Assembly (NCBI GenBank): GCA_001792215.1 | Contig: MGGC01000038.1 | Location: forward strand, 3,555 to 67,554 | From: Candidatus Woesebacteria bacterium RIFCSPHIGHO2_01_FULL_38_10 | Lineage (GTDB): Bacteria > Patescibacteriota > Microgenomatia > UBA8517 | Direction: 5' to 3' | Length of the DNA stretch: 64,000 bases | Part shown: positions 1 to 64,000 of the stretch, in pieces | How positions within the stretch are numbered: position 1 is the first letter of the stretch | Layout of the letters: each line of letters begins with the position of its first letter | Notes under the pieces: generated by a model | Database searches by the model: none | The model's input: only the letters and a program-made list of their open reading frames with translations | Told to the model about the DNA's origin: nothing | Made by a program: the position numbers and the translations under genes

Positions 1-50
1 TTGCCCAGTGTTATTGGAAATAGACCTTTAATTGTTAAAATTATCAAATA

Positions 51-1004
51 ATGTCAAGTAAACTTTCTGTTGGGATTATTGGTTTGACCAATGTTGGAAA
101 ATCGACACTTTTTAATGCACTTGCTTCTCGTCGTCTGGCAGAAACAGCGCCCCGACCTTTTACAACAATTGATCCTCATGAAGCAATTGTTCCTCTGGCT
201 GATCCGAACCTTGAAAAATTAGCTGTAATTGTAAAGTCATCTATAGGTTCAGATCCCAAGATCATACCTGCAACAGTTACTTTTATCGACATTGCTGGAC
301 TTGTTAAAGATGCTCATAAAGGCGAAGGATTGGGAAATAAGTTTCTAGCAAAGATTCGAGAAGTAGATGCACTCATTCATGTTGTAAGGGCATTTGAGGA
401 TGAAAAAGTTAGCCATCAACATCCAACCCATAAAGTCGGATCAATTGACCAAATTATAGAGGATATCGGGATTGTAAATTTAGAGCTTGAGTTGGGAGAT
501 GTTGGAAAAAAGCCGGTAATTTTTGTTTTAAATGTTGAAGAGGGAAAACTGCAAAAGATTGAATTAATGAATCGGTTCATTAATTCAATCAAGGTCAAAT
601 TTGAAGGGAAAGTCATTACAATTTCAGCAAAAATGGAGGAGGAACTTATTGATCTTAATAAGACAGAAAGAATGGAGTATTTAAAAGAGCTTGGTGTAGA
701 AAAAAGTGGTTTGGAAAAGTTAATAGTTTCTGCCTATAAACTTTTGGATCTTTCCACCTTTTATACAATAAAAGGTGGAAAGGAGCTTCATGCCTGGAGT
801 TTGAAGAAAGGGTTGACTGCTTTGGAGGCAGCCGAAAAAGTTCATACAGATTTTGCCAAGAATTTTATTAAAGCTGAGGTTATATCAGTTAACCAGTTAT
901 TGGAAACCGGAAGTTGGAAACCGGCTAAAGAAAATGGTCTAATACACCTGGAGGGAAAAGATTATACTGTTCAAGATAAAGATGTCATCGAGTTCAAAGT
1001 TTGA
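51..1004 (+). CDS. ychF: Ribosome-binding ATPase YchF (Obg-family GTPase)
   Basis: N-terminal G1 motif GIIGLTNVGKSTLFNALA; C-terminal TGS-like end ...DKDVIEFKV as in YchF. Confidence 0.85.
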   Translation: MSSKLSVGIIGLTNVGKSTLFNALASRRLAETAPRPFTTIDPHEAIVPLADPNLEKLAVIVKSSIGSDPKIIPATVTFIDIAGLVKDAHKGEGLGNKFLAKIREVDALIHVVRAFEDEKVSHQHPTHKVGSIDQIIEDIGIVNLELELGDVGKKPVIFVLNVEEGKLQKIELMNRFINSIKVKFEGKVITISAKMEEELIDLNKTERMEYLKELGVEKSGLEKLIVSAYKLLDLSTFYTIKGGKELHAWSLKKGLTALEAAEKVHTDFAKNFIKAEVISVNQLLETGSWKPAKENGLIHLEGKDYTVQDKDVIEFKV

Positions 1005-1099
1005 TCTGGTTAACAAGCTTTTTAAATCTTGTAGGTAAAATTCTTTAATGATATACTCCAACTCGCAAACTTAAGGGTGTGTTGTGTTAAGATGAATAT

Positions 1100-1390
1100 A
1101 TGAATGCTTACGAACTTACAGTTGTTTTACCGGGAAAGATCACCCCCGCAAAGAAAAAGCAAGTTCTAGAAAAAATTGAAAGCCTTATAAAAACCCTAAA
1201 AGGGAAAGTCAAAAAGATTGAAGAGTGGGGGGAAATTGAGCTGGCCTACACAATCAAAAAAAATACAACTGGATTTTTTTTGCACTTTATTTTAGAATTG
1301 GAAAGCAAATCAGGAAAAATACTCAATAGTAAATTTAGACTGGAAGAGGATATAATAAGGTATTTGCTAATTAAAGGAGGGGACTTGTGA
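1100..1390 (+). CDS. rpsF: 30S ribosomal protein S6
   Basis: MNAYELTVVL...EEWGEIELAY matches the S6 N-terminus; classic rpsF-ssb-rpsR order. Confidence 0.85.
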   Translation: MNAYELTVVLPGKITPAKKKQVLEKIESLIKTLKGKVKKIEEWGEIELAYTIKKNTTGFFLHFILELESKSGKILNSKFRLEEDIIRYLLIKGGDL

Positions 1391-2001
1391 CTCGGAGTTT
1401 AAATAAGGTTAGCCTAATAGGAAATCTCACGCGCGATCCGGAGTTAAGATACACTCCCGCAGGAACGGCTGTATGTACATTTGGCCTAGCCACAAATAGA
1501 CAGTGGACAACAGATACTGGTGAAAAAAAAGAGGATGCGGAATTTCACCGTATTGTTGCCTGGAATAAGCTGGCTGAGCTTTGTGCTCAGCTTCTTCATA
1601 AAGGCAGAAAAGTTTACGTTGAAGGAAGACTTCAAACGCGTCGCTGGACTGCTCAGGACGGCACAGACAGGGTGACGACAGAAATCGTTATAAATGACAT
1701 GATCATTTTGGACTCAAGATACGGAGCCACCCCAGAGGAAGATTTTAACATTCCCGAAAGATCGGAAGAGATTCTTAATGATCCAGTAGAAGGGATTAAA
1801 ACAAAAAAATCAACTAAAATAGCCGAAATTAAAAAATCTCCTACAGCTCCATCGAGAGTTTCTTTATCTGACACTAAAACCCAAACTTCGCAAAGTACTG
1901 ACGATTCATCCAAGAAATTCGACGATGGTAAAAAAAGCGATAAAAAGAAAAAGGCAATAAAAGTTTCAGATGAAGAAGAAAGTGAAGACATCCCCTTTTA
2001 A
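1387..2001 (+). CDS. ssb: Single-stranded DNA-binding protein
   Basis: OB-fold N-terminus LNKVSLIGNLTRDPELRYTPAGTAV; acidic C-terminal tail DEEESEDIPF; 4-nt overlap with rpsF. Confidence 0.9.
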   Translation: MTRSLNKVSLIGNLTRDPELRYTPAGTAVCTFGLATNRQWTTDTGEKKEDAEFHRIVAWNKLAELCAQLLHKGRKVYVEGRLQTRRWTAQDGTDRVTTEIVINDMIILDSRYGATPEEDFNIPERSEEILNDPVEGIKTKKSTKIAEIKKSPTAPSRVSLSDTKTQTSQSTDDSSKKFDDGKKSDKKKKAIKVSDEEESEDIPF

Positions 2002-2012
2002 CTTCAAAAGTT

Positions 2013-2243
2013 ATGCTAAAAAAGAGAGAAAAAATAAAAACTCCAGAAAAATGTTTTTTTTGCGAGGAGGCAAAAACCCCTGATTATAAAGATTATAAAA
2101 CACTTAAAAAGTGTCTTTCTGATCGGGCAAAAATTCTCTCTGCCGCAAGAACTGGCGTCTGCAGTAAACACCAAAGAGGATTGTCAAAAGAAATTAAAAG
2201 AGCCAGAAATTTAGGACTTCTTCCTTTTACCCAATCGATATAA
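2013..2243 (+). CDS. rpsR: 30S ribosomal protein S18
   Basis: CFFCEE...DYKDYKTLKKCLSDRAKILSAARTGVCSKHQR is typical S18. Confidence 0.85.
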   Translation: MLKKREKIKTPEKCFFCEEAKTPDYKDYKTLKKCLSDRAKILSAARTGVCSKHQRGLSKEIKRARNLGLLPFTQSI

Positions 2244-2310
2244 TTTTTTTAACCCAAGTCCAATATTTGAATTCTTTACACATCCTTTTCAGAAGTTTAA
2301 AATCATTTGT

Positions 2311-3573
2311 ATGCCAAGAAAAATTTCTTTTCCAAAAATCCCCCTTTTACTTATAAGGAAAACCTTCTTCATAACAATCATTCTTAGTTTTACATTTTCT
2401 CTGGGCTACATTTATGGATATAAAGGCTTTAGAACTTCTTTTAAAAAATTTCCCGAGGTAACAATCACAAGACAAGTTCCTCCGGAAAAACAAACTCTTG
2501 ACTTTTCCCTTTTTTGGAGAGTTTGGGATACTCTTCACGCTCAATATTTCGACAAAGACAAAGTAATTCCCTCAGAACTTATTTACGGGGCAATTAAGGG
2601 AATGGTGGCGGCAATCGGAGACCCTTACACAGCTTTTTTACCACCCAGTGAAAATAAGATAGTTCAAGAAGATTTGCAGGGGAACTTTGAAGGAGTGGGA
2701 ATCCAAATAGGTTTTAAAGGTAACCAGCTTGCAGTCATTTCTCCACTACCATCTTCTCCGGCAGAAAGAGTGGATATCAAAGCCGGAGATTTCATTATTG
2801 GCATAAGAGATGAATTAAAAGCTCTTGACAGAGGAACGGTGGGAATAACTCTCCCTGAAGCTGTACAGGCAATAAGGGGTCCGGCAAACACCAAAGTCAC
2901 GTTCATTCTCCTTAGACAAGGGAATGATCAGCCTTTTGAAGTCCAAGTCACCAGGGAAAAAATTAATATCCCCAGCATCGTTCTTGGGTATATTAACACC
3001 AATAAATACATTGCCCACTTGAAAATTCTTAAATTTTCAGGAGAAACCATAAATGAGTGGGGCGAGACCGTGATTGCACTTTTGAAAAATTCCGAATTGA
3101 AGGGAGTTGTCATCGATGTCAGAAATAATCCCGGAGGTATTTTAGATGATGCAGTGGAACTGGCATCGGACTTTCTAAATGTTGGCGACGTTGTAGTAAT
3201 TGAGGAAGATGGTAGTGATCAAAGGAGCGAAACCAGAGTTGAAAAACTGGGAAGGTTAAAAAATCTCAAGCTTGTCGTTCTTATTAATCAAGGATCCGCC
3301 TCCGCCTCTGAAATACTGGCAGGAACTTTAAGGGACAATAAAAATGTAAAGCTTGTAGGCGAAACAAGCTTCGGAAAAGGAACCATTCAGGAGGCACAAC
3401 AAATTAATGGTGATAGCGGTCTGCATATAACCACCGCCAGATGGTTAACTCCCAAAGGTTTGTGGGTTAATGACGGAGGCTTGAAACCTGATATAGAAAT
3501 AGAAGATAATGAAGAAACAGAGCAAGATGAACAGCTTGACAAAGCAATCGAGCTTTTAAATTCAGAATTATAA
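2311..3573 (+). CDS. Carboxyl-terminal processing protease (S41 family) with PDZ domain
   Basis: PDZ-like GVGIQIGFKGNQLAVISPL...AGDFIIGI; S41 core VVLINQGSASASEILAGTLRD...GETSFGKG; N-terminal TM anchor. Confidence 0.8.
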   Translation: MPRKISFPKIPLLLIRKTFFITIILSFTFSLGYIYGYKGFRTSFKKFPEVTITRQVPPEKQTLDFSLFWRVWDTLHAQYFDKDKVIPSELIYGAIKGMVAAIGDPYTAFLPPSENKIVQEDLQGNFEGVGIQIGFKGNQLAVISPLPSSPAERVDIKAGDFIIGIRDELKALDRGTVGITLPEAVQAIRGPANTKVTFILLRQGNDQPFEVQVTREKINIPSIVLGYINTNKYIAHLKILKFSGETINEWGETVIALLKNSELKGVVIDVRNNPGGILDDAVELASDFLNVGDVVVIEEDGSDQRSETRVEKLGRLKNLKLVVLINQGSASASEILAGTLRDNKNVKLVGETSFGKGTIQEAQQINGDSGLHITTARWLTPKGLWVNDGGLKPDIEIEDNEETEQDEQLDKAIELLNSEL

Positions 3574-3601
3574 AATATCGAGGGTTAAAAGCCCTCGGTA
3601 A

Positions 3602-4834
3602 TTGCGAATGCTTGAAATAAATTCGAAACAGAAAAAAGAACCTTTAAAGGATGGTGTTTTTGGGTTTATGAGGATTATGAAAGCTTTTGATCGAAAAGTA
3701 TTTTTGCTTGGTTTGGCGGCAGGAGTTGTCATCCTTGTTTCTGCTCTTGGTGGAGCAGTTGCTGACCGGCTTTTTACAATTAAACCCTTGGATTATTTTG
3801 CCAAAAGAAACGCTGACAACCTCGCTAGTGGTACAATTGAGCGAAAGGTATTAACCGAAGAATCGGTAGTGATTGATGTAGCTGAGAAAGTATCTCCATC
3901 AGTTGTAACTGTTTCAATCCAAATCCCCAAAAGAAGAATATTAGAATTCAATCCCTTCGGCGGATTTAGATCAAGAATTGAAGGCGGACAACCTCAGGAT
4001 ATCGGAACTGGATTTATTGTTGGCGGAGAGGGGTTAATTGTCACCAATAAGCATGTTGTCTCGGATACTTTAGCCTCCTACAAGGTAGTTACCAATGACG
4101 ATAAAGAGTTCGAAGTCAAAAAGATCAGTCGTGACCCTTCTAACGATCTGGCAGTTTTGAAAATTGAAGCAAAAGGGTTAAAAGCTTTGGAACTCGGGGA
4201 TTCAAATAGTCTTAAGGTTGGCCAGTTTGTTATCGCTATTGGTACTGCCTTGGGAGAATTCAGACACACAGTAACAACCGGGGTCATTTCGGGGCTTGGT
4301 CGAGGAATAACTGCAGGCTCGGTCTTTGAAGGATATGTTGAACGCCTGGATGATGTGATTCAAACCGATGCCGCAATTAATCCGGGAAATTCAGGCGGAC
4401 CCCTTCTTAATTCTTTAGGTCAGGTTATCGGAGTCAATGTTGCGGTTGCCCAAGGAGCTGAAAATATCGGCTTTGCCATACCCATCAATATTGTCAAGGA
4501 AGCCTTAGAATCATTCGGCAAAACCGGAAGTTTCGCTTCTAAACCTTATCTGGGGGTTGAATATCAGATGATTTCCAAGGATAGCGCAATATTAAATGAC
4601 GTTGCCCAGGGAGCCTATGTTGTAAATGTTGTTTCAAGATCTCCGGCTGAAACTGCCGGCATTAAGGAGGCAGATATTATCACAAAACTTGATGGCGAAA
4701 ATGTTAATGAGGAAAAAGGAGGGTTGGCTGAACTAATTTCCAAGAAAAAAGTAGGACAGGTTGTCTCCATAGAGGTTTGGCGGGACGGAGAAACTCTTCA
4801 ACTCTCCGCAACCCTTTCTGAGTTTAAAGAGTAA
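3602..4834 (+). CDS. htrA: HtrA/DegP-family trypsin-like serine protease with C-terminal PDZ
   Basis: GTGFIVGGEGLIVTNKHVV (His region), DLAVLKI (Asp), INPGNSGGPLLN (Ser), C-terminal PDZ; N-terminal TM. The track start may be too far upstream, since a hairpin overlaps 3587-3605. Confidence 0.8.
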   Translation: MRMLEINSKQKKEPLKDGVFGFMRIMKAFDRKVFLLGLAAGVVILVSALGGAVADRLFTIKPLDYFAKRNADNLASGTIERKVLTEESVVIDVAEKVSPSVVTVSIQIPKRRILEFNPFGGFRSRIEGGQPQDIGTGFIVGGEGLIVTNKHVVSDTLASYKVVTNDDKEFEVKKISRDPSNDLAVLKIEAKGLKALELGDSNSLKVGQFVIAIGTALGEFRHTVTTGVISGLGRGITAGSVFEGYVERLDDVIQTDAAINPGNSGGPLLNSLGQVIGVNVAVAQGAENIGFAIPINIVKEALESFGKTGSFASKPYLGVEYQMISKDSAILNDVAQGAYVVNVVSRSPAETAGIKEADIITKLDGENVNEEKGGLAELISKKKVGQVVSIEVWRDGETLQLSATLSEFKE

Positions 4835-4835
4835 A

Positions 4836-5882
4836 ATGAAAAAGGCACTTCTGTCGGTAGTAGTTTTAATCTTAATTTTAATATCAGGATTTATTGGTCT
4901 TACCATCGGGAAAAAAACTTCCAAAAAAACCGATACGCAAGAAATCAGATTCAAGCCTCTTGAAAAATACACCATCGAAAATCTTTCCCAAACCGATATC
5001 AAACCTGGAAAGCTTGAAATTAAAGATGTAATGGAAGAAGGAGAAAATTACGTTTCTTACCTTTTTCAACTTACCTTTAACCCAAACCTGGATGGAAAAA
5101 CCTTTAAAAAAATAACCGGACAGATAAATCTGCCCGGACCATCCACAATTCGTAAAGGATCTGAAATGAAAAAGTCAAAGGAAAAATTTCCCATAATTGT
5201 CATGTTTAGGGGCTATATTGACCAGACAAAGTACAAAACAGGTGACGGAACAAGAAATGCAGCTGACTTTTTTGCCAAAAACGCACTCATTACAATAGCT
5301 CCCGATTTTTTGGGATATGCAGGTTCAGATAAAGAAGTAGGTAATATATTTGAAGCTAGGTTTCAAACTTATACAACCTCCCTTTCCTTAATTAAATCTT
5401 TAGACCAGATAGTTGAGTGGAACAATAAAGACATTTTTCTTTGGGGACATTCCAACGGCGGACAAATTGCCCTAACTATTCTAGAGATATTAGGCGAAAG
5501 ACTGCCAACAACTCTCTGGGCGCCGGTTTCCAAGCCTTTTCCTTACTCTGTCCTTTTCTTCACTGACGCATCAGATGACCGAGGGAAACTAATCAGATAT
5601 GAACTTTCGGAATTTGAAAAAAAATATGAGGTAGAACTCTACTCTCTGACAAACTATCTGGAAAAGATAAACTCTCCCTTACAAATCCATCAGGGAGAAA
5701 GTGACGATGCTGTTCCCAAAAAGTGGAGCGATGAACTTTCGGAAAAGTTAAAAACTCTCAATAAAAATTTCAAATATTATCTCTATCCTGACACTGATCA
5801 TAATATGTTCCCTGTATGGAATGATGTTGTTTCAAGAGATTTGGAATTTTTCAAGCTGAACGGGAAGTTTCCCAATCTTTAG
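4836..5882 (+). CDS. Membrane-anchored alpha/beta hydrolase (dienelactone hydrolase/S9-like)
   Basis: Nucleophile elbow FLWGHSNGGQIAL, downstream acidic HQGESDDAVP and C-terminal DTDHNMF (candidate triad); N-terminal signal-anchor. Confidence 0.55.
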   Translation: MKKALLSVVVLILILISGFIGLTIGKKTSKKTDTQEIRFKPLEKYTIENLSQTDIKPGKLEIKDVMEEGENYVSYLFQLTFNPNLDGKTFKKITGQINLPGPSTIRKGSEMKKSKEKFPIIVMFRGYIDQTKYKTGDGTRNAADFFAKNALITIAPDFLGYAGSDKEVGNIFEARFQTYTTSLSLIKSLDQIVEWNNKDIFLWGHSNGGQIALTILEILGERLPTTLWAPVSKPFPYSVLFFTDASDDRGKLIRYELSEFEKKYEVELYSLTNYLEKINSPLQIHQGESDDAVPKKWSDELSEKLKTLNKNFKYYLYPDTDHNMFPVWNDVVSRDLEFFKLNGKFPNL

Positions 5883-5929
5883 TTTTTGCATATTTGACAG
5901 AGAGACTAACTTTAGTTCATTATTAAATT

Positions 5930-6274
5930 ATGAAATTAATAGTCACTATATCTCTTAATGTCCTTACTTTAATGATCGTATCCTACCTCGTGCCGGGGTT
6001 CAGGTTTGACAGCCTTTGGGCCACAATTGTAACCGCCATCGTAATTGGAGTGACCAATACATTCATAAAACCTATTTTAAAAATTATTTTCCTTCCTCTA
6101 ACGATTATTACCCTGGGTGTAAGTTCTTTTTTAATCAATGTAGTTTTACTTTGGGCAGTAAGTTTTATGGTTCCGGGATTTGAAATAGAGGGATTTTTAA
6201 CAGCAGTCATTGCTTCAATAGTGCTCTCTTTAGTTAGCACTTTTCTTCACAAACTGGCTGAGGAAAAAGGTTGA
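5930..6274 (+). CDS. Small 4-TM membrane protein, DUF360/phage-holin-4-like
   Basis: 114 aa, four hydrophobic helices, with VPGFRFD and VPGFEIEGF internal repeats typical of the YvlD/DUF360 family. Confidence 0.5.
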   Translation: MKLIVTISLNVLTLMIVSYLVPGFRFDSLWATIVTAIVIGVTNTFIKPILKIIFLPLTIITLGVSSFLINVVLLWAVSFMVPGFEIEGFLTAVIASIVLSLVSTFLHKLAEEKG

Positions 6275-6539
6275 GTTTAGCTGTATAATAGGGTAATGTA
6301 TGAAAAAATTCATCAAGAAAAAATCAAGTTCCTTAAGTCCAAATGCTTCAGGACCAAAATTTAGAACTCCGGATCATTTCAAAGGACGTAAATTCGGTAA
6401 ATCTTCTACTGCTACCACCAGATTTAACCCGGCAAAATTTAGAATCCAACACAAAGGATAACTTTTCTTTCCGTTTAAAATTTTCAATTTACTCTAAACT
6501 AAGTTATAATGCCCCATACACGTACCAATTCGAGTTCTT

Positions 6540-7424
6540 ATGCCCAAAGTAAAATCGGCAAAATCAGTAATCGCCAAAAGCGATGAGGGAACTATTCAAG
6601 TAACCTTTACAATCCCTTTTGAAAAAATTAAAAAAACAAAAAACCTTGTTGCCCAAGAACTTGGAAAAGGAATCCAAATTCCCGGCTTCAGAAAGGGAAA
6701 AGCGCCTCTATCCAAACTTTTAAATCATATTTCCAAAAATACACTTCTTGAAAAAACATTATCGAAACTTCTACCTGAACTTTACTCAGAAATAATTGAT
6801 AAAGAAAAGTTAAAACCAATTGTCCTCCCCAAATTCGAAGTTATAAAAGCAAATGATAATGAAGACTGGGAAATAAGAGCAACTACATGTGAACTACCTG
6901 AATTTGACTTGAATGATTATAAAAGTCAGGTTCAAGGGGCTTTAAGAGCCAAAAGTCTTTGGACCCCCGGAAAAACAGAAGCAAAAAGCCCTAATAAACC
7001 CTTAACTAGAGAGGAAAAAGAGCAGGAAGTAATAAAAACCTTACTTTCTTCGATAAAGATTAGTATTCCCAAAATCCTAATTGACAATGAAGTAGACTCA
7101 AGACTGGCAAAATTCTTACAAAGATTGGAAAGACTGGGTTTGAGTTTAGAATCCTATCTTTCGTCCGTAGGAAAAACCGCAAAAACCATAAGAGAAGAAT
7201 ATGAAAGACAAGCCAGAGAGGCAATTAGTCTTGATTTGATACTAACAAAAATCTCAAAAATAGAAAAAATTGAAGTTAAGAAAGAAAAAATTGATGAAGC
7301 GATAAAAGCAGCAAACGCCGACAGAAAACTGGCTGAAAAACTTGATACTCCTGAACAAAGAAGACTAATTGAGCTGGTCTTAAAAAAAAGGTCAGCACTT
7401 GAATCTTTGGTCGAAGCGATTTGA
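6540..7424 (+). CDS. tig: Trigger factor (short form, no recognisable PPIase domain)
   Basis: TF signature GKGIQIPGFRKGKAPLSKL in the N-terminal ribosome-binding domain; only 294 aa. Confidence 0.75.
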   Translation: MPKVKSAKSVIAKSDEGTIQVTFTIPFEKIKKTKNLVAQELGKGIQIPGFRKGKAPLSKLLNHISKNTLLEKTLSKLLPELYSEIIDKEKLKPIVLPKFEVIKANDNEDWEIRATTCELPEFDLNDYKSQVQGALRAKSLWTPGKTEAKSPNKPLTREEKEQEVIKTLLSSIKISIPKILIDNEVDSRLAKFLQRLERLGLSLESYLSSVGKTAKTIREEYERQAREAISLDLILTKISKIEKIEVKKEKIDEAIKAANADRKLAEKLDTPEQRRLIELVLKKRSALESLVEAI

Positions 7425-7483
7425 ATTCATACTTGCCAAAACCAGTCACTTCTTGGTATAATTCGCCCAAATTAGCCTTTTCC

Positions 7484-8125
7484 ATGAATAAAACCAGTAA
7501 AAATCCAAAACAGCAAAAAGTTGATAAATCAAATAGCCTGGAAGTTTTAAATGAACTTGAAAGTATAGGTAAGTCAGTATCTAAGCAAATACTAGCGGAA
7601 GCAAAAAGTATTCCAGGCGAATTTGTAGATCAGCTCTTTGGAGTAAACTCACAAGCTAAATACTCAGGAGAAATTTCTCCGGGGGAAGCGGTTGAATTCA
7701 GTGAAATTTGGGATAACCAACAGCAGGAAAGAAAAAGGGCGGGAATACAAATTAGATTAGAACGAAAATTCCTAGAAGAAGAAAGAATAAGAGTTGAAAG
7801 AAAAACCAATGAACTAAAAATTGAACTTAAACTTATTCAGGAAGAACTTTTAGTTTTAGCTGAAAATACGCAAGGTCTTGCTGAAGAAACTCAGATCGCC
7901 GCAATGCAGTCTCCTATCGAGCCGGGTCTCTACCACGTCATCTTTTTCGAAAAACTGCTTGAGTTCATTAAATCCTTTGTCAAAAAAGTTGAAGAAGCCT
8001 CGGTTTGGCTACATGCACTTAATAAACGATCCGCCAAGAAAAATGTTTGGGGTGCAAATTATAAAAAATTCGGTGCAAAATATCTTCTTTCCGGAGAGCA
8101 CTACCTGCAAAGATCAGCGGGGTAA
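7484..8125 (+). CDS. Hypothetical coiled-coil protein
   Basis: Track ORF 7421 starts on TTG overlapping the tig stop; first ATG at 7484 (MNKTSKNPKQQ). Charged coiled-coil centre ERKRAGIQIRLERKFLEEERIRVERKTNELKIELKLIQEEL. Confidence 0.45.
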   Translation: MNKTSKNPKQQKVDKSNSLEVLNELESIGKSVSKQILAEAKSIPGEFVDQLFGVNSQAKYSGEISPGEAVEFSEIWDNQQQERKRAGIQIRLERKFLEEERIRVERKTNELKIELKLIQEELLVLAENTQGLAEETQIAAMQSPIEPGLYHVIFFEKLLEFIKSFVKKVEEASVWLHALNKRSAKKNVWGANYKKFGAKYLLSGEHYLQRSAG

Positions 8126-8128
8126 AAA

Positions 8129-8350
8129 ATGAGTAATCAAGAAATACCTAAGGTTCTCTGTCCTAAAGGTTCAGCCTTTGAAGGAATACCCTGCTTGTAT
8201 CCTGAAGGCTGTAGGCACGGGTGTGAAAGGCTAGCAAGAGTATTAGAAACAATAGAATCAAAAAATCCCGGACAACAAATAAGACAAATGCAAAGAAGGA
8301 TTTTAGAAAGGGTTAAAAAACCAAAAGAAGGCGGGACTAAGGCCGAATGA
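8129..8350 (+). CDS. Hypothetical small Cys-containing protein
   Basis: 73 aa with 4 Cys (CPKG...C...C..GC), starts 4 nt after the previous stop; the antisense ORF 8137-8463 looks like noise. Confidence 0.25.
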   Translation: MSNQEIPKVLCPKGSAFEGIPCLYPEGCRHGCERLARVLETIESKNPGQQIRQMQRRILERVKKPKEGGTKAE

Positions 8351-8392
8351 ACTCTTTTTACTTTTCTCCAAGCATCAGTTAAAATAACTCCA

Positions 8393-9760
8393 ATGACTGA
8401 ACAGAACCTTCTTGGTCCGCTTTTACATATTCTCAAAATCCCCAGTGTTTCAACCCAGGACAAACATCTTCCTGAAATGAAAAAGGCAAGAGACTATCTT
8501 GTTAACCTTTTTCAATCAATAGGTTTTAAAACAAAAATTTTAAAAGGCAAAAGGCACGATGCAGTTTTCGCAGAACTTACAACTAACAACCGGCCGGCAG
8601 GCCGGCATGGCCGACAACCTACAACTTTAATATACGGTCACTACGACGTCCAACCTCCTGATCCGATGGGGGAATGGAAGACACCTCCCTTTGAACCAAC
8701 GATCAAACAGGGAAAAATTTACGGCCGGGGAACAACAGACCAGAAAGGCCAATTAATGATTCATATCATGGCTGTTAAAAAACTTTTAAAATCTCGCCCG
8801 AGAGGTGTGAACTTCAAGTTCATTATCGAAGGAGAAGAAGAAATCGGTTCGGTAAGTGTTGAAGAAATTGTCAAAAAATATAAAGATTTATTAAAAGCCG
8901 ACTACTTGGTTGTTTCAGATTCACAAATGCCTGAAGAAGATCAACCTTCGATAGACGTGTCTTTGCGGGGACTTTTATACACCGAAGTAAAAATCCAAAC
9001 CGCAAAACACGATCTCCATTCGGGGCAATTCGGAGGTGCTGCCGAAAATCCCGCAAATCTACTTGCTCATATTATTGCAAAACTCAAAGACGAAAACGGT
9101 AAAATCCTGATTCCTAATTTTTACAAAAACGTTATGAAACCAACCAAAGAAGAACTTAAGGCCTACAAATCATCCGGATTAACAACATCCAAAGTTAAAA
9201 AAGAAGGCGGACTTTATCTTATTGGAGGAGGGGAAAGTGAGCTAAACATGGTCGATCGGATGTGGACCCGACCTACTCTTGATATTAACGGAATATGGTC
9301 CGGTTACACTAATGAGGGAGCAAAAACCATAATTCCAGCTAAAGCCTCAGCCAAAATTTCTATGCGACTTGTACCTAATCAAAATCCTGGCAAAATTTTT
9401 ACAAATTTTGAAGAATATATCAAGAAATTAACTCCTGAGGGGGCAAAAATTACTATTAAAAGACACGCCGATTGCCTGCCTTACAAAGCACCAACTGATG
9501 ATCCAGTCTTTAGTTTAATCAAACAAAGTCTCAAAAAAGCATTTGGGAAATATCCGGTTTTTACCGCGGTCGGGGGATCAGTCGGTTTCGTACCGATAGT
9601 CGCAAGAGAATTAAATATACCCTGCATTTTAGTTGGTTTCGGACTCCCAACGGACAATCTCCACGCACCCAACGAGCACTTTAGTCTATCAAACTACTAT
9701 AAAGGGATAGAGACGATGGAAGATTTTTATTTGAATCTTGACAAAATAGAGGTAAGTTAA
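8393..9760 (+). CDS. M20A-family metallodipeptidase (CNDP/DUG1-like)
   Basis: LIYGHYDVQPPDPMGEWKTPPFEP...GKIYGRGTTDQKG metal-binding block; ~455 aa with dimerisation domain, as in carnosinase/Cys-Gly dipeptidase-type M20A enzymes. Confidence 0.8.
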   Translation: MTEQNLLGPLLHILKIPSVSTQDKHLPEMKKARDYLVNLFQSIGFKTKILKGKRHDAVFAELTTNNRPAGRHGRQPTTLIYGHYDVQPPDPMGEWKTPPFEPTIKQGKIYGRGTTDQKGQLMIHIMAVKKLLKSRPRGVNFKFIIEGEEEIGSVSVEEIVKKYKDLLKADYLVVSDSQMPEEDQPSIDVSLRGLLYTEVKIQTAKHDLHSGQFGGAAENPANLLAHIIAKLKDENGKILIPNFYKNVMKPTKEELKAYKSSGLTTSKVKKEGGLYLIGGGESELNMVDRMWTRPTLDINGIWSGYTNEGAKTIIPAKASAKISMRLVPNQNPGKIFTNFEEYIKKLTPEGAKITIKRHADCLPYKAPTDDPVFSLIKQSLKKAFGKYPVFTAVGGSVGFVPIVARELNIPCILVGFGLPTDNLHAPNEHFSLSNYYKGIETMEDFYLNLDKIEVS

Positions 9761-9892
9761 ATAAAATATCACAAATTCATGACAATTATATCCCTTATCC
9801 TCGTTAACTTTGTCCTCTTTATTGAGGGCTAACTGACGTGGTGAGGGATAGATAACTAACAACCAACAACTAATAACTAACAACCAAAAACA

Positions 9893-9915
9893 CCTCTCAC
9901 CACGAGAGGTTTTTT
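9893..9915 (+). terminator. Rho-independent terminator after the M20A gene
   Basis: CCTCTC-ACCAC-GAGAGG perfect 6-bp stem followed by TTTTTT. Confidence 0.6.
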
Positions 9916-9932
9916 CATTTTTATATACGAAT

Positions 9933-11135
9933 ATGAGTGAAAGAATACAAAAACCACATCTGCCTTACCGACAAGAAGTTGAGAGTGTTGTGGGCGGAGT
10001 TTTAAAGAGATGTCACCCACTTGGTACACTTGCTACCATCTATTATAAAGAGGCGCCTAATTTAATCGCTAAAACTGTTGATGGAAATACTCCAGCACAC
10101 TTAAACCGATTATTTCGAACAAGTCATTTTTCAGATGAAACTTTCAGGGGTATTCTTGAAGCTATGGCACAATGGTCTAATTTTGATGCACAAGTAGCTG
10201 AATCTCTTGTGGCCGAAACAGTACCTTGCTTAATGGCTTGCACATCATTTCTTAAACTTGAGAATGTAAAATCTTCCATGAATATCGGCTGGCAGTTACT
10301 AGCCAAGCAGGTTGGAGAAGGAAAAGTTTCATTAATGTCTCCACTTTGTCCACCCTATGATTACGTAGTCACCAGTAATGGCCATTTAAAACACGCTACC
10401 GGATCACTCCAACCCAAAATCGGGGAAAGATTCGAAACAGTAGCAAAAACGCTTGGAAGAGCATTCAAACCCTTGACAATTAAGGGTGTGGAGGTAACCT
10501 GGGAATTTTGGACTTACTCGGGTGAAACTTTAAACCTAGATGACGTAGTCGATCTTGGTGCAGACGTAATACAACACTATCAACGGCCTGAAGAAATATT
10601 TTCAAATTTACAAGCAGCATACAGAGATCTTAGATATCAGGCAACTCATCACATGAGTGAATTTGGAGTTGTGGCAAAAACAGTATCTATTGAGAATGTT
10701 ATTGGCCCCGTAATTCACCAAACAACAGAAGAATTTATGACTAGTTTCCCTAAAAGTCGGAATGGTATTCATCCTCCTGAAGAACCAGAGATTGATAAAT
10801 GGCTCGATGATAGATTTGGAGTAAAAGCAGGGTGGCTTATTTTTTTTATACAAGAGGAAAAAAGATATAGACAAAAACAAGGTGGGTTGATAGGCGACGG
10901 TAGTGATCCCATTGTTAAGTCAGCTCTACGAGAGGGACTGCTTTATTTGGGAATGACTAGATGGGCAGATCAAAATGGCACATTGATAATTGGTTTGGAA
11001 ACAACACCTGAATACATGGTCGGATCGTTAAGACACAGCCACGCTCCTGTAATTATGGGCGCTGCCTTTGATCCTAAAAAACCAGAGAATCCACTTAATG
11101 TACGCCAACCATTCAATCTACCTGTACGATTATGA
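9933..11135 (+). CDS. Hypothetical protein, unknown family (400 aa)
   Basis: ATG start; no motif I can assign (contains MSPLCPPYDYVVTSNGHLKHATG, HYQRPEE, THHMSEFG); stop overlaps the ATG of the next M20 gene (ATGA). Confidence 0.6.
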   Translation: MSERIQKPHLPYRQEVESVVGGVLKRCHPLGTLATIYYKEAPNLIAKTVDGNTPAHLNRLFRTSHFSDETFRGILEAMAQWSNFDAQVAESLVAETVPCLMACTSFLKLENVKSSMNIGWQLLAKQVGEGKVSLMSPLCPPYDYVVTSNGHLKHATGSLQPKIGERFETVAKTLGRAFKPLTIKGVEVTWEFWTYSGETLNLDDVVDLGADVIQHYQRPEEIFSNLQAAYRDLRYQATHHMSEFGVVAKTVSIENVIGPVIHQTTEEFMTSFPKSRNGIHPPEEPEIDKWLDDRFGVKAGWLIFFIQEEKRYRQKQGGLIGDGSDPIVKSALREGLLYLGMTRWADQNGTLIIGLETTPEYMVGSLRHSHAPVIMGAAFDPKKPENPLNVRQPFNLPVRL

Positions 11136-12274
11136 GGCAATATTCAAAATTAGGCAGTGAGCTGATATTAATAACCAAAAAATTAATGTCATACAAAACC
11201 TTTGCACCTGAAGGTAATGAGTATTTGTGTACAACATATATAAAAAGTCTTATGAATAAAATTGGTTTTAAAGTATCGATTATGGCAAAAAAGAAAGGGA
11301 GAGACAATGTTATTGGTAAAATTGGTACAGGAAACAAATCTCTTGTTATCGCATGTCACATGGATACCGTACCAGCAGGTGAAGGATGGAAATCAAATCC
11401 TAATAAAGCTTTAATTAAAAACGGGAAAATATATGGAAGAGGGGCCATTGATAATAAGGGACCATTCGCAATATCATATTGTTCAATAAAATCTTTTTTA
11501 GAAAAACACCCAAAATTTCCCGGTACCCTATACTTAGTAACTCTGGCAGATGAAGAGAGTGACAACATCTACGGTATTAAATATCTTTTGAAAAAGGGCT
11601 TCAAGGCATCAGCAGGACTAATACCAGACGGTGGATATATGTCTAAAGCTGTTTATGGTGAAAAAGGTTGTTTACAGATAATAATTGAGAGTCTTGGAAA
11701 ACAAGAACATTCCGCACTACAAGAAAAAGGGGTGCATGCGATTAACAATTTACTCTACTTGATTAACTTAATAAAAAAGGGTCTAAAGTATGAAAAATAC
11801 GACAAAAGATTTACTCCATTGAAAATAAATATTAGTAAAATAAAAGGTGGTGATATAGCAAATACCATTCCCGCATATGCTTACTGTCAGATGGATATAA
11901 GATTCCCCATGGGAATAAGTTCAAAACAAGTTTTAAATAATGTTCAAAAAATTGCACAATCCACAGAAAACAAAAAACAGTCTAAATTTAAAATCACCAC
12001 AGTCTATAAAACTGAACCTCATATAGCAAATAATACTCGTCTAATCCAATCACTTAATAAATCCGCGAAAGACATAAATATTAAAATGGATTTCATTACT
12101 ATAGCTGGGAATAGTGTTGCAAAAGAGTTCACTAAAGGAGGCATACCATCAATTGCACACTATCCTATGGAAAAGATTACAGCACATGAACCAAACGAGT
12201 ATATTGAAATAAAAAGTATGATAAAAGCTACAAAACTTTATGAAAAGTTTTTAGAGCACTACTTCTACTCGTAA
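11132..12274 (+). CDS. M20-family metallohydrolase (ArgE/DapE/aminoacylase-like)
   Basis: VIACHMDTVPAGEGWKSNPNKALIKNGKIYGRGAIDNKG metal-binding block; noticeably AT-richer than the coupled upstream gene. Confidence 0.8.
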   Translation: MRQYSKLGSELILITKKLMSYKTFAPEGNEYLCTTYIKSLMNKIGFKVSIMAKKKGRDNVIGKIGTGNKSLVIACHMDTVPAGEGWKSNPNKALIKNGKIYGRGAIDNKGPFAISYCSIKSFLEKHPKFPGTLYLVTLADEESDNIYGIKYLLKKGFKASAGLIPDGGYMSKAVYGEKGCLQIIIESLGKQEHSALQEKGVHAINNLLYLINLIKKGLKYEKYDKRFTPLKINISKIKGGDIANTIPAYAYCQMDIRFPMGISSKQVLNNVQKIAQSTENKKQSKFKITTVYKTEPHIANNTRLIQSLNKSAKDINIKMDFITIAGNSVAKEFTKGGIPSIAHYPMEKITAHEPNEYIEIKSMIKATKLYEKFLEHYFYS

Positions 12275-12650
12275 TTAAAGGACTCTGTACACCCTCCAGG
12301 TGGTATGAATTCATTGTAAAAAACGCTTTCTGTCCCGAAACTTGGTGTTGAATTTAAAGGTTTACCAGTGGGAGTAATAGAAGAGCTATTAAAAAGTTCT
12401 ATGAATCCATAAGAAGAAGATTACGATCGTTTCAAAGATGAAAGAGGAGTTACTTCGGTTAGAGGTTTTTACGAAACGGGATTTGGTACTCTTTCTCATT
12501 GGCTGAAAAAAAGAGCTACTGAATTAATGTCACGGGGATTTAGTTCAGAGGAAGCTATAAAAGATTGTATGGATGACCTAGGTAGAAGTTACCACGAGCA
12601 CTTGGCAAAAATAAATGGACAGGACATTGTCAAATTATTTAGCTAGCTGT
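12275..12650 (+). pseudogene. Decayed ORF (single frame interrupted by two TAA codons, no usable start)
   Basis: One frame reads ...LKDSVHPPGGMNSL*KTLSVPKLGVEFKGLPVGVIEELLKSSMNP*EEDYDRFKDERGVTSVRGFYETGFGTLSHWLKKRATELMSRGFSSEEAIKDCMDDLGRSYHEHLAKINGQDIVKLFS* with TAA at 12317-19 and 12410-12. Confidence 0.3.
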
Positions 12651-12749
12651 ATACTAGCCTTTAATGTCTAAGAAATTAATCAGCTTTTTCTTTTTTGCAT
12701 TTAACCCCACAAAGGCGGGGTAGATACCTATTTTGAATTATGAGGTGTT

Positions 12750-12771
12750 CCCCGCGAAAGCGGGGTTTTTT
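12750..12771 (+). terminator. Rho-independent terminator-like hairpin
   Basis: CCCCGC-GAAA-GCGGGG then TTTTTT, ending 6 nt before the ATG at 12778; a related hairpin CCCCACAAAGGCGGGG lies at 12705-12720. Confidence 0.5.
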
Positions 12772-12777
12772 ATTTGC

Positions 12778-14466
12778 ATGGGAGCCGAAAGATCAATACA
12801 AATAAATTCCATATCAGAAGCTAAAGCATTGGGTAATGGTGGAGAAATAGCGTTAGGAAACCAGGAAGAAGGAGGTTTAGTTGTTTCTCCAGAAGGAACA
12901 CTTTATGCCTTAAAACATAGAAGGTTCAGACTTAATGGTCGCAAGCCAGGTGATTACACGAGTTCTGATCTCGTACCAGTTTGCTACCGCATAGACCCCT
13001 TACCAAGTGGTGAAGAAACAAGACAAACAGTAACTGCTTGGTTAGAAAGTTTACGGAAAGGAGAAATTCCAGAACATGCAACGGTCGGAGTAGAGGTAGA
13101 GGCTACCTGTTATGATAGAAATTATAAGCTCCTCTCTCCCTACAATGATACTTTTCCTGCCCAGACTTATAATCATCCGGAGCTCCATTCATTTACTTTA
13201 GAAACAGCTACTAGCGAAAACAGCAGCTGTTTACCCAAAACTCCAGTCGAAACTGCGAGAGCAATAGCCAATGCTGTGCTCGATGGCTATAAAATTGTTA
13301 AACCAAGAGGTGGTCAACTAGCATATTCTTCCGTAGCAGAAGCCGGAGACGGAAATAACGCATCGACTACGCCTCATCCGTACTTAATTACCTTTGCACC
13401 GTTAATAGCACAATTTACATTGGATAACATTAATACTGTTCCTCCTGAAACACTTGAAATGTATGAAAGAGCTTATATCGACGTCGTTGGGCAAATGCAA
13501 AAAGGTGTCCTCAATTGGCCGGTAAATGCTCTTCACGTTCATACGGGAGTTCCACAAATAGAAGGTTTGGCCGATCCACGAGCCGCTCATGCTTGTGGAC
13601 TCGTTAAACTTACTGAATTTTCTAAGGTCCTCTCCTTAATGCTTTATAACACGAGACATTTATACGGAGTTGAATTGGGGGGAAAGGATGTTCGTTCAAT
13701 TGTAAGACGTCTCATTGTAAGTTCACATGATGCAACGATTCCTCAAGATACTGAAACTCTGGTGCAAAAAGCTTTACAGCAACTGCGAGAGGGAAAAATT
13801 CACAGCCTTCCAAGATACCCTGACACTGGGCAGCACGACCGTATGAGACTCCGGATGGATGGAAATAAAAAAACAGTCGAATCAATTGATGCTCCCATGA
13901 ATTCTGATCTACGGCTTGTTTTGTTCTGGGTTTTTGCAAACCAACTAAAAGATATTATCGCCCTAGATGCTCTAGAAGCTGTCGGAGGTGATACTTCTCA
14001 AGTAATACTTTATTTAAAGCAAAAGTGGGGAGAAATATTTCAAGTTATTCCAACCATGGGAGCCAATTCAAGTTACGAGCAAGATATTGAATTTAACCAA
14101 CTTGGATATGATGGTAAATCTAGCCTAAGAGGAATACCTTTTGCTAAAGTTCTAAGAGACGTGAAGATAATAATAACCCACTATGGGGATATCTATCCGG
14201 CGGTTGCGTTTGAGGCAGAAGTAATTATAAAAACAATCGACAGACAGCTTACGCCACCAACCCACGGAATAACACTTCAACAATACCTTGGAGTTGAAAC
14301 TGGTGTTTATATGCCTAATGGGCTAAATAATGGATTAGTCACAGATTATAAATACACAGATCCTAAACTAATAGTAAATATACAATCTGCTGCAACAAGA
14401 CTTCAAGCAGAAGCTTTATCAAAAATGACTGACGAAAAGGATTTGAAAGGATTCCTTGGCATTTAA
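12778..14466 (+). CDS. Large divergent protein with GCS2/YbdK-like (carboxylate-amine ligase, glutamate-cysteine ligase family 2) motifs
   Basis: Track start 12733 is TTG inside the terminator hairpin; ATG at 12778 (MGAERSIQ). Blocks TVGVEVEATCYD, NALHVHTGVPQ and HDRMRLRMDG recall the GIELEMQ / QHVHVG / VEVRVMD blocks of YbdK-type ligases. ~566 aa is much longer than YbdK. Assignment is from memory and tentative. Confidence 0.5.
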   Translation: MGAERSIQINSISEAKALGNGGEIALGNQEEGGLVVSPEGTLYALKHRRFRLNGRKPGDYTSSDLVPVCYRIDPLPSGEETRQTVTAWLESLRKGEIPEHATVGVEVEATCYDRNYKLLSPYNDTFPAQTYNHPELHSFTLETATSENSSCLPKTPVETARAIANAVLDGYKIVKPRGGQLAYSSVAEAGDGNNASTTPHPYLITFAPLIAQFTLDNINTVPPETLEMYERAYIDVVGQMQKGVLNWPVNALHVHTGVPQIEGLADPRAAHACGLVKLTEFSKVLSLMLYNTRHLYGVELGGKDVRSIVRRLIVSSHDATIPQDTETLVQKALQQLREGKIHSLPRYPDTGQHDRMRLRMDGNKKTVESIDAPMNSDLRLVLFWVFANQLKDIIALDALEAVGGDTSQVILYLKQKWGEIFQVIPTMGANSSYEQDIEFNQLGYDGKSSLRGIPFAKVLRDVKIIITHYGDIYPAVAFEAEVIIKTIDRQLTPPTHGITLQQYLGVETGVYMPNGLNNGLVTDYKYTDPKLIVNIQSAATRLQAEALSKMTDEKDLKGFLGI

Positions 14467-14580
14467 AAAGTGGTAAAATATGCGCATGAAAACTCCGATA
14501 AAATAATCTACTTTATTTCCGGTTTATTTGAAGCCAATAAAAACATTTGTAGATAATGGACTTATAATTAAGCTAATTGG

Positions 14581-15052
14581 GTCTATTTCAGGATACAAAG
14601 AATTCGTAGCAAACCAGAAAGATTACCAAAGGAAATTGTCTAAAATTAAACACCTTTTACTCGACTAGGTGAGGCCTGTAAACACAGTGCGCCCGACGGG
14701 TGGTAGTCTGGACCCTTTTACAAGGCATGGAAAAAGACTCTGTCCACTATTCCTTGATCAATTTAAAGCCGTAGCTGTAGAAACTGACGAACAACTTATC
14801 CACCTTAGCCGATACATTCATCTTAATCCATATTCTTCACATGTTGTTAAAACAGTCGAAGAGCTGACAGAATACCTATGGTCGTCGTTTGAAGAATACA
14901 TCAAGCCGAAAAACAAAAACGTTTGTGATACAGGCATAATATTGTCTTTATTTAATCACAATGCCAAGCTAATCCACCTCCCAGGTGGATTCTCCATAAG
15001 GAAAATTAAGATTGATGATCTTTGGATTAGAAGTTATAATACTTATTACCAA
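14581..15052 (+). pseudogene. Remnant of a Y1 (IS200/RAYT-like, PF01797-type) tyrosine transposase, frameshifted and N-terminally truncated
   Basis: ORF 14669-15088 (GTG start) contains RYIHLNPYSSHVVKTVEELTEYLWSSFEEY, matching the YIHxNPV...YxWSS C-terminal block of REP-associated/IS200-like Y1 transposases. The upstream frame 14581-14668 reads ...KIKHLLLD* (possible HUH remnant). The ORF runs into tRNA-Val. Confidence 0.55.
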
Positions 15053-15129
15053 GGACGGTTAGCTCAGCTGGCTAGAGCGTTCGCTTGACGTGCGAAAGGT
15101 CGGGGGTTCAAGTCCCTCACCGTCCACCA
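15053..15129 (+). tRNA. tRNA-Val (anticodon GAC), CCA encoded
   Basis: Folded by hand: acceptor GGACGGT/ACCGTCC, D-stem GCTC/GAGC, anticodon stem TTCGC/GCGAA with loop TTGACGT, T-arm GGGGG-TTCAAGT-CCCTC, discriminator A, CCA. Confidence 0.9.
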
Positions 15130-15215
15130 GCTTACCCACCGGTTTGAAAAAATCAGTTTTGGTAAGGGTCCATGGCGCAACTGGTTAGCATGCTTGGCTG
15201 GGTACGTACATTTTG

Positions 15216-15287
15216 GGGCCCCTCGTTCAACGGTCAGGACACCTGGCTGGCAGTCAGGTAATAGGAGTTCGATTCCCCTGGGGTCCA
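15216..15287 (+). tRNA. tRNA-Ala (anticodon GGC), CCA not encoded
   Basis: Acceptor GGGCCCC/GGGGTCC with the G3-U70 wobble that marks Ala; D-stem GTTC/GGAC; anticodon stem CCTGG/TCAGG, loop CTGGCAG; T-arm AGGAG-TTCGATT-CCCCT (one A-C mismatch); discriminator A. Confidence 0.8.
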
Positions 15288-15374
15288 CAATAATTGTACG
15301 TACTTGGCAGTCAGGAGATCGGAGACTTGGGATGTTAGACGTTCTTCGACTCCCTCTAAATCCACAGCATAAAA

Positions 15375-15683
15375 ATGAGAAAAAGATTAATTCAGAAATA
15401 CCACCAGAATGTTCCCAAGGGTGTCAAAAAATTTGTCAAACTTTCAACCCTAAAAAAATTAAAAATTGCCTACATTCCTTATAATGAATTATTCAAAGAA
15501 GGTATTTTTGCAGGTCTCGGATGGGCAGTTGGCGTGACAATTGGTTTTGCGGTAATTTCGTCCGTTTTAGTAATCATTCTAAGACAATTGGGTGGCCTTC
15601 CTGTGATCGGAAACTGGATCGCCTCAATATTTCAAGAAACACAACTACAACTTCTGAAAAGGACCCCAATCATTCCACAATAA
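15375..15683 (+). CDS. Small membrane protein (hypothetical)
   Basis: 102 aa, basic N-terminus then one or two TM helices (GLGWAVGVTIGFAVISSVLVIILRQLGGLPVIGNWI). Confidence 0.4.
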   Translation: MRKRLIQKYHQNVPKGVKKFVKLSTLKKLKIAYIPYNELFKEGIFAGLGWAVGVTIGFAVISSVLVIILRQLGGLPVIGNWIASIFQETQLQLLKRTPIIPQ

Positions 15684-15850
15684 ATGTTTATTTTTACAAG
15701 ATATACCCATTCTACTTGATACACGTCAGACGTGTTGAATTTGCAAGTTTTAAAGGTATGGGCATGTGTCCATTTTAGTTATTAATATAATGCAAAATGG
15801 AGTAAAATGGGCATAATAAGTATAATATACTCATTGATTTTGCAACTCAA

Positions 15851-17650
15851 ATGAGAAACAAAAAGGTAAAACCAGTCAAAAAAAATGAAGGCCTTTGGAC
15901 AATGAGGCATTCGACTGAGCACGTCTTAACCCAAGCCATGCTAAAACTTTTTCCCGGATTAAAAATGGCTATGGGTCCGGCAACTGATGAAGGATTCTAT
16001 TTTGATTTCGACCCTTCGACAAACTCAGGACACGTTTACAAAATTTCAGAAGAAGATTTTCCCAAGATTGAATCCGAAATGCAAAGGATAATTAAAGCCA
16101 ACCTTCCAATTAAAAGAAAAGTTATCCCGATCAAGAATGCAAGAGCTCTTTTTAAAGGCAATGAATATAAACAAGAATGGCTTGATGAAATCGAAAACAA
16201 GGGAGAAAAGCTAACTGTCTTCTGGACAGGAAAGGAGTTTGTGGATTTGTGTGTCGGACCTCATGTCGCTTCAACCGGCAAAATAGGCCCGTTAAAACTC
16301 TTGTCAATTGCCGGAGCTTATTGGCGAGGAAGCGAAAAAAACAAAATGCTGGTAAGAATTTACGGAACAGCCTTTCCAAGCAAAAAAGAACTTGATGAAT
16401 ATCTTCAAATACAGAAAGAAGCAAAGAACCGCGATCATAGAAAATTGGGGCGCGATCTTGATCTGTTCACTTTTGCTGAGGAGGTCGGGCCCGGCCTCCC
16501 GCTTTGGACTCCAAAAGGGACTATAATCCAACAAGAACTTAGAAACTGGGCTGAAGAGACTGAAAAAAAATGGGGGTATGTCCGAGTAAGAACCCCTCAT
16601 ATCGCAAAGCACACTCTCTACGAGATTTCCGGACATCTGCCTTACTATAAAGATAATATGTACTCTCCGATGGATATCGATGGCGAAGATTACTATCTAA
16701 AAGGCATGAACTGCCCACATCATCACATGATCTATAAATCTTCACCCAAATCCTACCGCGATTTACCACTCAGATATGCCGAGTACGGAGAAGTCTATCG
16801 TTACGAACAATCAGGTACACTCTTTGGTTTAATGCGCGTACGCTTCATTCAACAAAACGACGCCCACATTTACTGTGCAATGGAAGATGCTGAAAAAGAA
16901 TTTTTGGATGTTTTGAAACTCCATGAATACTACTACAACATAATTGGTTTGACACGAGACGACTATCACATCGTCATGGGACTCCCTGACGAGAAAAAGC
17001 GCGACAAGTACCATGGCGATAAATCACTTTGGGATAAAGCTGAAGATATGATGCGCCAAGCGATTAAAAAATCGGGAATTAAATGGGTCGATGATATCGG
17101 GGGAGCCGCATTTTACGGACCGAAAATAGATTTTAATATAACCTCATCAGTCGGCAGGGTATTTGGGATTTCTACAAACCAACTTGATCTTTACATGCCA
17201 GAAAGATTTAATCTGACCTATACCGACAAAGACGGGTCTGAGAAGTTAACCGCAGTGATTCACAGAGCGCCACTTGGGTCACACGAGAGATTCATCGGCT
17301 TTCTAATCGAGCATTTTGGCGGAGCATTTCCCGTTTGGCTTACACCAGTTCAGGTTAAAGTACTTCCCGTTACTGAAAAAACCCTTGAGTATGCACGCGA
17401 AATAACCAAACGTCTAGACAACGAGGGGATACGAGTCGAACTCAATGATCGAAACGAAACATTGCAAGCCAAGATTCGCGACGCCCAACTTGAAAAAATT
17501 CCCTATATGCTTATAATAGGGAATAAAGAACAAAAAGCTAAAAATATTACAGTTCGCTTGCGGTCTAAAAAAGACTTGGGATGGATGAGTTTGGGAAAGT
17601 TTGTAGAAAGAGTGAAAGATAAAATAGAAAAAAAATCCCTAATTCTCTAA
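15851..17650 (+). CDS. thrS: Threonyl-tRNA synthetase (no N-terminal TGS domain)
   Basis: tRNA_SAD zinc motif HSTEHVLTQAM, class II core and C-terminal anticodon-binding domain; 599 aa. Confidence 0.9.
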   Translation: MRNKKVKPVKKNEGLWTMRHSTEHVLTQAMLKLFPGLKMAMGPATDEGFYFDFDPSTNSGHVYKISEEDFPKIESEMQRIIKANLPIKRKVIPIKNARALFKGNEYKQEWLDEIENKGEKLTVFWTGKEFVDLCVGPHVASTGKIGPLKLLSIAGAYWRGSEKNKMLVRIYGTAFPSKKELDEYLQIQKEAKNRDHRKLGRDLDLFTFAEEVGPGLPLWTPKGTIIQQELRNWAEETEKKWGYVRVRTPHIAKHTLYEISGHLPYYKDNMYSPMDIDGEDYYLKGMNCPHHHMIYKSSPKSYRDLPLRYAEYGEVYRYEQSGTLFGLMRVRFIQQNDAHIYCAMEDAEKEFLDVLKLHEYYYNIIGLTRDDYHIVMGLPDEKKRDKYHGDKSLWDKAEDMMRQAIKKSGIKWVDDIGGAAFYGPKIDFNITSSVGRVFGISTNQLDLYMPERFNLTYTDKDGSEKLTAVIHRAPLGSHERFIGFLIEHFGGAFPVWLTPVQVKVLPVTEKTLEYAREITKRLDNEGIRVELNDRNETLQAKIRDAQLEKIPYMLIIGNKEQKAKNITVRLRSKKDLGWMSLGKFVERVKDKIEKKSLIL

Positions 17651-17725
17651 AGTTATTTGAGAACTGTCGGGATGTGAAAATGATGAGTAGCCTTAAGCCT
17701 GATGTTAAAATACTCTTGATCTAAA

Positions 17726-18274
17726 TTGAGAAGGAAAAAACCAGTTAGTCATCAAAAAAAATACTGGCGGGTCAATCAGAATATTCACGCACCAAATGTG
17801 CGTGTTATTGATGAAAAAGGGAAACAGGTTGGGGTTGTTGATCGATCAAAAGCACTGGAACTTGCTTGGAGAGCAAAGTTGGATTTAGTAGAAATAGCAC
17901 CTAATGCCAAGCCACCTGTTGTCAAAATTGTCGATCTGGGTAAATTTAGGTACGAGCAGGAAAAAAAGCTGCAAAAGGAGAAAAAGAGGTCCAAAGCTTC
18001 TGAGCTAAAGGAAATAAGACTATCTCCCTTTATAGCCGAACACGATTACAAAGTAAGGCTAGAAAAGGTTGAAGAATTTTTGCAGGATGGTAATAAAGTC
18101 CGTTTGGTTGTAGTTTTTACAGGAAGACAAATGGAAAGTAAAAGCTTTGGTTATGATCTGTTAAAAAAAATCCTGGAAGAGTTGAGAGACAAGGTTGTAG
18201 TCGATATGGAACCCAAGTTCTTTGGCAGACATCTGGCTATGGTAATATCACCAATTAAAAAAAGTAAAAGATAA
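17726..18274 (+). CDS. infC: Translation initiation factor IF-3
   Basis: KLDLVEIAPNAKPPVVKIVDLGKFRYEQEKK and C-domain LVVVFTGRQM; track start is TTG (IF3 genes often use non-AUG starts). Confidence 0.85.
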   Translation: MRRKKPVSHQKKYWRVNQNIHAPNVRVIDEKGKQVGVVDRSKALELAWRAKLDLVEIAPNAKPPVVKIVDLGKFRYEQEKKLQKEKKRSKASELKEIRLSPFIAEHDYKVRLEKVEEFLQDGNKVRLVVVFTGRQMESKSFGYDLLKKILEELRDKVVVDMEPKFFGRHLAMVISPIKKSKR

Positions 18275-18280
18275 TTTATT

Positions 18281-18481
18281 ATGCCAAAACAAAAAACTAA
18301 AAAATCAATTACCAGACGATTCAGAATTACCCCGAAGGGCAAAGTTATGAGAAGACAAGGCTTTAGACGTCATTTGAATGTAAAAAAAACATCTAAAAAG
18401 AAAAGAAGATTAAAAAGGATGGTAGAAACAAGAAAAGTTTACGCTAAAAAAATCAAGAAATTTTTGGGAGTTGGAAAATAA
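18281..18481 (+). CDS. rpmI: 50S ribosomal protein L35
   Basis: MPKQKTKKSITRRFRITPKGKVMRRQGFRRH is typical L35. Confidence 0.85.
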   Translation: MPKQKTKKSITRRFRITPKGKVMRRQGFRRHLNVKKTSKKKRRLKRMVETRKVYAKKIKKFLGVGK

Positions 18482-18577
18482 AATACTTCGCTAAGCGAAG
18501 TATTCCCTGAAGGGAAAAGTTTGTTCACTGCTTCGCCTCTTCCTCGCATCAGGATGCGAGGTGTTTGCGAAGTTTGA
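18482..18577. repeat. Structured ~96-nt intergenic repeat, copy 1 (forward)
   Basis: Begins right after the rpmI stop. Hairpins TACTTCGC-TAA-GCGAAGTA and CCTCGCATC-AG-GATGCGAGG, ends ...GCGAAGTTTGAA. Near-identical to copy 2 and to an inverted, diverged copy 3. Confidence 0.7.
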
Positions 18578-18707
18578 ATAGTCAATAAACTACCATGGAC
18601 TTACGCCCGATGGTATTTTGTAATACTCGCATACGCGAGACTTATTTGGAGCTTATATCCACAAGCTTACGCATGTGGTTTTACGCTCGCATTATAACCC
18701 AAAACCT

Positions 18708-19046
18708 ATGACTCGGGTAAAATCAGTAGCTCAAAAAAGACACAGGAAGATAAGGAAATTAACCAAAGGCTTTAAACAAGCCAGACGTAGACGCGTTAAA
18801 GCTGGCAAGGAAGCTCTGCTTCATGCCGGTCAATATGCATATATCGGAAGAAAACTTCGAAAAAGAGATTTAAGATCTTTATGGATCAAAAGACTAAATG
18901 CAGGAACCAGAGTACATGGTCTCAGCTACAGTAAATTTATTTCCAAACTAAAGAAAGCAAAGATTGAATTGGATAGAAAAATTCTTGCAGACATAGCTGT
19001 TAACGACCCATCTACTTTCGAAAAAATACTCCAAGAGGTAAAATAA
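18708..19046 (+). CDS. rplT: 50S ribosomal protein L20
   Basis: [40 protein letters not shown] is typical L20; track ORF 18675 starts on GTG, ATG at 18708. Confidence 0.85.
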
Positions 19047-19142
19047 AATACTTCGCTTAGCGAAGTATTTCCTGAAGGGAAAAGTTTGTTCACTGCTTCG
19101 CCTCTTCCTCGCATCAGGATGCGAGGTATTTGCGAAGTTTGA
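19047..19142. repeat. Structured intergenic repeat, copy 2 (forward)
   Basis: Begins right after the rplT stop and runs to 10 nt before the pheS ATG; three single-nt differences from copy 1 by my alignment. Confidence 0.7.
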
Positions 19143-19151
19143 AAAACCTCG

Positions 19152-20177
19152 ATGCGTGAAGAAATCCAAAATATCAGAAACGAAGCTTTAGCCCAATTAA
19201 TTGAGGCTAAGACCGCTGACGAAGTCGAACGACTTCGGATTATCTATCTTGGCAGGAATGGCAAAGTTAATAAGTTAACCAAAAAACTCAAAAGCCTCAA
19301 AACTCAAGAAAAAAAAGAGGTTGGAAGCTTGTTAAACGATACTAAAGATACCCTTATTTTTCAAATAGGAAAGCGAAAAAATCAGTTGAAGTATGGGGTT
19401 CGCCAATGGTTCGATCCGACCATTCCAGGAAAAAAACCTGTTATTGGCCATTTACACTTAATAACTCAGGCGATTGAGGAAATATCCAGTATCTTCGAAA
19501 AGATTGGTTTTACACGCGTTCGTTATCCTGAAGTAGAGTGGGACTATTACGCTTTTGAATCTCTGAACATGCCTAAAGATCATCCTGCAAGAGACGTGTG
19601 GGAAACTTTTTTCGTTGACAGCAAAAAAGATAAAAAATACGGTCAAATGGTCTTGACTCCTCATACATCATCAGGTCAGATCAGAGAAATGGAAAGGATA
19701 AAAAATCCGCCAATACGAATGATAAATATTGCTAAATGCTTCCGGCGCGAGCTTGATGCAAGCCATACTCCAATGTTTCATCAATTTGAAGGACTTGTAA
19801 TCGACAAAGATATTTCAATAGCGCATTTAAAAGGAACACTTGATTACTTTGCCAAAAACTATTTTGGTCCGGAGAGAAAAACCAGGCTAAGGCCATTTCA
19901 CTTTCAATTTACAGAACCTTCGTTCGAAGTAGATATTAGTTGCGGAATCTGCAAGGCAAAGGGGTGTAAGGTCTGTAAAGAAGGCTGGCTGGAACTTGGA
20001 GGAGCCGGAATGGTTTACCCGTCAGTTTTGAAAAATGGCGGTATTGACCCCCAAAAATATACCGGGTTTGCCTTTGGCTGGGGAGTGGAAAGGGTAGTTA
20101 TGATGAAACCTGGCTTAAACATTCCGGATTTAAGACTTTTATATAGTTCAGACTTAAGATTTTTAAGGCAATTCTGA
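19152..20177 (+). CDS. pheS: Phenylalanyl-tRNA synthetase alpha subunit
   Basis: Class II motifs FRRELDASHTPMFHQFEGLVIDKDI and GFAFGWGVERVVM. Confidence 0.9.
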   Translation: MREEIQNIRNEALAQLIEAKTADEVERLRIIYLGRNGKVNKLTKKLKSLKTQEKKEVGSLLNDTKDTLIFQIGKRKNQLKYGVRQWFDPTIPGKKPVIGHLHLITQAIEEISSIFEKIGFTRVRYPEVEWDYYAFESLNMPKDHPARDVWETFFVDSKKDKKYGQMVLTPHTSSGQIREMERIKNPPIRMINIAKCFRRELDASHTPMFHQFEGLVIDKDISIAHLKGTLDYFAKNYFGPERKTRLRPFHFQFTEPSFEVDISCGICKAKGCKVCKEGWLELGGAGMVYPSVLKNGGIDPQKYTGFAFGWGVERVVMMKPGLNIPDLRLLYSSDLRFLRQF

Positions 20178-20202
20178 GCCAAACTGATGGAGGCTGATTT
20201 AA

Positions 20203-22155
20203 ATGAACACTTTAATCCCAGATAGTTGGTTAAAAGAATATCTAAAAACTCAAGCTAAACCAAGTCAAATTGCTAAATTTTTATCCCTTTGCGGACCATC
20301 GGTAGAAAAAGTAATAAAAGAAAACGGGGACTTCGTTTACAACATCGAAGTTACGACAAACAGAGTCGATTCAATTGGAGTTTATGGAATCGCACGCGAG
20401 TTAGCAGCAATTCTTCCACAGTTCGGAATATCTGCTCACTTTGTTGAATTAAAAATAAATAAAGATGCAATATTTAGCAAAAAAGTAAAATATCTGGATG
20501 CTCTGGTTGACCAAGATTTGTGCCCAAGATTTGCTGCATGTTTAATTAAGAATGTAAAAATTAAACCATCTTCAGCTACGATTCAAAAAAGAATTAAACT
20601 CGTGGGATTAAGACCAATAAACAACGTAGTTGATATATCAAACTATATCATGCATGAGTTAGGACAGCCCGTTCATACCTTCGATTACGATAAAATTTCT
20701 AGTCATAAAATGATCCTTCGAAAAAGTAAAAAAGGTGAAAAAATAACCACTTTAGACAGTAAAATGCATACTCTGGGTGGTGGGGATATCGTAATTGAAG
20801 ACGGCGCAGGAAGACTTATTGACTTGGCTGGCATTATGGGCGGACAAAATTCTGCAGTTAGTGATAAAACAAAAAACGTTCTCTTATTCGTTCAAACGTA
20901 CAACCCTGTAAATATCCGAAAAACATTTACAAGTCTTTCTCAAACAACTGAAGCTGCAATCCTTTTTGAAAAAGGACTTGATCCAGAACTTGTCAGATTA
21001 GGAACACTACGTGGGATCGATCTTATGGAAGAATTGACGGAAGGTACTGCAGAAAAAGAAGTACTTGATTTATATCCCGAACCTTATAAACCCAAGACCC
21101 TAAGAATAACAGTAAGCTTCATCGAAAAAAAATTGGGGATCAGCTTAAAACAAAATCAGGTTGTAAAAATACTTGAAACTCTTGGTTTCGGCATCCGTGT
21201 AAATCAAGACAATCTGTATATTCAAGTACCGTCCTTCAGAGTAAGAGATATAGAAATCCCCGAAGATATCGTTGAAGAAGTGGCAAGACTTTACGGCTAC
21301 CACAACCTGCCAAGCAAATTAATGGCTGGAGAATTACCAGACAGTCTTAGCGACTTTACATTTGCCTTCGAAATAAAACTCAAAAGGATCTTAAAAGAGT
21401 TAGGCGCAAATGAAATATATACAAACTCTCTAGTTCCAAAGGAATTCGTAAGTTCAAATGCCTTAAAGTTAAAAAACCCACTTGGTTCTGACTCCGAATA
21501 CTTAAGAACAAGTCTTAAATTTTCACTTATTCAAGCGGCAGATGACAACAAAGGAATAAAAATTCCTTTCCACCTTTTTGAAGCCGCAAATGTATATTTA
21601 CCACAAGCAAGGCAACTGCCAAAAGAAATAATGACACTTTCTGGAATATTTTCAAATCATTCTTACCGTGAGGCTAAAGGTGTCATCGAAGCTTTTTTAG
21701 AAGAACTAAACATTAGTTATAAAATTCAAGTTGAAGATGCAAAAGATTTTCTTCCTAATCAGAGAGTATTATTTAATATAAATAATACTAAAATAGGTGA
21801 ATTTGGTGTATTAGAACAAAAAAAATATATCTATTATGAATTCGAAATAGAGAAACTTAAGAGAGTTTACAAGCCATATAATACGTTTAAACCGATGGCA
21901 AAAGTCCCTGCACAAATTGAAGACATTACCCTAATTTTACCTGAACGAACCAAGCTTGAAAGCGTGATTCAATCTATTAAACAAGCATCAAAGCTAGTTT
22001 CATTAATTGAACTAAAAGACATTTACGAGAGCTCATACACATTCACTATTCACTACCAACATCCAACAAAAACTTTGACTGATAAAGAGGTTGAAGAAAT
22101 AAGAAGAACATATGTCGGCTATTTAAAACACAAACATTGTGCAAGCTTAAAATAA
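20203..22155 (+). CDS. pheT: Phenylalanyl-tRNA synthetase beta subunit (short, 650 aa)
   Basis: N-terminal MNTLIPDSWLKEYL, B3/4 and B5 regions, C-terminal FDVB-like domain; GGAGG RBS 9 nt upstream; follows pheS. Confidence 0.85.
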   Translation: MNTLIPDSWLKEYLKTQAKPSQIAKFLSLCGPSVEKVIKENGDFVYNIEVTTNRVDSIGVYGIARELAAILPQFGISAHFVELKINKDAIFSKKVKYLDALVDQDLCPRFAACLIKNVKIKPSSATIQKRIKLVGLRPINNVVDISNYIMHELGQPVHTFDYDKISSHKMILRKSKKGEKITTLDSKMHTLGGGDIVIEDGAGRLIDLAGIMGGQNSAVSDKTKNVLLFVQTYNPVNIRKTFTSLSQTTEAAILFEKGLDPELVRLGTLRGIDLMEELTEGTAEKEVLDLYPEPYKPKTLRITVSFIEKKLGISLKQNQVVKILETLGFGIRVNQDNLYIQVPSFRVRDIEIPEDIVEEVARLYGYHNLPSKLMAGELPDSLSDFTFAFEIKLKRILKELGANEIYTNSLVPKEFVSSNALKLKNPLGSDSEYLRTSLKFSLIQAADDNKGIKIPFHLFEAANVYLPQARQLPKEIMTLSGIFSNHSYREAKGVIEAFLEELNISYKIQVEDAKDFLPNQRVLFNINNTKIGEFGVLEQKKYIYYEFEIEKLKRVYKPYNTFKPMAKVPAQIEDITLILPERTKLESVIQSIKQASKLVSLIELKDIYESSYTFTIHYQHPTKTLTDKEVEEIRRTYVGYLKHKHCASLK

Positions 22156-22181
22156 TAACAGCCCAAGCTAAGTGCGGTAAC

Positions 22182-22562
22182 TTAAGTTCTCTCGGTTATA
22201 TATCTTACCGAGAATTTAAATGCCTCGTCAACAAACATACCATCGTGTTGATCTGAAAATCTCTCTATTTCCTTATCCAGCTCAGCAGAATCCAGCCTAC
22301 CATCTCTGTGCATAGTCCTAATACCTCTCCATTCAGCAACAGCACTTAATCCAGCCTCATCCAAGCTTCTAATTCCATCTCTGTATCCAGCATTACGTAG
22401 GTGAGTGTCCAACTCTTCCTGCCAAGTTCTTTCTTCTAGTAATCTTTCTCTTCTGGCAATATCTTTGTCACGAAGACTGCTGGCAACATCCAAATTCCCC
22501 ACCGCTTTCAAACGCCTTACAGCCTTACTTACACTCCTAGAAGGTTTCTCTTTGAATCCCAT
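22182..22562 (-). CDS. Hypothetical charged soluble protein (126 aa)
   Basis: No TM and no motif I recognise; Arg/Asp/Glu-rich (RDKDIARRERLLEERTWQEELD); convergent with pheT, upstream of the PBP gene. Confidence 0.45.
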   Translation of the reverse strand: MGFKEKPSRSVSKAVRRLKAVGNLDVASSLRDKDIARRERLLEERTWQEELDTHLRNAGYRDGIRSLDEAGLSAVAEWRGIRTMHRDGRLDSAELDKEIERFSDQHDGMFVDEAFKFSVRYITERT

Positions 22563-22594
22563 TTAATTTTTCTTCCACCATTATAACACCACGA

Positions 22595-25210
22595 TCAAGG
22601 AAGAAGGGTCGTGGTAGGTGAAGGAACTGGAGTTAGCGTTGGTGTCGGAGAAGGGGAGTAGTCCCAGGGAACTCCGACTCCGATAGTTATTACCCTGTCT
22701 GACTCTTTTCCTTTTTCATCTTTGGCCTTAGCTTTTAAACTGTGAACACCATCAATCAAATCAGCTTCATGTCTATAAGAAGGGAGAGTAAAAGTTCGTA
22801 CTCTTACACCGTCTATTTCTAACTCAACCTCAGTAATTTTATCTACAGATTCGGCACGAATATCAATTATAATTCTATTTCCTAAATTTGAATCTTTATC
22901 TTTGGGATTTCTAAACTCAACATTTATGGGGTTCCCGGTACCGCAATAATCAGATGGCGGATGATATTTGGGATCAGGCTGTGTAGCCAACCACTCATTT
23001 ATTCCCTTTTGCCATTTATTTTCATCACCTACCTTGGATACTGTCGGGTCCTCTTCCCGAAAAATAAAAAACTCCCTTTCTTCATAATTTCCGGCCGCAA
23101 TATCGGATGGCGTCGCCAGTTTACCATCAGTTTTACACACCTTTAACTTTAGATGGACAGTGTCTTCCCCTGATTGGGTTCCGTCAATGAATTTTTCTAT
23201 TCTGGAAGGAAATCCATCGTGTGAAGAATACCCAGAAACACTGTCAACTGAAGCTGTAACAATTCCTCCCGGAACTTCCGCAGTTATTGCAGGTTTATCT
23301 TTCAAAATTTCAAGAATTATTTTTCTCCAGATCGGAGACGCTCCGCTTATGCCTGACGCCACTTCTTTCATTGGCGAATTGTCGTTATTGCCCACCCAGA
23401 CACCAACTAAAGTCTGTTCGTTTCCACCAATTGTCCAGTTATCTTTCTTATCATTTGTTGTTCCGGTTTTAACCGCGATTTGACGTCCAGAAATATTAAG
23501 CAATGAATTCGGGCCGAAAACCTCTTTTCTGGCATCATTATCCGATAAAATATCAAATATCATATAGGCTTGTTCGGGAGTTAATACTCGTTTTCCTTTC
23601 TCTGGCTTACTCTCTTCAAGCACTTTACCTTGCTGATCTTCAATTTTAAGAACGACAACAGGATCAACCTTAAATCCTTTATTCATAAATGCACTGTAAC
23701 TACTTGTCAATTCCAAAAGTCTAACTTCACCACCCCCTAATGTTAAAGACAAACCAACTCTATTAAGGGTATCTTGCGTAGGTTCAAGGGAATTTAGGCC
23801 AAGTTCGTAAGCTGTTTTTAAAACATCTTTAATTCCAACTGTGGCAAGCATTTTGACAGCTGGAATGTTAATTGAGTTACCCAAAGCATATCTTAATTGA
23901 ACAGGACCTCGATGTTTTCCGTCATAGTTAACCGGTTTATAAACTGGTTGGCCTATTCCACCCGGAAACTCGGTTGGAGTGTCCATAATTAGGGTGGAAG
24001 CGCTATATCCTTTCTTCAAAGCAGTCACATAAGTTATCGGTTTTATTGCTGAACCTGGTTGTCGCAAAGAAAGAACCACGTTAACCTGGCCATCATAATT
24101 AGGGTCGTTGAAATTTTTGGATCCAACCATGGCCAAAATTTCTCCGGTTTCCGGGTTTATTACAACTGCTGCTCCGTTGGTTATGTGCAATTTTTCTAGT
24201 TTTCCAATCTCATCGGCGATAATCTCCTGGGCTTTTTCCTGGAGCTTTAAGTCCAAAGTCGTTGTAACAGTTAATCCACCTTGTTCAATCACGCGTCCTC
24301 CGTAGCGTTCCTCTAAAACCCTCTGGACATATTGGACAAAATGCTCTGCTTTAAAATTTGCGCCTTTTTCCTGAAATTTAAGCTTTTCAATTTCCTCAAG
24401 CGCACCTTTTTCCTCCTCAATAGTTATATATTCATCCTCGCGCATTCTCCTTAAAACTTGTCTTGTCCTTTCCTTATAAGCATCAGGATAAGCTGAATAA
24501 GGAGAGTAGATTGAAGGCCTTTGGGGAAATCCCGCAAGGACTGCAGACTCAACAAGGTTCAAATCTTTGACTTTTTTTCCAAAATAGGTTTCAGCTGCCG
24601 CTTCTACTCCCCAGGAAGTTCCCCCATAGGGAGCCTCATTAAGATACATTTGCAAAATCTCATCCTTTGAATATTTTCTTTCAATCTGAATTGCCAGGAT
24701 AAATTCTCTTATTTTTCTAAAAATTGTTCGTTCTGGTGTCAAAAGAACATTTTTAACAAGCTGCTGAGTCAGTGTAGAGCCTCCTTGGAGTTTTCTTTTA
24801 AAGATAATATTAAAGACGGCTCTAAATATTCCCGTTGGATCAAAACCTTGATGTCTATAAAAATTTTTATCCTCGATTGCAATTGTTGCCTTTTTTAAAT
24901 ATTTAGGAACCTCATTTAGGGAAACTGGTGTTCTTTTTTGCTCGGAAAATATATCATAAAGAACCTCCCCGCTCCTATCCAATATCTTAGTTGAAAATCC
25001 CTCACGTCTCAGGATTTTTTCAGGGGAAGGTAGATTAAATGCCAAAAGAGGAAAAATTATAAAAGATGCAAAAAACAGAGTAATTAATCCCAAAAAGATA
25101 AATTTAGTCAGGGTAAAGATTCTTTTTACTGTCTTTCCTTTTCCCGAAATTCTCTTTAATCGTTTCGATCCTTTATTCCAATACCTTCTTCTTTCCCTCC
25201 ACTTAGCCAT
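22595..25210 (-). CDS. Class A penicillin-binding protein (glycosyltransferase + transpeptidase) with C-terminal extension
   Basis: GT51 motifs GGSTLTQQLVKN and RKIREF; transpeptidase SAIKP (SxxK), SxN and KTGTTND; N-terminal TM; ~200-aa C-terminal domain ending in a Pro/Thr-rich tail PTPTLTPVPSPTTTLLP. Confidence 0.85.
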   Translation of the reverse strand: MAKWRERRRYWNKGSKRLKRISGKGKTVKRIFTLTKFIFLGLITLFFASFIIFPLLAFNLPSPEKILRREGFSTKILDRSGEVLYDIFSEQKRTPVSLNEVPKYLKKATIAIEDKNFYRHQGFDPTGIFRAVFNIIFKRKLQGGSTLTQQLVKNVLLTPERTIFRKIREFILAIQIERKYSKDEILQMYLNEAPYGGTSWGVEAAAETYFGKKVKDLNLVESAVLAGFPQRPSIYSPYSAYPDAYKERTRQVLRRMREDEYITIEEEKGALEEIEKLKFQEKGANFKAEHFVQYVQRVLEERYGGRVIEQGGLTVTTTLDLKLQEKAQEIIADEIGKLEKLHITNGAAVVINPETGEILAMVGSKNFNDPNYDGQVNVVLSLRQPGSAIKPITYVTALKKGYSASTLIMDTPTEFPGGIGQPVYKPVNYDGKHRGPVQLRYALGNSINIPAVKMLATVGIKDVLKTAYELGLNSLEPTQDTLNRVGLSLTLGGGEVRLLELTSSYSAFMNKGFKVDPVVVLKIEDQQGKVLEESKPEKGKRVLTPEQAYMIFDILSDNDARKEVFGPNSLLNISGRQIAVKTGTTNDKKDNWTIGGNEQTLVGVWVGNNDNSPMKEVASGISGASPIWRKIILEILKDKPAITAEVPGGIVTASVDSVSGYSSHDGFPSRIEKFIDGTQSGEDTVHLKLKVCKTDGKLATPSDIAAGNYEEREFFIFREEDPTVSKVGDENKWQKGINEWLATQPDPKYHPPSDYCGTGNPINVEFRNPKDKDSNLGNRIIIDIRAESVDKITEVELEIDGVRVRTFTLPSYRHEADLIDGVHSLKAKAKDEKGKESDRVITIGVGVPWDYSPSPTPTLTPVPSPTTTLLP

Positions 25211-25455
25211 GCAACCATTCTAACAAATTTAACAAAACCAGTACACAGAACACCCTACGGGTGTATTTCTATTGACACACTTTACTTATACCAACCAAGA
25301 TGGTTTAATCTTTATTGAAGTAAACAGAAAGTTATTATGCCCAATAAAAGAAGTGTAATTTTTTGCAGACAACGAGATATGTCACATTTATAATCGCTCA
25401 GTAGGTGGCGAAGAAATATTTGATTTCTTCCGCTTTCCCCAAAAAAGGAGTCAAT

Positions 25456-26607
25456 ATGGACGAAGTTAATAAAGTCTTAGTAAGAGGAGTAGAGAAAGTA
25501 TTACCCTCCAAAAAAGAGCTTGCAGATCTTATGCGTAAAAGAAAAATTACCCTTTACCAGGGCTTTGATCCTTCAATGCCATCTTTACATTTAGGTAATT
25601 TTGCTGGTCTTATGAAACTTCGACAATTTCAAAAACTCGGGCATAAAGTAATTTTTTTAGTTGGCGATTTCACCGGAATGATTGGAGATCCTGATAAAAA
25701 AACTACCAGGGTCCAACTTACTCGTGAACAAACTCTTAAAAACTCTGAAAAGTGGAAGGATCAGGTAGCAAAAGTTTTAGATTTAGACGGAGTTAACCCA
25801 GCCGAAATAAAGTTTAACTCAGAATGGAACGATAAAATTACCTATAAAGAACTTATTGAAATTACTTCAAAATTCACAGTTCAACAGATGTTAGAACGTG
25901 ACCTTTTTCAAAAAAGAATTAAAGAAAAAATACCGATACATTTACACGAGTTTCTTTATCCAGTAACTCAGGCAATTGACAGCATAAAGATGGTTCCAGA
26001 TGGAGTAGATTTAGAAATTGGTGGAAGCGACCAACTTTTTAATATTTTAGCCGGTAGAGAACTTATGAGAGCTGTTCACCACAAGGAAAAATATGTTCTA
26101 ACTACAAAACTATTGGTAGATAAAAATGGTGATAAAGTTGGAAAAACTACCGGTAATGCTCTATTTCTGGATTCGACTCCGGAAAATTTCTATGGCGGTG
26201 TAATGACATTCCCTGACGAAACCATTGCTCTTTCTTTTGAACTCCTGACAGAATGCTCATTAGACGGAATCGAAAAGGCTGTTAAAAAAGATTCTTTAAG
26301 CGAGAAGAAAAGGTTAGCTTTTGAAATCGTCAAACTTCTTTGGGGAGAAACCTCAGCGATATCTGCCCAACAGTCTTTTGAGAAAACCTTTCAGAAAAAA
26401 AGTCCTGAGTTTAAAAAGGAAATTTCTGCAAGAAAAACGCTAGCCCAAACTATCTCTCAAGTCATCGGAAGTGTAAGTGAGGCTAAAAGACTGATCAGTC
26501 AGGGTGCAGTAGATGTATCAGGTACAACGATTTTTGATCCAACAAGAGAAATTACAAGTGGGGAAGAAATTAAGATAGGGAAAAAAATATTTATCAAAGT
26601 CAAATGA
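25456..26607 (+). CDS. tyrS: Tyrosyl-tRNA synthetase
   Basis: Class I HIGH-type motif PSLHLGNFAG, KMSKS-like KVGKTTG, C-terminal S4-like domain; AAGGAG RBS 6 nt before the ATG at 25456 (track start 25405 is GTG). Confidence 0.9.
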   Translation: MDEVNKVLVRGVEKVLPSKKELADLMRKRKITLYQGFDPSMPSLHLGNFAGLMKLRQFQKLGHKVIFLVGDFTGMIGDPDKKTTRVQLTREQTLKNSEKWKDQVAKVLDLDGVNPAEIKFNSEWNDKITYKELIEITSKFTVQQMLERDLFQKRIKEKIPIHLHEFLYPVTQAIDSIKMVPDGVDLEIGGSDQLFNILAGRELMRAVHHKEKYVLTTKLLVDKNGDKVGKTTGNALFLDSTPENFYGGVMTFPDETIALSFELLTECSLDGIEKAVKKDSLSEKKRLAFEIVKLLWGETSAISAQQSFEKTFQKKSPEFKKEISARKTLAQTISQVIGSVSEAKRLISQGAVDVSGTTIFDPTREITSGEEIKIGKKIFIKVK

Positions 26608-26638
26608 ATTTTTAAGCCAAAATTTGTAAGCTGAAATC

Positions 26639-26743
26639 ATGAACAAGCAAAAGCGCAAGAAATTAGCAAAAGTCATATTTATTCTGGCCGGTATATCTTT
26701 GCTTCTTACAACTTTCATCCCTTTCCTTTTTTATCTTCTCTAG
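26639..26743 (+). CDS. Possible 34-aa single-TM peptide
   Basis: MNKQKRKKLAKVIFILAGISLLLTTFIPFLFYLL: basic N-terminus plus one hydrophobic helix; in the tyrS-recG intergenic gap; below the 60-aa track cutoff. Confidence 0.2.
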   Translation: MNKQKRKKLAKVIFILAGISLLLTTFIPFLFYLL

Positions 26744-26794
26744 CTTGAAAAAACGCATATTACCCTGCCAAAAGTGGTATTATTGGGATTAATA

Positions 26795-28819
26795 ATGAAA
26801 CTTGATTCACCGGTTGCTAAGTTACCTTTAGTCGGACCTGTGTATGTCAGGAGACTGGAAAAACTCGGAATTCAAACAGTCGAGGATTTAATCCATCACA
26901 TTCCTCATAGATATAACGATTACAGCCACATTGCCAAAATTGCTCATGTGCAGGCAGGAGAAACAGCAACAATTCGGGCAGAACTTAAAGAATTGAAAAA
27001 TTTATATACGAAGCACGGCAAAAAAATCCAGGCTGGCATAGTTTCCGATAATTCTGGGAATATGCAGGTTATCTGGTTCAACCAACCATTTCTGGCTCGG
27101 AATCTTAAGAAAGGAAGTCATTTATCACTTTCGGGAAAGGTAGATTTTTTCAACCGAGAAAGAGCGCTTCTATCACCCGATTACGAATATTTTAATCCCG
27201 GTTACCAAACCTTACACACAGGCCGGCTTGTTCCAGTTTACCCTGAAACAGCCCAAATTTCTTCAAAATGGCTTCGGGCAAGAATAAATTATGTATTACA
27301 AAACATTGGTCATCTGGAAGAATTTCTCCCGGACTTTTTGCTCAAACAAAATAATTTGTTAGATTTTAATACAGCAATAAACTCAATCCACTTCCCGCAA
27401 AAACTTGAGGATGCTCAAAAAGCACGTGTGCGCCTTTCCTTTGATGAACTCTTATTCCTGCAACTGAAAAACCAATACAAAAAAGAAAATTGGAATCAAA
27501 ACAAAGCTATTCACAACTTAAGAATAGATAAAAAAATTTACAAAGAATTCACAAACTCCCTCCCTTTTAATCTTACACTATCACAAAAAAAGGCAATCGG
27601 TGAGATTTTTTCTGATCTTCAAAAAGAAACTCCCATGAACAGGCTTCTGGAAGGCGATGTGGGTTCGGGCAAAACAGTTGTTGCTGCTACTTGCGCCTTT
27701 TGTTCGTTCATAAACGGTTTTCAATCCGTATTCATGGCACCAACACAGATACTTGCAAATCAACATTACAAGACCCTACAAGAAATTTTTGCTAAGTTCA
27801 AAGTGCGTGTGACACTGATAACTTCAGCCGGTGTCAAAAGCGACTTCGGAAAGACTGATATTTATGTTGGAACTCATGCTTTAATTCACAAAAAGGTTAA
27901 TTTCGAAAATGTAGCCATAGTTGTAATTGACGAGCAACACAGATTCGGTGTAGAACAAAGGGCACATTTGGTTAAAAAGTCAGGCAAAAAATCCCACTCT
28001 CCCCATGTCCTGACTATGACAGCCACACCCATTCCAAGAACAATCGCTTTAACTTTTTACGGAGACTTAGATTTATCCACGCTTGATGAACTTCCGAAAG
28101 GTCGGCAAAAAATAACCACTTGGATAGTACCACCATTAAAAAGAGAGGCAGCTTACAACTGGATAAAAGAACAAATTAAAAAGGAAAGGGTGCAGGGCTT
28201 TATAATTTGCCCACTAATAGAAGAATCGCAAGTTGAGTCAATGAGACAAGTTAAAGCTGCAACAGTTGAATATGAGAAATTGTGCAAGGTATTTGCAAAT
28301 TCAGTTAAACTCGGGCTTCTTCACGGTAGATTAAAGGCAAAAGAAAAAGACACAACCATGGACAAATTTAGGGCGGGGGACATTGACATTCTAGTTTCAA
28401 CACCAGTTGTAGAAGTAGGAATAGATGTTGCCAACGCTACTTTAATGATAATTGAGGCAGCGGAGAGATTTGGGCTGGCACAACTTCATCAGTTAAGAGG
28501 AAGAATAGGTAGAGGAAAGAAAAAATCGTACTGTCTTTTATTTACCTCAAGAAAGTCAAAAACCACAAATCAAAGGTTAAAAGCCCTAAAAGAAAATAAA
28601 TCCGGTTTTGAGCTTGCCGAACTTGACCTTAAGATGCGCGGCCCTGGAGAGGTTTTTGGTACCCGCCAGCACGGATTTCCTGAGCTTAAAATTGCCTCCT
28701 GGAATGATAGCGGAGTGATAAAACTGACCAAAAAGGTTGCTGAGGATGTTATAGGAAACAAAACCCGATACCCAAAACTAATTGAAAAACTTGAAAGCAA
28801 GGAAATAATCCTGAACTAA
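26795..28819 (+). CDS. recG: ATP-dependent DNA helicase RecG
   Basis: Wedge-domain N-terminus; helicase motifs LEGDVGSGKTVVAA (Walker A), VIDEQHRFGV (DEQH), QLRGRIGRG. Confidence 0.85.
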   Translation: MKLDSPVAKLPLVGPVYVRRLEKLGIQTVEDLIHHIPHRYNDYSHIAKIAHVQAGETATIRAELKELKNLYTKHGKKIQAGIVSDNSGNMQVIWFNQPFLARNLKKGSHLSLSGKVDFFNRERALLSPDYEYFNPGYQTLHTGRLVPVYPETAQISSKWLRARINYVLQNIGHLEEFLPDFLLKQNNLLDFNTAINSIHFPQKLEDAQKARVRLSFDELLFLQLKNQYKKENWNQNKAIHNLRIDKKIYKEFTNSLPFNLTLSQKKAIGEIFSDLQKETPMNRLLEGDVGSGKTVVAATCAFCSFINGFQSVFMAPTQILANQHYKTLQEIFAKFKVRVTLITSAGVKSDFGKTDIYVGTHALIHKKVNFENVAIVVIDEQHRFGVEQRAHLVKKSGKKSHSPHVLTMTATPIPRTIALTFYGDLDLSTLDELPKGRQKITTWIVPPLKREAAYNWIKEQIKKERVQGFIICPLIEESQVESMRQVKAATVEYEKLCKVFANSVKLGLLHGRLKAKEKDTTMDKFRAGDIDILVSTPVVEVGIDVANATLMIIEAAERFGLAQLHQLRGRIGRGKKKSYCLLFTSRKSKTTNQRLKALKENKSGFELAELDLKMRGPGEVFGTRQHGFPELKIASWNDSGVIKLTKKVAEDVIGNKTRYPKLIEKLESKEIILN

Positions 28820-28979
28820 TTATTCTTTTAAACTTTTTTTAAACTTTTCTAACGAAACCCAGTGTTTCCAAATCCTGCATTAATTTTCTTTCGTCCATTC
28901 TGGCTTGTTGCAAACTTGGTGAGTACGTTTGGCGTACCTCCCCTTAGGTGGAATTGGAATGGCTGTAGGAATTATTATT

Positions 28980-29228
28980 TCACAACACGTCCTCGTCAAC
29001 CACATCCCCTTCTACAAATCCTTCTTCCGTCAAAATCCCAACACGCACTACACCAAATCTCATATCTCGCATCAACTCCCTTGTTCTCCTAACAACATAG
29101 GATGCATCCGGATGACCTGTTAGTGGAGCTGAAGCACTCACGGCGCCCTCCATTTCAACCATTGGTTCAACTTTTCCTGTAGTAGATCCCTCTTGTCCTC
29201 TCCCGCGTCTAATGATACTAAAAGGCAT
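28980..29228 (-). CDS. Hypothetical small acidic protein (82 aa)
   Basis: Strong SD GGAGGTG 10 nt upstream of the ATG; sits in a locally GC-richer patch; sequence MPFSIIRRGRGQEGSTTGKVEPMVEMEGAV...GHPDASYVVRRTRELMRDMRFGVV...DVVDEDVL is not assignable to a family. Confidence 0.5.
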   Translation of the reverse strand: MPFSIIRRGRGQEGSTTGKVEPMVEMEGAVSASAPLTGHPDASYVVRRTRELMRDMRFGVVRVGILTEEGFVEGDVVDEDVL

Positions 29229-29416
29229 ATTGAAAATTCACCTCCAATCTTACGTTATGACATTCTCCCTGAGTCAGACTCGGGGTTTCTCTTGCCAAGA
29301 GAGAATGTCGCAACAGTGTTCAATTCATCCACGTTCATGTGAACTTAAACGTGGTTTTCTTGAATACTGTTATAAAAGTTTGCATATTATATAGATAATG
29401 TCATAAAATATCAATC

Positions 29417-29581
29417 ATGGCGCCGGTTCCCAAGAAAAAACATACACGTTCAAGAAGCGGAAAAAGACGAAATGCTCCAGCTAAAAAACTCACTTGGGTT
29501 AATGTCTCCCGTTGCCCGTCTTGCGGCAAGTTAAAGGAACCTCACAAAACCTGTTCTTCTTGCGGATTCTACAAAAAATAA
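29417..29581 (+). CDS. rpmF: 50S ribosomal protein L32
   Basis: MAPVPKKKHTRSRSGKRRNAPAKKL...CPSCGKLKEPHKTCSSCGFY (54 aa, Cys4 zinc ribbon); below the track size cutoff. Confidence 0.8.
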   Translation: MAPVPKKKHTRSRSGKRRNAPAKKLTWVNVSRCPSCGKLKEPHKTCSSCGFYKK

Positions 29582-29622
29582 TTACTTGTAAGTCACCCTT
29601 TATTTCTTCATAATACCTTAAA

Positions 29623-29988
29623 ATGAAAACAGCCAAAGATCCCAGACATCAAAAAAGACGCGAGACTGTAAAAGCTCTTTTTGGCGAAAGTTTTACCCAT
29701 CAGGATAATTTAACTGACGAAGCAAAAAAGATTCTCAAACAAAAAGATCTCTTGGATAAAAAAATTCAGGATGCGGCGCCAAGTTGGCCTATCGAAAAAC
29801 TAAACAGGATCGATCTTGCAATACTACGGCTGGCTGTCTATGAAATGGAAAACCTTGATACCCCACCAAAAGTAATTATTGACGAGGCTGTCGAAATTGC
29901 CAAGGAGTTTGGATCGGAAAATTCTTTTTCCTTTATCAATGGGGTATTGGGTACAATATATAAAAGTAAGGTAGAAAATAGAAAATGA
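29623..29988 (+). CDS. nusB: Transcription antitermination factor NusB
   Basis: IDLAILRLAVYEMENLDTPPKVIIDEAVEIAKEFGSENSFSFINGVLGTI matches the NusB core. Confidence 0.8.
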   Translation: MKTAKDPRHQKRRETVKALFGESFTHQDNLTDEAKKILKQKDLLDKKIQDAAPSWPIEKLNRIDLAILRLAVYEMENLDTPPKVIIDEAVEIAKEFGSENSFSFINGVLGTIYKSKVENRK

Positions 29989-30245
29989 ATAAAAACAAAA
30001 ACTCAAAGGACACTCTCACAAACCAGATCAAAAAGATATTGGCTGAATATTTAGGAGTAGACGAAGAAGATATAAAGGAAGAGGACTTGCTCACCGAGGA
30101 TCTGCATATGAACGCCACTGAACTTTCCGACCTTCTACAAATTCTTTATGACAAGGGGGTAATAACTAAAGACATTGACTTGACAGAAATTGAAACAGTT
30201 GAAGAATTAATTGAAGTTATCAGTTCTCAGGAATTTATTCATTAA
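29985..30245 (+). CDS. Acyl-carrier-protein-like small acidic protein
   Basis: IKKILAEYLGVDEEDIKEEDLLTEDLHMNATELSDLLQIL resembles the ACP helix I-II region, with Ser in ELSDLL where DSL is expected; sits where acpP sits upstream of rnc in many bacteria; overlaps the nusB stop. Confidence 0.5.
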   Translation: MNKNKNSKDTLTNQIKKILAEYLGVDEEDIKEEDLLTEDLHMNATELSDLLQILYDKGVITKDIDLTEIETVEELIEVISSQEFIH

Positions 30246-30262
30246 AACTGCTTGACTCACTT

Positions 30263-30940
30263 ATGGTCCAAGATTACTCTCTTGTAAAACTTTTCAAAAA
30301 TAAGGACTTACTTAAACTTGCCTTAACCCATAAATCCTGGGTTAACGAACACCAAAGGATTCGTGAGTCCAACGAAAGACTTGAGTTTCTGGGAGACGCC
30401 ATTTTGGAATTCATCGTATCCAAAGAGCTTTATCTTAAACTCCCACAAAAGGAAGAAGGTTACTTAACCGTCCTAAGATCAAATCTTGTCAATACAGTTA
30501 ATCTTTCTGATGTTGCCAAGAGATTGAGCTTAGGATCCAAAATTTTCCTCTCTAAAGGTGAGGAGGACAGTGGAGGAAGAGATAACCCTTCGATACTGGC
30601 GGATACCATTGAAGCCATAATTGGCGCCCTTTTTTTGGACGGAGGTATCAGATCTGCGGAGAAGTTTATTCAAGTTACTCTTCTAACTGATCTTGATAAA
30701 AAAATCTCAGAGCCGCTAAAAGACGCAAAAAGCACTCTTCAAGAGTTGGTTCAGGCTCAGGGTTACGCTGCTCCCAAGTATAAAGTGATTAAAGAAGAAG
30801 GACCTGACCATGATAAAAAATTCACGATTGAGGCCAATGTTGATAATAAGACATTGGCAATTGGAGTTGGAAAAAATAAAAGTGAAGCTGCTCAAGATGC
30901 TGCCAAAAAGGCTTTAGAAAACTTTGAAAAAAAATCTTAA
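30263..30940 (+). CDS. rnc: Ribonuclease III
   Basis: RNase III signature ERLEFLGDAILEF, plus a C-terminal dsRBD. Confidence 0.9.
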   Translation: MVQDYSLVKLFKNKDLLKLALTHKSWVNEHQRIRESNERLEFLGDAILEFIVSKELYLKLPQKEEGYLTVLRSNLVNTVNLSDVAKRLSLGSKIFLSKGEEDSGGRDNPSILADTIEAIIGALFLDGGIRSAEKFIQVTLLTDLDKKISEPLKDAKSTLQELVQAQGYAAPKYKVIKEEGPDHDKKFTIEANVDNKTLAIGVGKNKSEAAQDAAKKALENFEKKS

Positions 30941-30991
30941 ATCTCTAATTAATTTGCAGAATGCTTACTATTCAAGTAAAATTCAGAAGCT

Positions 30992-31210
30992 ATGATCAAA
31001 ATTAGACTTGCGCGCGGAGGATCCAAAGGCAATCCCCACTATAGAATTGTTGTGATAGAAGAAAGAAGAAAACGAGAAGGAAAGTTTCTTGATGTTATCG
31101 GCTTTTGGTACCCCAAAAAAAATAACAAAAAAATAAATAAAAAAAAGCTTGAAAAATGGCTGGCAGTCGGTGCACAAAAAACTAAGTCTGTTAACAAACT
31201 AATTTCTTGA
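30992..31210 (+). CDS. rpsP: 30S ribosomal protein S16
   Basis: MIKIRLARGGSKGNPHYRIVVIEERRKREGKFLDVIGFWYP. Confidence 0.85.
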   Translation: MIKIRLARGGSKGNPHYRIVVIEERRKREGKFLDVIGFWYPKKNNKKINKKKLEKWLAVGAQKTKSVNKLIS

Positions 31211-31212
31211 AA

Positions 31213-31449
31213 ATGAGAGAACTATTGGAATATTTAATTAAGGGCATCACCGGTAAAGAGGATTTCTCTATTGAAGAAGCTAGTGAGGATGATAAAGTTA
31301 CTTATAACGTTCGGTTGGCTCCTGATGAGATAGGATTGGTTATAGGAAGAGAAGGGAAGGTAATTAAGGCAATCCAAACTCTTATGAGAGTTAGAGGCGG
31401 AAAAGAAAATTTATCCATAATTGTAAATGTAAGTGAAAAAGAAGCTTGA
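31213..31449 (+). CDS. KH-domain RNA-binding protein (YlqC/UPF0109-like)
   Basis: LVIGREGKVIKAIQTLMRV KH GXXG-type loop; follows rpsP as in many genomes; track start 31207 is TTG, ATG at 31213. Confidence 0.7.
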   Translation: MRELLEYLIKGITGKEDFSIEEASEDDKVTYNVRLAPDEIGLVIGREGKVIKAIQTLMRVRGGKENLSIIVNVSEKEA

Positions 31450-31457
31450 AAACCAAT

Positions 31458-32162
31458 TTAGTTAAAAGGATTTTGTCTCTCCAAGTTTTGGCTAGGCGCT
31501 AAATCAAAATTAACCAGGCCAGGACTTTTGAAATTTGATAACTTAGCGATTAATTCCTGCTCTTCTCTGGTCAAACTTTCTATCGGCTGACTGATGGGGC
31601 TAAGTTCCTTTGGTAATTCTGACCAAAAGATATTGAGTTTAAGCCCATAGCGAAGTTGCTCGTCCGATCCTATCAATTCAACTTCTCCCAAACTAACAAC
31701 CGGAGTGATCTGGTCAAGGGATTTAAAAAAGTTAATTACATTCAAAAGATTCTCCTTACTGTCAGTCATTTCTAATTTCAACTCAGATGTTTTAATATTA
31801 TCTTTTTCCGTAACTACCTTCAGCTCTATACTTCCTATAACAAGCGATTGTTCCTGTAGTAAACTTCTAAGTATTGAAACTATTATTGCCGCAGGGTTTC
31901 TTTCGGGGAGTGCAACTAATGTCAGGTCAGACTTCTCCAGCGCTTCCTGTCTGACCTTAATAAGACCTTCTTTCTTTTCCTGAAAAATAGTCTCAGAATA
32001 TTTTGCCCCTCTATAATCAGAAAGGACTTTACTGAACTTAAGATAACCTTCTTTTCCCAAATTCAGTAAAAGCAATGAAAAGACAATTATTGCCACCAAT
32101 GGTAAAAAAACTAAAGAAAAACTTGTATTCACCTTTTTAAAGGTACGAGAGGTAATAATCAT
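31458..32162 (-). CDS. Type IV pilus assembly protein PilO-like
   Basis: Single N-terminal TM plus coiled-coil/periplasmic domain; last gene of the pilM-pilN-pilO triplet. Confidence 0.5.
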   Translation of the reverse strand: MIITSRTFKKVNTSFSLVFLPLVAIIVFSLLLLNLGKEGYLKFSKVLSDYRGAKYSETIFQEKKEGLIKVRQEALEKSDLTLVALPERNPAAIIVSILRSLLQEQSLVIGSIELKVVTEKDNIKTSELKLEMTDSKENLLNVINFFKSLDQITPVVSLGEVELIGSDEQLRYGLKLNIFWSELPKELSPISQPIESLTREEQELIAKLSNFKSPGLVNFDLAPSQNLERQNPFN

Positions 32163-32165
32163 ATT

Positions 32166-32693
32166 TTAGATTGATATAGCCAGTTCTATAATGTACCCCT
32201 TTTCAGGATCAAAATCTAAAGATTCTATCTTTATGGTTTTATATTTACCGGAATTAACTAAACTGGAAAGTAGATTGGAAAAAGACTCTGAATTGACGAC
32301 TTCGATGGTCAAGTTAACTTGAGTTTCTTTTAAAACTGCGCTCCTTAAAACGACTCCTTCTGGAAGCGTATTTACAACTCCTTCGGCTATCAAAACCTCT
32401 TGAGAAGCATCGTCCCAAGAATATATATTTTCGATCTTTCCCAATCTATCTTTAACCAGCATTAATCTTTGCTCTGTTTGTTCCAATGCTTTTATCTCTG
32501 ACCTTAATTTATCATCCTTACTATGTGAATCTTTAAGGCGACTCGACAAAATGAAAATACTTCCGAAGACAATAATTGCAAAAACCAGCAAAAAAATACT
32601 TTCAGTGATTGCAATTTTTTTTAATAAATTAGCAGTTTTTAAAACGTTTGCTTTAGGCTTTATTTCCTGTGGTATTAAGTTTATCCCATCCAT
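32166..32693 (-). CDS. pilN: Type IV pilus assembly protein PilN
   Basis: N-terminal INLIPQEI motif then a TM helix; sits between pilM and the pilO-like gene. Confidence 0.6.
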   Translation of the reverse strand: MDGINLIPQEIKPKANVLKTANLLKKIAITESIFLLVFAIIVFGSIFILSSRLKDSHSKDDKLRSEIKALEQTEQRLMLVKDRLGKIENIYSWDDASQEVLIAEGVVNTLPEGVVLRSAVLKETQVNLTIEVVNSESFSNLLSSLVNSGKYKTIKIESLDFDPEKGYIIELAISI

Positions 32694-32702
32694 TATAATA
32701 AT

Positions 32703-33719
32703 TTACTCCTCTCTCATTGCTAATCCTACAGCAACTGAATAATAGGAAGCATAGTCTGAAAGGGATTTAACTACCTGAGGATCGCATTTAACCTTTGAAA
32801 AAGGATTTCCGATAACCACCTCTATATTTAAAAACTTGGTCAATACTGAGGCTATTTCAGGCATGCCAGCGGTCCCGCCAGCCAGAATTAAAGAGGAAGG
32901 AGTTGATCCTCTTTCTTCTGACTGATAAAAATGTATGGCCTTTTTTATCTCGTCAGAAACCAATCTTACTGTCGGTTGTAATGCTTCTTTCACCTTCCCC
33001 TCAAGTAAGGATTCTGACAAACCATAAGCTTTCTTATATTCTTCTGCCCGAATCTCTTCTATTCCCAACCCTTGAGCAATAGCCCGTGTAAATGCTTCAC
33101 CGGCAGTAAGGACCGATCTTGAAAAAACCAACCTTCCTTCTTTGGCAATGGCAATATCTGTGGATTTAGCTCCGAAATCGAGGATTAAAACAGTCTGGTC
33201 ACTTGGAGCTAAGGACCTGACCATCGACATTAACTCTGTCTCAACTACAATCAAATTAAGTCCGGCCATCTCTACTACTTTTACGTATTTTTCCACAATC
33301 TGCTTGGAAACTGCGATCAGAAGAACTGTTGTTTGAGACGATGTTATATCTTCCTTTCTTTCTATTATTTGATGCTGGACAATAGCCTCACTTATGGGAA
33401 TCGGAATATACTGCTCAGCCTCCCATTTTATGGCTGAAGCTATTTCAGAATCAGTCAAAAGAGGAAACTTGACTGTTCTGATGAAAACTTGTGATTCGGG
33501 TAAAGCAATAGATACTTCCTTGGAAGAAATCCTTACCTCTTTATAAAGCTTTCTGATCGTCTCAGCCAACGGTGTAAGTTCTTTTTCAGTCTGGGTTTGC
33601 TCAGGAGGCCTACCCTTATGTCCAGCAATCCCTGAGGCTTTAAGAATAAACTCGTTCTTACCCTGAGAAAGCTCGACTATTTTTACTGTTTTTGATCCTA
33701 TATCCAGTCCAACACCCAT
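32703..33719 (-). CDS. pilM: Type IV pilus assembly ATPase-like protein PilM (actin fold)
   Basis: MGVGLDIGSKTVKIVEL...ILDFGAKSTDIAI...LAGGTAGMPE actin/FtsA-like motifs. Confidence 0.8.
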   Translation of the reverse strand: MGVGLDIGSKTVKIVELSQGKNEFILKASGIAGHKGRPPEQTQTEKELTPLAETIRKLYKEVRISSKEVSIALPESQVFIRTVKFPLLTDSEIASAIKWEAEQYIPIPISEAIVQHQIIERKEDITSSQTTVLLIAVSKQIVEKYVKVVEMAGLNLIVVETELMSMVRSLAPSDQTVLILDFGAKSTDIAIAKEGRLVFSRSVLTAGEAFTRAIAQGLGIEEIRAEEYKKAYGLSESLLEGKVKEALQPTVRLVSDEIKKAIHFYQSEERGSTPSSLILAGGTAGMPEIASVLTKFLNIEVVIGNPFSKVKCDPQVVKSLSDYASYYSVAVGLAMREE

Positions 33720-33722
33720 ACT

Positions 33723-34646
33723 TTAATCCCCATAATCCTGTTTACTTAAACTTTCCGGAGTAAAAATTGCACTGTCAAACAAACCACCAGGCGCCTCAGC
33801 ATAAGTCCTAAGGACTGTAACTCTTCTTTTAGACTCGTTAGCCTCACCGACTGATTCAACTAAAATACCTTGGTCAGGAAGAAAAGGATTTGGTCCGCCA
33901 CGAACTATAATAGCAACCGGTTGAGGACTATCACTGTTCTCAATATAAAACATTCTAACTTTTACCACCATTAAACAACCCTCTCCACCTCCAACAGCAC
34001 AACTACCACCCACTAAACTGGCTAAATCGATACTTGCTCTGTATCTGAACCCACTTATATCGGAACAATTTCGATTGTAATAGGTAAACCCGTTAGCCGC
34101 GGCTCGACTGGAATCAGGATCATATGCCTGCCTTCTCACCTGTACATCACTGTAATTGTTTGGGTTATCAGTTGAGGTTCTCGAAGTGTCAAAAAAAACA
34201 GCCACCTCAATTGCAGGAACTGATGAAGAACTCCCGTCTCCCCAACAAATATCTACTTGAGACGTTCTGGTACAAGAAGGACAAGTTAACCGTCCAGATA
34301 TTGGGTCATGCGATACAAACCAAAAGCTTGCAGTCTCTCCCCCATAAAGATAACTTGGATAGGTAAAACTGCTTCCCTGAGTCGGTCTGGTTACTTCGGC
34401 ACTCACTGAAGTATTATTACCAAGGTCAATCTCTTCCACACCGGATTCTTTTATTAAAGCTTGTTCTACTCCAGCTTCAGCCGCGCTGAACGCACGGGAA
34501 GCATCTTCCTCATAGCTTGTGGTTGCCACTTCCACTGTTGACCTGGCAGCAATTGATAAAGAGATTGTCAAAACAGTAACCATAGAAAGAAGCACTAAAA
34601 GAAGTACTTGGCCTGAGTTGTTTTTAGAAAAGGCAGGCTTTGGCAT
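33723..34646 (-). CDS. PilX-like pilus-associated protein
   Basis: N-terminal NNSGQVLLLVLLSMVTVLTISLSIAARS...AAEAGVEQAL resembles the PilX_N domain; Ser/Thr/Gly-rich secreted body; locally GC-richer. Confidence 0.5.
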   Translation of the reverse strand: MPKPAFSKNNSGQVLLLVLLSMVTVLTISLSIAARSTVEVATTSYEEDASRAFSAAEAGVEQALIKESGVEEIDLGNNTSVSAEVTRPTQGSSFTYPSYLYGGETASFWFVSHDPISGRLTCPSCTRTSQVDICWGDGSSSSVPAIEVAVFFDTSRTSTDNPNNYSDVQVRRQAYDPDSSRAAANGFTYYNRNCSDISGFRYRASIDLASLVGGSCAVGGGEGCLMVVKVRMFYIENSDSPQPVAIIVRGGPNPFLPDQGILVESVGEANESKRRVTVLRTYAEAPGGLFDSAIFTPESLSKQDYGD

Positions 34647-34700
34647 ACAATTTTAAGTTTAACAAGCCCAAATACTGAGGTCAATTACTAACTAATCCAA

Positions 34701-35237
34701 TCAATACTGGCGTAACAATATTTTGGTCATGGCTTGATATTTTGCTCCCTCCACACCCCTCAAATTTGAAAATTCTGCCTCAACTGATACATTAACCGAG
34801 TAAGGTACCTTACCCTCTTTCTCAAAACAGGTAAACATTTCAGGACAGTTGGTAATTCTCACATCCGAACTGGTCAACCTGGCTGAGCCTGAAGCAATAT
34901 AATAATTCTGGCAAGAAAAGTAAGCACTCATCCCGAATTCGTCTGTATAATCAAGTCGATTAGTTGGAATTCCTATACAATTTCGAAATTTTCTGGCACC
35001 TCTTAAAGATCTTTCCACAACATTCATGGCATATTCGACATTTTCTTTAACCTTGCCGACTGACTCACTTTTTTTAGAATTACGGATACTTATGGCAATT
35101 GATTGGGTAACTAAGATACTGACAATAGAAAAGACAAGTACAACAATCAACATCTCAACCAAGGAAAAACCACAATTTAACTTTTGTCTGAATAGTAGCA
35201 AATCAGGACTTTTAATATTTGGCATTACTTTTCTCAT
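34701..35237 (-). CDS. Minor pilin / pseudopilin (prepilin-type N-terminus)
   Basis: Class III signal ...NCG|FSLVEMLIVVLVFSIV. Confidence 0.6.
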   Translation of the reverse strand: MRKVMPNIKSPDLLLFRQKLNCGFSLVEMLIVVLVFSIVSILVTQSIAISIRNSKKSESVGKVKENVEYAMNVVERSLRGARKFRNCIGIPTNRLDYTDEFGMSAYFSCQNYYIASGSARLTSSDVRITNCPEMFTCFEKEGKVPYSVNVSVEAEFSNLRGVEGAKYQAMTKILLRQY

Positions 35238-35686
35238 CTATTCCAGTTTGTAAAATCAGTAACAGATACAACCTGATGGCTTCCTTGCCCATCAGTCCAA
35301 CTGACAATTACTTCTACACGGATAGTATCATTTGAATCAACTACCGTCTGAAAGGTTAAATTAACAGATCTTGATAAGGCAGTCCCCAATATGGGATTGG
35401 CAGAACTCCAATTCAAACTTCCTAAATTTATGTTGGTTGCAGGAGTTCTTGAGGCTAAATTACTCCAATCTGAATCTCTTTCCTCCCTTATCCACTCCAT
35501 AGCCTCCTGGGCGAACTTGGTTGCCAGGGCATTATTTTTAGAAAAGTTTTCATTAGCAACGGTTTTTGTGGTCAGAGAAACCACTCCGATAAGTATTAAC
35601 GAAAGAATGGCAATTGAAAAAATTACTTCAAACAAAGATTGCCCGAAAGGTAAGAATGTCTTTTTTTTGAAAATAATAAAACTCAT
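35234..35686 (-). CDS. Minor pilin / pseudopilin
   Basis: ...LPFG|QSLFEVIFSIAILSLIL. Confidence 0.6.
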   Translation of the reverse strand: MSFIIFKKKTFLPFGQSLFEVIFSIAILSLILIGVVSLTTKTVANENFSKNNALATKFAQEAMEWIREERDSDWSNLASRTPATNINLGSLNWSSANPILGTALSRSVNLTFQTVVDSNDTIRVEVIVSWTDGQGSHQVVSVTDFTNWNR

Positions 35687-36228
35687 AATATTTCTCCTGA
35701 ACGTCTAACGGTCACTGTTATGCCTGGAACACCTGAACCTGGAAAATTAAGAGTTATACCTATTTGTGCACCAGGAATATCAACCCCTCTGGCTAAAACC
35801 TTAAAAGTAAATACACTTCCTCCGATTGAAGACATATCAATTCCTTCTGGCAGGTTAACTGCCTTTAGGAAAACTCTTGTAGCCGTACCTAAAGTTGGTC
35901 CACAAAACGCGTCAATTTGATAAGAGTCCCTTCCTCCTGGATAATTATCAGTATCTAGTTCAAATCTATAACCTTGCAGAATCTGGGTTTCGCAGGCATT
36001 ACCAGGAAACTCCTGAGGTTTTCTTCCTGAGATCGCCATTTCTTGAGCTAGTCTTAAGTCAGCTTTAATCAGCCTATCGGCTGTTTTAAGATATTCCCGC
36101 TTTTGGAAATCCCGATAATTTGCAAAACCAACACCAAAAAGAAGAGTCATTGTTACTACCACAATCAAAAGTTCAATCAATGTAAAGCCATTGCTTTTAG
36201 AGATCTTTCGGATAATCTTTTTTTGCAT
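35683..36228 (-). CDS. Minor pilin / pseudopilin (FimT/GspH-like)
   Basis: MQKKIIRKISKSNG|FTLIELLIVVVTMTLL. I moved the start to the internal Met, which removes the overlap with the next pilin gene (track start 36297). Confidence 0.6.
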   Translation of the reverse strand: MQKKIIRKISKSNGFTLIELLIVVVTMTLLFGVGFANYRDFQKREYLKTADRLIKADLRLAQEMAISGRKPQEFPGNACETQILQGYRFELDTDNYPGGRDSYQIDAFCGPTLGTATRVFLKAVNLPEGIDMSSIGGSVFTFKVLARGVDIPGAQIGITLNFPGSGVPGITVTVRRSGEIL

Positions 36229-36269
36229 TGGAAAAAAACATTTCTTGAAACTCAATTTAGAAAAACTCC

Positions 36270-36719
36270 TTAAGGACTCAACAGCTGGTATCGGCAAGGA
36301 GTGGGATCACAGGTTACACATCCAGTGAACGTGTCTGAAGAGTCCTCAAGATGAGAGTACAAATTATACGAGGTCGAAGGAACCCCGCTTGGACAATAAA
36401 CATACCTTGCCAAAGTCGAAGGGTCCCCGGGCACACTTCTTAGGTAAATATTGGTTACCCCAGTACAGGTTGCCTGAAGTTGAGACCCTGGAGCTGGAAG
36501 ACTGGCCGGATATTGATTGCAGTCAGCTTTATAAATTTCCAATGCGGCGCGGATGGTTTCTAAATCAGCTTTCCTTCTTGCATCGCGACCAGACCTTCTG
36601 GCATTTTGCATCGCAAAAATGGATATACCGGTTAAAACTGCAATTATGGAAATGACTATTAGAAGCTCAATAAGAGTAAAGCCATAACTTATATTTGATA
36701 TTTTTTTCATAATGGACAA
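36270..36719 (-). CDS. Type IV pilin
   Basis: MSIMKKISNISYG|FTLIELLIVISIIAVL; ARRSGRDARRKADL block; 6 Cys in the C-terminal domain. Confidence 0.65.
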   Translation of the reverse strand: MSIMKKISNISYGFTLIELLIVISIIAVLTGISIFAMQNARRSGRDARRKADLETIRAALEIYKADCNQYPASLPAPGSQLQATCTGVTNIYLRSVPGDPSTLARYVYCPSGVPSTSYNLYSHLEDSSDTFTGCVTCDPTPCRYQLLSP

Positions 36720-37243
36720 ACCGGACCTCCATTGACCAGACTATCGGCAGTCCTTCCGTCTGAACAAACCACAAAGAAAAGAGTCGCTCCTGCATCATTT
36801 CCCTGTTCTAAGGTCCCCCATAAAACATATTGAGTCAGATCCGATCTGATCTGATAATTAAAGGGGTTACCCCTGGAATCATCGGGGCAGGTAGTCAAGT
36901 TCAGTAGGGTAGTTCCGCAATTTGCAGGAGTTGCCAAATTTCCCAAAGCAACGAAAAAATTACCCCGATTTCTGGCTGCGTATGTTTCCATAGCAACCTG
37001 ATATTGTTTTATGTCGCTTCTTTTCCTTGCGTCTCTTGCTCTTCTTTGAGATGCGGGGAATCTCATTAAAAGGATTGTGGCCAATCCGCCAAGAATGGCT
37101 ATAACTATCAAAAGTTCAATCAATGTAAAACCAAAATTTTTAATCGGAAAACCTAATTTCCAACTAATCAAGTTTGGATTTGTCTCCCACTTTTCAGAAT
37201 TTTCAGTGCTGAGGGAATTTTGAGATTTGAGATTTAAGTTCAT
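36707..37243 (-). CDS. Type IV pilin (long leader)
   Basis: ...KNFG|FTLIELLIVIAILGG, SQRRARDARKRSDI block, Cys pairs; unusually long 32-aa leader as translated. Confidence 0.6.
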   Translation of the reverse strand: MNLNLKSQNSLSTENSEKWETNPNLISWKLGFPIKNFGFTLIELLIVIAILGGLATILLMRFPASQRRARDARKRSDIKQYQVAMETYAARNRGNFFVALGNLATPANCGTTLLNLTTCPDDSRGNPFNYQIRSDLTQYVLWGTLEQGNDAGATLFFVVCSDGRTADSLVNGGPVCPL

Positions 37244-37275
37244 AAAGACAGATATCTATTTATAACACGGACTCA

Positions 37276-37902
37276 TCACTTTTTTCCAGCTTTCTCCCTT
37301 TCAGCAAGCTCATTCTCATACTCTTCAATAGATTTATCAAGTGGAGTTTCAGCAAAAGACTTGCCATAACTACAAATTCTGCCTCCACAATTTAAATTTC
37401 TCCCCACAATCTTATAATTATAACCGTCTTCATCCTCTCCACCCTCCAGGTTAGAATATAGCTGAAATCTTTTGCTATTAGATAAATAATAGTAAGATAT
37501 TCCATCATTCTTTTGAGGATCCGCAAAAAGGGTTTTGAGATAGACTTTTTCGCTTGAGCCGAATAAACCAAGATCAGTTAAGGAATCCTTTCCCCATTCA
37601 CAGGGCCTTAATCCCTGAAAAAGAAGATTATAGTTAGGTACCTCAGCCTCTTTTAAAAGGGCAATAACCTGATAAAAATTGTCGGCAGGACATGCCTTTA
37701 TCTTGGCGTCCCCAGAAGGAGGAAAAAAACCAAAGTCCGATCTGTACTCATGAAGCGCATCCGAAATTGTCCCCAAATCCGCTTTTCTTTGAGCATCTCT
37801 AGCTCTCCTCAAAGCCAGCCGCATATTAATAAAGGTCACGCTAAAAGTTACTAAAAGAATAATTCCTATACCAATATACTCATTTTTTGAAAAAGGTTTC
37901 AT
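37276..37902 (-). CDS. Pilin-like protein with signal-anchor instead of a prepilin cleavage motif
   Basis: Shares the LRRARDAQRKADLGTISDAL block and Cys-containing C-terminal domain with neighbouring pilins, but the N-terminus MKPFSKNEYIGIGIILLVTF lacks G|F...E. Confidence 0.45.
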   Translation of the reverse strand: MKPFSKNEYIGIGIILLVTFSVTFINMRLALRRARDAQRKADLGTISDALHEYRSDFGFFPPSGDAKIKACPADNFYQVIALLKEAEVPNYNLLFQGLRPCEWGKDSLTDLGLFGSSEKVYLKTLFADPQKNDGISYYYLSNSKRFQLYSNLEGGEDEDGYNYKIVGRNLNCGGRICSYGKSFAETPLDKSIEEYENELAEREKAGKK

Positions 37903-37912
37903 TGCCTGGTAA

Positions 37913-38740
37913 TTATTGTAAAAAGGGGAAAAGTAAATTTTTTAAATAATCTCCCCAAAATAAAGTTAGAAAAAAACCTATAACCAAAAATGGTCCAAAA
38001 GCAATTGGTTTACCTAATTTGGCTTTACCTGTTAAAAGTAAGCTGACTCCGAGAGCAGCTCCTATCCAAAAGCTCAAAAATATCCATACCAGTGTACCTG
38101 GCCATCCCAGTGAAACCCCTCCGCTAAGAACCAGTTTACTATCTCCCAGTCCCATTCCCTTACCTTTGGTTATTAAATTAAGAATCAGGAAGACAAAGGC
38201 CGTTGCAAGGGAAACGAAAAGGTTCTTATAAAAGTTATCGGCGGGGGAGAGTAAGTTTACAGCAAGAAAAATTGAAAAAAGAAAAAAAACAACTTTGTCC
38301 GGAATAACTTGATGTTCAAAATCTGTGACAAAAATTGTAATCAATAAGCTTATTGCCAGAAACAAAAAGGGGGGTGCTATAGAACCTAAGTGTAATTTCC
38401 AAAAACAAATATCCTGCAAGGAAGCTTCATCTAAACTTGCGCTACAGTTAAAAGAATAAAAATAGTAAATAAGGAAAAATAAAATCGCTGTTGAAATTTC
38501 TATCAGGGGATAGCGAAGGGAAATTTTCTTTCGGCAACTCCTGCACTTACCCTTTAAAAGAATGTAGGAAAGAAGAGGAATATTGTCATTCCAGGCAATT
38601 GCCTTCTTACATTCAGGACAAAAAGACCTTCCTTTTTTTATACTTTTTCCCAAAGGTATTCGATAGGTGATCGACGATAAAAAGGACCCTATAATAAGAC
38701 CAGAAACTAAAACTAAAAGATAGGGATAAGCTCCAAACAT
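37913..38740 (-). CDS. pilD: Prepilin peptidase (A24 family)
   Basis: N-terminal TM, Zn-binding CPECKKAI...CRSCRK, multi-TM body with catalytic-Asp regions. Confidence 0.85.
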   Translation of the reverse strand: MFGAYPYLLVLVSGLIIGSFLSSITYRIPLGKSIKKGRSFCPECKKAIAWNDNIPLLSYILLKGKCRSCRKKISLRYPLIEISTAILFFLIYYFYSFNCSASLDEASLQDICFWKLHLGSIAPPFLFLAISLLITIFVTDFEHQVIPDKVVFFLFSIFLAVNLLSPADNFYKNLFVSLATAFVFLILNLITKGKGMGLGDSKLVLSGGVSLGWPGTLVWIFLSFWIGAALGVSLLLTGKAKLGKPIAFGPFLVIGFFLTLFWGDYLKNLLFPFLQ

Positions 38741-38873
38741 ATTTAACTATAATATACTGGTCGTACAGAGCTTTGCAATCTTTGAGGCAATGAGGGAGGC
38801 ATTATAAATGAGAAAGTACCAGAAAACCCTTTTGCAAGATTTTTACCTGGTACTTTCAATCCAACCTAACAGT

Positions 38874-39425
38874 TTAATTAACAAAGGCTTGACCACCTAC
38901 GGCAAACGCCGGTTCAGCTTGGCTACAAACTATACCGCCTCGACCCAAGACTGTGTCAAAAACCACCCAAGCAACAGCAGGTGCTGTACATCTTGAATTA
39001 TTCGAACCAGATTCCAACCTGGAATAGATAATTCCGTTATTGGGAGGAGTTGCTCCGTCACCATCGTAACAGTACCCGTTCTGAATACCTCGACCCGCAG
39101 CTGAACAAGCAGCCGTTCCTGTAATACTGTAAGCAAGTGCTCCTGGCGCTGTGGCAATCTCTCCAGCAGTAACCATAGAGGTAACCCAAGTATTATTTTC
39201 AGTTACATAATCACCTTCATGTGAGGTGCCATAAGCCTGAAAGGCGTGCCCCAACTGAGTTACCGAGGAAGTTCTCCCGGCATCTCTTGTTCTTGCCAAC
39301 TGTTCTTGAGGATTAATGGCAACCAAGATAACCACTGCCAAAACTCCGATAATAGCAATTACAATTAAAAGCTCAATTAAAGTAAAACCTCTTCTTATCC
39401 GGGCAGTCATAAATTTTTGTTTCAC
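38874..39425 (-). CDS. Type IV pilin (major pilin candidate)
   Basis: MKQKFMTARIRRG|FTLIELLIVIAIIGVLAVV; first pilin after pilB-pilT-pilC; GC-richer; ~100-bp putative promoter gap upstream. Confidence 0.7.
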   Translation of the reverse strand: MKQKFMTARIRRGFTLIELLIVIAIIGVLAVVILVAINPQEQLARTRDAGRTSSVTQLGHAFQAYGTSHEGDYVTENNTWVTSMVTAGEIATAPGALAYSITGTAACSAAGRGIQNGYCYDGDGATPPNNGIIYSRLESGSNNSRCTAPAVAWVVFDTVLGRGGIVCSQAEPAFAVGGQAFVN

Positions 39426-39517
39426 CCCCCTTCGCGCACACTTTCAATTATCTACATTCAGTTTGACTAAATTAAGTTCAGGTGTCAATAGCCCTATAAT
39501 TTTATCTGGGGACCAGA

Positions 39518-40723
39518 TTAAATTTCTGTTGTTAATTTATAAATAGGCATAATTATCGAAATGATCAAAAATGCCACTCCCACACCCAGTAAGATTAGAA
39601 TGAGAGGCTCCATGGCTGAGGTTAAAACTTTAACCTTTTGATCGCTCTCGATTTCAAAAATATGACTTGCCTTTGCCAAAACTTCATCCATCTTTCCAGT
39701 CTCTTCTCCAACAGCCACCATCTGGGCCAAGGTAATTGGGAATGCCTCGGGGTGCCGGGAAAAGGCGAAGGCCAAAGGAAAACCCTTTTCCACCATCTTG
39801 GTCATGTCGGATAAAGCATCAGAAATAAGGCTATTGTTAATAACTTCAGAGGAAATTGACAAACTTTCCAGTACAGAAACTCCAGACTCAGTCATTAGGC
39901 TCAAAGTCCTGGTAAAGTCTGCTAATATTATTTGTTTTTGCAATTCACCAACAAAGGGAATTTGAAAAACGAGACTATCAATCTTCTTTCTACCGCTTAA
40001 GTTTGACCTATAAACATTAAATCCCCAGACAAGTATAGTAAACCCAATAATAACAATCGGCCAGAAGTTGACTAAAAATTCTGAAATTCCAATAACTATC
40101 TTGGTAGAAAGAGGAAGTTCTGCCTCAAATTGAGAATATAAAGTGGTTAAACGAGGGACAACAAATATAAACATTATGATAACCACTCCTACCATTCCCA
40201 ACAAAATTATTAATGGGTAAACCATTGCGCTTTTCACTTTACCACTATATTCCTGCTGTTTTTCTATATTTTCAGCAAGTTTTTCCAGAACCTCATCCAT
40301 CACTCCTCCTGCCTCGCCTGATTTTATCAAGGCAACGTAAGTTTTAGAGAAAACCTTGGGATGCATACTCATCGCAGAGGATAAAGACTCGCCTTCCCCC
40401 ACTCTGGAGAGTATCGCTGAAATTATTTTTTGCATAGATCCTCTTGCTTGAGTATGAAGTATCGAAAGTGTCTCAGTTAAAGGTAGTCCTGCTGTAACCA
40501 TTGTTGAAATCTGTCTAGTGAACCTGGCAACTTCTCCACCTGAAACTCTTTGAGTTAAATTTTTTAAAAAAATAAAACTTAATTCTCTCTTTTCTGAAAT
40601 GGAAATGACAATGTTGCCCCTTTGCCTTACTAGTCTGGCCGCATGTTCCTGGCTTTTCGCCTCAACCTCACCTATAACAAAATTTCCTTTTTCATCTTTT
40701 GCTTTATATTTATAAAGTTTCAT
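39518..40723 (-). CDS. pilC: Type IV pilus platform protein PilC (GspF family)
   Basis: Two T2SSF repeats, 3 TM segments, 401 aa. Confidence 0.85.
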   Translation of the reverse strand: MKLYKYKAKDEKGNFVIGEVEAKSQEHAARLVRQRGNIVISISEKRELSFIFLKNLTQRVSGGEVARFTRQISTMVTAGLPLTETLSILHTQARGSMQKIISAILSRVGEGESLSSAMSMHPKVFSKTYVALIKSGEAGGVMDEVLEKLAENIEKQQEYSGKVKSAMVYPLIILLGMVGVVIIMFIFVVPRLTTLYSQFEAELPLSTKIVIGISEFLVNFWPIVIIGFTILVWGFNVYRSNLSGRKKIDSLVFQIPFVGELQKQIILADFTRTLSLMTESGVSVLESLSISSEVINNSLISDALSDMTKMVEKGFPLAFAFSRHPEAFPITLAQMVAVGEETGKMDEVLAKASHIFEIESDQKVKVLTSAMEPLILILLGVGVAFLIISIIMPIYKLTTEI

Positions 40724-40776
40724 AAGCTGGAACAGGTTTCAGAAAGGAAAACTTTCCCCAACCATTCCTAAAATTA

Positions 40777-41841
40777 CTATTTTGAGGACCTGACCAATCT
40801 ATTCAATTCTTCAGGCCTCAGGGAGTAAGATTGAGCAACTTCCAGGGCTACTTTTCCCTTCTTAACTAGATTTGCCAAAGACATTTCCAAAGTATTCATA
40901 CCGACTTCGGTTGAGGTTTGCAAGACATTATCAATCTGATGAGTTTTTCCGTCTCTAATGGTTGTTTTTATTGCTGAGGTTCCAAGCATAACCTCATAAG
41001 CAACCACTCTTTTACCGGTAATGGATGGAATCAGTCTCATGGAAAATACTACCTCAATAACATTCGAAAGCTGAAGTCTAACCTGCTCCTGTTGCTCTTC
41101 GGGAAAAACATCAACAATCCTGTCAATTGTCTGGGCTGCTGAATTTGTGTGAAGGGTGGCGAATACAAGATGTCCTGTTTCGGCAACGGTTAGCGCTGAG
41201 GCTATGGTTTCATAATCTCTCATTTCGCCGACCAAAACCACATCCGGATCTTCTCTTAACGTACTTCTTAAGGCTATCTGCCAAGAGTGTGTGTCAAAAC
41301 CCATTTCCCTTTGAGAGATTATCGAATTTACAGGCTTAAATACAAACTCGATTGGATCTTCGATAGTCACAATATGCGTATAGCGTTGCTCGTTTATTTC
41401 ATTAAGCATCGATGCCAAAGTAGTTGATTTACCATGACCGGTCGGTCCGGTCACCAAAATAAAACCCTGCTTGAGTCCAGTAAATGTGTGAAGAAGCTTG
41501 GGTAAACCCAGATCGTCAATCTTAGGAATCTCCATGGGAATCTTTCTAAATGCAATCGCCAATGACCCCTTTTGGGTATAAGTATTTACCCTGAAACGTG
41601 CTTTTTGACTAAAGGGTAAAGAAAAGTCGATTTCCTTATTAACGGTCAGCCTGTCGAACTGTTCTGAAGAGAGAATTTCTTTAACATATTTGTTGACTAC
41701 ATCAGGAGTAATAATCTCCTCAGAAGGAATCGGGCTTAGTTGCCCTTCTATTCGTAAATAAGGGGCAATACCCGATATAATGTGAAGGTCGGATGCTTCT
41801 CTGTCAATAGTAATTTGCAAAAGATCTTTTATATCAATCAT
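40777..41841 (-). CDS. pilT: Twitching-motility retraction ATPase PilT
   Basis: Walker A VTGPTGHGKSTT, Asp box, His box, 354 aa. Confidence 0.85.
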   Translation of the reverse strand: MIDIKDLLQITIDREASDLHIISGIAPYLRIEGQLSPIPSEEIITPDVVNKYVKEILSSEQFDRLTVNKEIDFSLPFSQKARFRVNTYTQKGSLAIAFRKIPMEIPKIDDLGLPKLLHTFTGLKQGFILVTGPTGHGKSTTLASMLNEINEQRYTHIVTIEDPIEFVFKPVNSIISQREMGFDTHSWQIALRSTLREDPDVVLVGEMRDYETIASALTVAETGHLVFATLHTNSAAQTIDRIVDVFPEEQQEQVRLQLSNVIEVVFSMRLIPSITGKRVVAYEVMLGTSAIKTTIRDGKTHQIDNVLQTSTEVGMNTLEMSLANLVKKGKVALEVAQSYSLRPEELNRLVRSSK

Positions 41842-41853
41842 GCTTTCTGTTAA

Positions 41854-43578
41854 CTACTCCTGAGCCACTCTAAGAACTTCTTCAATGGTAGTAATCCCTT
41901 GCAAAACTTTAAGATATCCATCCTCTTTCATAGTAATCATTCCTTCTGTTTTCGCCTGCCTCTCAATATCGGCAGACGATGCATTTTCCAATATGAGCCT
42001 ACTTATTTTTTCAGAAACAGGCAATACTTCAAAAATACCCACTCTTCCGTAATACCCACTTTTCCCGCAGTCAGTACATCCTTCCCCTTTATAAAACTTT
42101 ATATCTTTCGTCTTGGGTAATAAAGATCCAAGAACACTTCTTACCTCCTCAAAAATTTCCAAGTCAGGCTCATAAGAAATTTTACATTCTTCATGAATCT
42201 TTCTAACCACTCTTTGGGCAGCAATAGCTGTCATCGAAGATGCCAAAAGGTATGGCTCGGCCTTCATGTCCAAAAGTCTGGGAAGGGCGCCTGAGGCGTC
42301 ATTGGTGTGAAGGGTGGAAAATACCAAGTGCCCTGTAAGAGATGCTTGAATCGCCAGATCAGTTGTTTCCTGGTCCCTGATCTCTCCAACCAAAATAATA
42401 TTGGGATCTTGTCTTAAAAAAGATCTCAAACCCGATGCGAAAGTAAGACCCGCCTGAGGATTAACCTGAACTTGATTTACTCCGGCAATTTTGTATTCAA
42501 CCGGATCTTCAAGCGTCACTATATTAACCTTGGAAGTGTTAATAGTTTGCATTATCGAATACAACGTTGTTGTCTTTCCCGAACCTGTCGGGCCACAAAT
42601 CAAAATAATCCCGTGGGGGCGCATAATTGCATCCTGAAGATTTTTTAAAGCCCTTCCACTTAATCCCAACTCGGGGAGAGTCGGAATTCCTCCCGTTTTT
42701 TTCAATAGCCTCATCACAACTTTTTCACCTAAAGTTGTGGGGAGCGTGGAAACTCTCAGATCAACCTCTTGATCCTCGCTTTTAAAATTAAACCTGCCAT
42801 CCTGTGGTAACCTTTTCTCATCAATCTTCATACTTGAAAGAATTTTAATTCTGGAAACCAAAGCATCCCGCAAGTCCTTGGGAATTGTCAACTTTTCCTG
42901 CAAGATACCATCAATTCGGTAGCGAACTCTGGTAAAATTTTCTTGAGGTTCGATGTGAACATCTGATGCTCTTGCTTTTACCGCAAAAGATAAAATATGG
43001 GTAACGATTTCTGCAACTTTCTCCTCTCTTATAACACCTGTTTTGAAAATATCAAAAGTTTTTACTTCTCCGTCTCTGGAAACCTCCTTAAGCGCCTCTG
43101 TTACCTCTCTTGCTAAAGATGTCGTATATCCGGCTGAAATTAAGGTTTCCACTTTTGAAGGTTCAGCTGCATAAGGTTTAACAATATATCCTGTCTTCTG
43201 CTCGACGAACTCTGTGGCAGTTAAATCCAGTGGGTCTGCCATTGCTAAATTCAACTGCTTCGTTTGCATATCGACTGAGAAAGGAAAAATCTTAAATCTC
43301 TCAGCAACATCCTGAGAAAGGAGAGTTAATGCTTCAGAAGAAATCGGAATTGTTGTTAAATCGATATAGGGAAAGTTATAAAGTTCGGCCCTTGCTTTGA
43401 CTAAAGCTTCTTCGCTAACAAGCTTTCTTTCTTTAATTATTTCTTCCTGAAGCTTACCGGTTTGAATCTCGGTTAATTTTATCTGCTTTAACTTTTCTTC
43501 ATTTAAAGCTCCCTGCGACAAAAGAATATCAGCCAGAGATTTAGTCTCATTGGAATTCGATTTTACCTGGACAGTCAT
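41854..43578 (-). CDS. pilB: Type IV pilus extension ATPase PilB (GspE family)
   Basis: Walker A LICGPTGSGKTTT; tetracysteine motif CTDCGKSGYYGR; N-terminal GSPII domain. Confidence 0.85.
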   Translation of the reverse strand: MTVQVKSNSNETKSLADILLSQGALNEEKLKQIKLTEIQTGKLQEEIIKERKLVSEEALVKARAELYNFPYIDLTTIPISSEALTLLSQDVAERFKIFPFSVDMQTKQLNLAMADPLDLTATEFVEQKTGYIVKPYAAEPSKVETLISAGYTTSLAREVTEALKEVSRDGEVKTFDIFKTGVIREEKVAEIVTHILSFAVKARASDVHIEPQENFTRVRYRIDGILQEKLTIPKDLRDALVSRIKILSSMKIDEKRLPQDGRFNFKSEDQEVDLRVSTLPTTLGEKVVMRLLKKTGGIPTLPELGLSGRALKNLQDAIMRPHGIILICGPTGSGKTTTLYSIMQTINTSKVNIVTLEDPVEYKIAGVNQVQVNPQAGLTFASGLRSFLRQDPNIILVGEIRDQETTDLAIQASLTGHLVFSTLHTNDASGALPRLLDMKAEPYLLASSMTAIAAQRVVRKIHEECKISYEPDLEIFEEVRSVLGSLLPKTKDIKFYKGEGCTDCGKSGYYGRVGIFEVLPVSEKISRLILENASSADIERQAKTEGMITMKEDGYLKVLQGITTIEEVLRVAQE

Positions 43579-43680
43579 AATTTACTCACAAACATTCCCT
43601 TTAAGCACATTATGAAGAATTTCCAGATTGCTATCAAGAGGCATCAATCCTGAAAAAATATGATATATTAATCTTTAAAT

Positions 43681-44283
43681 ATGCACGCATTTTTAATAGT
43701 AGGAAAAAATCCGTTGACTGTTGATAAAAAGGCTTATGAGCTTGCTAAAAAGATTGGGGACAGCTCTTTAAACTTTAATCTCCAAAAAATCTCTGATTGT
43801 AAAAATCTCCTCTCATTTGTAAAACTTTCACTTTCCAAACCCACTTCAATAATTATTAAAGAAATTGATAAAGCAACAATTCCTGCACTTAACGCTTTTT
43901 TAAAAACTTTAGAGGAACCCCAAAAAAATCTAAAATTCATATTAACATCAACCAGTGAACATAAACTGCCTACTACTGTTGTATCAAGGTGCCAGATTAT
44001 CAAGTTGAATGAGAAAATAATTATGGATAATCAAAAAACACCCGAGTTTTTAACGCTGACGAATTCGGAAAAACTAAAATTCATTGATAAAATTAAAATA
44101 AAGGATGAAGCCATTCTCTTCACCGAATCATTAATATATACTCTTCACGCGCTTCTACATTCAGATAAAAAAAATATGAAAAAAATTACTAAGTGGCTAA
44201 AATTAGCCATAAACACCCATACAGCACTTAAAGCCAATGCCAACCTGAATATTCAACTCACCCAACTGGTTATAAACCTCTGA
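43681..44283 (+). CDS. holB: DNA polymerase III delta-prime-like subunit (short)
   Basis: MHAFLIVGKN, NAFLKTLEEPQKNLKFILTST, and SRCQ sensor motif TTVVSRCQIIKL. Confidence 0.6.
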   Translation: MHAFLIVGKNPLTVDKKAYELAKKIGDSSLNFNLQKISDCKNLLSFVKLSLSKPTSIIIKEIDKATIPALNAFLKTLEEPQKNLKFILTSTSEHKLPTTVVSRCQIIKLNEKIIMDNQKTPEFLTLTNSEKLKFIDKIKIKDEAILFTESLIYTLHALLHSDKKNMKKITKWLKLAINTHTALKANANLNIQLTQLVINL

Positions 44284-44318
44284 TTTACTTCAGAAGGGAA
44301 ACTAAGATATAATAATAG

Positions 44319-46274
<1,956 letters not shown>

Positions 46275-46368
46275 AAAAAAAGTAAGCTGAAGTCCGTCGA
46301 CCAATTTTGGCACGAGACATGATCGGACAGTTCTGAAAAACCGAGTGCGAAAATAAGGAGGATGAAAC

Positions 46369-48405
46369 TTGCTATACTTAATATTTAGCAAATTAATGGA
46401 TATACAACTAATTGCACTCTTTTTTGCTCCTGCAACTTCTTTGATTGCACTAGGATATGGGCTTTATTTAAGCCGAAAAGTTCTCAAAGAGGCCGAAGGG
46501 TCAGAAAAACTTCAACAAATTGCCAAAGCAGTCAGGGAAGGAGCCATGTCCTACCTGACCAAGCAATTTAAAGTAATTTTTCCTCTTATGCTTGCCTTAG
46601 CAGCGCTCATCTGGTTTACCTTAGGGCAGGGGATTGCCGTTACCTTTCTTTTAGGCGCCGTTTTTAGTGCCACAATCGGCTATCTTGGTATGTGGATTGC
46701 GGTAAGAGCCAATGTAAGAACCGCCAACGCTGCTCAAAAAGGATTAAGTCATGCCTTAAGAATTTCCTTCGGAGCAGGAACAGTCAACGGAATGCTGGTT
46801 GTTGGCTTGGGACTTTTAGGGGTGTCCCTTATCTATATGTGGTCATACTTTAGATATATCGCAATGGGGCCTGAGACTGTTGCCAGAGAGGCAACCAATG
46901 TTCTGGTCGGCTACGGGTTCGGAGCCGCGCTTTTGGCTCTTTTTATGAGGGTGGGGGGAGGAATATTTACCAAAGCTGCAGATGTGGGAGCTGATTTGGT
47001 TGGAAAAGTTGAACAGGGAATTCCCGAGGATGACCCAAGAAATCCGGCTACAATTGCCGACAATGTCGGCGATAACGTAGGGGATTGTGCCGGAATGGCA
47101 GCTGATGTTTTTGAGTCATATGCTCTCACCATAGTCGCCGCCATGATATTGGGAGGACAGTTTTTTGGACTTCCCGGTGTCGTTTTTCCTCTTCTGGCCC
47201 GTTCTGGAGCAATACTAACCTCAATTTTGGGCACTTTCTTTGTCAAGGCAAAAAGCGAAAGCGAAAATCCGATAAAACCTCTTATCCGAGGTTTCCTCAT
47301 TTCAGCGGTTTCGGCTATCTTTGTCTTTATGTTTTTATCCACATTCCTCTTAAAAGAGCCAAGGGCTGGTTACGCTGCAATAACCGGAATTATTTCAATG
47401 CTTGCCCTTTTATACGTAACCAAATACTATACAGGTCCGGGAGAAAAACCGGTTGTGGCAATTGCAAAAGCCTCGCAAACGGGCGCGGGAACAAACCTTA
47501 TTTCCGGAATGGCTTTCGGAATGGAATCAACTTTCGTTTCGGTCTTAATTATCGCTGCCACAATTTTCCTAGGCTATCTTTTCTTGGGCTTTTACGGAAT
47601 TTCGCTTGCCGGAATGGGAATGCTGGCAACGACCGGAATAATCATGGCACTAGACACCTTCGGCCCAATCGCCGATAACGCTCAAGGAATGGTGGAAATG
47701 GCAGGTTTGAAAGGCAGGGCAGAAAAAGTAACCGGGGGACTTGATGCAGTCGGAAACACCACCAAAGCTCTTACCAAGGGGTTTGCGGTTGGGTCAGCTG
47801 CTGTTGCCGCATCCTCACTTTTCGCCACTTATTTCGAAGCAACCGGCTTGACTTCAATTGACATCTCCCAGCCCAAAGTTTTTATAGGGCTTCTTCTCGG
47901 TGGAGCACTGCCATTTTTATTTTCTTCAAGGCTTGTGGGTTCTGTCGGGCGAGCTGCTTTTCAGGTTGTTGAAGAAGTAAGAAGGCAGTTCAAAGAAATA
48001 AAAGGGATTATGCAAGGCAGTGCACTTCCTGATTATTCCAAAGCCGTGGAAATTGTTACAGCAGCGGCTCAGAAGGAATTGGTAATTCCGGCAGCCATTG
48101 TTGTGACCATGCCGATTTTAGTCGGCTTACTGGGTGCAGAACCGTTGGGAGGGTTTTTGGGAGGGGTAGTTGCCGTAGGATTGATGCTGGCCTTTTATAT
48201 GTGTAATACCGGAGGGGCTTGGGACAATGCTAAAAAATATATCGAGGATGGGAATTTCGGCGGAAAAGGGGGAGACACCCATAAAGCTGCTGTTGTTGGT
48301 GATATTGTAGGAGATCCTTTAAAAGATACCTCAGGTCCGGCAATCAATCCGATGATGAAAATTGTCCAAATTGTGGCTCTTTTTTTAGCGCCATTTCTGG
48401 TTTGA
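46369..48405 (+). CDS. hppA: Membrane H+-translocating pyrophosphatase
   Basis: GDNVGDNVGDCAGMAADVFESY and multiple TM helices; AAGGAGG RBS 7 nt before the TTG at 46369. Confidence 0.9.
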   Translation: MLYLIFSKLMDIQLIALFFAPATSLIALGYGLYLSRKVLKEAEGSEKLQQIAKAVREGAMSYLTKQFKVIFPLMLALAALIWFTLGQGIAVTFLLGAVFSATIGYLGMWIAVRANVRTANAAQKGLSHALRISFGAGTVNGMLVVGLGLLGVSLIYMWSYFRYIAMGPETVAREATNVLVGYGFGAALLALFMRVGGGIFTKAADVGADLVGKVEQGIPEDDPRNPATIADNVGDNVGDCAGMAADVFESYALTIVAAMILGGQFFGLPGVVFPLLARSGAILTSILGTFFVKAKSESENPIKPLIRGFLISAVSAIFVFMFLSTFLLKEPRAGYAAITGIISMLALLYVTKYYTGPGEKPVVAIAKASQTGAGTNLISGMAFGMESTFVSVLIIAATIFLGYLFLGFYGISLAGMGMLATTGIIMALDTFGPIADNAQGMVEMAGLKGRAEKVTGGLDAVGNTTKALTKGFAVGSAAVAASSLFATYFEATGLTSIDISQPKVFIGLLLGGALPFLFSSRLVGSVGRAAFQVVEEVRRQFKEIKGIMQGSALPDYSKAVEIVTAAAQKELVIPAAIVVTMPILVGLLGAEPLGGFLGGVVAVGLMLAFYMCNTGGAWDNAKKYIEDGNFGGKGGDTHKAAVVGDIVGDPLKDTSGPAINPMMKIVQIVALFLAPFLV

Positions 48406-48412
48406 AAATTAT

Positions 48413-48742
48413 ATGATAGTAGGAATGTTAAGAAGGTTCACGAGGCCGCCGGCAACTACACTGCGCACTAAAGAAGGTGTAAGTATACCAGTAGAAGGTG
48501 AGTGGCCTTCTGAAGAAGAAATTGATTTTGCCGACATGCTGGCAAGACGACTACTTCAAAGTAAATTATCCAGAGAACCTAGAACATTGTCTATCCAAGG
48601 TGAAGAACTCCAAGGCGTATTATTTAAAACCGATTCCGGACCAATAATTGTCACTGGTAATTTTATTGCTAAGGTAACAGCAGATGGGAAATTAGGTCGT
48701 CTTCTTCCCAGAACACCTGGTTCAACTTCCGCCAAAAAATAG
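48413..48742 (+). CDS. Hypothetical protein (109 aa)
   Basis: ATG 8 nt after the hppA stop; GC-richer; no motif I recognise. Confidence 0.4.
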   Translation: MIVGMLRRFTRPPATTLRTKEGVSIPVEGEWPSEEEIDFADMLARRLLQSKLSREPRTLSIQGEELQGVLFKTDSGPIIVTGNFIAKVTADGKLGRLLPRTPGSTSAKK

Positions 48743-48810
48743 GTCCATCCCGGTGGCTACCAATTCAAATCCTGTCCCTAAACTTTAAGTTATTGTATAA
48801 TCTCAATTTA

Positions 48811-48913
48811 TTCAAACTTTGCGAATACCTCGCATCTTGATGCAAGGATGAAGCAAAGGATTGAACAAACTTGTCCGTAGGAATACTTCGTAGCTTGCTA
48901 CGAAGTAGTTTAT
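48811..48913. repeat. Structured intergenic repeat, copy 3 (inverted, diverged)
   Basis: Reverse complement aligns with copies 1 and 2. Both hairpins are kept, with compensatory changes in hairpin A (TACTTCGTAG-CTTG-CTACGAAGTA); ends 2 nt before the ATG of the LmbE-like gene. Confidence 0.6.
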
Positions 48914-48914
48914 T

Positions 48915-49568
48915 ATGAAAAAAGAGAAATTAGTCTGTGTCTTTGCTCACCCCGATGATGAGTCCTTTGGTCCATCCGGAACCATAGCAAAATTTGCCGA
49001 TAGGGGAGAGGTTTATATAATTTGCGTTACCAACGGGAATGATAAAACCAATGGCAGAATAAAAAATCTTTCCCAAAAAAGAAAGAAAGAACTTAAAAAA
49101 GCTGCAACAATCTTGGGAGTGAAAAAAGTCTTTTTCTTGGGCTACGAAGACGGGGAATTGCGAAACGATCTCTATCATGAGGTGGCAGCAAAAATTGAAA
49201 AAATTCTTCTCAAAATTAAGCCTGACACTCTTATGACCTTTGAACTAAGGGGAATTTCCGGCCATATCGATCATGTCTTTTGTTCAATGGTTACAAGCTA
49301 TCTTTTTCAAAAGTTACCGTTTGTGAGAAAACTTCTTTATGCTGTAACTACGAAAGATGTCTCTGATAATATGAAAAATTATTTCATCTATTTTCCCGAC
49401 GGTTATGAAAAGTCTGAAGTCGATTTAGTCGTCGACGTTTCAAAATATTGGAGCCAAAAAATTCAATCAGTCAAAGCCCATAAATCGCAAAAAAAGGACG
49501 TTGAACAAATCCTTGCCTGGCTAAAGTCCACTCCCAAAGAAGAGTATTTCCTAGTAAAATCAAAATAG
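48915..49568 (+). CDS. PIG-L/LmbE-family N-acetylglucosaminyl deacetylase
   Basis: VFAHPDDESFGPSGT zinc-binding motif and downstream HIDH. Confidence 0.75.
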   Translation: MKKEKLVCVFAHPDDESFGPSGTIAKFADRGEVYIICVTNGNDKTNGRIKNLSQKRKKELKKAATILGVKKVFFLGYEDGELRNDLYHEVAAKIEKILLKIKPDTLMTFELRGISGHIDHVFCSMVTSYLFQKLPFVRKLLYAVTTKDVSDNMKNYFIYFPDGYEKSEVDLVVDVSKYWSQKIQSVKAHKSQKKDVEQILAWLKSTPKEEYFLVKSK

Positions 49569-49591
49569 TAGACGTTTCATTTACTTTACGT

Positions 49592-49831
49592 TTATTCACT
49601 CTGGGAGAAATGAAGTTTTCTTCCGCCATCAACTGGTTCTTGTCTAGTTACAACTTTAACACCATAAGTTCTTTCTAATCGTTTAACAATACCATCTCGA
49701 ACACTTCCTAGTCGTACCAGTCCACTCGGATCTATAGGTACAAAAACAGTCGCAGCCTGGTCTTCTTCTAATGCTTTAAGCACTTCTTGAGCTTGATCAT
49801 CAAATCTCGACTTTCTCCCTCTCTCTACCAT
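49592..49831 (-). CDS. Hypothetical protein B of the coupled cassette (79 aa)
   Basis: Starts 1 nt after the stop of protein A; MVERGRKSRFDDQAQEVLKALEEDQAATVFVPIDPSGLVRLG; no family recognised. Confidence 0.45.
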   Translation of the reverse strand: MVERGRKSRFDDQAQEVLKALEEDQAATVFVPIDPSGLVRLGSVRDGIVKRLERTYGVKVVTRQEPVDGGRKLHFSQSE

Positions 49832-49832
49832 G

Positions 49833-50234
49833 TTATCTTACTATGGTCAGACCTAGTTCTTCAACAAGATTTCTAATGTCTTCATTAGTCTGCGCCGCTT
49901 CACGTAAACTAAAATTCCCATGCTCTATCCTATACTTGCCGAATTTATTTTCTGAAGGCCATCTTCCCATCTCCCAGCGACGAGGAAAAAAACGACCTTT
50001 AATTCCCCGTCTTTGTCTTCTCTGTAGTTCTTTTAGATCTTCTAAGGCTTTTACAAGTAAATCATCCCTTACCTCAAGCGAGAATGGCTTTCCGCCTTGA
50101 GATTTGACACTGGTATTATGTCCCTGAACTTGATCGGCTACCCCCAAACTGGCACCGGCTCGCGCTACCAAATCCATGGTTGACATCTCTTCTCTAGGTA
50201 ATTCTTTAGGTAGCGACGCTTCTTTTTCTACCAT
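49833..50234 (-). CDS. Hypothetical protein A of a coupled two-gene cassette (133 aa)
   Basis: GC-richer than flanks; stop TAA, 1 nt, then the ATG of the next gene; no family recognised (KELQRRQRRGIKGRFFPRRWEMGRW). Confidence 0.45.
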   Translation of the reverse strand: MVEKEASLPKELPREEMSTMDLVARAGASLGVADQVQGHNTSVKSQGGKPFSLEVRDDLLVKALEDLKELQRRQRRGIKGRFFPRRWEMGRWPSENKFGKYRIEHGNFSLREAAQTNEDIRNLVEELGLTIVR

Positions 50235-50444
50235 GCTAATTAAGTTATCTAAGCTTACAAGTACATATTATAAGCTTTATGACGCGGAAATCAAGAAGGT
50301 GTGTAAAAAAACTAAACTATAAAATAATACTTGTTTACCAGCTTCAAAAAAGATAAGATTAAATAGGCTTGGTGAACCTATTTTTTGTCGGCCAAGCGTG
50401 ATTCTACTTGTTACTGGTTACTTGTTACTTTTCACCCAAAAAAT

Positions 50445-53075
50445 ATGGACATCGGAAAAATTCAGCCCACGAAAATAACCGAGGAAATGCAAAAGTCATA
50501 CCTTGACTACGCAATGAGCGTGATTGTGGCAAGAGCACTGCCTGATGTCAAAGACGGACTAAAGCCGGTTCACCGAAGAATCCTTTTTGCCATGCAGCAA
50601 ATAGGTTTAAATCCAACTTCTGCTTTTACAAAATCGGCAAAAGTGGTTGGTGAAGTCTTGGGAAAATACCATCCACACGGAGACATTCCGGTTTATGACG
50701 CTTTGGTCCGAATGGCACAAAGTTTCTCAATGCGCTATCCATTGGTAAAAGGGCAGGGAAATTTCGGTTCGGTAGACGGCGATCCTCCGGCTGCTATGCG
50801 TTACACAGAAGTAAAACTTGCTCCGATTTCAAACTATATGCTTTCCGACATCGAAAAAGAAACAGTTGATTTTATGGATAATTTTGATGCGACTTTAAAA
50901 GAACCGACTTTCCTTCCGGCTCTTCTTCCCAACTTACTTCTCATGGGCTCCGAAGGAATCGCGGTCGGAATGGCCACCAAAATTCCACCACATAATTTAA
51001 CCGAAGTTGTAAACGCAATTATAACTACAATCAAAAAAGGGAAAGTAACCTATGAGGCCGCAAAACAGGAAGAACAGACAGAATTTGTTATCAAGAGAAT
51101 TTCTTTACTGGCCTCAGGTGAAAAAAAGGGGCAAGAAGCAGGAAGAGAAGTGAAACCCCAAGATGTAGGTTTTGAAAGCGATATTACAATTGAAGAATTA
51201 ATTCAAATTATTCCCGGACCTGATTTCCCCACAGGAGGGGCTATTTATGATGCAACGTCCTTAAGAGACGTTTACGCAACAGGAAGAGGAAGAGTAGTTA
51301 TTCGGGGTATCGCAGAAATTAAAGACTCGCCTGCGCGAGAGGGAAGCAGTAAAGGTAGACAACAGATAGTTATTTCCGAAATTCCCTATCAGGCAAATAA
51401 ATCTCAACTTGTTAAGAAAATCGCTGATTTGGTAAAAGAAAAGAAAGTCACAGGAATTTCAGACCTGAGAGACGAGTCTGATAAAGAAGGAATGAGAGTG
51501 GTTGTTGATCTTAAACGCGATGCCCGACCAAAATCAATTCTCAATAATCTTTTTAAACACACCCAACTTCAAACAACATTTCCTGCAAATTTTGTCGCAC
51601 TGGTTGACGGAACTCCCTATACCTTAAACCTGAAGCAAATCATAGTTGAATATATAAAACACAGACAAAAAGTTATCACAAGAAGAGTTATTTTCGAGTT
51701 AACTGCTGCCAAACGCCGGGCCCACATCATTGAAGGATTAAAAATTGCGCTAGACAACCTGGACGAGGTAATTTCAACAATCAAGAAAAGCCGCACTCAG
51801 GAAGAAGCAAAGGTTAACTTAATGAAAAAATTTGCCCTAAGCGAGATCCAGGCTATCGCAATTCTGGATATGCAGCTTAGACGCTTAGCGGCACTTGAAC
51901 GGGAAAAAATTGAAAAGGAGTACGAAGAGGTTAAAAAGATAATCGATGAGTTAACCAGCATTCTCAAAGATCCGAATAAAGTACTATCAATCATCATCAA
52001 TGAACTATCCCAAGTAAAAGAAAAATTTGCTGATGCAAGAAAAACAAAAATTTATAAGCAAAAAATAGGGCAGTTCAGCGAGGAGGATCTTATTGCCAAA
52101 GAAGATACTCTCATCATGCTCACAAAAACTGGTTACATAAAAAGACTACCCAGAGCAACCTATAGAACACAACGAAGGGGAGGTAAGGGGGTAACCGGAA
52201 TGGCAACCAAAGAAGAAGATGAGATCGAACATCTAGTCTCAGCCACAACCCATGATACGATTCTTTTCTTTACAGATAAAGGAAAAGTCTACGGAACAAA
52301 ATCCTGGGAGATACCAGAAACATCTCGCCAGGCAAAGGGACAAGCGGCAGTCAATATAATCAATATCAGTCAAGATGAAAAAATTATGTCGGTATTACCT
52401 TTAAGCGCCAAAGGAAAACATCTCATCATGGCGACCAGTCTCGGCACAGTAAAAAAGACTCCAGTTTCTAAATATACCAATCTAAGAGTATCGGGCCTTA
52501 TTGCTATTAAACTTGATACAAACGATTCATTAGTCTCTGTTCACGAAACCGCAGGTGACGACCATATAATACTCATTAGCAAAGGAGGAAAATCTATTCG
52601 CTTTCCAGAAGCAAATGTCCGTCCTATGGGAAGAGCTACAACCGGCATGAGGGGAATTAAACTGGAAAAGGGCAATGAAGTTATCGGTATGGAGGTATTT
52701 GCCGCCAAAGACGTTCCTCCTAAAGATAGAAGGCGTAAATTTTTTAGAGACCTTCTAACCATCTCTGAACATGGACTTGGAAAAAGAACGCCGATCCATC
52801 TTTTTCCTGTCCAAAAGCGGGCCGGGAAGGGGGTAAAGGCAGCGGCGGTCAATACAAAAACCGGACAACTAACAACCGAAGTCATCCTCACCCAAGAGGC
52901 TGAACAGATTGCCATTACCTCAAAGACTGGCCAAGTGATAAAACTTCCCGTAAAAAATATTCCCCAAATGGGAAGAAATACCCAGGGAGTAATCTTAATG
53001 CGTTTTGCCAAAAAGGGCGATGGTGTTGCAGCTGTAGCTGCCCTTAATAGAAATGGGGATAAAGAAGGGGAATAA
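50445..53075 (+). CDS. gyrA: DNA gyrase subunit A
   Basis: Catalytic Tyr region [13 protein letters not shown] region, six-blade C-terminal domain; track start 50385 is TTG, ATG at 50445 (MDIGKIQ). Confidence 0.95.
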
Positions 53076-53100
53076 CTTCAAGATTGATTGGATCAACTAT

Positions 53101-53652
53101 TTAAACTTTTCCAAGAAATTTTTGAAATTCATCAAAATAAGGGTAATGATGATCATTTCGGGGTTTTTCAATCACCTTTATTTTTCTATTTATCCGGCCG
53201 ACCATCTCCTTTATTTTTTCAAAAGTGGAAAACGGATCTTTTTCGTTTTGGAAAATCAAAATTTGTCTCGCCTTCAAAAAAGACAGCCCCTTTTGAAAAA
53301 TCTCAGAAACAGATCCGACATCCTTCGGCTGCCAGCTTACAGGTATACCGCAAAGTACTAGTTTATTAACAAACTTCGGATTTCTAATAATCCACTCCAT
53401 CGCCACTCTTGTACCAACTGACTTAGCAATAATGTTAATCTTTTCGTTCCCGCGAATTTCCTCAGCAATTTTTCTTAACTCATGGGCAACAGAAAAACTC
53501 CCGGAAGTCCAATGCTTCCATTCATGAACGATAACCTTTTGATTCAAATTAAGCTTATTCCTAACCTCATAAGCCCAATCTTTATTATGTAAAGAATACC
53601 CAGGTAAAATTATAGTTTTCATAATAGTTTTTAAGACAGTACTAATTTCCAA
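53101..53652 (-). CDS. Alpha/beta hydrolase (YdeN/RBBP9-like serine hydrolase)
   Basis: 183 aa; nucleophile elbow IIAKSVGTRVA; C-terminal DHHYPYFDEF. Confidence 0.55.
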   Translation of the reverse strand: MEISTVLKTIMKTIILPGYSLHNKDWAYEVRNKLNLNQKVIVHEWKHWTSGSFSVAHELRKIAEEIRGNEKINIIAKSVGTRVAMEWIIRNPKFVNKLVLCGIPVSWQPKDVGSVSEIFQKGLSFLKARQILIFQNEKDPFSTFEKIKEMVGRINRKIKVIEKPRNDHHYPYFDEFQKFLGKV

Positions 53653-54110
53653 GATGGTTGCATTTCAATTATATTTTTCTATCATAATATCATGTCACAA
53701 GATCAATCCGAACAGGGAGGTTATGATTTTTCTTCGGCAAAAGCAGAAGCAATTTCTGCTTTAGAGAAAAGACCGTCAAATAAGACGGTAAGTACAACAA
53801 CATGGGGGGTATTATTTTCGGTAAATATAGCGGGATACAGATTAGCAAAACATTCAGCAACTATCCAAGAACGACCTTCAAGATGATCTGATTTCTCCAA
53901 TCTACCTATAATTTCAAACTTTGCCACTATAATATCCAGGAAAAGTTGATTTTATTAAACAACATCTTTGAAAACTGATACAAAAATTCATCGATGACTA
54001 ATGATGATACATATAAGCTTGCCCCGGAAGAAATCAACAACTCTATCTTTTTACAAGTATTGTTGTGTTGCAGCTCATCTTCATTTTTGTAGTAGATTAA
54101 AATATGACTA

Positions 54111-54380
54111 TCAAGATAACATTTCTTCGTAGCTCTCTCTAAAGATTTTATTCAACTCCTCTGGCGTATGAGAGTCCAGTCTATAACCACCTGCTAACTT
54201 TCTTACTTTCGTAATTGCTTCTTCTTTCAATAGCTTCTTCTTTTGCTCTTTTATGGGTTTTATTTTCGCTAATTTTTTGTCTCGATAGGTCAGTGTCAAA
54301 GTAGTACCAAGAGTCAAAGCAACTAGAACTCTGCCAAAATTCTCCCTAAGTTCTTTAGTAGAAATAGTCTGAGTTTGCAT
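54111..54380 (-). CDS. Phd/YefM-like antitoxin-family protein (orphan)
   Basis: N-terminus TISTKELRENFGRVLVAL...LTLTYRDKKLAKIKPI resembles Phd/YefM; no toxin-sized ORF downstream. Confidence 0.4.
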   Translation of the reverse strand: MQTQTISTKELRENFGRVLVALTLGTTLTLTYRDKKLAKIKPIKEQKKKLLKEEAITKVRKLAGGYRLDSHTPEELNKIFRESYEEMLS

Positions 54381-54411
54381 AGTTAAAGATTATCTCAAAG
54401 AGAATCTTTTA

Positions 54412-55389
54412 TCAACGCCCTTTCCCATGAAACGCGTCATGAATTTCTCTCAAGTGCTTATGAGTTACATGAGTATAAATCTGGGTTGTCTGGATATTTT
54501 TATGCCCCAGCATTTCCTGAACACTTCTAATATCTGCCCCAGCCATCAATAAATCAGTTGCGAAAGAGTGCCTCAGGACATGAGGGGTTACCTCAATTGG
54601 TAACTTCATTTTTTCGCCATATTTTTTGATCATTCTCTGAACAGATCGGGAAGTAAGGCGAACTTTTTCATCAGAAGTGGAAGGACTAATCGCACCTTTA
54701 TGTCTTATAAAAAGTGGTTTAAATTTATCCTCTCTTACTTTAAGATAATTTTCAAGCCAGTTAACTGCTCTTTGTGACAAAAAAACAATACGCGCCTTCC
54801 CACCTTTTCCCACAATTCCAAACTCTCGTCTCTGCAAATCAAGTTTATCCCGGTCAAGTCTCACTAATTCGGAAACCCGAAGCCCGGTTGAAAATAAAAC
54901 TTCCAAAATTGCCTTGTCGCGCTTGCCCTGAACGGTTGATAGGGTAGGGGCGTTAAGAAGCCTGTCAATCTGCTCTCCGGTCAGGAATTTAACTTGCCTT
55001 TCTGAAACCTTGGGAAGATCTATCTTGTCAGGCGACATAACTTCATAGTCATTTTTGATAAGCCAGCGAAGAAAGGATCGGAGCGCAATTACATGATAAG
55101 CCTGAGTTCTCCTGCCTAAAGTTGAATCCTTGCTGCGGGAGTAAGGTCGACTGAATTTAATAGGCAGTCTTGAAAGAAAAACCCTGTATTGTCTTACCAA
55201 CTCGGGGTTTATATCGCGAAGTCCCAATCGGATTCCTTCTTTTCTTAACCAGTCCAAAAAGCGGTTTAAATAGTGCCTATAATTTCTTATTGTTAGGCTA
55301 GAGGAGCCTCTCTCAACCTCCAGATACTCTAAAAACTCATCAATTTTTTTTGACAGCTCGGAAGAATTTTTCTGGGCAGAGGAAACCAT
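54412..55389 (-). CDS. Tyrosine site-specific recombinase, XerC/XerD family
   Basis: N-terminal SAM-like domain; catalytic R...HVLRHSFATDLLMAGADIRSVQEMLGHKNIQTTQIYTHV with nucleophile Tyr. Confidence 0.85.
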   Translation of the reverse strand: MVSSAQKNSSELSKKIDEFLEYLEVERGSSSLTIRNYRHYLNRFLDWLRKEGIRLGLRDINPELVRQYRVFLSRLPIKFSRPYSRSKDSTLGRRTQAYHVIALRSFLRWLIKNDYEVMSPDKIDLPKVSERQVKFLTGEQIDRLLNAPTLSTVQGKRDKAILEVLFSTGLRVSELVRLDRDKLDLQRREFGIVGKGGKARIVFLSQRAVNWLENYLKVREDKFKPLFIRHKGAISPSTSDEKVRLTSRSVQRMIKKYGEKMKLPIEVTPHVLRHSFATDLLMAGADIRSVQEMLGHKNIQTTQIYTHVTHKHLREIHDAFHGKGR

Positions 55390-56348
55390 TTACAAAAACA
55401 CTTTACAGCAAATATAGAAGTTTGTCAATATTGTGCGACATTAAAGTGTTCTCCTTTTACTACTCTCTTTCCCTTCCTCCTCTTGAAGCGTTAAAAATCC
55501 TAACGTGGGTGTCAGCCAAACATCTTGTGTTTATACCATCAGGACATCCCTTTTCAACACTTCTTTCGAAAATCGGTTTCCAAGACTCAATGCGAGCTTT
55601 CTCATCAAGTTTTTTAGCATGTTTAACTGTAGCAGGAGTCTGTTTACAACCGACATAAAAACCGACTTCACCAAATCAATTCTAAGGCCTTCGTTTTATA
55701 AAATATGAGTAAGTGATCATTTCAATCAAAATATTTTTACCCAGATTTGCCGTTTTTATAATGTCTACGAAAAAGAAAAAAGTTCTTACAAAAAATAGGG
55801 GAGTGGGCAACTTTATTAGAAAGACTCTAGATCTAGTATATTTCGGCTTTAGTTCGGTAGGAAAAATTTATTAACATATCCATAAAAGAGAACTAAAATG
55901 ATTAAATTGTAAAATTAACTTTTATCATTAAAACAAAAAGAGGAAAAAAGAGATAAAAAAAACACCCCACTCTAAACAGCTATCTAACTTAGTCGCAAAA
56001 GTATTCTTGTACGACTATAATGTTTTTTCCATACATCCCACTTTACCCAGATCTCCTCCTGGGAGGACTACTAAATGATTTTGACTAATCAAAAACTTAA
56101 AAATATATAATTTTATCCAGAAGCATTTATATTTCTCCTCTAAAAACCTATACTTATCCACAAAATGAGAGAAAGAAATTCTATGCAATATTCTTTCTTA
56201 TCTACTAAGAGAAGTATTGAGCACAATAACTATATCAAACTATAACAATTATTTTGAAGTTCACCCTTCGGGAAATATTCGTATGAGTTAAATTATGTAC
56301 CGTGTCGTGAAAAAAAATTGTAAAATTTGTGAAAAAAATCTCTAACGT

Positions 56349-56365
56349 CCTATAATTATTATAGG
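56349..56365. repeat. Perfect 17-bp palindrome CCTATAATTATTATAGG in a large AT-rich spacer
   Basis: 8-bp arms with a 1-nt centre; candidate protein-binding site ~1 kb upstream of the xer gene. Confidence 0.5.
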
Positions 56366-56448
56366 GTACCTAAACTTTCATCTCTCCCCCTTCCCCCCTT
56401 GCGTGCCGCTCTCTCAATAAATTTATAAAAAAAATGAAAATCTTTTTT

Positions 56449-57225
56449 TTATCCACCCCAACGAGTTGCAAAAAACATTCCCAAAAATACTAATAAACCC
56501 AAAACCAAGTATTCCCTAACGGTTTGGACAAAAAGACGCCCTTCTAAATCTGCCTGTCCCAAACCTAAAATCATATAAGATGTTGCTGTTAAAAAAAGAG
56601 AACCTACCAAAACCGTAACAGGCCAAAAATAAAGCGCCAAAGATATTTCAAAGCTAACTATACTTGCGATTAAGGACATTCCCAAAAAAAATTTCGATTT
56701 CTTTTTGGTCAAAGGAATCGTCCAATATCCCTGGAGATACAAGGGAAAACTCAAGCAAAAAATGGATAAACCTGAAAGATAAATATTCCAGCGTAATGAG
56801 AAAATAGTGTTAAAAAGCAAAAAAAATGTAAGAAGAGTTAATACAAATCCTACTCCCCTAGCCGCTCTGAGCAATGCTATCGTTCTGATTGTGGCAACCG
56901 TATAGATATTAGCTGTTAAACAAAGCGCGTAAATCCCCAACCCATAAAGTAAAATAATTGGTATTCGAGTAAGAATACTGCTTGGTAAAAGAAACCAAAA
57001 AAGCCCTACTCCGATAGTAAAAAGGATAGGCAAAACCAATGTTAGAAGCGTTAAATTAAGCCCTAATCCCTCCCAAAGCGACCAAACGAAAAAAATTACT
57101 GTTAATAATCCTAAAACCCCGATAGCAAAAATTTTGTAAGATTCAAGAATCTGCACACCAATAAATCCCATCGAAAGAATTAAAGAAGTTGTAATGAAAC
57201 GTTTTCTTTTACTCAGATCAAACAC
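56449..57225 (-). CDS. Polytopic membrane protein (hypothetical)
   Basis: 258 aa, ~8 predicted TM helices, no motif recognised. Confidence 0.5.
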   Translation of the reverse strand: MFDLSKRKRFITTSLILSMGFIGVQILESYKIFAIGVLGLLTVIFFVWSLWEGLGLNLTLLTLVLPILFTIGVGLFWFLLPSSILTRIPIILLYGLGIYALCLTANIYTVATIRTIALLRAARGVGFVLTLLTFFLLFNTIFSLRWNIYLSGLSIFCLSFPLYLQGYWTIPLTKKKSKFFLGMSLIASIVSFEISLALYFWPVTVLVGSLFLTATSYMILGLGQADLEGRLFVQTVREYLVLGLLVFLGMFFATRWGG

Positions 57226-57244
57226 ATCTAAAAAAACTCATTTA

Positions 57245-57985
57245 CTAAATTCCACTAAGTACTTCCTGAGGAATATCAAAATTGGCATAGACCTTTTGAA
57301 CGTCTTCGTGATTTTCTAAACTATCTAAAAAATTCAATAACTTCTCTGCGGTTTTTCTATCTTCTATCGTCTGCAGGTTTTTGGGTTTTTTGACAAGTTC
57401 GGATGATATAATGGAAAACCCCAAGTTTTTCAAAGTATTGCAGCTATCTGCAAGATTGCCCGGACTCACATATATTTCAAGAGCATCCCCGGTCTCATCA
57501 ATATCCTCTACCTGAGCATCTATTAATTTCAACATCTGTTCTTCACTGTCTTTTTCTTTTTTAACCACAATTAAACCTCTGGGTTCGAAATTAAAAGAGA
57601 CCGCGGCAGGACCAACTAAATTACCACCTACTCTCTCAAAAATATTTTTGATTTCCTGCCCTGTTCTATTTCTATTGTCAGTTGCGGCTTCAACAATAAC
57701 TGCTACTCCTGAAGGACCAAATCCTTCATAAGATATCTCTTCAAACTCTTTCCTTTCCCCTGAGCCTCTGGAAATTGCCCTTTGTATATTATCTTTGGGC
57801 ATGTTGAGTGCACGCGCATGCTCAATTGCCACTCTCAGTTTTGGATTGGCCGAGGGATCAGAAGATTTACCTGCCCTTACAGCAATTGAAATTGCTCTGG
57901 CAAGCTTACTAAAAACTTTCCCCCGCTCTATATCCCGAACTCCTTTTTGTCTTTTAATTGTTGACCACTTTGAATGTCCTGACAT
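57245..57985 (-). CDS. yebC: YebC/PmpR-family transcriptional regulator
   Basis: Hallmark N-terminus MSGHSKWSTIKRQKG. Confidence 0.85.
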   Translation of the reverse strand: MSGHSKWSTIKRQKGVRDIERGKVFSKLARAISIAVRAGKSSDPSANPKLRVAIEHARALNMPKDNIQRAISRGSGERKEFEEISYEGFGPSGVAVIVEAATDNRNRTGQEIKNIFERVGGNLVGPAAVSFNFEPRGLIVVKKEKDSEEQMLKLIDAQVEDIDETGDALEIYVSPGNLADSCNTLKNLGFSIISSELVKKPKNLQTIEDRKTAEKLLNFLDSLENHEDVQKVYANFDIPQEVLSGI

Positions 57986-58095
57986 AACTACAATCTCTTA
58001 TTATACACCAAAACAATTTGCCTCAGGTCCAAATTAGCACCCCCGTTAAAAGGGCTTGACAACTTCCTCCGTCCATCTATACTCAAAAAGAAAAT

Positions 58096-58791
58096 ATGAA
58101 TGATGACCTTGCCCAGGAAGCAATTTCATTGGCCTTATCCGGAGATTGGAAAAAAGCTTCAGAGATCAACCAAGAAATTCTCAAAAGTGATCCCGAGAAT
58201 ATTGACGCATTAAATAGACTTTCTCGTGCGGAGGCTGAACAGGGTAATTTACTTAAAGCCAGAAGGTTCTCGCAAAGAGTGCTAAAAATTGATCCTTTTA
58301 ATTCAATTGCCCAAAAATCTCTAGAAAAACGGAAAAACTTAAAGAAAGGAGAAATTTACCTATCTATCCCCTCAAATGCCCAGGTTTTCTTAGAGGAACC
58401 CGGTAAAACAAAAATTGTTGCCCTGCTTCATTTGGGCAGTTCAAAAATCCTGGCAAAACTAGATGCTGGAGACGAAGTCAAACTTAACACCCATGCCCAC
58501 AGAATTTCTGTTGTAACTAAAGACTCAAGATATGTTGGTAGAATTCCTGACGATCTATCCGCCCGCCTACGAAATCTAATAAAGAAGGGTAATGAATATA
58601 AGGTTTTCATTAAATCCATAAATAAAAAAGAGGTAAAAGTTTTCATTCGAGAAACCAAAAGATCAAAAAAATTCTCAAACATTCCTTCTTTCTCTACAGA
58701 AAAAATTGAATATCTCTCATTCACACCTCCTGAATTCGTTTACAAAAAAGAAAAGGTTCATTTAAACGAAGAGAATGAAGATGTTGTCTAG
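58096..58791 (+). CDS. TPR-repeat protein
   Basis: TPR-like helices (DWKKASEINQEILKSDPENIDALNRLSRAEAEQGNLLKARRFSQRVLKIDPFNSIA). Confidence 0.55.
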   Translation: MNDDLAQEAISLALSGDWKKASEINQEILKSDPENIDALNRLSRAEAEQGNLLKARRFSQRVLKIDPFNSIAQKSLEKRKNLKKGEIYLSIPSNAQVFLEEPGKTKIVALLHLGSSKILAKLDAGDEVKLNTHAHRISVVTKDSRYVGRIPDDLSARLRNLIKKGNEYKVFIKSINKKEVKVFIRETKRSKKFSNIPSFSTEKIEYLSFTPPEFVYKKEKVHLNEENEDVV

Positions 58792-58799
58792 AACTCATT

Positions 58800-59714
58800 T
58801 CAAAACCTCTGAGCGAACCTTTTTCCCAATATCACCTCAAAATTAAAATTACCCTCTAGATCTTTTTCATCCAGTTGGCAAGAAAAAATCCAAGCTATTT
58901 TCCTGCCTAACCTTCTATCTTTACTTTTAACTAAACAGTCTGAATCCTCTTCTTCCTCTTTAACGATTGATGCCATCTTGGCTCCCAAAACCTCAACGAC
59001 CTCCCCCAACTCGCTTGCTGAGTTATTAAAACCACTTCTATCTTTAATAATCATTTTTGCCTTCTCTCGAGATAATTGGTTATCACTGAAACCTGCCTGT
59101 ATAAAGTCTGGAAGCTTTCTCAATAGACGATACCCACTACTTCCGTCCGTAAGGGTTGCCTCTTCCAAAAAACCACTCTTGGCCAAATCAATATCAACCT
59201 TATTTTTATTATTAACCCTTAAAGAGAATAGCCCTATTCCCAACCTATCGCTCATTTTAAGATTCGTTTCATATGGCAAAAAAACGGCCTTGATCAGACC
59301 CAGTCCCCCCTTACTAAATCCACCTGCCGGAAAATCTGCCCAGAGAAAAACTGGTAATTTAAGATACTTTGTAATAGTTTCTGTTAATAACTTCCCTTCA
59401 ATATTCTCATTTTCAGCCAACTTCCATACACTTTTTAACTTCCAAATACCAAGCCGTCTTGCAAGTTCAACCTCTAATTCACCCGAAATGTTTAAATTAA
59501 TAATTTCTTTCGTATTCGGATCAAAGGTTGAAATTAGAATATCACCACTGGGGTTATTTATAACAACTGACAACTTATCTTTACCGTTCCAAACCCTTTT
59601 TTGAAGAAAAACGAAGCTTGGGAAAAATATCAAAATAAGACTGAAAAGAAAATATAAAAATATTTTTCTTTTTGGACTTTTCAACCTTCTTGACTTTTTT
59701 CTTTGGGCAGGCAC
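58800..59714 (-). CDS. Membrane-anchored hypothetical protein (304 aa)
   Basis: Basic N-terminus, single TM, extracytoplasmic domain; family uncertain. Confidence 0.5.
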   Translation of the reverse strand: MPAQRKKSRRLKSPKRKIFLYFLFSLILIFFPSFVFLQKRVWNGKDKLSVVINNPSGDILISTFDPNTKEIINLNISGELEVELARRLGIWKLKSVWKLAENENIEGKLLTETITKYLKLPVFLWADFPAGGFSKGGLGLIKAVFLPYETNLKMSDRLGIGLFSLRVNNKNKVDIDLAKSGFLEEATLTDGSSGYRLLRKLPDFIQAGFSDNQLSREKAKMIIKDRSGFNNSASELGEVVEVLGAKMASIVKEEEEDSDCLVKSKDRRLGRKIAWIFSCQLDEKDLEGNFNFEVILGKRFAQRF

Positions 59715-59798
59715 GGCAATATACTATCTTAGCATGAGTTTCACACTTGCAATAAACCTCTGAGGTAATAAAAAAGGGTAAACTTCAGTAATTCAAAT

Positions 59799-61472
59799 TC
59801 ACTTAAATATTAACCTGTTGAAATGAGCTTTACCCATTTTTCGCAGGCGCTCGCCAGAAAATCTATAAGCTTTTAAAAGATGTTTTATATGCTCGCCTGC
59901 AACCACCTCTGGTACAATAACGTAACTTGCTCCGGCCTCATATAACTTTATACCTTCCTCCCTAGTCGAGACAGTCATCATGCTTGCCGGTCTTACTTTA
60001 TAACCTCTTATCTGTTCCAAAATGGTCAAATTATCCTCAAGATTGGTTGTTGTTGAAATAACCATTTTGGCTTTATCAAGATTCATCAATTTGATTATTT
60101 CGTTATCAGAAATATCCCCAAACATCACATTGATACCTTCTGCAGTTAAGGAACTAAAAACCTTGGGGTCAAAATCCACGACCAAAAAACTTACACCCTT
60201 CTTTCTAAAAAAGTTAATAAGCGACCTTCCGGTCCTATTGGCACCAATCAGGACCAGATGATCCTGAAAATTTACTTTTTCTATTAGCGCTGATTCTTTG
60301 TTTTTTTTCTTTTCAAAAATTCGTAAATGACTTGCTAATCTACGATACAACCATTCTTGCTTAATCATAAGATAAGTTGAAGCAATCATTGTAAAAACAC
60401 CAACCAAGATAACTAGGCTGCTTTCTTTTTCTGTCACCTGACCCAAACTAGTTCCAAGCGCTAAAAGAATAAATGAAAACTCCGATACCTGGGCAATTGA
60501 TAAACCTGTGAAAAGCGATGTTCGTCTTTTATAACCAATCATTCCCATAATGGGAAGAACTATCAGGGGTTTGACTATAAGAACAAAAAGGCAAAGGACA
60601 AATGCATAAGGTAAAAGACTGATAATGTCCACACCCGTAATCAAGCGTGTACCCAAGTACAGAAAAAACAAGGTAAGGAAAAAATCCCTTAAAGGTCTCG
60701 TGCGTGCTGCGATTTGCAAATGTTCAGGCAAACTTGAAAGTGATAGTCCTGCCAAAAAACCCCCGACTTCAAGACTCAAACCTATTGGTCCGGCAACAAG
60801 ACTGGATATTCCCAATACCCAGGCACAACTCACAATGAAAAGAAGTTCGCCGGAAGCAGCAATAAATTTTTCAAAAAGAAAGGGAAGGATTTTCTTGGAA
60901 ACGAACCAGACAGCCATCAGAATAGAAACTGTCTTAACTAAAAGAAAGGCAAAATCCTGAAACAGCAAATTTCCGCCTTTTAATCCGGACAATAATAAAA
61001 GTATTGAAACCACAACCAAATCCTGCAATAATAAAACTCCAACAGTTATCCTTCCGTATAAACTTTCAAGATCATTTTTTTCAGAAAGATGCTTAACGGC
61101 AATAATTGTTGAGGAAAATGTCAGGGCAAAGGCAATATAAATGGACGGAACAAAGCCAAAACCCAAAAAAAGTAATAGGAAAATTGCCAGTAAAGAAGTG
61201 AGGAAAATTTGTGCGCTCCCGATAATCAATGCGGCCTTACCAATTTCCGGAATCTCTTTCAGCTTTATTTCCAAACCCAGCAAAAATAAAAGAAAGGTTA
61301 CTCCAATCTTTCCCAAATTAGAAAGCGAAGATATGTCCTTAATAAAACCTCCTCCGGCAAGTATAACTCCCGCAAAAAGATAGCCTATAAGAAGAGGTTG
61401 TTTTAAAAATTTTGCCAATAAACCGAATAAAGCTGAGGTGACTAAAAAAAGAGTTATTTGCGAAAAATCCAT
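59799..61472 (-). CDS. CPA2-family cation:proton antiporter with C-terminal RCK/TrkA-N domain (KefB-like)
   Basis: ~12 TM exchanger domain; Rossmann GxGxxG HLVLIGANRTGRSL...VVDFD in the C-terminal regulator domain. Confidence 0.8.
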   Translation of the reverse strand: MDFSQITLFLVTSALFGLLAKFLKQPLLIGYLFAGVILAGGGFIKDISSLSNLGKIGVTFLLFLLGLEIKLKEIPEIGKAALIIGSAQIFLTSLLAIFLLLFLGFGFVPSIYIAFALTFSSTIIAVKHLSEKNDLESLYGRITVGVLLLQDLVVVSILLLLSGLKGGNLLFQDFAFLLVKTVSILMAVWFVSKKILPFLFEKFIAASGELLFIVSCAWVLGISSLVAGPIGLSLEVGGFLAGLSLSSLPEHLQIAARTRPLRDFFLTLFFLYLGTRLITGVDIISLLPYAFVLCLFVLIVKPLIVLPIMGMIGYKRRTSLFTGLSIAQVSEFSFILLALGTSLGQVTEKESSLVILVGVFTMIASTYLMIKQEWLYRRLASHLRIFEKKKNKESALIEKVNFQDHLVLIGANRTGRSLINFFRKKGVSFLVVDFDPKVFSSLTAEGINVMFGDISDNEIIKLMNLDKAKMVISTTTNLEDNLTILEQIRGYKVRPASMMTVSTREEGIKLYEAGASYVIVPEVVAGEHIKHLLKAYRFSGERLRKMGKAHFNRLIFK

Positions 61473-61549
61473 GTACTTAATTTAAAGTTTAAATGAAGCC
61501 AAGATGCTTGTAAAGAAAGTAGTTTAGACCCAAAGCACCAAAGTAGCAT

Positions 61550-62284
61550 TTATACAAGTTTCACACTTCCCTTAATAACCCCTTTCATTAAATTATCCAA
61601 ACAATTCTGGAGATCGTAAGGTAATTCTAGATTAAATTCTAGCATTTTTTTCTTATTAGGATGTCTAAATTTAATTTTATTTGCGTGCAAAAAAAGCCTT
61701 GGACACCATTTACGATCACTTCTTGATGTTTTTCTGCCTGCATAAAACTGATCAGAAACAATTGGATGACCGAGGTATTTTGAGTGGACCCTAATCTGAT
61801 GAGTTCTGCCGGTTTTAGGGTAAAACTCAACCAAACTAAAATCCTCTCCATCCTTTTTTAAATATTTTTTTACTTTATAAAAAGTTTGCGACTCTTTACC
61901 TCCCGGAACGATTCCGAATCTTTCTTTATTCCAGGGTAACCTTCCGGTAGGCACACTGACAATTCCTTCCTCAGGCACTAACTTCCCGTGTACAAGGGCA
62001 ATGTAAGTCTTTTCAACTTCCCTATTCTTAAATTGATTCTGAAGGTTATGAAATACATCAGAGGTTTTTGCAAGCAAAAGTATTCCGCTTGTTTCTTTAT
62101 CCAATCGATGAACAATTCCGTTTCTGAATAACTTGTTTTTGGAAATTGGATATTGGAAATTTTTTGCGATCCACCCCTGTACCACAAGCCTGCCGAGAGT
62201 AGTTTTTGCTTCATTAACGATCCAACCTGAAGGTTTACTCAAGATAAGAAGACTCTCGTCCTCGAAAATAATCTCAGGTTCCAT
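61550..62284 (-). CDS. RluA-family pseudouridine synthase
   Basis: Catalytic motif HRLDKETSGILLLAKT. Confidence 0.8.
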   Translation of the reverse strand: MEPEIIFEDESLLILSKPSGWIVNEAKTTLGRLVVQGWIAKNFQYPISKNKLFRNGIVHRLDKETSGILLLAKTSDVFHNLQNQFKNREVEKTYIALVHGKLVPEEGIVSVPTGRLPWNKERFGIVPGGKESQTFYKVKKYLKKDGEDFSLVEFYPKTGRTHQIRVHSKYLGHPIVSDQFYAGRKTSRSDRKWCPRLFLHANKIKFRHPNKKKMLEFNLELPYDLQNCLDNLMKGVIKGSVKLV

Positions 62285-62332
62285 TTCTCAAACCCCCGTC
62301 TACCAATAACCTATAACCTATGACTTACCGGT

Positions 62333-62779
62333 TTATTCTTCCCTTTTCTTCTGACAATTGGCGCACAAAGTTGCTTCAGGGTAAGCAACAAGCCTGTCTG
62401 TATCAATCATCCTTCCGCAATCCTCACAAATCCCGTATTTCCCAAGTTTTATCATAGTTAGTGCCTTTTTGGTCTGAATTATTTTTCTTTCCAATTCCTC
62501 TTTTATTGCCGAAATCCTAGCATGTCCAAACTGTTCTGCGGCATCAGAATCAGGTGAGGCATTATCCATCAATCGAGTCGTGTCACGAAATGGATCTTCC
62601 TTGGAAATTTCTTTTTTTCTTTTTTCAAGTCTCTTAAGACGGCTCTGCAAAAATCTTGCAACCGGGTTTAGAAGTTTGGAAGGAAAAGCAATTATATCTT
62701 TTCCTATTTTTACAGTCTTGAAAAACGGTTTTTGGGAGCCAGTTTTCAATTTTTTACTGACTTTTTTTTCTTTTGCCAT
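62333..62779 (-). CDS. DksA/TraR-family C4 zinc-finger protein
   Basis: C-terminal CEDCGRMIDTDRLVAYPEATLCANC. Confidence 0.7.
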   Translation of the reverse strand: MAKEKKVSKKLKTGSQKPFFKTVKIGKDIIAFPSKLLNPVARFLQSRLKRLEKRKKEISKEDPFRDTTRLMDNASPDSDAAEQFGHARISAIKEELERKIIQTKKALTMIKLGKYGICEDCGRMIDTDRLVAYPEATLCANCQKKREE

Positions 62780-63376
62780 TTATTCTTTGGATAAATTAAA
62801 AAGCATAAGATATGCCGCAAATGCAACCACTCCTGAGATAATTGCGTCATTCCTACCAACCAAGGATAACATATCGGGAAAAGTGACCGCAACCCCCGCA
62901 CGCGTTAAAAAAAATAAGCCTATGACAACCAAACCTGTGAATCCTACTTTGCCTGACTTGTACCAGGTATAGCTCTTATAACGTTTGTCTAAAAAAAGAA
63001 AAAGGCCAAAAAATAAAACTATCAGAAAAAATCCACCACCAGAGCTCAATTTCATATTTTCCAGAAAATCATAAAAAAAAATAAGTAAGATTATTGATAA
63101 TTGTGAAAAAGTATATCCATCCAAAATCTCGTAAAAATTAAATTTAAAACGGTGAAGTGATACTGCCAACCCAGAAACGGACCCAATTAAAGTTAGCCAA
63201 AACCAAAATTCCGGAAGAACCAGTCTGCTAAGCAAAAACCCGGCTGAGATTCCGGTAAAAATATAAAAGATTGATGAAAACAGGTTTTCCTCTAAATAGT
63301 CGTCTTTTAGCTTCTTCCAAAAAATAAAAGCAGGTATAAAAAAACCCAAAAAAATAAAAAAAATCCTTACAAACAT
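62780..63376 (-). CDS. Polytopic membrane protein (hypothetical)
   Basis: 198 aa, ~6 TM helices; abuts the DksA-like gene with no gap. Confidence 0.5.
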   Translation of the reverse strand: MFVRIFFIFLGFFIPAFIFWKKLKDDYLEENLFSSIFYIFTGISAGFLLSRLVLPEFWFWLTLIGSVSGLAVSLHRFKFNFYEILDGYTFSQLSIILLIFFYDFLENMKLSSGGGFFLIVLFFGLFLFLDKRYKSYTWYKSGKVGFTGLVVIGLFFLTRAGVAVTFPDMLSLVGRNDAIISGVVAFAAYLMLFNLSKE

Positions 63377-63382
63377 CCAACA

Positions 63383-64000
63383 ATGATATACTCATATCCC
63401 CTCTGTTTGCAATTCCAAAAGTTAAAACTCAAGTTTCCCGTACAAAAACAATTTTTTGAATATCAAGCACTTAAGAAATATTGTATAGACGAAGTATTAT
63501 CAGATAAAGGAGTAGAACTTCTTCTTGAAAAGGAAAGATTTCGACAAAAAAATACCTACCCACTTTTTATTCCTCATTCTGCTATAAACCTTTTTATAAT
63601 TTTATTTCCAATAAGTTGGGAAATAGAAGTTTGGCCCATTACACCATTTGTCGATATTCGCTTAATTCAAGTTGCCCGTGGTATACCAAGTAAAGCTAAA
63701 GAAGATTATTTAAAGCAAGAAATGTGGCAAAAAAGAAAAGATATTTTTGTGCAAAGTCAATTTAGGAAAAAGGAGGGAACAGGAGAACACTATAATCGTT
63801 TCTTGGTAGATAAGAGTGAATTCGTCATCTCAGTACTTAAAAATTCTTTATTAGCTGAAAAAAACTGGGTTAAATCCTCAGAAATCATCGATATTCTTTT
63901 AAAAGGGAAGGTCCAGAAATACTATGAAGGTGATAGGAGTGTTTACCTTACGAATCTAGTGGAACTTGAGTTTTTCATACAACAAAACAATATACAGGTG
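63383..64000 (+). CDS. Partial ORF (runs past window end) resembling the C-terminal part of the asparagine-synthase domain
   Basis: Not in the ORF track (no stop before the window edge). PITPFVDIRLIQVARGIPSKAKEDYLKQEMWQKRKDIF resembles the PFLDxxL...A..IP...K block of AsnB-type enzymes. No SGGLDSS PP-loop seen upstream in this frame. Confidence 0.3.
   Translation, partial: MIYSYPLCLQFQKLKLKFPVQKQFFEYQALKKYCIDEVLSDKGVELLLEKERFRQKNTYPLFIPHSAINLFIILFPISWEIEVWPITPFVDIRLIQVARGIPSKAKEDYLKQEMWQKRKDIFVQSQFRKKEGTGEHYNRFLVDKSEFVISVLKNSLLAEKNWVKSSEIIDILLKGKVQKYYEGDRSVYLTNLVELEFFIQQNNIQV

What the first reader, a model, noticed from the sequence alone, without database searches (positions are those of the whole stretch)
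8393..15370. tRNA-associated accessory island carrying two M20 peptidases, an unknown 400-aa protein, a GCS2-like ligase-like protein, gene debris and a transposase remnant
From ~8.4 to 15.4 kb the gene content changes from housekeeping to an unusual set. (a) There is a CNDP/DUG1-like M20A dipeptidase. (b) A 400-aa protein with no recognisable family is translationally coupled (ATGA overlap) to (c) a second, noticeably AT-richer M20 hydrolase. (d) An ORF is interrupted by two in-frame TAA codons. (e) A 566-aa protein carries glutamate-cysteine-ligase-family-2-like (YbdK) motif blocks. (f) A frameshifted Y1 transposase remnant runs into (g) tRNA-Val and a tRNA-Ala in an odd sequence context. 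GC content differs visibly by eye between neighbouring genes. This is what an island integrated at a tRNA and then decayed would look like. DUG1-type dipeptidases and GCS2-type ligases both act on gamma-glutamyl/Cys-containing peptides, so the cargo could be a small thiol- or amide-peptide metabolic module. That would be unexpected in a reduced CPR-type genome.
Basis: partly seen in the sequence, partly recalled or inferred. Interest (0 to 1): 0.7.

Follow-up and report, generated by a model that had tools for sequence, protein, structure and literature searches.

The report
Starvation-switched enzyme operons, not an island
The supposed tRNA-linked island is a vertically inherited, partly decayed gene cluster of a CPR bacterium, in which two operons of little-known amide-bond enzymes each sit behind a classic leader-peptide attenuator, one predicted to sense phenylalanine and one Ile/Leu/Val.

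Summary
The island interpretation does not hold.

- **No island signature.** Codon usage and GC3 are typical of the window. No att-type repeats or integrase flank the region.
- **Conserved locus.** Every gene recurs in related Microgenomates at the same place (tig–DUF5660 … tRNA-Val/Ala–DUF5665–thrS). Each relative carries a collinear subset of one order: M20A, U400, M20b, A, B, (small ORF), M20'.
- **A remnant.** The "debris" ORF is the last 112 codons of gene A, a distant paralog of the 562-aa protein B.
- **U400.** The 400-aa protein belongs to a tiny orphan family. Its fold distantly resembles isonitrile synthases, cyclodipeptide synthases and TyrRS. An M20b gene always follows it directly.
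- **Two leader-peptide attenuators (new).**
  - A Phe-rich leader (MSKKLISFFFFAFNPTKAG) with antiterminator and terminator lies before B in 14 distinct loci.
  - An Ile/Leu/Val-rich leader lies before U400–M20b in 5 loci, and before A in 10 loci that lack U400–M20b.

In this genome operon 1 has lost A. Operon 2 has lost the small ORF and M20'. Two Y1-transposase fragments lie downstream of B. The enzymes' chemistry is unknown. Their regulation points to acquisition of hydrophobic amino acids.

The parts
8393..9760 (+). M20A dipeptidase/carboxypeptidase (455 aa). It has its own promoter-like site (TTTACT-17-TAAAAT, 8357-8385) ending 7 nt before the ATG.
   Evidence: NF006053 scores 457 bits, above the 441 cutoff. 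Pfam. PDB relatives are Sso-CP2, CNDP1/2 and DUG1. Orthologs directly precede A in L004, L014 and L018. Promoter scan.
9738..9767 (+). Promoter-like site of operon 1 (-35 TTGACA, 18 nt, -10 TAAAAT; 11 of 12 matches).
   Evidence: It aligns with the same hexamers upstream of the leaders in L008, L012, L013, L004, L018 and L014.
9779..9832 (+). Leader ORF 1, MTIISLILVNFVLFIEG*. It has 9 Ile/Leu/Val and 2 Phe among 17 codons.
   Evidence: Homologous leader peptides precede U400 in L008, L010, L011 and L012. They precede A in L004, L013, L014, L016, L018, L001, L002, L006, L020 and L021.
9837..9916 (+). Attenuator 1. The antiterminator arm CGTGGTGAGGG (9837-9847) can pair with CCTCTCACCAC (9893-9903). 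The terminator is ACCTCTC-ACCAC-GAGAGGT (9892-9910) followed by a T tract.
   Evidence: Terminator scan. Constrained folds predict the antiterminator in 15 loci. The alignment shows conserved arms.
9933..11135 (+). U400, an orphan 400-aa protein. It has an N-terminal helical domain and a Rossmann-like core that distantly resembles IsnA/PvcA, cyclodipeptide synthases and TyrRS/TrpRS. The motif SPLCPPYxY carries an invariant Cys139.
11132..12274 (+). M20b, an ArgE/DapE-family M20 deacylase or peptidase (380 aa). It overlaps U400 by ATGA.
   Evidence: TIGR01910 scores 236.5, above the 217.6 cutoff. PDB DapE/ArgE hits. Orthologs at 54-59% identity directly follow U400 in L008/9, L010, L011 and L012.
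12305..12646 (+). Pseudogene remnant of gene A. It holds the last ~112 codons of a ~596-aa GCS2-like paralog of B, with in-frame TAA at 12317 and 12410.
   Evidence: tblastn gives 60% identity to L005 A (residues 257-368 of the partial product) and 50% to L004 A (residues 485-596). Translation. The A and B families are paralogs: hhalign probability 98.9%, E 1.8e-17, 459 columns. A of L004 hits YbdK-family TIGR02050 at E 1.8e-7 and Pfam GCS2 at 20.5 bits.
12627..12655 (+). Promoter-like site of operon 2 (-35 TTGTCA, 17 nt, -10 TATACT). The -10 ends 8 nt before the leader ATG.
   Evidence: A -10-like hexamer lies at the same place in the aligned relatives (spacing read by eye).
12664..12723 (+). 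Leader ORF 2, MSKKLISFFFFAFNPTKAG*. Five Phe fall within six consecutive codons (12685-12702).
   Evidence: Searches find Phe-rich leader ORFs upstream of B in 14 distinct loci. It is the only single-residue-run ORF followed by a terminator on either strand of the 64-kb window.
12705..12771 (+). Attenuator 2. Segment 1 is CCCCAC (12705-10). Segment 2 is GCGGGG (12715-20), inside the leader ORF. Segment 3 is CCCCGC (12750-55). Segment 4 is GCGGGG (12760-65), followed by TTTTTT. The 3:4 hairpin is the terminator and 2:3 is the antiterminator. B's ATG follows at 12778.
   Evidence: terminator. Searches give alignments of 8-13 loci. Segments 2, 3 and 4 change together: the GCGGGG/CCCCGC type against the GGCGGG/CCCGCC type. 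In one search, 2:3 pairing is predicted in 13 of 13 loci when a ribosome is stalled on the Phe run (dG -15 to -24 kcal/mol).
12778..14466 (+). B, a 562-aa divergent GCS2/YbdK-fold carboxylate-amine ligase-like protein. It has an N-terminal beta domain and a C-terminal helical extension of about 200 aa.
14561..14968 (+). Two fragments of a Y1 (IS200/IS605-type, PF01797) transposase in permuted order. 14561-14665 matches residues 179-213 plus the stop. 14717-14968 matches residues 108-189. The HUH N-terminal half is missing.
15053..15129 (+). tRNA-Val(GAC), preceded by a promoter-like TTGATG-17-TATAAT (15012-15040). It is part of the conserved backbone.
   Evidence: tRNA-Val(GAC) lies at the same locus in L004, L005 and L008.
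15166..15366 (+). Nested tRNA-Ala. An intact tRNA-Ala(GGC) (15216-15288, with G3:U70) sits inside a degenerate second tRNA-Ala-like gene. The insert is bracketed by the palindrome GTACGTAC (15202-09 and 15295-302).
   Evidence: repeat D15.

Best explanation
**What it is.** The segment from 8.4 to 15.4 kb is native chromosome of a Microgenomates-type CPR bacterium. It is a conserved but lineage-variable cluster of amide-bond enzymes, lying between tig–DUF5660 and tRNA-Val/tRNA-Ala–DUF5665–thrS.

**Full gene order.**
- M20A dipeptidase with its own promoter.
- Operon 1: promoter, Ile/Leu/Val-rich leader peptide, attenuator, U400, M20b, A.
- Operon 2: promoter, Phe-rich leader peptide, attenuator, B, (small ORF), M20'.

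**How it works (inferred from sequence, as in pheL-pheA or ilvL).**
- When Phe-tRNA(Phe) is plentiful, the ribosome reads through the leader. It covers segments 1 and 2, the 3:4 terminator forms, and transcription stops just before the enzyme gene.
- When that tRNA is poorly charged, the ribosome stalls on the Phe run. Segment 2 pairs with segment 3, and transcription runs on into the enzymes.
- Operon 1 would respond in the same way to Ile/Leu/Val-tRNA charging.

**Enzyme content.** Each operon pairs one GCS2-fold carboxylate-amine-ligase-like enzyme (A or B) with one ArgE/DapE-type M20 hydrolase (M20b or M20').

**Proposed role.** These are starvation-induced devices for acquiring or salvaging hydrophobic amino acids from peptides or amide conjugates, in an organism expected (general knowledge of CPR, not tested here) to lack de novo synthesis of them.

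**State in this genome.** The cluster is eroding. A is reduced to a 112-codon pseudogene. The small ORF and M20' are gone. Dead Y1-transposase fragments lie in their place. Both attenuators, U400, M20b and B are intact.

**How firm each step is.**
- Shown: synteny, paralogy, folds, and the leader ORFs with alternative hairpins across many loci.
- Inferred: that attenuation operates, and that the enzymes serve amino-acid acquisition.
- Unknown: the reactions catalysed.
For: **Synteny and collinearity**
- L014 has DUF5660–M20A–A–B–M20'.
- L018 has tig–DUF5660–M20A–A–B.
- L004 has M20A–A–B–small–M20'–AlaDH-like–tRNA-Val.
- L005 has A–B–small–M20'…tRNA-Val–DUF5665.
- L008 has tig–DUF5660–U400–M20b–tRNA-Ala–tRNA-Val–DUF5665–thrS–infC–rpmI–rplT–pheST.
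- L012 (Woesebacteria) has U400–M20b–M20'.
- All are collinear subsets of one order.
- Identity of U400 and M20b to L008 (41% and 55%) matches the backbone genes (tig 55%, thrS 57%).

**No foreign signature**
- Codon-usage z scores run from -1.0 to 0.0.
- M20b is AT-poor in GC but normal in GC3, and the same holds in all 5 genomes.
- There are no att repeats.

**Gene identities**
- The debris is the C-terminus of A.
- A and B are paralogs.

**Attenuators**
- Phe-rich leader ORFs lie upstream of B in 14 distinct loci.
- Terminator and antiterminator are predicted in 13 of 13 loci analysed.
- Segments 2, 3 and 4 co-vary.
- The Phe leader is the only such element in the 64-kb window.
- The ILV-rich leader, promoter and attenuator are alignable between U400-preceding and A-preceding contexts.
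Against: - There are no expression data. Attenuation is inferred from sequence only.
- The MFE of the free leader prefers a nested 1:4/2:3 fold. With a stalled ribosome the full-length thermodynamic fold still keeps the terminator in 5 of the 8 loci folded. The model therefore relies on co-transcriptional order, as for classical attenuators.
- Both leader peptides are hydrophobic and could in principle be small membrane peptides.
- No leader matches Rfam. The best hit is Phe_leader at 15 bits, E 7.3, on attenuator 1. Nothing matches attenuator 2.
- A ligase that consumes an amino acid is not an obvious response to starvation for that amino acid.
- Some A–B loci sit among glycosyltransferase genes. 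A distant B-like protein lies in a sugar-modification cluster.
- Differential loss cannot be strictly separated from insertion of U400–M20b between the leader and A. No sister genome carries an intact U400–M20b–A operon.
Confidence: 0.72

Rival explanations
1. First reader's model. A genomic island integrated at tRNA-Val/Ala, brought in a thiol or gamma-glutamyl-peptide module (DUG1-type dipeptidase plus GCS2 ligase), and then decayed.
For: - tRNA genes, a transposase remnant and pseudogene debris are present.
- In relative L004 a phage-type integrase lies just downstream of the same tRNA-Val. This tRNA can therefore serve as an integration site in the group.
- M20A is DUG1/CNDP-like, and B has a GCS2 fold.
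Against: - The genes are syntenic in relatives at the same locus, upstream of the tRNA. An island in L004 would lie downstream of it.
- There is no integrase and no att repeat here.
- Codon usage and GC3 are typical of the window.
- The leaders are rich in Phe and Ile/Leu/Val, not Cys.
Confidence: 0.04
2. Local insertion model. The ancestral arrangement was M20A, then ILV-leader–A, then Phe-leader–B–M20'. In this lineage the U400–M20b pair was inserted by recombination between the leader and A, deleting the first four-fifths of A.
For: - Four relatives with A–B (L004, L014, L018, and L013/L016) have the leader directly before A, with no U400–M20b.
- A is truncated within about 30 nt of the M20b stop.
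- U400 is very rare: 34 cluster representatives and one GTDB species.
Against: - The same homologous promoter, leader and attenuator also precede U400–M20b in L008, L010 and L012, where A is absent.
- L012 has U400–M20b–M20'. This is the order expected from loss of A–B out of a full cluster.
- U400 and M20b diverge from their L008 orthologs as much as the backbone genes do.
- Codon usage is native.
Confidence: 0.2
3. The conserved short ORFs are not regulatory leaders. The T-rich or hydrophobic ORFs encode small membrane peptides or are untranslated. The hairpins are ordinary terminators of the upstream genes, or binding sites for a protein.
For: - Both peptides are hydrophobic.
- There is no Rfam match.
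- A T-rich tract reads as Phe in any frame.
- The thermodynamic MFE does not always favour the antiterminator.
Against: - The ATG, the frame and the stop position just after segment 2 are conserved in 14 loci. Changes occur in whole codons.
- The terminator abuts the start of the downstream gene, and the promoter lies upstream of the leader.
- Segment 2 co-varies with segment 3.
- The ILV leader keeps its position whether U400 or A follows it.
- In the window, A is dead but the element before B is intact.
Confidence: 0.1
4. A and B are biosynthetic ligases for a cell-envelope or secondary product, for example amidation of a glycan carboxylate with an amino acid or formation of a gamma-glutamyl peptide. 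They are not salvage enzymes.
For: - B has a GCS2 ligase fold.
- A–B loci in L002 and L006 are embedded among glycosyltransferase and epimerase genes.
- A distant B-like gene (30% identity) lies in a DegT / formyltransferase / GT1 / AMP-ligase cluster.
Against: - Induction by shortage of charged tRNA is the opposite of what is expected for a pathway that consumes that amino acid.
- The constant partners are M20 hydrolases, not glycan enzymes.
- The flanks differ from genome to genome.
Confidence: 0.15

Closest known systems
Phe-codon leader-peptide attenuators of Enterobacteria (pheL-pheA, pheM-pheST; Rfam RF01859 Phe_leader)
   Same: A short ORF carries a run of Phe codons. Its stop lies in or after segment 2. 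Four segments form mutually exclusive 1:2/3:4 and 2:3 pairings. A GC-rich terminator with a U tract lies immediately before the regulated gene.
   Different: There is no match to the Rfam model. The element is found in Patescibacteria. In several loci the -10 box lies only 6-8 nt before the leader ATG, suggesting a leaderless mRNA (read by eye). The regulated gene is a GCS2-fold enzyme of unknown function, not a Phe biosynthetic enzyme or PheRS.
Multivalent branched-chain leader attenuators (ilvL-ilvGMEDA, ilvBN and leu leaders). Leader-peptide attenuators have also been described in Actinobacteria (PMC1262725).
   Same: The leader is rich in Ile, Leu and Val codons and is followed by an antiterminator and terminator.
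   Different: The leader is shorter (15-26 codons) and also carries Phe codons. It controls an orphan Rossmann-like protein, an M20 hydrolase and a GCS2-like protein rather than ilv or leu genes.
YbdK / GCS2 carboxylate-amine ligases (PF04107; PDB 1tt4)
   Different: Identity is 13%. B has no Pfam or NCBIfam hit, and A falls just below the Pfam cutoff (20.5 against 21 bits). B has an extra N-terminal beta domain and a C-terminal helical extension of about 200 aa. It occurs as a tandem of two deeply diverged paralogs under different attenuators.
PafA/Dop (Pup ligase and depupylase), which share the carboxylate-amine ligase superfamily (PMC2588565)
   Different: There is no Pup_ligase Pfam hit. 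The small ORF ends in ...PDGQR or ...PINQQ, not GGQ or GGE, and is absent from most loci. No proteasome genes are nearby.
IsnA/PvcA isonitrile synthases, cyclodipeptide synthases and class-Ic aminoacyl-tRNA synthetases (compared with U400)
   Different: TM-scores are only 0.30-0.53 and identity is 4-13%. There is no Pfam hit to DIT1_PvcA or CDPS. No HIGH or KMSKS motif is visible. U400 has its own invariant set (C139, H154, Y195, E334, E356 and others) and an extra N-terminal helical domain.
tRNA-targeted integrative genomic islands
   Same: tRNA genes and a mobile-element remnant lie at one edge, and gene decay is present.
   Different: There is no integrase, no att duplication and no compositional deviation. 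The content is shared syntenically with relatives.

Membership tests
tRNA-integrated genomic island | Absent from the same locus in related genomes | tested here: not met
   M20A, A, B, M20', U400 and M20b occur at the tig–DUF5660 … tRNA–DUF5665–thrS locus in L004, L005, L008, L014 and L018.
tRNA-integrated genomic island | Direct repeat of the tRNA 3' part (att) at the far boundary, and an integrase next to the tRNA | tested here: not met
   The repeat search over 7800-15900 found only AT-rich chance matches and the nested tRNA-Ala duplication. There is no integrase in the region. The nearest integrase-like ORF lies at 54412-55389.
tRNA-integrated genomic island | Atypical base composition or codon usage | tested here: not met
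   Codon-usage distance z scores run from -1.0 to 0.0 for the four genes. The lowest gene GC has z -1.9, with a less extreme GC3 (z -1.8, close to U400's -1.4).
Leader-peptide transcription attenuator (trp/phe/ilv type) | A short ORF with a run of codons for the sensed amino acid, conserved across relatives | tested here: met
   Phe runs occur in 14 distinct loci. Ile/Leu/Val-rich leaders occur in 15 loci.
Leader-peptide transcription attenuator (trp/phe/ilv type) | An intrinsic terminator just upstream of the regulated gene, and a mutually exclusive antiterminator exposed by a ribosome stalled at the regulatory codons | tested here: met
   This was tested in silico only. Terminators with U tracts lie 9-33 nt before the gene. 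With the ribosome masked, 2:3 pairing is predicted in 13 of 13 Phe leaders and 15 of 15 ILV leaders with a correctly placed leader ORF (a 16th, L027, was folded from wrong leader coordinates).
Leader-peptide transcription attenuator (trp/phe/ilv type) | Covariation supporting the pairings | tested here: inconclusive
   Segments 2, 3 and 4 switch together between the GCGGGG/CCCCGC and GGCGGG/CCCGCC types. RNAalifold on the MAFFT alignment recovered only 3 invariant pairs, because of register ambiguity in the G/C runs.
Leader-peptide transcription attenuator (trp/phe/ilv type) | Read-through that responds to charged-tRNA level | not testable with these tools
   This needs reporter fusions, term-seq or in vitro coupled transcription-translation.
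GCS2 / YbdK carboxylate-amine ligase family (PF04107) | The glutamine-synthetase-like GCS2 fold | tested here: met
GCS2 / YbdK carboxylate-amine ligase family (PF04107) | A match to the family HMM above its curated threshold | tested here: not met
   B has no Pfam or NCBIfam hit, even at E of 10. A of L004 scores 20.5 bits against a cutoff of 21, and TIGR02050 scores 30.9 against 176.
GCS2 / YbdK carboxylate-amine ligase family (PF04107) | ATP-dependent ligation of a carboxylate (Glu) to an amine | not testable with these tools
   The invariant Glu, His and Arg residues were not mapped onto GCS2 or GCL catalytic positions, so active-site retention is not established. No activity assay was possible.
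Cyclodipeptide synthase / IsnA-PvcA (for U400) | A match to the family HMM (CDPS, or DIT1_PvcA PF05141) | tested here: not met
   There is no Pfam hit at E of 10 or below apart from a spurious Cnd1 match. Remote family members also lack Pfam hits.
Cyclodipeptide synthase / IsnA-PvcA (for U400) | Fold similarity of the catalytic Rossmann-like domain | tested here: inconclusive
IS200/IS605-type Y1 transposase (PF01797) | An intact ORF with the HUH motif and catalytic Tyr | tested here: not met
   Only residues 108-189 and 179-213 of about 213 are present, in permuted order.
M20A dipeptidase (NF006053) and ArgE/DapE deacylase (TIGR01910) | A match above the curated cutoff | tested here: met
   457 bits against 441 for 8393-9760. 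236.5 bits against 217.6 for 11132-12274.

The most novel reading that the evidence does not exclude
Ribosome-mediated leader-peptide attenuation operates in CPR/Patescibacteria. Here it controls a previously unrecognised two-enzyme route for obtaining hydrophobic amino acids: a GCS2-fold ATP-dependent amide enzyme plus an ArgE/DapE-type M20 hydrolase. The unit is duplicated into a Phe-specific set (B with M20') and an Ile/Leu/Val-specific set (A with M20b, plus the orphan IsnA/CDPS-like U400). If so, these auxotrophic, reduced-genome bacteria sense charged-tRNA levels. They would respond with dedicated chemistry that frees or traps specific amino acids from host- or environment-derived conjugates.
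Probability: 0.3. Interest if true: 0.8.

Novelty: new variant of a known kind. Interest (0 to 1): 0.6.

Why it matters
**Regulation in CPR bacteria.** These bacteria have small genomes and few known regulators, and are thought to depend on other cells for amino acids. Two clear leader-peptide attenuators, conserved across many Microgenomates genomes, would show that they monitor tRNA charging with the classic mechanism known from Proteobacteria and Actinobacteria. Searches of the held paper library for leader peptide plus attenuation with CPR or Patescibacteria returned nothing.

**A functional handle on unknown enzymes.** The attenuators attach three uncharacterised protein families to defined amino acids. 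B is tied to Phe. A and U400, with M20b, are tied to Ile/Leu/Val. That turns "hypothetical proteins" into assayable candidates.

**Caught in mid-erosion.** The window also shows such a cluster partway through decay. This is useful for understanding gene loss in reduced genomes.

**The original claim.** Showing that the locus is not a horizontally acquired island is itself a useful negative result.

Tried and rejected
1. **Pup-like system** (two GS-fold paralogs plus a small protein). Rejected. The small ORF is present only in L004 and L005, has no GGQ/GGE end, and there is no Pup_ligase hit or proteasome.
2. **LysW-type amino-group carrier system** (ligase, small carrier, M20 LysK). Not supported. 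The small ORF does not end in Glu and is usually absent. M20' hits [LysW]-lysine hydrolase only weakly, at 79 bits against a cutoff of 363.
3. **REP- or IS-end hairpins flanking A'–B.** The CCACCTCCCAGGTGG hairpin at 14974-14988 has no second copy within 3 mismatches.
4. **att repeats.** None found.
5. **Sequence-level PDB searches** with the B and U400 profiles found nothing.
6. **Rfam.** No family matched either leader, and no family other than tRNA matched the tRNA flanks.
7. **RNAalifold** on the Phe-attenuator alignment failed to recover the hairpins because of register ambiguity. Per-sequence constrained folds were used instead.
8. **AFDB Foldseek library** was unavailable.
9. **N-terminal half of the transposase** was sought in other frames and is absent.
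10. **Other single-residue-run leader attenuators** were sought across the whole window, for example before pheS or thrS. Only the one before B was found.
11. **Remote U400 relatives** were scanned for a Pfam link. None was found.

Full report
**Observation check.**

ORF listing, tRNA scan and family scans confirm the inventory on the + strand.
- tig lies at 6540-7424 and DUF5660 at 7421-8125.
- An M20A dipeptidase lies at 8393-9760. NF006053 scores 457 bits against a cutoff of 441. Its PDB relatives are Sso-CP2, CNDP1/2 and DUG1.
- A 400-aa protein without any family ("U400") lies at 9933-11135. It overlaps by ATGA an ArgE/DapE-type M20 ("M20b") at 11132-12274.
- A frame with two in-frame TAA codons lies at 12275-12646.
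- A large ORF ends at 14466.
- A weak Y1-transposase match precedes tRNA-Val(GAC) at 15053-15129 and tRNA-Ala(GGC) at 15216-15288.
- DUF5665 and thrS follow.

Corrections:
- The large protein starts at ATG 12778 and has 562 aa.
- The transposase remnant is two truncated fragments in permuted order, lacking the HUH half. Its homologs are 213-aa PF01797 proteins at 50-59% identity.

**Composition.**

The 1-kb GC profile of the region (0.34-0.43) lies inside the window's range of 0.32-0.47. I compared the genes with 48 long ORFs of the window.
- The codon-usage distance of the four genes is at or below the mean (z -1.0 to 0.0).
- Only M20b is GC-poor (0.322, z -1.9).
- Its GC3 (0.260) is close to that of U400 (0.274).
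- M20b orthologs are AT-richer than their U400 partner in all five genomes examined.

The difference therefore reflects amino-acid composition, not foreign origin. No att-like direct repeat bounds the region.

**Synteny.**

The 562-aa protein ("B") has 41 homologs, all about 560 aa and without Pfam domains, named where named as Roizmanbacteria or Patescibacteria. In every genomic context recovered, B is directly preceded by a 580-599-aa protein ("A") and accompanied by a ~357-aa M20 ("M20"'). These contexts are L001, L002/3, L004, L005, L006/7, L013, L014/15, L016, L018, L020, L021/22 and L027.

tblastn shows that the window's "debris" at 12305-12643 is the last 112 codons of A. It is 60% identical to L005 A and 50% to L004 A. 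A and B are paralogs over nearly their whole length: hhalign probability 98.9%, E 1.8e-17, 459 columns.

Relatives show the backbone.
- L014: DUF5660–M20A–A–B–M20'.
- L018: tig–DUF5660–M20A–A–B.
- L004: M20A–A–B–small ORF–M20'–AlaDH-like–tRNA-Val(GAC)–integrase.
- L005: A–B–small–M20'–…–tRNA-Ala–…–tRNA-Val–DUF5665.

U400 has only five close homologs. It has 34 relatives among 1.84 billion cluster representatives and occurs in one GTDB species, a Woesebacteria MAG. It is always followed directly by an M20b ortholog at 54-59% identity.
- L008 reads tig–DUF5660–U400–M20b–tRNA-Ala–tRNA-Val–DUF5665–thrS–infC–rpmI–rplT–pheST. This is the window's backbone without M20A, A and B.
- L012 reads U400–M20b–M20'.

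All arrangements are collinear subsets of M20A–U400–M20b–A–B–(small)–M20'. U400 and M20b diverge from L008 (41% and 55%) about as much as tig (55%) and thrS (57%) do. The tRNAs belong to the conserved backbone.

**Protein identities.**

B nevertheless has no Pfam or NCBIfam hit. A of L004 reaches only 20.5 bits against a cutoff of 21, and E 1.8e-7 on the YbdK-family model. The window's B retains all 58 family-invariant residues.

*U400.* The AF2 model, built on 5 sequences, has pLDDT 83.
- Foldseek top hits are PvcA (E 7.6e-4) and PIsnA, then CDPSs. TM-scores are only 0.30-0.53.
- Eighteen members share 16 invariant residues, including C139, P140, Y142, H154, Y195, G197, E334 and E356.
- None of ten family members scanned, including the most remote ones, has a real Pfam link.

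This is a distant, class-I-aaRS-like, amino-acid-handling fold. It is not membership of any named family.

**The unexpected finding: two leader-peptide attenuators.**

*Attenuator 2, before B.* The A–B spacer is as conserved as coding sequence (74% column identity in 5 loci). In the window it contains the following.
- A promoter-like site: TTGTCA-17-TATACT at 12627-12655.
- A 19-codon ORF, MSKKLISFFFFAFNPTKAG*, at 12664-12723.
- Hairpin 1 inside that ORF: CCCCAC at 12705-10 and GCGGGG at 12715-20.
- A terminator at 12750-12771: CCCCGC-GAAA-GCGGGG followed by T6. It ends 6 nt before B's ATG.

Segment 2 is complementary to segment 3. Scripts found equivalent Phe-rich ORFs in every B locus. Examples are MNKNLLSFFFFTFNPSKRGAVS, MKITFFRFFFFAFNPENAG, MNYQIKLNFGFFFFNPSKRGAVS, MSKRNINQKFFFFFFNHAHAG, MITASTSFGFFFFFTPQMAG, MKKIKLTNFFFFFFNPNLGGVVF and MSSKRHISFFFFFSPSWRGYMM.

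I folded each leader with a ribosome masked on the Phe run and segment 4 not yet made. Segment 3 then pairs with segment 2 in 13 of 13 loci (dG -15 to -24 kcal/mol). Each locus also has a terminator of -6 to -17 kcal/mol plus a U tract. Across loci, segments 2, 3 and 4 switch together between the GCGGGG/CCCCGC and GGCGGG/CCCGCC types. A scan of both strands of the whole window for single-residue-run ORFs followed by a terminator returns only this element.

*Attenuator 1, before U400.* Upstream of U400 lies the same kind of device.
- A promoter-like site: TTGACA-18-TAAAAT at 9738-9767.
- The leader MTIISLILVNFVLFIEG* at 9779-9832.
- An antiterminator arm at 9837-9847.
- A terminator at 9892-9910.

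Homologous Ile/Leu/Val-rich leaders precede U400 in L008, L010, L011 and L012. They precede A in the loci that lack U400–M20b: MKLMSLIIVSILLFKGEV in L004, and similar peptides in L013, L014, L016, L018, L001, L002, L006, L020 and L021. All have the antiterminator and terminator alternative. The promoter, leader and terminator are alignable between the two contexts.

Rfam gives no significant match to either attenuator. The best hit is Phe_leader at 15 bits, E 7.3, on attenuator 1. Searches of the held paper library for leader peptide plus attenuation with CPR or Patescibacteria returned nothing.

**Interpretation.**

The region is a native cluster organised as two operons induced by amino-acid starvation.
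- Operon 1: ILV-leader, U400, M20b, A.
- Operon 2: Phe-leader, B, (small ORF), M20'.

The M20A dipeptidase lies upstream. Each operon pairs a GCS2-fold enzyme with an ArgE/DapE-type M20. The paralog pairs A/B and M20b/M20' (24-29% identity) thus look like one two-enzyme unit duplicated for different amino acids.

In this genome:
- A is a 5'-truncated pseudogene.
- The small ORF and M20' have been lost.
- Two dead Y1-transposase fragments lie in their place. A Y1 homolog also lies about 4 kb downstream of B in L027.
- Both attenuators, U400, M20b and B remain intact.

Because the same leader precedes either U400 or A, and L012 links M20b directly to M20', differential loss from a full ancestral cluster is the simplest history. 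Insertion of U400–M20b between the leader and A cannot be excluded (about 0.2).

**Function.**

Shown: folds, paralogy, operon structure and the regulatory codons. Inferred: that expression rises when Phe-tRNA or Ile/Leu/Val-tRNA charging falls.

I think the enzymes most likely serve acquisition or salvage of these amino acids (about 0.5).
- The M20s would release them from peptides or N-acyl or gamma-glutamyl conjugates.
- A and B would act either as ATP-dependent ligases that trap the amino acid or, like Dop in the same superfamily, as amidases.

A biosynthetic ligase role in envelope glycans or secondary products is a weaker rival. Its support is that some loci sit among glycosyltransferase genes, and that a 30%-identical B-like gene lies in a DegT / formyltransferase / GT1 cluster.

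**Verdict.**
- The observations are confirmed.
- The island interpretation is not supported, although its gene-level guesses were good.
- What is present is a new variant of known kinds: classic attenuation in an unexpected phylum, controlling divergent GCS2-fold enzymes and an orphan family.
- Interest is 0.6. The regulatory logic gives a direct experimental handle on three unknown protein families in CPR bacteria.

Noticed in passing
window 15166-15366: Nested tRNA. An intact tRNA-Ala(GGC) (15216-15288, with G3:U70) sits in the anticodon loop of a second, degenerate tRNA-Ala(GGC)-like gene. The outer acceptor stem has 5 of 7 pairs, and there is an extra 10-20 nt insertion in its T region. 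The insert is bracketed by the self-complementary 8-mer GTACGTAC. ARAGORN calls the outer gene only after two in-silico excisions (41 of 26,460 trials). The origin is unexplained. It could be duplication, insertion of a mini-element, or a split gene.
   Followed up: partly
L005 6896-7080 and 6723-6770: In the closest relative, a second tRNA-Val-like sequence lies downstream of tRNA-Val(GAC). It is interrupted by large insertions in the D loop and T arm. A ~50-nt repeat (GTCCAAAAGGACCATCAGCCTTTGGCTGAGGCCTCTGGCCGAGGCTAGA) occurs twice. Interrupted tRNA paralogs therefore recur at this locus.
   Followed up: no
L004 7338-8559: In relative L004 a phage-type integrase (PF00589) lies directly downstream of the same tRNA-Val(GAC). 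This tRNA is probably an integration site in this group, but on the side away from the enzyme cluster.
   Followed up: no
window 8129-8350: A 73-aa ORF with four Cys (C-x12-C-x6-C-x3-C) lies between DUF5660 and M20A. It has no Pfam hit. It is absent from the same spacer in L014 and L018.
   Followed up: no
window 8357-8395; also the leader ATGs in A4/A5 loci: The -10-like hexamers lie only 6-8 nt upstream of the ATG of M20A and of the Phe leader ORF in most loci. No Shine-Dalgarno sequence is visible. This suggests leaderless mRNAs. It was read by eye and not tested statistically.
   Followed up: partly
L023 389-620; L001 7729-8030; L020 4806-5050: Some relatives carry two leader and terminator units in tandem before B (L023) or before A (L001, L020).
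   Followed up: no
L012 7065-9125; proteins P0045, P0127, P0142: Some U400 family members are 655-686 aa, with an extra N-terminal region of about 250 aa that has no Pfam match.
   Followed up: no
L028 1407-8440: A distant B-like protein (30% identity, 494 aa) has no Phe leader. It sits in a cluster with a PLP decarboxylase, a DegT aminotransferase, a formyltransferase, a GT1 glycosyltransferase and an AMP-binding ligase. This suggests that other branches of the family act in sugar or glycan modification.
   Followed up: partly
L004 4765-4980, L005 2931-3143 vs window 9933-9962: The 70-aa ORF between B and M20' begins MEERIQSPKI (L005) or MVEIIQKTKE (L004). This resembles the N-terminus of U400 (MSERIQKPHL). 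It may be chance.
   Followed up: no
window 14974-14988: A perfect small palindrome, CCACCT-CCC-AGGTGG, lies right after the second transposase fragment. It is unique in the window. It might be a remnant of an IS200/IS605-type end hairpin.
   Followed up: partly
window 54412-55389 (- strand): An ORF 25% identical to the L004 phage-type integrase lies elsewhere in the window, far from the region studied.
   Followed up: no

What the first reader, a model, noticed from the sequence alone, without database searches (positions are those of the whole stretch)
9933..12274. Unknown 400-aa protein translationally coupled to an AT-richer M20 hydrolase
The 9933-11135 ORF has a clean ATG start and 400 codons, but I cannot assign any family motif. 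Its stop overlaps the start of the downstream M20 gene (ATGA), which implies co-expression. The M20 gene is visibly AT-richer than its partner, which hints at mosaic origin. An unknown enzyme-sized protein sitting next to amide-bond hydrolases is a candidate for the partner activity (substrate synthesis, modification or transport) in an uncharacterised pathway.
Basis: seen in the sequence. Interest (0 to 1): 0.5.

Follow-up and report, generated by a model that had tools for sequence, protein, structure and literature searches.

The report
Attenuator-controlled orphan enzyme plus M20 operon
The unknown 400-aa protein founds a very rare enzyme family found only in ultra-small "CPR" bacteria; it has the fold of tRNA-synthetase-like peptide-making enzymes, always sits just upstream of an M20 amide hydrolase, and is switched on by a newly recognised amino-acid-sensing leader.

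Summary
In detail: ORF A (9933-11135, 400 aa, no Pfam/NCBIfam/PDB sequence match) overlaps the start of a DapE/ArgE-type M20 gene (11132-12274) by ATGA. The M20 gene is AT-richer, but only at codon positions 1 and 2 (GC3 0.26 vs 0.27), and the same offset recurs in all 8 loci compared, so mosaic origin is not supported.

An M20 gene follows in 12 of 13 loci, and 3 of 3 loci reached from the M20 side have an ORF A homologue upstream.

Newly found: 12 of 13 loci carry a promoter, a near-leaderless Ile/Leu/Val-rich small ORF, and trp-type alternative helices ending in a terminator 6-17 nt before the gene. A second, Phe-rich leader controls the next gene.

Best reading (function inferred): a starvation-induced two-step pathway that releases hydrophobic amino acids from a blocked derivative.

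The parts
9738..9767 (+). Promoter-like site: TTGACA (9738-9743), 18-nt spacer, TAAAAT (9762-9767)
   Evidence: Best sigma-70-like match in 8200-12900, 11 of 12. Both hexamers align across the leaders of the relatives. The small-ORF ATG lies 7-13 nt after the -10 box in most loci, which implies a leaderless or near-leaderless small ORF (inference).
9779..9832 (+). Leader small ORF, MTIISLILVNFVLFIEG* (17 codons, 9 of them Ile/Leu/Val)
   Evidence: Related small ORFs sit at the same position in 12 of 13 loci, e.g. L013 MRNLSLIMNFVLFIEG*, L001 MRNISLTLINFVLFMGA*, L006 MNLRNFIIVSILLFTRGV*. Ile is the most frequent residue at the predicted sensing positions.
9789..9850 (+). Helix P1 (segment 1, 9789-9806, pairs with segment 2, 9834-9850), enclosing an inner hairpin at 9812-9829. 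The small-ORF stop codon (9830-9832) sits just 5' of segment 2
   Evidence: MFE fold z = -5.75 against dinucleotide shuffles. RNAalifold recovers the helix, and 13 of 32 pairs show compensatory double changes. The 1:2 duplex beats at least 999 of 1000 shuffles in 6 of 8 leaders.
9837..9904 (+). Antiterminator: CGUGGUGAGGG (9837-9847) pairs with CCUCUCACCACG (9893-9904), 11 bp. This is mutually exclusive with both P1 and the terminator
   Evidence: Read directly from the sequence. It forms in constrained folds when a ribosome is placed on codons 2-12. In the relatives the pairing is rebuilt from different nucleotides: L003 GGTCTGACG/CGTCAGACC, L006 GGGUCUGAC/GUCAGAUCC, L007 GGTCTAAC/GTTAGACC, L009 GGGGGTTA/TAACCCCC.
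9892..9915 (+). Intrinsic terminator ACCTCTC-ACCAC-GAGAGGT plus a T6 run, ending 17 nt before the ORF A start codon
   Evidence: Terminator scan. Local fold dG = -10.4 kcal/mol. An equivalent terminator lies 6-17 nt before the gene start in the relatives. Only 4 such terminator-before-ATG sites exist in the whole 64-kb window.
9933..11135 (+). ORF A: 400-aa founding member of an undescribed family. N-terminal helical domain (about residues 13-128) plus a class-Ic aaRS/CDPS/PvcA-like Rossmann catalytic domain (about 130-376) and a conserved C-terminal RQPFN tail
11132..12274 (+). Translationally coupled M20 metallo-hydrolase of the ArgE/DapE deacylase type (380 aa)
   Evidence: PF01546 + PF07687. 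TIGR01910 236.5 bits, above the 217.6 cutoff, while every DapE or ArgE equivalog model scores below its cutoff. Best PDB relative is DapE 7uoi at E 3e-25, with the HxD, bridging Asp, EE and C-terminal His motifs aligned. Partner orthologues are 55-59% identical to each other. The subfamily has about 35 clusters, all from Microgenomates-type CPR bacteria.
8393..9760 (+). Upstream M20 dipeptidase (455 aa), a frequent but not obligatory neighbour
   Evidence: NF006053 dipeptidase, 457 bits against a cutoff of 441. A second M20 gene also flanks the pair in L007 (upstream), L013 (upstream) and L006 (downstream), but is absent in L001, L009 and L012.

Best explanation
This is a conserved three-part module of Microgenomates-group CPR bacteria: (1) a leader-peptide transcription attenuator, (2) ORF A, and (3) a translationally coupled M20 deacylase.

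Shown:
- ORF A is a real, strongly constrained protein of a previously undescribed, very rare family.
- Its catalytic domain has the class-Ic aminoacyl-tRNA-synthetase-like Rossmann fold shared by TyrRS/TrpRS, cyclodipeptide synthases and PvcA/Dit1.
- It lacks the ATP-binding HIGH/KMSKS motifs and matches none of those families by sequence.
- It is almost always followed by one particular DapE/ArgE-like M20 subfamily.
- The pair is preceded by a promoter, a small Ile/Leu/Val-rich ORF and three mutually exclusive helices ending in a terminator.

Inferred regulation: when charged Ile/Leu/Val-tRNA is scarce, the ribosome stalls in the middle of the small ORF and covers segment 1. Segment 2 is then free to pair with the 5' half of the terminator, and RNA polymerase reads into ORF A and the M20 gene. 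When the ribosome reaches the stop codon it masks segment 2; with no ribosome, P1 sequesters segment 2. In both cases the terminator forms.

Inferred function: all structural relatives hold an alpha-amino acid or aminoacyl group in an equivalent pocket and act on its alpha-N or carbonyl. The partner is an N-acyl-amino-acid/dipeptide hydrolase, the host is presumably an amino-acid auxotroph (general knowledge of CPR bacteria, not checked for this genome), and induction is by hydrophobic amino-acid starvation. So the pair most likely carries out a two-step release of hydrophobic amino acids from a blocked derivative, such as a cyclic dipeptide or an N-substituted amino acid. ORF A would do the first, ATP-independent step, possibly through covalent catalysis on the invariant Cys139 with His154 and Glu334/Glu356. 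The M20 enzyme would then hydrolyse the remaining amide.
For: Gene reality and rarity.

No HIGH/KMSKS in the catalytic domain.

The invariant residues sit at the C-terminal ends of the parallel strands (CPPY after strand 131-137, TYSGE after 187-194, LETT after 351-354) and in helix 327-348 (LREGLLY). By topological order these are the elements that line the AlbC/TyrRS amino-acid pocket (beta3, beta4, beta6, alpha7). AlbC alpha7 reads LRAGLNY(178) against LREGLLY(338). The AlbC S37C variant still forms the acyl-enzyme, so a Cys nucleophile is chemically plausible in this fold.

Pairing: 12 of 13 loci, and 3 of 3 in the reciprocal test.

Attenuator: on/off pattern in 7 of 8 leaders analysed; 13 of 32 pairs compensatory; the layout is rare in the window. 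Sensing-position residues are I 17, L 10, V 8 of 63.

Independent support for amino-acid sensing: the next gene has a pheL-like leader, MSKKLISFFFFAFNPTKAG*, with the same architecture.
Against: - No substrate or activity is shown. The salvage direction rests on the regulatory logic and on the partner's family.
- Residue-level equivalence of Cys139 to CDPS Ser37 could not be tested, because no model coordinates or structural alignment were available. Ser136, at the exact strand end, is not conserved.
- The M20 partner's best matches are DapE/ArgE-type deacylases, not known dipeptidases, and no DKP-opening enzyme of this fold is known.
- The hydrophobic composition of the leader peptide could partly be a by-product of the pyrimidine-rich strand needed to pair with the G-rich segment 2.
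- Attenuation is predicted from thermodynamic folding only. One leader (L010) shows the switch weakly, and in L009 the unconstrained fold already prefers the antiterminator.
- L004 lacks the leader, and L011 lacks the M20.
Confidence: 0.45

Rival explanations
1. Biosynthetic reading. ORF A is a synthase: either CDPS-like, using aminoacyl-tRNAs to form a dipeptide, cyclodipeptide or aminoacyl conjugate, or PvcA/Dit1-like, converting the alpha-amino group of an amino acid into an isonitrile or N-formyl group with a sugar phosphate. It would make a small metabolite or signal, and the M20 enzyme would tailor, mature or recycle the product.
For: The closest structures are exactly these synthases. 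ORF A lacks ATP motifs, as CDPS and PvcA do. Two invariant arginines (R313, R391) could bind a phosphate of tRNA A76 or of ribulose-5-phosphate (inference). A CDPS from a Parcubacteria bacterium has been crystallised (7qau), so such chemistry does exist in CPR.
Against: No sequence relation to CDPS or DIT1_PvcA profiles. ORF A is 400 aa with an extra helical domain and, in some members, a 250-aa N-extension, against about 230 aa for CDPS. The helix equivalent to the basic tRNA-binding alpha4 of AlbC is not basic. No Fe/2OG dioxygenase, P450, cyclodipeptide oxidase or other tailoring gene appears in any of the 13 loci. Induction when tRNAs are uncharged would be paradoxical for an enzyme that consumes aminoacyl-tRNA.
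Confidence: 0.25
2. ORF A is a non-catalytic, pseudo-synthetase-like amino-acid-binding subunit that regulates, targets or stabilises the M20 hydrolase, for example through product feedback.
For: Strict pairing and translational coupling, which favour 1:1 stoichiometry. The fold is an amino-acid-binding scaffold lacking the ATP motifs.
Against: About 30 invariant polar or aromatic residues (Cys, His, 3 Glu, 2 Arg, 7 Tyr) located at catalytic-site positions are more typical of an enzyme. The M20 partner is better conserved (55-59%) than ORF A (33-44%), with no sign of a degenerate pocket in ORF A. L011 carries the family member without the M20.
Confidence: 0.1
3. The leader senses drug-induced ribosome stalling or aaRS inhibition rather than nutritional starvation, and the operon detoxifies a translation-targeting aminoacyl-type antibiotic. 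ORF A would bind the aminoacyl-adenylate mimic and the M20 enzyme would cleave it.
For: uORF-plus-terminator leaders are a common way to induce resistance genes (established knowledge). An aaRS-like pocket would suit aminoacyl-nucleotide mimics (inference).
Against: The neighbouring gene has a classical Phe-run leader, which points to amino-acid-specific sensing. No transporter, acetyltransferase or other resistance gene is linked. The nucleotide-binding motifs are absent.
Confidence: 0.07
4. One reading: the M20 gene was acquired separately (horizontal transfer) and fused to an unrelated resident gene.
For: M20 total GC is 0.322, 2.4 sd below the window's gene mean.
Against: GC3 is the same in the two genes (0.260 vs 0.274). 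The same offset occurs in all 8 loci compared, and the pair is conserved across Woesebacteria, Collierbacteria and relatives, with congruent divergence.
Confidence: 0.03

Closest known systems
Cyclodipeptide synthases (CDPS; AlbC 3OQV, Rv2275, YvmC; Pfam CDPS)
   Different: No detectable sequence homology (hhalign probability 0.1%, no Pfam hit even at E<=10). ORF A is 400 aa against about 230. It has an extra 115-aa N-terminal helical domain, a beta-hairpin insertion (142-159) and a conserved RQPFN tail. The strand-end Ser is not conserved, while a Cys three residues later is invariant. There is no basic alpha4 helix. It is never linked to cyclodipeptide-tailoring genes and is always linked to an M20 hydrolase.
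PvcA / Dit1 isonitrile and N-formyl-tyrosine synthases (Pfam DIT1_PvcA; 3E59)
   Different: No profile match. TM-score is only 0.34-0.41. No PvcB/IsnB-type Fe/2OG dioxygenase or P450 partner occurs in any locus. The partner here is a hydrolase.
Class-Ic aminoacyl-tRNA synthetases (TyrRS, TrpRS)
   Different: No HIGH or KMSKS motif and no anticodon-binding domain. ORF A is not a housekeeping synthetase.
Leader-peptide transcription attenuators (trpL, pheL, ilvL/ivbL, leuL, hisL)
   Same: A small ORF enriched in the regulatory amino acids, 1:2 / 2:3 / 3:4 alternative helices, the small-ORF stop codon next to segment 2, and an intrinsic terminator directly before the regulated gene.
   Different: No match to any Rfam leader family (Phe_leader scores 15 bits against a gathering score of 55). 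It is found in CPR bacteria, where I found no report of such leaders. The small ORF appears to be leaderless or near-leaderless (ATG 7-13 nt after the -10 box). It controls a putative salvage or hydrolase operon, not a biosynthetic one. In some relatives the 3' arm of the terminator doubles as the GGAGG Shine-Dalgarno sequence of the gene.
ArgE/DapE family M20 deacylases (TIGR01910), for the partner gene
   Same: Scores above the subfamily cutoff. It has both the catalytic and the dimerisation domains, and the metal and catalytic motifs are conserved.
   Different: It scores below the cutoff of every DapE, ArgE, LysK or PepV equivalog model. It forms a CPR-restricted subfamily of about 35 clusters that occurs next to ORF A homologues.

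Membership tests
Cyclodipeptide synthase (CDPS) | Sequence match to the family profile or to a member | tested here: not met
   No CDPS Pfam hit for any of 23 members at E<=10. hhalign of the family profile against verified AlbC gives probability 0.1%. A PDB profile search finds no CDPS.
Cyclodipeptide synthase (CDPS) | Class-Ic aaRS-like Rossmann fold lacking HIGH and KMSKS | tested here: met
Cyclodipeptide synthase (CDPS) | Catalytic Ser at the end of strand beta3, plus Tyr178, Glu182 and Tyr202 (AlbC numbering) | tested here: inconclusive
   No residue-level structural alignment was available. By topology, Ser136 at the strand end is not conserved, while Cys139 is invariant. Tyr338 in LREGLLY plausibly corresponds to Tyr178 in LRAGLNY. 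No Glu lies four residues after it. Glu356 and Tyr361 follow the strand equivalent to beta6.
Cyclodipeptide synthase (CDPS) | Single domain of about 220-250 aa with a basic tRNA-binding helix alpha4 | tested here: not met
   ORF A is 400 aa, or 655-663 aa in the long forms, with an extra helical domain. The equivalent helix 219-244 (EEIFSNLQAAYRDLRYQATHHMSEFG) is not basic.
Cyclodipeptide synthase (CDPS) | Uses two aminoacyl-tRNAs to make a cyclodipeptide | not testable with these tools
   Needs biochemistry.
DIT1_PvcA isonitrile / N-formyl synthases | Match to the PF05141 profile | tested here: not met
   No hit at E<=10 in any of 23 members.
DIT1_PvcA isonitrile / N-formyl synthases | Fold similarity to PvcA (3E59) | tested here: met
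DIT1_PvcA isonitrile / N-formyl synthases | Genomic partnership with an Fe/2OG dioxygenase (PvcB/IsnB) or a P450 (Dit2) | tested here: not met
   None in the 13 loci examined.
Class I aminoacyl-tRNA synthetase | HIGH and KMSKS ATP-binding motifs, plus an anticodon-binding domain | tested here: not met
   Motif scan of all members. No aaRS Pfam or NCBIfam hit.
ArgE/DapE family M20 deacylase (partner gene 11132-12274) | Score above the TIGR01910 cutoff, M20 catalytic and dimerisation domains, metal-ligand motifs | tested here: met
   236.5 bits against a cutoff of 217.6. PF01546 + PF07687. The HxD, bridging D, EE and C-terminal H motifs align with DapE 7uoi.
DapE (succinyl-diaminopimelate desuccinylase) proper | Score above an equivalog cutoff | tested here: not met
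   Best scores are 179.5 against a cutoff of 289 (NF006365) and 160 against 284 (NF009557).
Leader-peptide transcription attenuator (trp/phe/ilv type) | Small translated ORF enriched in the sensed amino acids, upstream of the regulated gene | tested here: met
   A small ORF of 16-36 codons is present in 12 of 13 loci. In the 8 leaders analysed, I+L+V make up 35 of 63 residues at the predicted sensing positions. Translation itself is not shown.
Leader-peptide transcription attenuator (trp/phe/ilv type) | Mutually exclusive 1:2, 2:3 (antiterminator) and 3:4 (terminator + U-run) helices, with the stop codon next to segment 2 | tested here: met
   The antiterminator is rebuilt from different nucleotides in different loci.
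Leader-peptide transcription attenuator (trp/phe/ilv type) | Membership of a curated Rfam leader family | tested here: not met
   Best match is Phe_leader at 15.1 bits against a gathering score of 55, E 5.5. Nothing in the window reaches gathering threshold apart from two tRNAs.
Leader-peptide transcription attenuator (trp/phe/ilv type) | Starvation-dependent read-through of the terminator | not testable with these tools
   Needs Term-seq or reporter assays.

The most novel reading that the evidence does not exclude
ORF A founds a fourth functional class of class-Ic aaRS-like enzymes, beside the synthetases, the CDPSs and PvcA/Dit1. In this reading it is an ATP-independent, Cys-dependent enzyme that opens or transfers a blocked amino-acid derivative. 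The most attractive candidate substrate is a 2,5-diketopiperazine, which would make the reaction the reverse of the last CDPS step. ORF A would feed a dedicated M20 hydrolase, and the pair would give amino-acid-auxotrophic CPR bacteria a starvation-induced route to hydrophobic amino acids. The operon would be governed by the first leader-peptide attenuators described in the Candidate Phyla Radiation.
Probability: 0.25. Interest if true: 0.8.

Novelty: new variant of a known kind. Interest (0 to 1): 0.62.

Why it matters
1. It defines a new, structurally confident protein family in the synthetase-like superfamily that has already produced two unexpected chemistries: tRNA-dependent cyclodipeptide synthesis and isonitrile formation. 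About 30 invariant residues give clear targets for mutagenesis.

2. The obligatory M20 partner and the amino-acid-sensing leader provide a concrete, testable physiological frame: scavenging of hydrophobic amino acids by organisms that are generally held to be amino-acid auxotrophs. They also point to an enzymology whose genes are poorly known; a 2013 review states that little is known about diketopiperazine degradation (PMC3852281).

3. Two adjacent leader-peptide attenuators, one Ile/Leu/Val-type and one Phe-type, show that classical ribosome-mediated attenuation operates in CPR bacteria. Here it runs from near-leaderless small ORFs and controls orphan genes rather than biosynthetic operons. 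Leader codon content therefore becomes a tool for guessing the substrates of unknown CPR genes.

Tried and rejected
- Pfam, NCBIfam and PDB sequence searches of ORF A, of the family profile and of every member gave nothing relevant.
- hhalign of the family profile against AlbC found no relation.
- The AFDB Foldseek library was unavailable.
With the 5-sequence alignment it found one locus, an undercount, because later look-ups found more NCBI MAGs.
- The roughly 250-aa N-terminal extension of the long forms was modelled in the hope of a fused-domain clue. The model was unusable (pLDDT 42) and was not searched.
- Family pI as a proxy for tRNA binding does not discriminate: the family mostly falls between 4.7 and 6.4, and AlbC is 5.76.
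- The extra ORF in L010 has only a weak HAD-like hit (E 4e-3) and is not related to ORF A.
- Rfam search of the leader found no family.
- Literature searches for CPR attenuators and for CPR plus CDPS returned nothing.
- Mosaic or HGT origin of the M20 gene was rejected on GC3 and on cross-locus consistency.
- The hydantoinase/carbamoylase analogy was considered and set aside, because the M20 partner matches ArgE/DapE-type models, not carbamoylase-type models.
Full report
**1. Checking the observation**

- The two ORFs are as described: 9933..11135 (ATG, 400 aa) and 11132..12274 (380 aa) on the + strand. They overlap in ttATGAggc.
- ORF A has no Pfam or NCBIfam match, nothing relevant at E<=10, and no sequence match in the PDB.
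- The downstream gene is an M20 metallo-hydrolase. It has PF01546 + PF07687 and scores 236.5 bits on TIGR01910 'ArgE/DapE family deacylase' against a cutoff of 217.6. Every DapE, ArgE or PepV equivalog model is below its cutoff.
- Its closest solved relative is DapE (7uoi, E 3e-25), and the metal and catalytic motifs align.
- The M20 gene is indeed AT-richer: GC 0.322 vs 0.403 for ORF A, against a window gene mean of 0.392 +/- 0.029.

**2. The 'mosaic origin' idea fails**

- GC3 is the same in the two genes (0.260 vs 0.274).
- The M20 protein is basic and Lys/Asn/Ile-rich (pI 9.6).
- M20 has lower GC than ORF A in all eight loci compared, by 0.027-0.081.
- The offset is therefore a property of the encoded proteins, not of separate ancestry.

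**3. ORF A is a real gene of a very rare family**

- A word-indexed search of 5.8 billion clusters found five relatives.
- An exhaustive HMM search of 1.84 billion representatives found 34 at E<=1e-3, of which 25 are at E<=1e-30.
- None of the 29 family members scanned has any Pfam domain.
- Members are 27-46% identical to ORF A. Ignoring gaps, they share these invariant residues: P98, C139-P140-x-Y142, Y144, H154, G157, G164, Y195-x-G197, Y216, F272, W290, E309, Y312-R313, E334, Y338, E356-x-T358, Y361 and R391-Q-P-x-N395.
- Every host that can be named is a Microgenomates-group CPR bacterium: Woesebacteria and Collierbacteria.
- The window's own neighbours fit that origin. They include a DUF5660 gene and a trigger factor with N and C domains only, in synteny with L001 and L012.

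**4. Fold**

- An AlphaFold2 model built on a 23-sequence alignment is confident: pLDDT 94, pTM 0.92.
- It has an N-terminal helical domain (about 13-128) and an alpha/beta domain (about 130-376).
- Foldseek ranks PvcA and CDPS first, at weak E-values.
- There is no HIGH or KMSKS motif in the catalytic domain and no sequence relation to AlbC (hhalign probability 0.1%).
- The secondary-structure order matches AlbC element for element (my reading).
- The invariant residues fall at the C-terminal ends of the parallel strands and in helix 327-348. These are the elements that line the amino-acid pocket in AlbC and TyrRS.
- The motif LREGLLY(338) resembles AlbC's LRAGLNY(178), which carries a catalytic Tyr. 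This is suggestive only.

**5. The partnership with M20 is the rule**

I examined 13 distinct loci carrying a family member.
- An M20 gene follows in 12 of them. The 4-nt overlap occurs in the window, L004, L005, L012 and L013. Gaps of 3-13 nt occur in L001, L003, L006, L007, L009 and L014. In L010 one extra ORF intervenes.
- The exception is L011, a remote member followed by a convergent VanY gene.
- The M20 partners are 55-59% identical to each other. They form a CPR-restricted subfamily of about 35 clusters at 44% identity or more.
- Starting from three such M20 proteins on long contigs, each was directly preceded by an ORF A family member (hmmsearch E 1e-113 to 1e-152).
- A second M20 gene often lies nearby: the window's 8393-9760 dipeptidase, and second M20 genes in L007, L013 and L006.

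**6.

Between the upstream gene and ORF A lie, in order:
- the best promoter-like site of the region, TTGACA-18-TAAAAT at 9738-9767, 11 of 12;
- a small ORF, 9779-9832, encoding MTIISLILVNFVLFIEG*;
- a long helix P1 (9789-9806 with 9834-9850) enclosing a hairpin;
- a G-free, CAA-rich linker;
- an intrinsic terminator (9892-9910 plus T6), ending 17 nt before the ORF A start.

The evidence that this is a working switch:
- The fold has z = -5.75.
- Segment 2 (9837-9847) can instead form 11 bp with the 5' half of the terminator (9893-9904).
- The same layout occurs in 12 of 13 loci, and the peptides are clearly related.
- The antiterminator is rebuilt from different nucleotides in different loci.
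- RNAalifold on five leaders recovers P1, the inner hairpin and the terminator, and 13 of 32 pairs show compensatory double changes.
- I placed a 28-nt ribosome footprint on each codon in turn. The terminator is predicted to be lost only when the A site is on mid-ORF codons, and kept for the last six or more codons and the stop. This holds in 7 of the 8 leaders analysed.
- Residues at those sensing positions are I 17, L 10, V 8, N 7 and F 5 of 63.
- The small-ORF start lies 7-13 nt after the -10 box in most loci. That implies leaderless or near-leaderless translation (inference).
- No Rfam family matches.
- The terminator-before-ATG layout occurs at only four sites in the 64-kb window. Two of them are leaders; the other two involve ATGs inside longer ORFs.

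**7. Independent support from the next gene**

- The downstream gene's real start is ATG 12778, giving 562 aa. This is confirmed by a 99%-identical 562-aa database protein.
- It is preceded by TTGTCA-17-TATACT, a small ORF (12664-12723) encoding MSKKLISFFFFAFNPTKAG*, CCCC/GGGG alternative pairings, and the terminator at 12750-12765.
- In the ribosome scan, the terminator is disrupted on codons 2-13, which include all five Phe codons, and is intact from codon 14 onwards.
- A pheL-like leader next door makes amino-acid-specific attenuation the natural reading of the first leader.

**8. Mechanism**

Shown:
- the anatomy of the module;
- conservation of the gene pair and of the leader;
- the fold, and the absence of the ATP motifs.

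Inferred:
- Ile/Leu/Val scarcity stalls the ribosome in the small ORF, which frees segment 2, prevents termination, and allows coupled synthesis of ORF A and M20.
- On function, every structural relative holds an alpha-amino acid or aminoacyl group and acts on its alpha-N or carbonyl.
- The partner is an N-acyl-amino-acid/dipeptide-type hydrolase.
- CPR bacteria are generally amino-acid auxotrophs (established knowledge; not checked for this genome).
- I therefore favour a two-step release of hydrophobic amino acids from a blocked derivative. ORF A would perform an ATP-independent first step, such as ring opening or transfer. This could run through the invariant Cys139, since AlbC S37C is active, so a thiol works in this fold. 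M20 would perform the final hydrolysis.
- A cyclic dipeptide is an attractive substrate, but it is unproven. Genes for diketopiperazine degradation are poorly known (PMC3852281).

Rivals, weighed in the report sections:
- a biosynthetic CDPS-like or PvcA-like role;
- a non-catalytic partner of the M20;
- a drug-sensing detoxification operon.

**9. Verdict**

The finding is real and more interesting than first described. It is a new family in a known fold superfamily, in an obligate pair with a dedicated M20 hydrolase, under a new member of a known regulatory class that I did not find reported for CPR bacteria. The function remains inferred. I rate it a new variant of a known kind, with interest 0.62.

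Noticed in passing
window 12627-14466 (+): A second leader-peptide attenuator. It has the promoter-like site TTGTCA-17-TATACT, a small ORF at 12664-12723 encoding MSKKLISFFFFAFNPTKAG* (pheL-like, 5 Phe in 6 codons), and the terminator CCCCGC-GAAA-GCGGGG-T6 at 12750-12771. The real gene start is ATG 12778, not TTG 12733. The 562-aa product is another orphan: no Pfam hit even at E<=10, no PDB hit, and 41 'hypothetical' homologues in Roizmanbacteria/Patescibacteria. By eye, the motifs VGVEVE...HPELHSFTLE...ALHVHTG recall GCS2/YbdK-type carboxylate-amine ligases. That resemblance is from memory only and is untested.
   Followed up: partly
window 9851-9890 (+); also L001 about 7925-7960: The linker between P1 and the terminator is a roughly 40-nt CAA-rich tract with almost no G (AACTAACAACCAACAACTAATAACTAACAACCAAAAAC). 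It is unstructured, C-rich and G-poor, so it resembles a Rho-utilisation site. It is absent or much shorter in L003, L006 and L007.
   Followed up: no
L005 about 805-822; L010 about 2140-2157: In some relatives the 3' arm of the terminator is GGAGG, lying 12-14 nt before the main ATG. The terminator hairpin would therefore also sequester the gene's Shine-Dalgarno sequence, adding translational control to transcriptional control. The window's ORF A has no recognisable Shine-Dalgarno sequence in the 17 nt between the T-run and the ATG.
   Followed up: no
P0004, P0006, P0021; L006 5125-7125; L013 2031-4004: Long forms of the family (655-666 aa) carry a conserved, beta-rich N-terminal extension of about 250 aa. 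It has no Pfam match, and its AF2 model was unusable (pLDDT 42).
   Followed up: partly
L010 3927-4994: A variant operon in which a 355-aa ORF sits between the remote ORF A homologue P0024 (590 aa, with large insertions) and the M20 gene. The ORF has only a weak HAD-hydrolase-like hit (E 4e-3). An alpha/beta-hydrolase gene lies upstream of the leader.
   Followed up: partly
window 6540-7424 and 7421-8125 (+): The trigger factor is only 294 aa, with Trigger_N and Trigger_C hits but no PPIase-domain hit, and it scores below the TIGR00115 cutoff. It overlaps by 4 nt the start of a DUF5660 gene. The same trigger factor-DUF5660 pair precedes the operon in L001 and L012, and a DUF5660 gene precedes it in L009.
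   Followed up: no
window 8393-9760; L007 227-1564; L013 686-1759; L006 8313-9386: Additional M20 peptidase genes cluster around the ORF A-M20 pair in several genomes: a 445-455-aa dipeptidase type upstream, and a 357-aa type upstream or downstream. This suggests a local amide-hydrolase neighbourhood.
   Followed up: partly
window 15053-15288 (+) and 14669-15088 (+): tRNA-Val(GAC) and tRNA-Ala(GGC) lie between the orphan 562-aa gene and thrS. The 139-aa ORF at 14669-15088 has a weak REP-associated tyrosine transposase hit (E 0.002), and its end overlaps the tRNA-Val gene.
   Followed up: no
L007 1580-1660: In this relative the small ORF starts with GTG about 47 nt after the -10 box. An extra small hairpin followed by a T-run (TAGCC-TAAT-CGGCT-GG-T6) lies between the promoter and the small ORF. 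This differs from the near-leaderless layout of the other loci.
   Followed up: no

What the first reader, a model, noticed from the sequence alone, without database searches (positions are those of the whole stretch)
15130..15370. Complete tRNA-Ala nested between two halves of a degenerate tRNA-like sequence, bounded by GTACGTAC palindromes
tRNA-Ala(GGC) at 15216-15287 folds cleanly and has the G3-U70 identity pair. It is flanked by GTACGTAC on both sides (15202-15209 and 15296-15303). Outside those, the left flank (GGGTCCATGGCGCAACTGGTTAGCATGCTTGGCTGG) looks like the 5' half of a tRNA with acceptor, D-arm and the start of an anticodon arm. The right flank begins TTGGCAGTCAGGAG, which is nearly identical to the tRNA-Ala anticodon-loop/3' stem (CTGGCAGTCAGGTAATAGGAG), and continues with a T-arm-like GGAG...CTCC. 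Joining the two flanks recreates an anticodon stem-loop TTGGCTGG|CAGTCAGG. So a functional tRNA appears inserted at the anticodon loop of an older, now degenerate paralogue. This could be a duplication or repair event, or the footprint of an element that targets tRNA anticodon loops.
Basis: seen in the sequence. Interest (0 to 1): 0.55.

Follow-up and report, generated by a model that had tools for sequence, protein, structure and literature searches.

The report
Live tRNA-Ala gene inside dead one
In an uncultured groundwater bacterium (Candidate Phyla Radiation), a working alanine tRNA gene sits inside the anticodon loop of an older, decayed alanine tRNA gene, which looks like a snapshot of one tRNA gene being replaced by another rather than a new kind of RNA machine.

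Summary
An intact tRNA-Ala(GGC) lies at 15216-15288. It is flanked by the only two GTACGTAC octamers in the 64 kb window. Outside those lie the 5' part (15166-15201) and 3' part (15304-15364) of a second, degenerate tRNA-Ala(GGC). Deleting both inserts in silico lets ARAGORN call a 74-nt tRNA-Ala(GGC) at its default threshold. Thirteen contigs from different samples and assemblies are identical here, so this is not an assembly artefact.

The host is a Woesebacteria-like CPR bacterium. Relatives carry one tRNA-Ala(GGC) in this same slot (tRNA-Val ... tRNA-Ala, DUF5665, thrS), in three sequence classes. The outer copy is a decayed member of the commonest class. The inner copy belongs to a different class, so local duplication is unlikely.

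Best reading (0.55): a roughly 103-bp segment carrying a complete tRNA-Ala gene inserted into the resident gene's anticodon loop, took over its function, and the resident decayed. Main rival: scars of integrative elements, since short tRNA fragments next to intact tRNAs recur in relatives. The insertion mechanism is unresolved because the public pattern scans were truncated. It is not a group I intron. Interest is moderate.

The parts
14669..15049 (+). Truncated ORF resembling the C-terminal part of a REP-associated tyrosine transposase. This is context; it is not shown to be involved.
   Evidence: NCBIfam NF047646, E 0.0016, below the curated cut-off. No Pfam hit at E 0.01 or better. No N-terminal part in the other frames.
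15012..15040 (+). Sigma-70-like promoter TTGATG-17-TATAAT. It is the only + strand promoter-like site scanned between 14800 and 15900, and the likely start of the tRNA-Val / tRNA-Ala transcript.
   Evidence: 10 of 12 consensus matches. This is a consensus match only.
15053..15129 (+). tRNA-Val(GAC) with encoded CCA.
   Evidence: ARAGORN. Rfam 66.6 bits.
15166..15201 (+). Outer tRNA-Ala(GGC) pseudogene, 5' part: acceptor GGGTCCA, D arm GCGC-AACTGGTTA-GCAT, anticodon stem CTTGG, and loop bases CTGG (tRNA positions 1-35).
   Evidence: nhmmer model positions 2-34. ARAGORN on the spliced construct. The D arm matches class III genes such as L141.
15202..15213 (.). Left arm of the inverted repeat: GTACGTAC, extended to GTACGTACATTT. 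It forms the 5' leader of the inner tRNA.
   Evidence: A related leader, GGTACGTAAATTA, sits upstream of the intact tRNA-Ala in L141.
15216..15288 (+). Inner, intact tRNA-Ala(GGC), class II. It has G3:U70 and A73, and no encoded CCA.
   Evidence: ARAGORN. Rfam 49.4 bits. 79-86% identical to class II genes of L025, L048, L097, L139 and L146.
15292..15303 (.). Right arm of the inverted repeat: AATTGTACGTAC, within the 3' trailer of the inner tRNA.
15304..15364 (+). Outer tRNA-Ala(GGC) pseudogene, 3' part: loop TTGGCAG, stem TCAGG, variable region AGATC, T stem GGAG, T loop TTCGACT, then CCCTC, and the acceptor 3' strand TAAATCC plus A. It ends 10 nt before the DUF5665 ATG.
   Evidence: nhmmer model positions 24-72. 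17 of 20 bases identical to the inner gene at 15248-15267. ARAGORN on the spliced construct.
15325..15344 (+). Second interruption of the outer gene: 20 nt (ACTTGGGATGTTAGACGTTC) between the T stem 5' strand and the T loop.
   Evidence: nhmmer places a 20-nt insert here. ARAGORN at its default threshold calls the outer gene only when this stretch is also removed.
15375..15683 (+). DUF5665 gene, followed by thrS (15851-17650) and infC. These are the conserved neighbours that define the slot.
   Evidence: Pfam PF18910, E 1.9e-12. Synteny in relatives.

Best explanation
The outer sequence (15166-15201 plus 15304-15364) is the dead remnant of the tRNA-Ala(GGC) gene that originally occupied the slot between tRNA-Val(GAC) and the DUF5665-thrS genes.

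A DNA segment of about 103 bp (about 106 bp if one copy of the YTGG repeat is counted) was inserted into its anticodon loop. The join cannot be placed more precisely than tRNA positions 31-35, because YTGG is repeated on both sides. The segment carried a complete tRNA-Ala(GGC) gene of a different sequence class, with about 14 nt of leader and 16 nt of trailer. The incoming gene took over decoding of GCC/GCU codons. The split resident gene then decayed, through GC-to-AT changes in its stems and a further 20-nt insertion in its T arm.

Today the locus most likely works as one transcription unit starting at the promoter-like site at 15012-15040. RNase P and a 3' endonuclease plus CCA-adding enzyme would release tRNA-Val and the inner tRNA-Ala. 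The outer halves would be mere leader and trailer, and they can pair with each other into a long helix below the inner acceptor stem.

Shown: the anatomy, the tRNA ancestry of both flanks, the class difference between the copies, the positional orthology of the outer copy, and reproducibility across assemblies.

Inferred: the order of events, that only the inner gene is functional, the transcription and processing scheme, and the source of the insert (a related genome or another locus of the same genome). The enzyme that made the insertion is unknown.
For: Anatomy and statistics.

Not an artefact: 13 identical contigs.

Positional orthology. In relatives the tRNA-Ala(GGC) 3' end lies immediately upstream of the DUF5665 start: 1-20 nt in L095, L097, L144, L146 and L149, and 64 nt in L148. 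In the window it is the outer 3' end (15364) that keeps this spacing, with the ATG at 15375.

Class assignment. The outer D arm TGGCGCAACTGGTTAGC and its 5-nt variable region match class III genes (L141, L148, L149, L040, L047, L049). The inner gene matches class II at 79-86% identity, against 72% to the outer copy.

Decay. At 51 columns that are invariant in six class III genes, the outer copy differs at 10. Eight of the nine substitutions are G-to-A or C-to-T, and they fall mostly in the acceptor and D stems.

Single-event geometry. The 5' fragment ends at loop position 35 and the 3' fragment starts at position 32. The overlap is CTGG/TTGG, and both fragments are class III-like.

Flank pairing. 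The flanks pair at -24.8 kcal/mol, and none of 1,000 shuffles matches this. That is what an insertion into a stem-loop bounded by an inverted repeat would produce.
Against: No empty site (an intact outer-type gene with the same flanks) and no donor locus was found. The closest relatives are only 75% identical or less in the DUF5665 protein.

No second copy of the GTACGTAC-bounded unit was found. That search is uninformative, because the collection scans stopped at 20 loci and missed known positives.

The direct repeat at the junctions is only 3 nt perfect (TGG), or 4 nt with one mismatch.

Relative L139 has a comparable 3' fragment after a class II gene but no 5' fragment. That fits one-sided integration scars at least as well.

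The apparently compensatory acceptor pairs T4:A69 and A7:T66 are what GC-to-AT decay of G:C pairs gives by itself. They do not prove that the two halves were once one gene.

There are no expression data.
Confidence: 0.55

Rival explanations
1. The fragments are scars of integrative elements. Tyrosine-integrase elements that target tRNA genes split the target and regenerate it from a copy they carry. This leaves a displaced 5' fragment upstream or a 3' fragment downstream. On this reading the window shows the remains of two such events at the anticodon loop, one on each side. Both elements would later have been deleted down to 14-16 nt, so the functional gene is entirely element-derived.
For: The configuration (5' fragment upstream, 3' fragment downstream, same orientation, break in the anticodon loop) is the known signature of integration at tRNA genes, and the anticodon loop is one of the known crossover sublocations (PMC4383910; PMC9897764).

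Short tRNA fragments beside intact tRNAs recur in relatives:
- L094: a 16-nt duplicate of the 3' end after 69 nt.
- L025: a 19-nt duplicate of the 5' end.
- L050 and L055: 3' duplicates.
- L139: tRNA-Val 5' and 3' duplicates, plus a tRNA-Ala 3' fragment that starts at the first loop base, 13 nt after a class II gene.
Against: It needs at least two integrations and two near-complete deletions that spare the tRNA, against one event for the nested insertion.

There is no integrase gene, and no ORF at all, between the fragments and the gene.

The inner gene is a uniform class II gene, not a chimera of two sources.

Exact identity between the fragment and the regenerated gene is only 11 nt (TGGCAGTCAGG), far shorter than the identity blocks reported for such events, for example the 44-bp direct repeats flanking the PYG1 island (PMC9897764).
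Confidence: 0.25
2. The insert is a miniature mobile cassette: a non-autonomous, inverted-repeat-bounded element whose cargo is a tRNA-Ala gene. It would insert into tRNA anticodon loops by transposase-like or endonuclease-driven homing, making a 3-4 bp target duplication.
For: There are terminal inverted repeats (8 nt perfect, 12 nt at 92%) and a flanking TGG / YTGG direct repeat.

GTACGTAC is otherwise absent from the window and from 730 kb of relatives.

In relative L141 an intact tRNA-Val, together with a GIY-YIG nuclease gene, is nested between a 5' fragment and a 3' fragment of a tRNA-Val-like gene. That is the same topology, with a nuclease on board.
Against: No second copy was found anywhere, although the result is truncated.

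No transposase or GIY-YIG gene lies near the locus in the window.

The left GTACGTAC resembles the native leader of an uninterrupted tRNA-Ala in L141. It need not be an element end.

Cargo identical in anticodon to the target is explained just as well by selection: only an insert that brings a replacement is tolerated.
Confidence: 0.12
3. The arrangement is a functional intron-like or split tRNA. The inner tRNA would act as an intron of the outer tRNA, excised by RNase P and RNase Z or by self-splicing, so that both tRNAs are made.
For: The insertion lies in the anticodon loop, around positions 32-36. Group I introns of Patescibacteria tRNAs lie at 35/36 (PMC13011429). The flanks form a strong helix.
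Against: The insert is 106 nt and has no match to any Rfam family other than tRNA at E up to 10, so there is no group I intron core.

The outer gene has 2 of 7 acceptor pairs broken, weak D and T stems, and an extra 20 nt in the T arm.

ARAGORN in intron mode does not call it, even at 70% thresholds.

From general knowledge, not checked here: bacteria are not known to ligate tRNA halves after RNase P and RNase Z cleavage.
Confidence: 0.03
4. The inner gene arose from the outer one by a local duplication or repair event (a nested self-copy), and the two then diverged.
For: Both copies share the anticodon and have nearly identical anticodon arms.
Against: The inner gene shares many class II-specific states with genes of other genomes: the D arm TCGTTCAAYGGTNAGGAC, a 4-nt variable region, and the T arm AGGAGTTCGATTC. 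The outer copy shares class III states.
Confidence: 0.04

Closest known systems
tRNA gene fragments left by integrative genetic elements, that is attL/attR scars (the 'Islander' signature: Reiter 1989; Williams 2002; Hudson 2015, PMC4383910; van der Gulik 2023, PMC9897764)
   Same: An intact tRNA gene has cognate fragments in the same orientation, with the 5' fragment upstream and the 3' fragment downstream. The break is in the anticodon loop. Incoming DNA restores function.
   Different: Here both fragments are present at once, only 14-16 nt from the intact gene. There is no integrase and no cargo other than the tRNA. The incoming DNA supplies a whole gene rather than the missing part. The shared identity block is only 11 nt.
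Group I introns in the anticodon loop of Patescibacteria tRNA genes (Nakagawa et al. 2026, PMC13011429)
   Same: Same phylum, same part of the tRNA gene (the anticodon loop, around position 35/36). The interrupted genes escape standard tRNA finders.
   Different: The insert is 106 nt with no group I core, and it is itself a tRNA. The interrupted gene is degenerate and is interrupted a second time.
Archaeal tRNA introns that host a functional RNA, such as the box C/D RNA in the tRNA-Trp intron of Haloferax, and split tRNAs of Nanoarchaeum. This comparison rests on my own knowledge and was not checked here.
   Same: A functional small RNA is embedded at the anticodon loop of a tRNA gene, and complementary flanks hold the halves together.
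   Different: Those depend on a bulge-helix-bulge motif, a splicing endonuclease and a ligase, and they yield a functional outer tRNA. None of that is evident here, and the host is a bacterium.
Free-standing GIY-YIG homing endonucleases in tRNA gene clusters, such as phage T4 SegB. This comparison rests on my own knowledge and was not checked here.
   Same: In relative L141 a GIY-YIG gene travels with a tRNA-Val nested inside a tRNA-Val-like gene. This suggests nuclease-driven turnover of tRNA genes in this clade.
   Different: No GIY-YIG gene is present at the window locus. No cleavage activity or target is known.

Membership tests
Canonical bacterial tRNA-Ala (inner gene) | Cloverleaf scoring above the Rfam tRNA gathering threshold; G3:U70 and A73 identity elements; GGC anticodon. 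| tested here: met
   Rfam 49.4 bits against a threshold of 29. ARAGORN structure with G3-U70, A73 and one A.C mismatch in the T stem.
Integration scar at a tRNA gene (Islander signature) | An intact tRNA gene plus a cognate end fragment in the same orientation, with the 5' fragment upstream or the 3' fragment downstream. | tested here: met
   The configuration rule is given in PMC4383910.
Integration scar at a tRNA gene (Islander signature) | The fragment endpoint lies at a known crossover sublocation (anticodon loop, or T loop / junction). | tested here: met
   The 3' fragment starts at loop position 32 and the 5' fragment ends at position 35.
Integration scar at a tRNA gene (Islander signature) | A tyrosine integrase gene, and an island of at least 2 kb, between the tRNA gene and the fragment. 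| tested here: not met
   The spacers are 14 and 16 nt, with no ORF between them.
Group I intron in a tRNA gene | A conserved catalytic core (P3-P9), usually more than 200 nt, and exons that join into a functional tRNA. | tested here: not met
   No group I intron match at E up to 10 in 14950-15450. The insert is 106 nt. The outer exons are degenerate.
MITE / IS-type transposable element | Terminal inverted repeats. | tested here: met
   8 nt perfect, 12 nt at 92%.
MITE / IS-type transposable element | A target-site duplication of fixed length. | tested here: inconclusive
   TGG is perfect, and CTGG/TTGG is imperfect. An alternative register gives CTTGGC x 2, which overlaps the palindrome.
MITE / IS-type transposable element | Multiple copies in the genome or in related genomes. 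| tested here: inconclusive
   There are none in the window or in 730 kb of relatives. The metagenome scan returned 20 unrelated hits and missed the known locus, so it was truncated. There are none in viral contigs.
Archaeal-type BHB intron / split tRNA | A bulge-helix-bulge motif at both exon-intron junctions, plus a splicing endonuclease. | tested here: not met
   The flanks fold into an 18-bp helix with a single 3-nt bulge, not the 3-4-3 motif. The host is bacterial. An endonuclease gene was not searched for.

The most novel reading that the evidence does not exclude
In this CPR clade, tRNA genes may be turned over by small cassettes that carry a complete tRNA gene. Sometimes the cassette would come with a GIY-YIG nuclease gene, as in L141. 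Sometimes it would be stripped to about 100 bp and bounded by palindromes, as here. Such cassettes would insert into a loop of the cognate resident tRNA gene, killing it and replacing it in one step. This would be a homing-like, self-compensating way of spreading tRNA alleles.
Probability: 0.12. Interest if true: 0.75.

Novelty: new variant of a known kind. Interest (0 to 1): 0.4.

Why it matters
If the single-insertion reading is right, this is an unusually clean picture of how a tRNA gene can be replaced in place. The replacement lands inside the old gene, so function is never lost, and the old gene is left as two recognisable halves.

With the scars seen in relatives, it suggests that the tRNA-Val / tRNA-Ala cluster next to thrS is a hotspot of insertion and allele turnover in Woesebacteria-like CPR bacteria. 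These genomes are small, and each tRNA is probably single-copy.

Practically, such loci produce tRNA-like fragments that gene finders can miss or mis-call.

It does not by itself reveal a new RNA mechanism.

Tried and rejected
ARAGORN with intron options and thresholds lowered to 70% on the native sequence gave only the two known tRNAs. At 60% it gave a spurious overlapping 'tRNA-Leu', and the tmRNA mode gave a spurious permuted tmRNA. I ignored both.

Rfam at E up to 10 over 14950-15450 found nothing beyond the two tRNAs and chance hits.

The whole-region minimum-free-energy fold is not better than shuffles (z = -1.09), so there is no evidence for an overall structured RNA.

A viral-contig scan for the two inverted-repeat arms returned 20 loci. 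All were arrays of TTGTACGTACAA palindromes in phage contigs, with no tRNA inside, so they are unrelated.

A metagenome scan for GTACGTACA-(2-8)-GGGYC-(65-90)-TGTACGTAC returned 20 unrelated repeats and no tRNA. It also failed to return JGI contigs known to contain an exact match, such as L002. Output therefore appears capped at 20 loci, and the negative result carries no weight.

Viral scans for the class II tRNA-Ala body and for the cassette pattern returned nothing.

I first took the acceptor pairs T4:A69 and A7:T66 as compensatory evidence that the two halves were one gene. I rejected this, because GC-to-AT decay of both partners of a G:C pair gives A:T without any selection.

Alignment of the window's 3' remnant with the L139 remnant is only marginally better than shuffles: 27 of 2,000 overall, and 171 of 2,000 for the T-arm part. 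Shared ancestry of the two remnants is therefore not established.

A motif scan of the window's six-frame translation found no GIY-YIG gene.

Full report
**What is there.** The stretch reads, 5' to 3':
- a promoter-like site, TTGATG-17-TATAAT, at 15012-15040;
- tRNA-Val(GAC) at 15053-15129;
- a 36-nt spacer;
- a 36-nt tRNA 5' part at 15166-15201;
- GTACGTAC at 15202-15209, followed by ATTTTG;
- an intact tRNA-Ala(GGC) at 15216-15288;
- AATAATT, then GTACGTAC at 15296-15303;
- a 61-nt tRNA 3' part at 15304-15364;
- 10 nt, and then the ATG of a DUF5665 gene at 15375.

Downstream come thrS, infC, rpmI, rplT and pheST.

**The inner gene.** It is a good tRNA. Rfam scores it at 49.4 bits, and it has G3:U70, A73 and one A.C mismatch in the T stem.

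**Is it real?** GTACGTAC occurs only at these two places in the 64 kb. Shuffles expect 0.12 occurrences. It does not occur at all in 730 kb of related loci. The repeat extends to a 12-nt imperfect inverted repeat. The same 341 nt are identical in 13 contigs from different samples, sources and assemblies, from ENA, JGI and Logan. An assembly chimera is therefore excluded.

**Are the flanks really tRNA-derived?** I built an HMM from the tRNA-Ala(GGC) genes of 11 relatives and included nothing from the window. Searched against both strands of the window, it ranks:
1. the inner gene;
2. tRNA-Val;
3. the right flank (15297-15365, model positions 24-72, E 0.083, with a 20-nt insertion);
4. the left flank (15167-15201, model positions 2-34, E 0.47).

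Each flank E-value is marginal on its own. Together they are convincing: these are the third and fourth best hits in 128 kb, on the same strand, collinear, with complementary model ranges, and they bracket the best hit.

Joining 15201 to 15308 restores the anticodon arm CTTGG-CTGGCAG-TCAGG. ARAGORN at its default threshold calls a 74-nt tRNA-Ala(GGC) only when 15325-15344 is removed as well. With the same deletion geometry at 40 random offsets, none of 107,520 constructs gave a call. At the true locus, 8 of 2,688 variants did.

It is also degenerate: 5 of 7 acceptor pairs, 3 of 4 D-stem pairs and 3 of 5 T-stem pairs remain.

**Whose genome, and what is normally at this place?** The DUF5665 protein is identical to one that NCBI names from Candidatus Woesebacteria bacterium RIFCSPHIGHO2_01_FULL_38_10. 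The samples come from the Rifle aquifer. thrS relatives are candidate division WWE3, Woesebacteria and other Patescibacteria, at 69% identity or less.

In relatives the order M20 peptidase ... tRNA-Val(GAC) ... tRNA-Ala(GGC) - DUF5665 ... thrS recurs. The tRNA-Ala 3' end usually lies 1-20 nt before the DUF5665 start codon. In the window it is the outer 3' end that keeps this spacing.

**Three classes of tRNA-Ala(GGC) at this slot**:

| Class | Length | D arm | Other features | Loci |
|---|---|---|---|---|
| I | 75 nt | GCTCAATTGGCCAGAGC | – | L029, L095, L144 |
| II | 72 nt | TCGTTCAATGGTAGGAC | 4-nt variable region | L025, L048, L097, L139, L146 |
| III | 75 nt | GGCGCA..TGG.TAGCGCG | variable region AGGTC or AGGTT | L040, L047, L049, L141, L148, L149 |

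The inner gene is class II: 79-86% identical to those genes, and 72% to the outer copy. The outer copy has the class III D arm and a 5-nt variable region, and its best match is L141. At 51 columns invariant in six class III genes it differs at 10. Eight of the nine substitutions are G-to-A or C-to-T, concentrated in stems. That is the pattern expected for a gene decaying without constraint in an AT-rich genome.

These results make the outer copy the old resident and the inner copy a newcomer of another lineage. They argue against a local self-duplication.

**The junctions.** The left fragment ends ...CTTGG CTGG. The right fragment begins TTGG CAG TCAGG. So 3 nt (TGG), or 4 nt with one mismatch, are repeated, and the join can be placed anywhere between positions 31 and 35.

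The insert, with its inverted-repeat ends, looks transposon-like. However, a GTACGTA motif also lies 5 nt upstream of the uninterrupted class III tRNA-Ala of L141 (GCCGGGTACGTAAATTA-GGGCC, against the window's GCTGGGTACGTACATTTTG-GGGCC). This 7-mer occurs about once per 70 kb in the related loci. The left palindrome may therefore be native leader sequence that travelled with the gene.

In RNA the two flanks can pair over about 18 bp at -24.8 kcal/mol, and none of 1,000 shuffles does as well. This follows from inserting an inverted-repeat-bounded piece into a stem-loop. It need not have a function.

**Relatives show that this tRNA cluster is scarred repeatedly.**
- L094 has a tRNA-Ala, then 69 nt, then a repeat of its last 16 nt.
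- L025 has a 19-nt 5' duplicate 51 nt upstream of its tRNA-Ala. L050 and L055 have 3' duplicates.
- L139 has two tandem 82-nt units that start with the first 19-20 nt of tRNA-Val, and a 14-nt tRNA-Val 3' duplicate. Thirteen nt after a class II tRNA-Ala it also has a 3' tRNA-Ala fragment. That fragment begins at the first loop base and is interrupted before its T arm. This is the same layout as the right half of the window locus, but without a 5' fragment. Its similarity to the window's remnant is only marginal.
- L141 has an intact tRNA-Val plus an 81-aa GIY-YIG nuclease gene (PF01541, E 7e-18). Both are nested between a 5' fragment (24 nt exact) and a 3' fragment (31 nt exact) of a tRNA-Val-like gene whose anticodon arm differs.

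**Explanations.** The simplest account of the window is one insertion of a roughly 103-bp piece carrying a whole tRNA-Ala gene into the resident gene's anticodon loop, followed by decay of the resident (confidence 0.55).

The main rival is the well-known integration signature. Integrase-mediated insertion into a tRNA gene leaves 5' fragments upstream and 3' fragments downstream, and the crossover is often in the anticodon loop (PMC4383910; PMC9897764). This fits the one-sided scars in relatives. For the window, though, it needs two integrations and two near-total deletions, there is no integrase, and the inner gene is not chimeric (0.25).

A dedicated mobile tRNA cassette (0.12) is suggested by the inverted repeat, the short direct repeat and the L141 parallel. 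No second copy was found, but the scans that could have found one were truncated at 20 loci.

An intron-like function is unlikely. The insert has no group I core (compare the 35/36 group I introns of Patescibacteria, PMC13011429), and the outer gene is broken in several places (0.03). Local duplication is contradicted by the class assignment (0.04).

**Verdict.** It remains open how the structure arose.

The kind of thing, tRNA gene fragments beside a restored tRNA gene, is known. What is unusual is the form: both halves are retained around a complete replacement gene in about 200 bp, with palindromic junctions and no other cargo. It is worth a systematic survey in CPR genomes. On present evidence it is a genomic scar, not a new functional system.

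Noticed in passing
L141 982-1452 (minus strand); also L142, L143: An intact tRNA-Val(GAC) and an 81-aa GIY-YIG nuclease gene are nested between a 5' fragment (24 nt exact) and a 3' fragment (31 nt exact) of a tRNA-Val-like gene. In that gene the anticodon arm is replaced by GTCGCCTTGGGCGAC. ARAGORN calls the joined fragments 'tRNA-Gln(TTG)'.
   Followed up: partly
L139 905-1410 (minus strand); also L140: Two tandem 82-nt units each begin with the first 19-20 nt of tRNA-Val, followed by a CTGTGC-CTT-GCACAG hairpin. There is a 14-nt tRNA-Val 3' duplicate after 61 nt. A 3' tRNA-Ala fragment with an insert of about 48 nt lies 13 nt after the intact class II tRNA-Ala.
   Followed up: partly
L094 1-125; L025 2271-2412; L050 3297-3516; L055 2041-2187: Short partial duplicates of tRNA ends (15-21 nt) lie 41-130 nt from the intact tRNA. 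This suggests frequent small insertions or decayed integrations at tRNA genes in these CPR genomes.
   Followed up: partly
window 14669-15049: A truncated ORF weakly resembles the C-terminal part of a REP-associated tyrosine transposase (NF047646, E 0.0016). It ends next to the tRNA-Val promoter. No N-terminal part appears in any frame.
   Followed up: partly
window 15364-15377 and relatives L095, L097, L144, L146, L149: The tRNA-Ala 3' end lies only 1-20 nt before the DUF5665 start codon. tRNA 3' processing may therefore create the 5' end of the DUF5665-thrS mRNA. In the window the decayed outer 3' end keeps this spacing.
   Followed up: no
L031 about 1235 onward; L096 1-95: ORFs that look like small GIY-YIG nucleases lie directly beside the tRNA-Val / tRNA-Ala cluster. 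L031 reads MYYVYLLKLNNQKIYVGFTTNL..., and L096 ends ...KYLKTSSGYAFRKKRLI. In L096 the ORF lies where the tRNA-Ala would be. This was judged by eye only.
   Followed up: no
L099-L118 (IMG/VR contigs): Arrays of the 12-bp palindrome TTGTACGTACAA, spaced 30-60 nt apart, occur in intergenic regions of a group of phage contigs. They look like operator or iteron sites and are unrelated to the tRNA locus.
   Followed up: no
L003 3613-5268: In one 156-kb contig with an identical tRNA region, the gene after DUF5665 is called as 551 aa with no Pfam hit on record, instead of the 599-aa ThrRS. This may be a frameshift or a variant allele.
   Followed up: no
window 9933-11135 and 12733-14466: Two large ORFs (400 and 577 aa) upstream of the tRNA cluster have no Pfam or NCBIfam match.
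   Followed up: no
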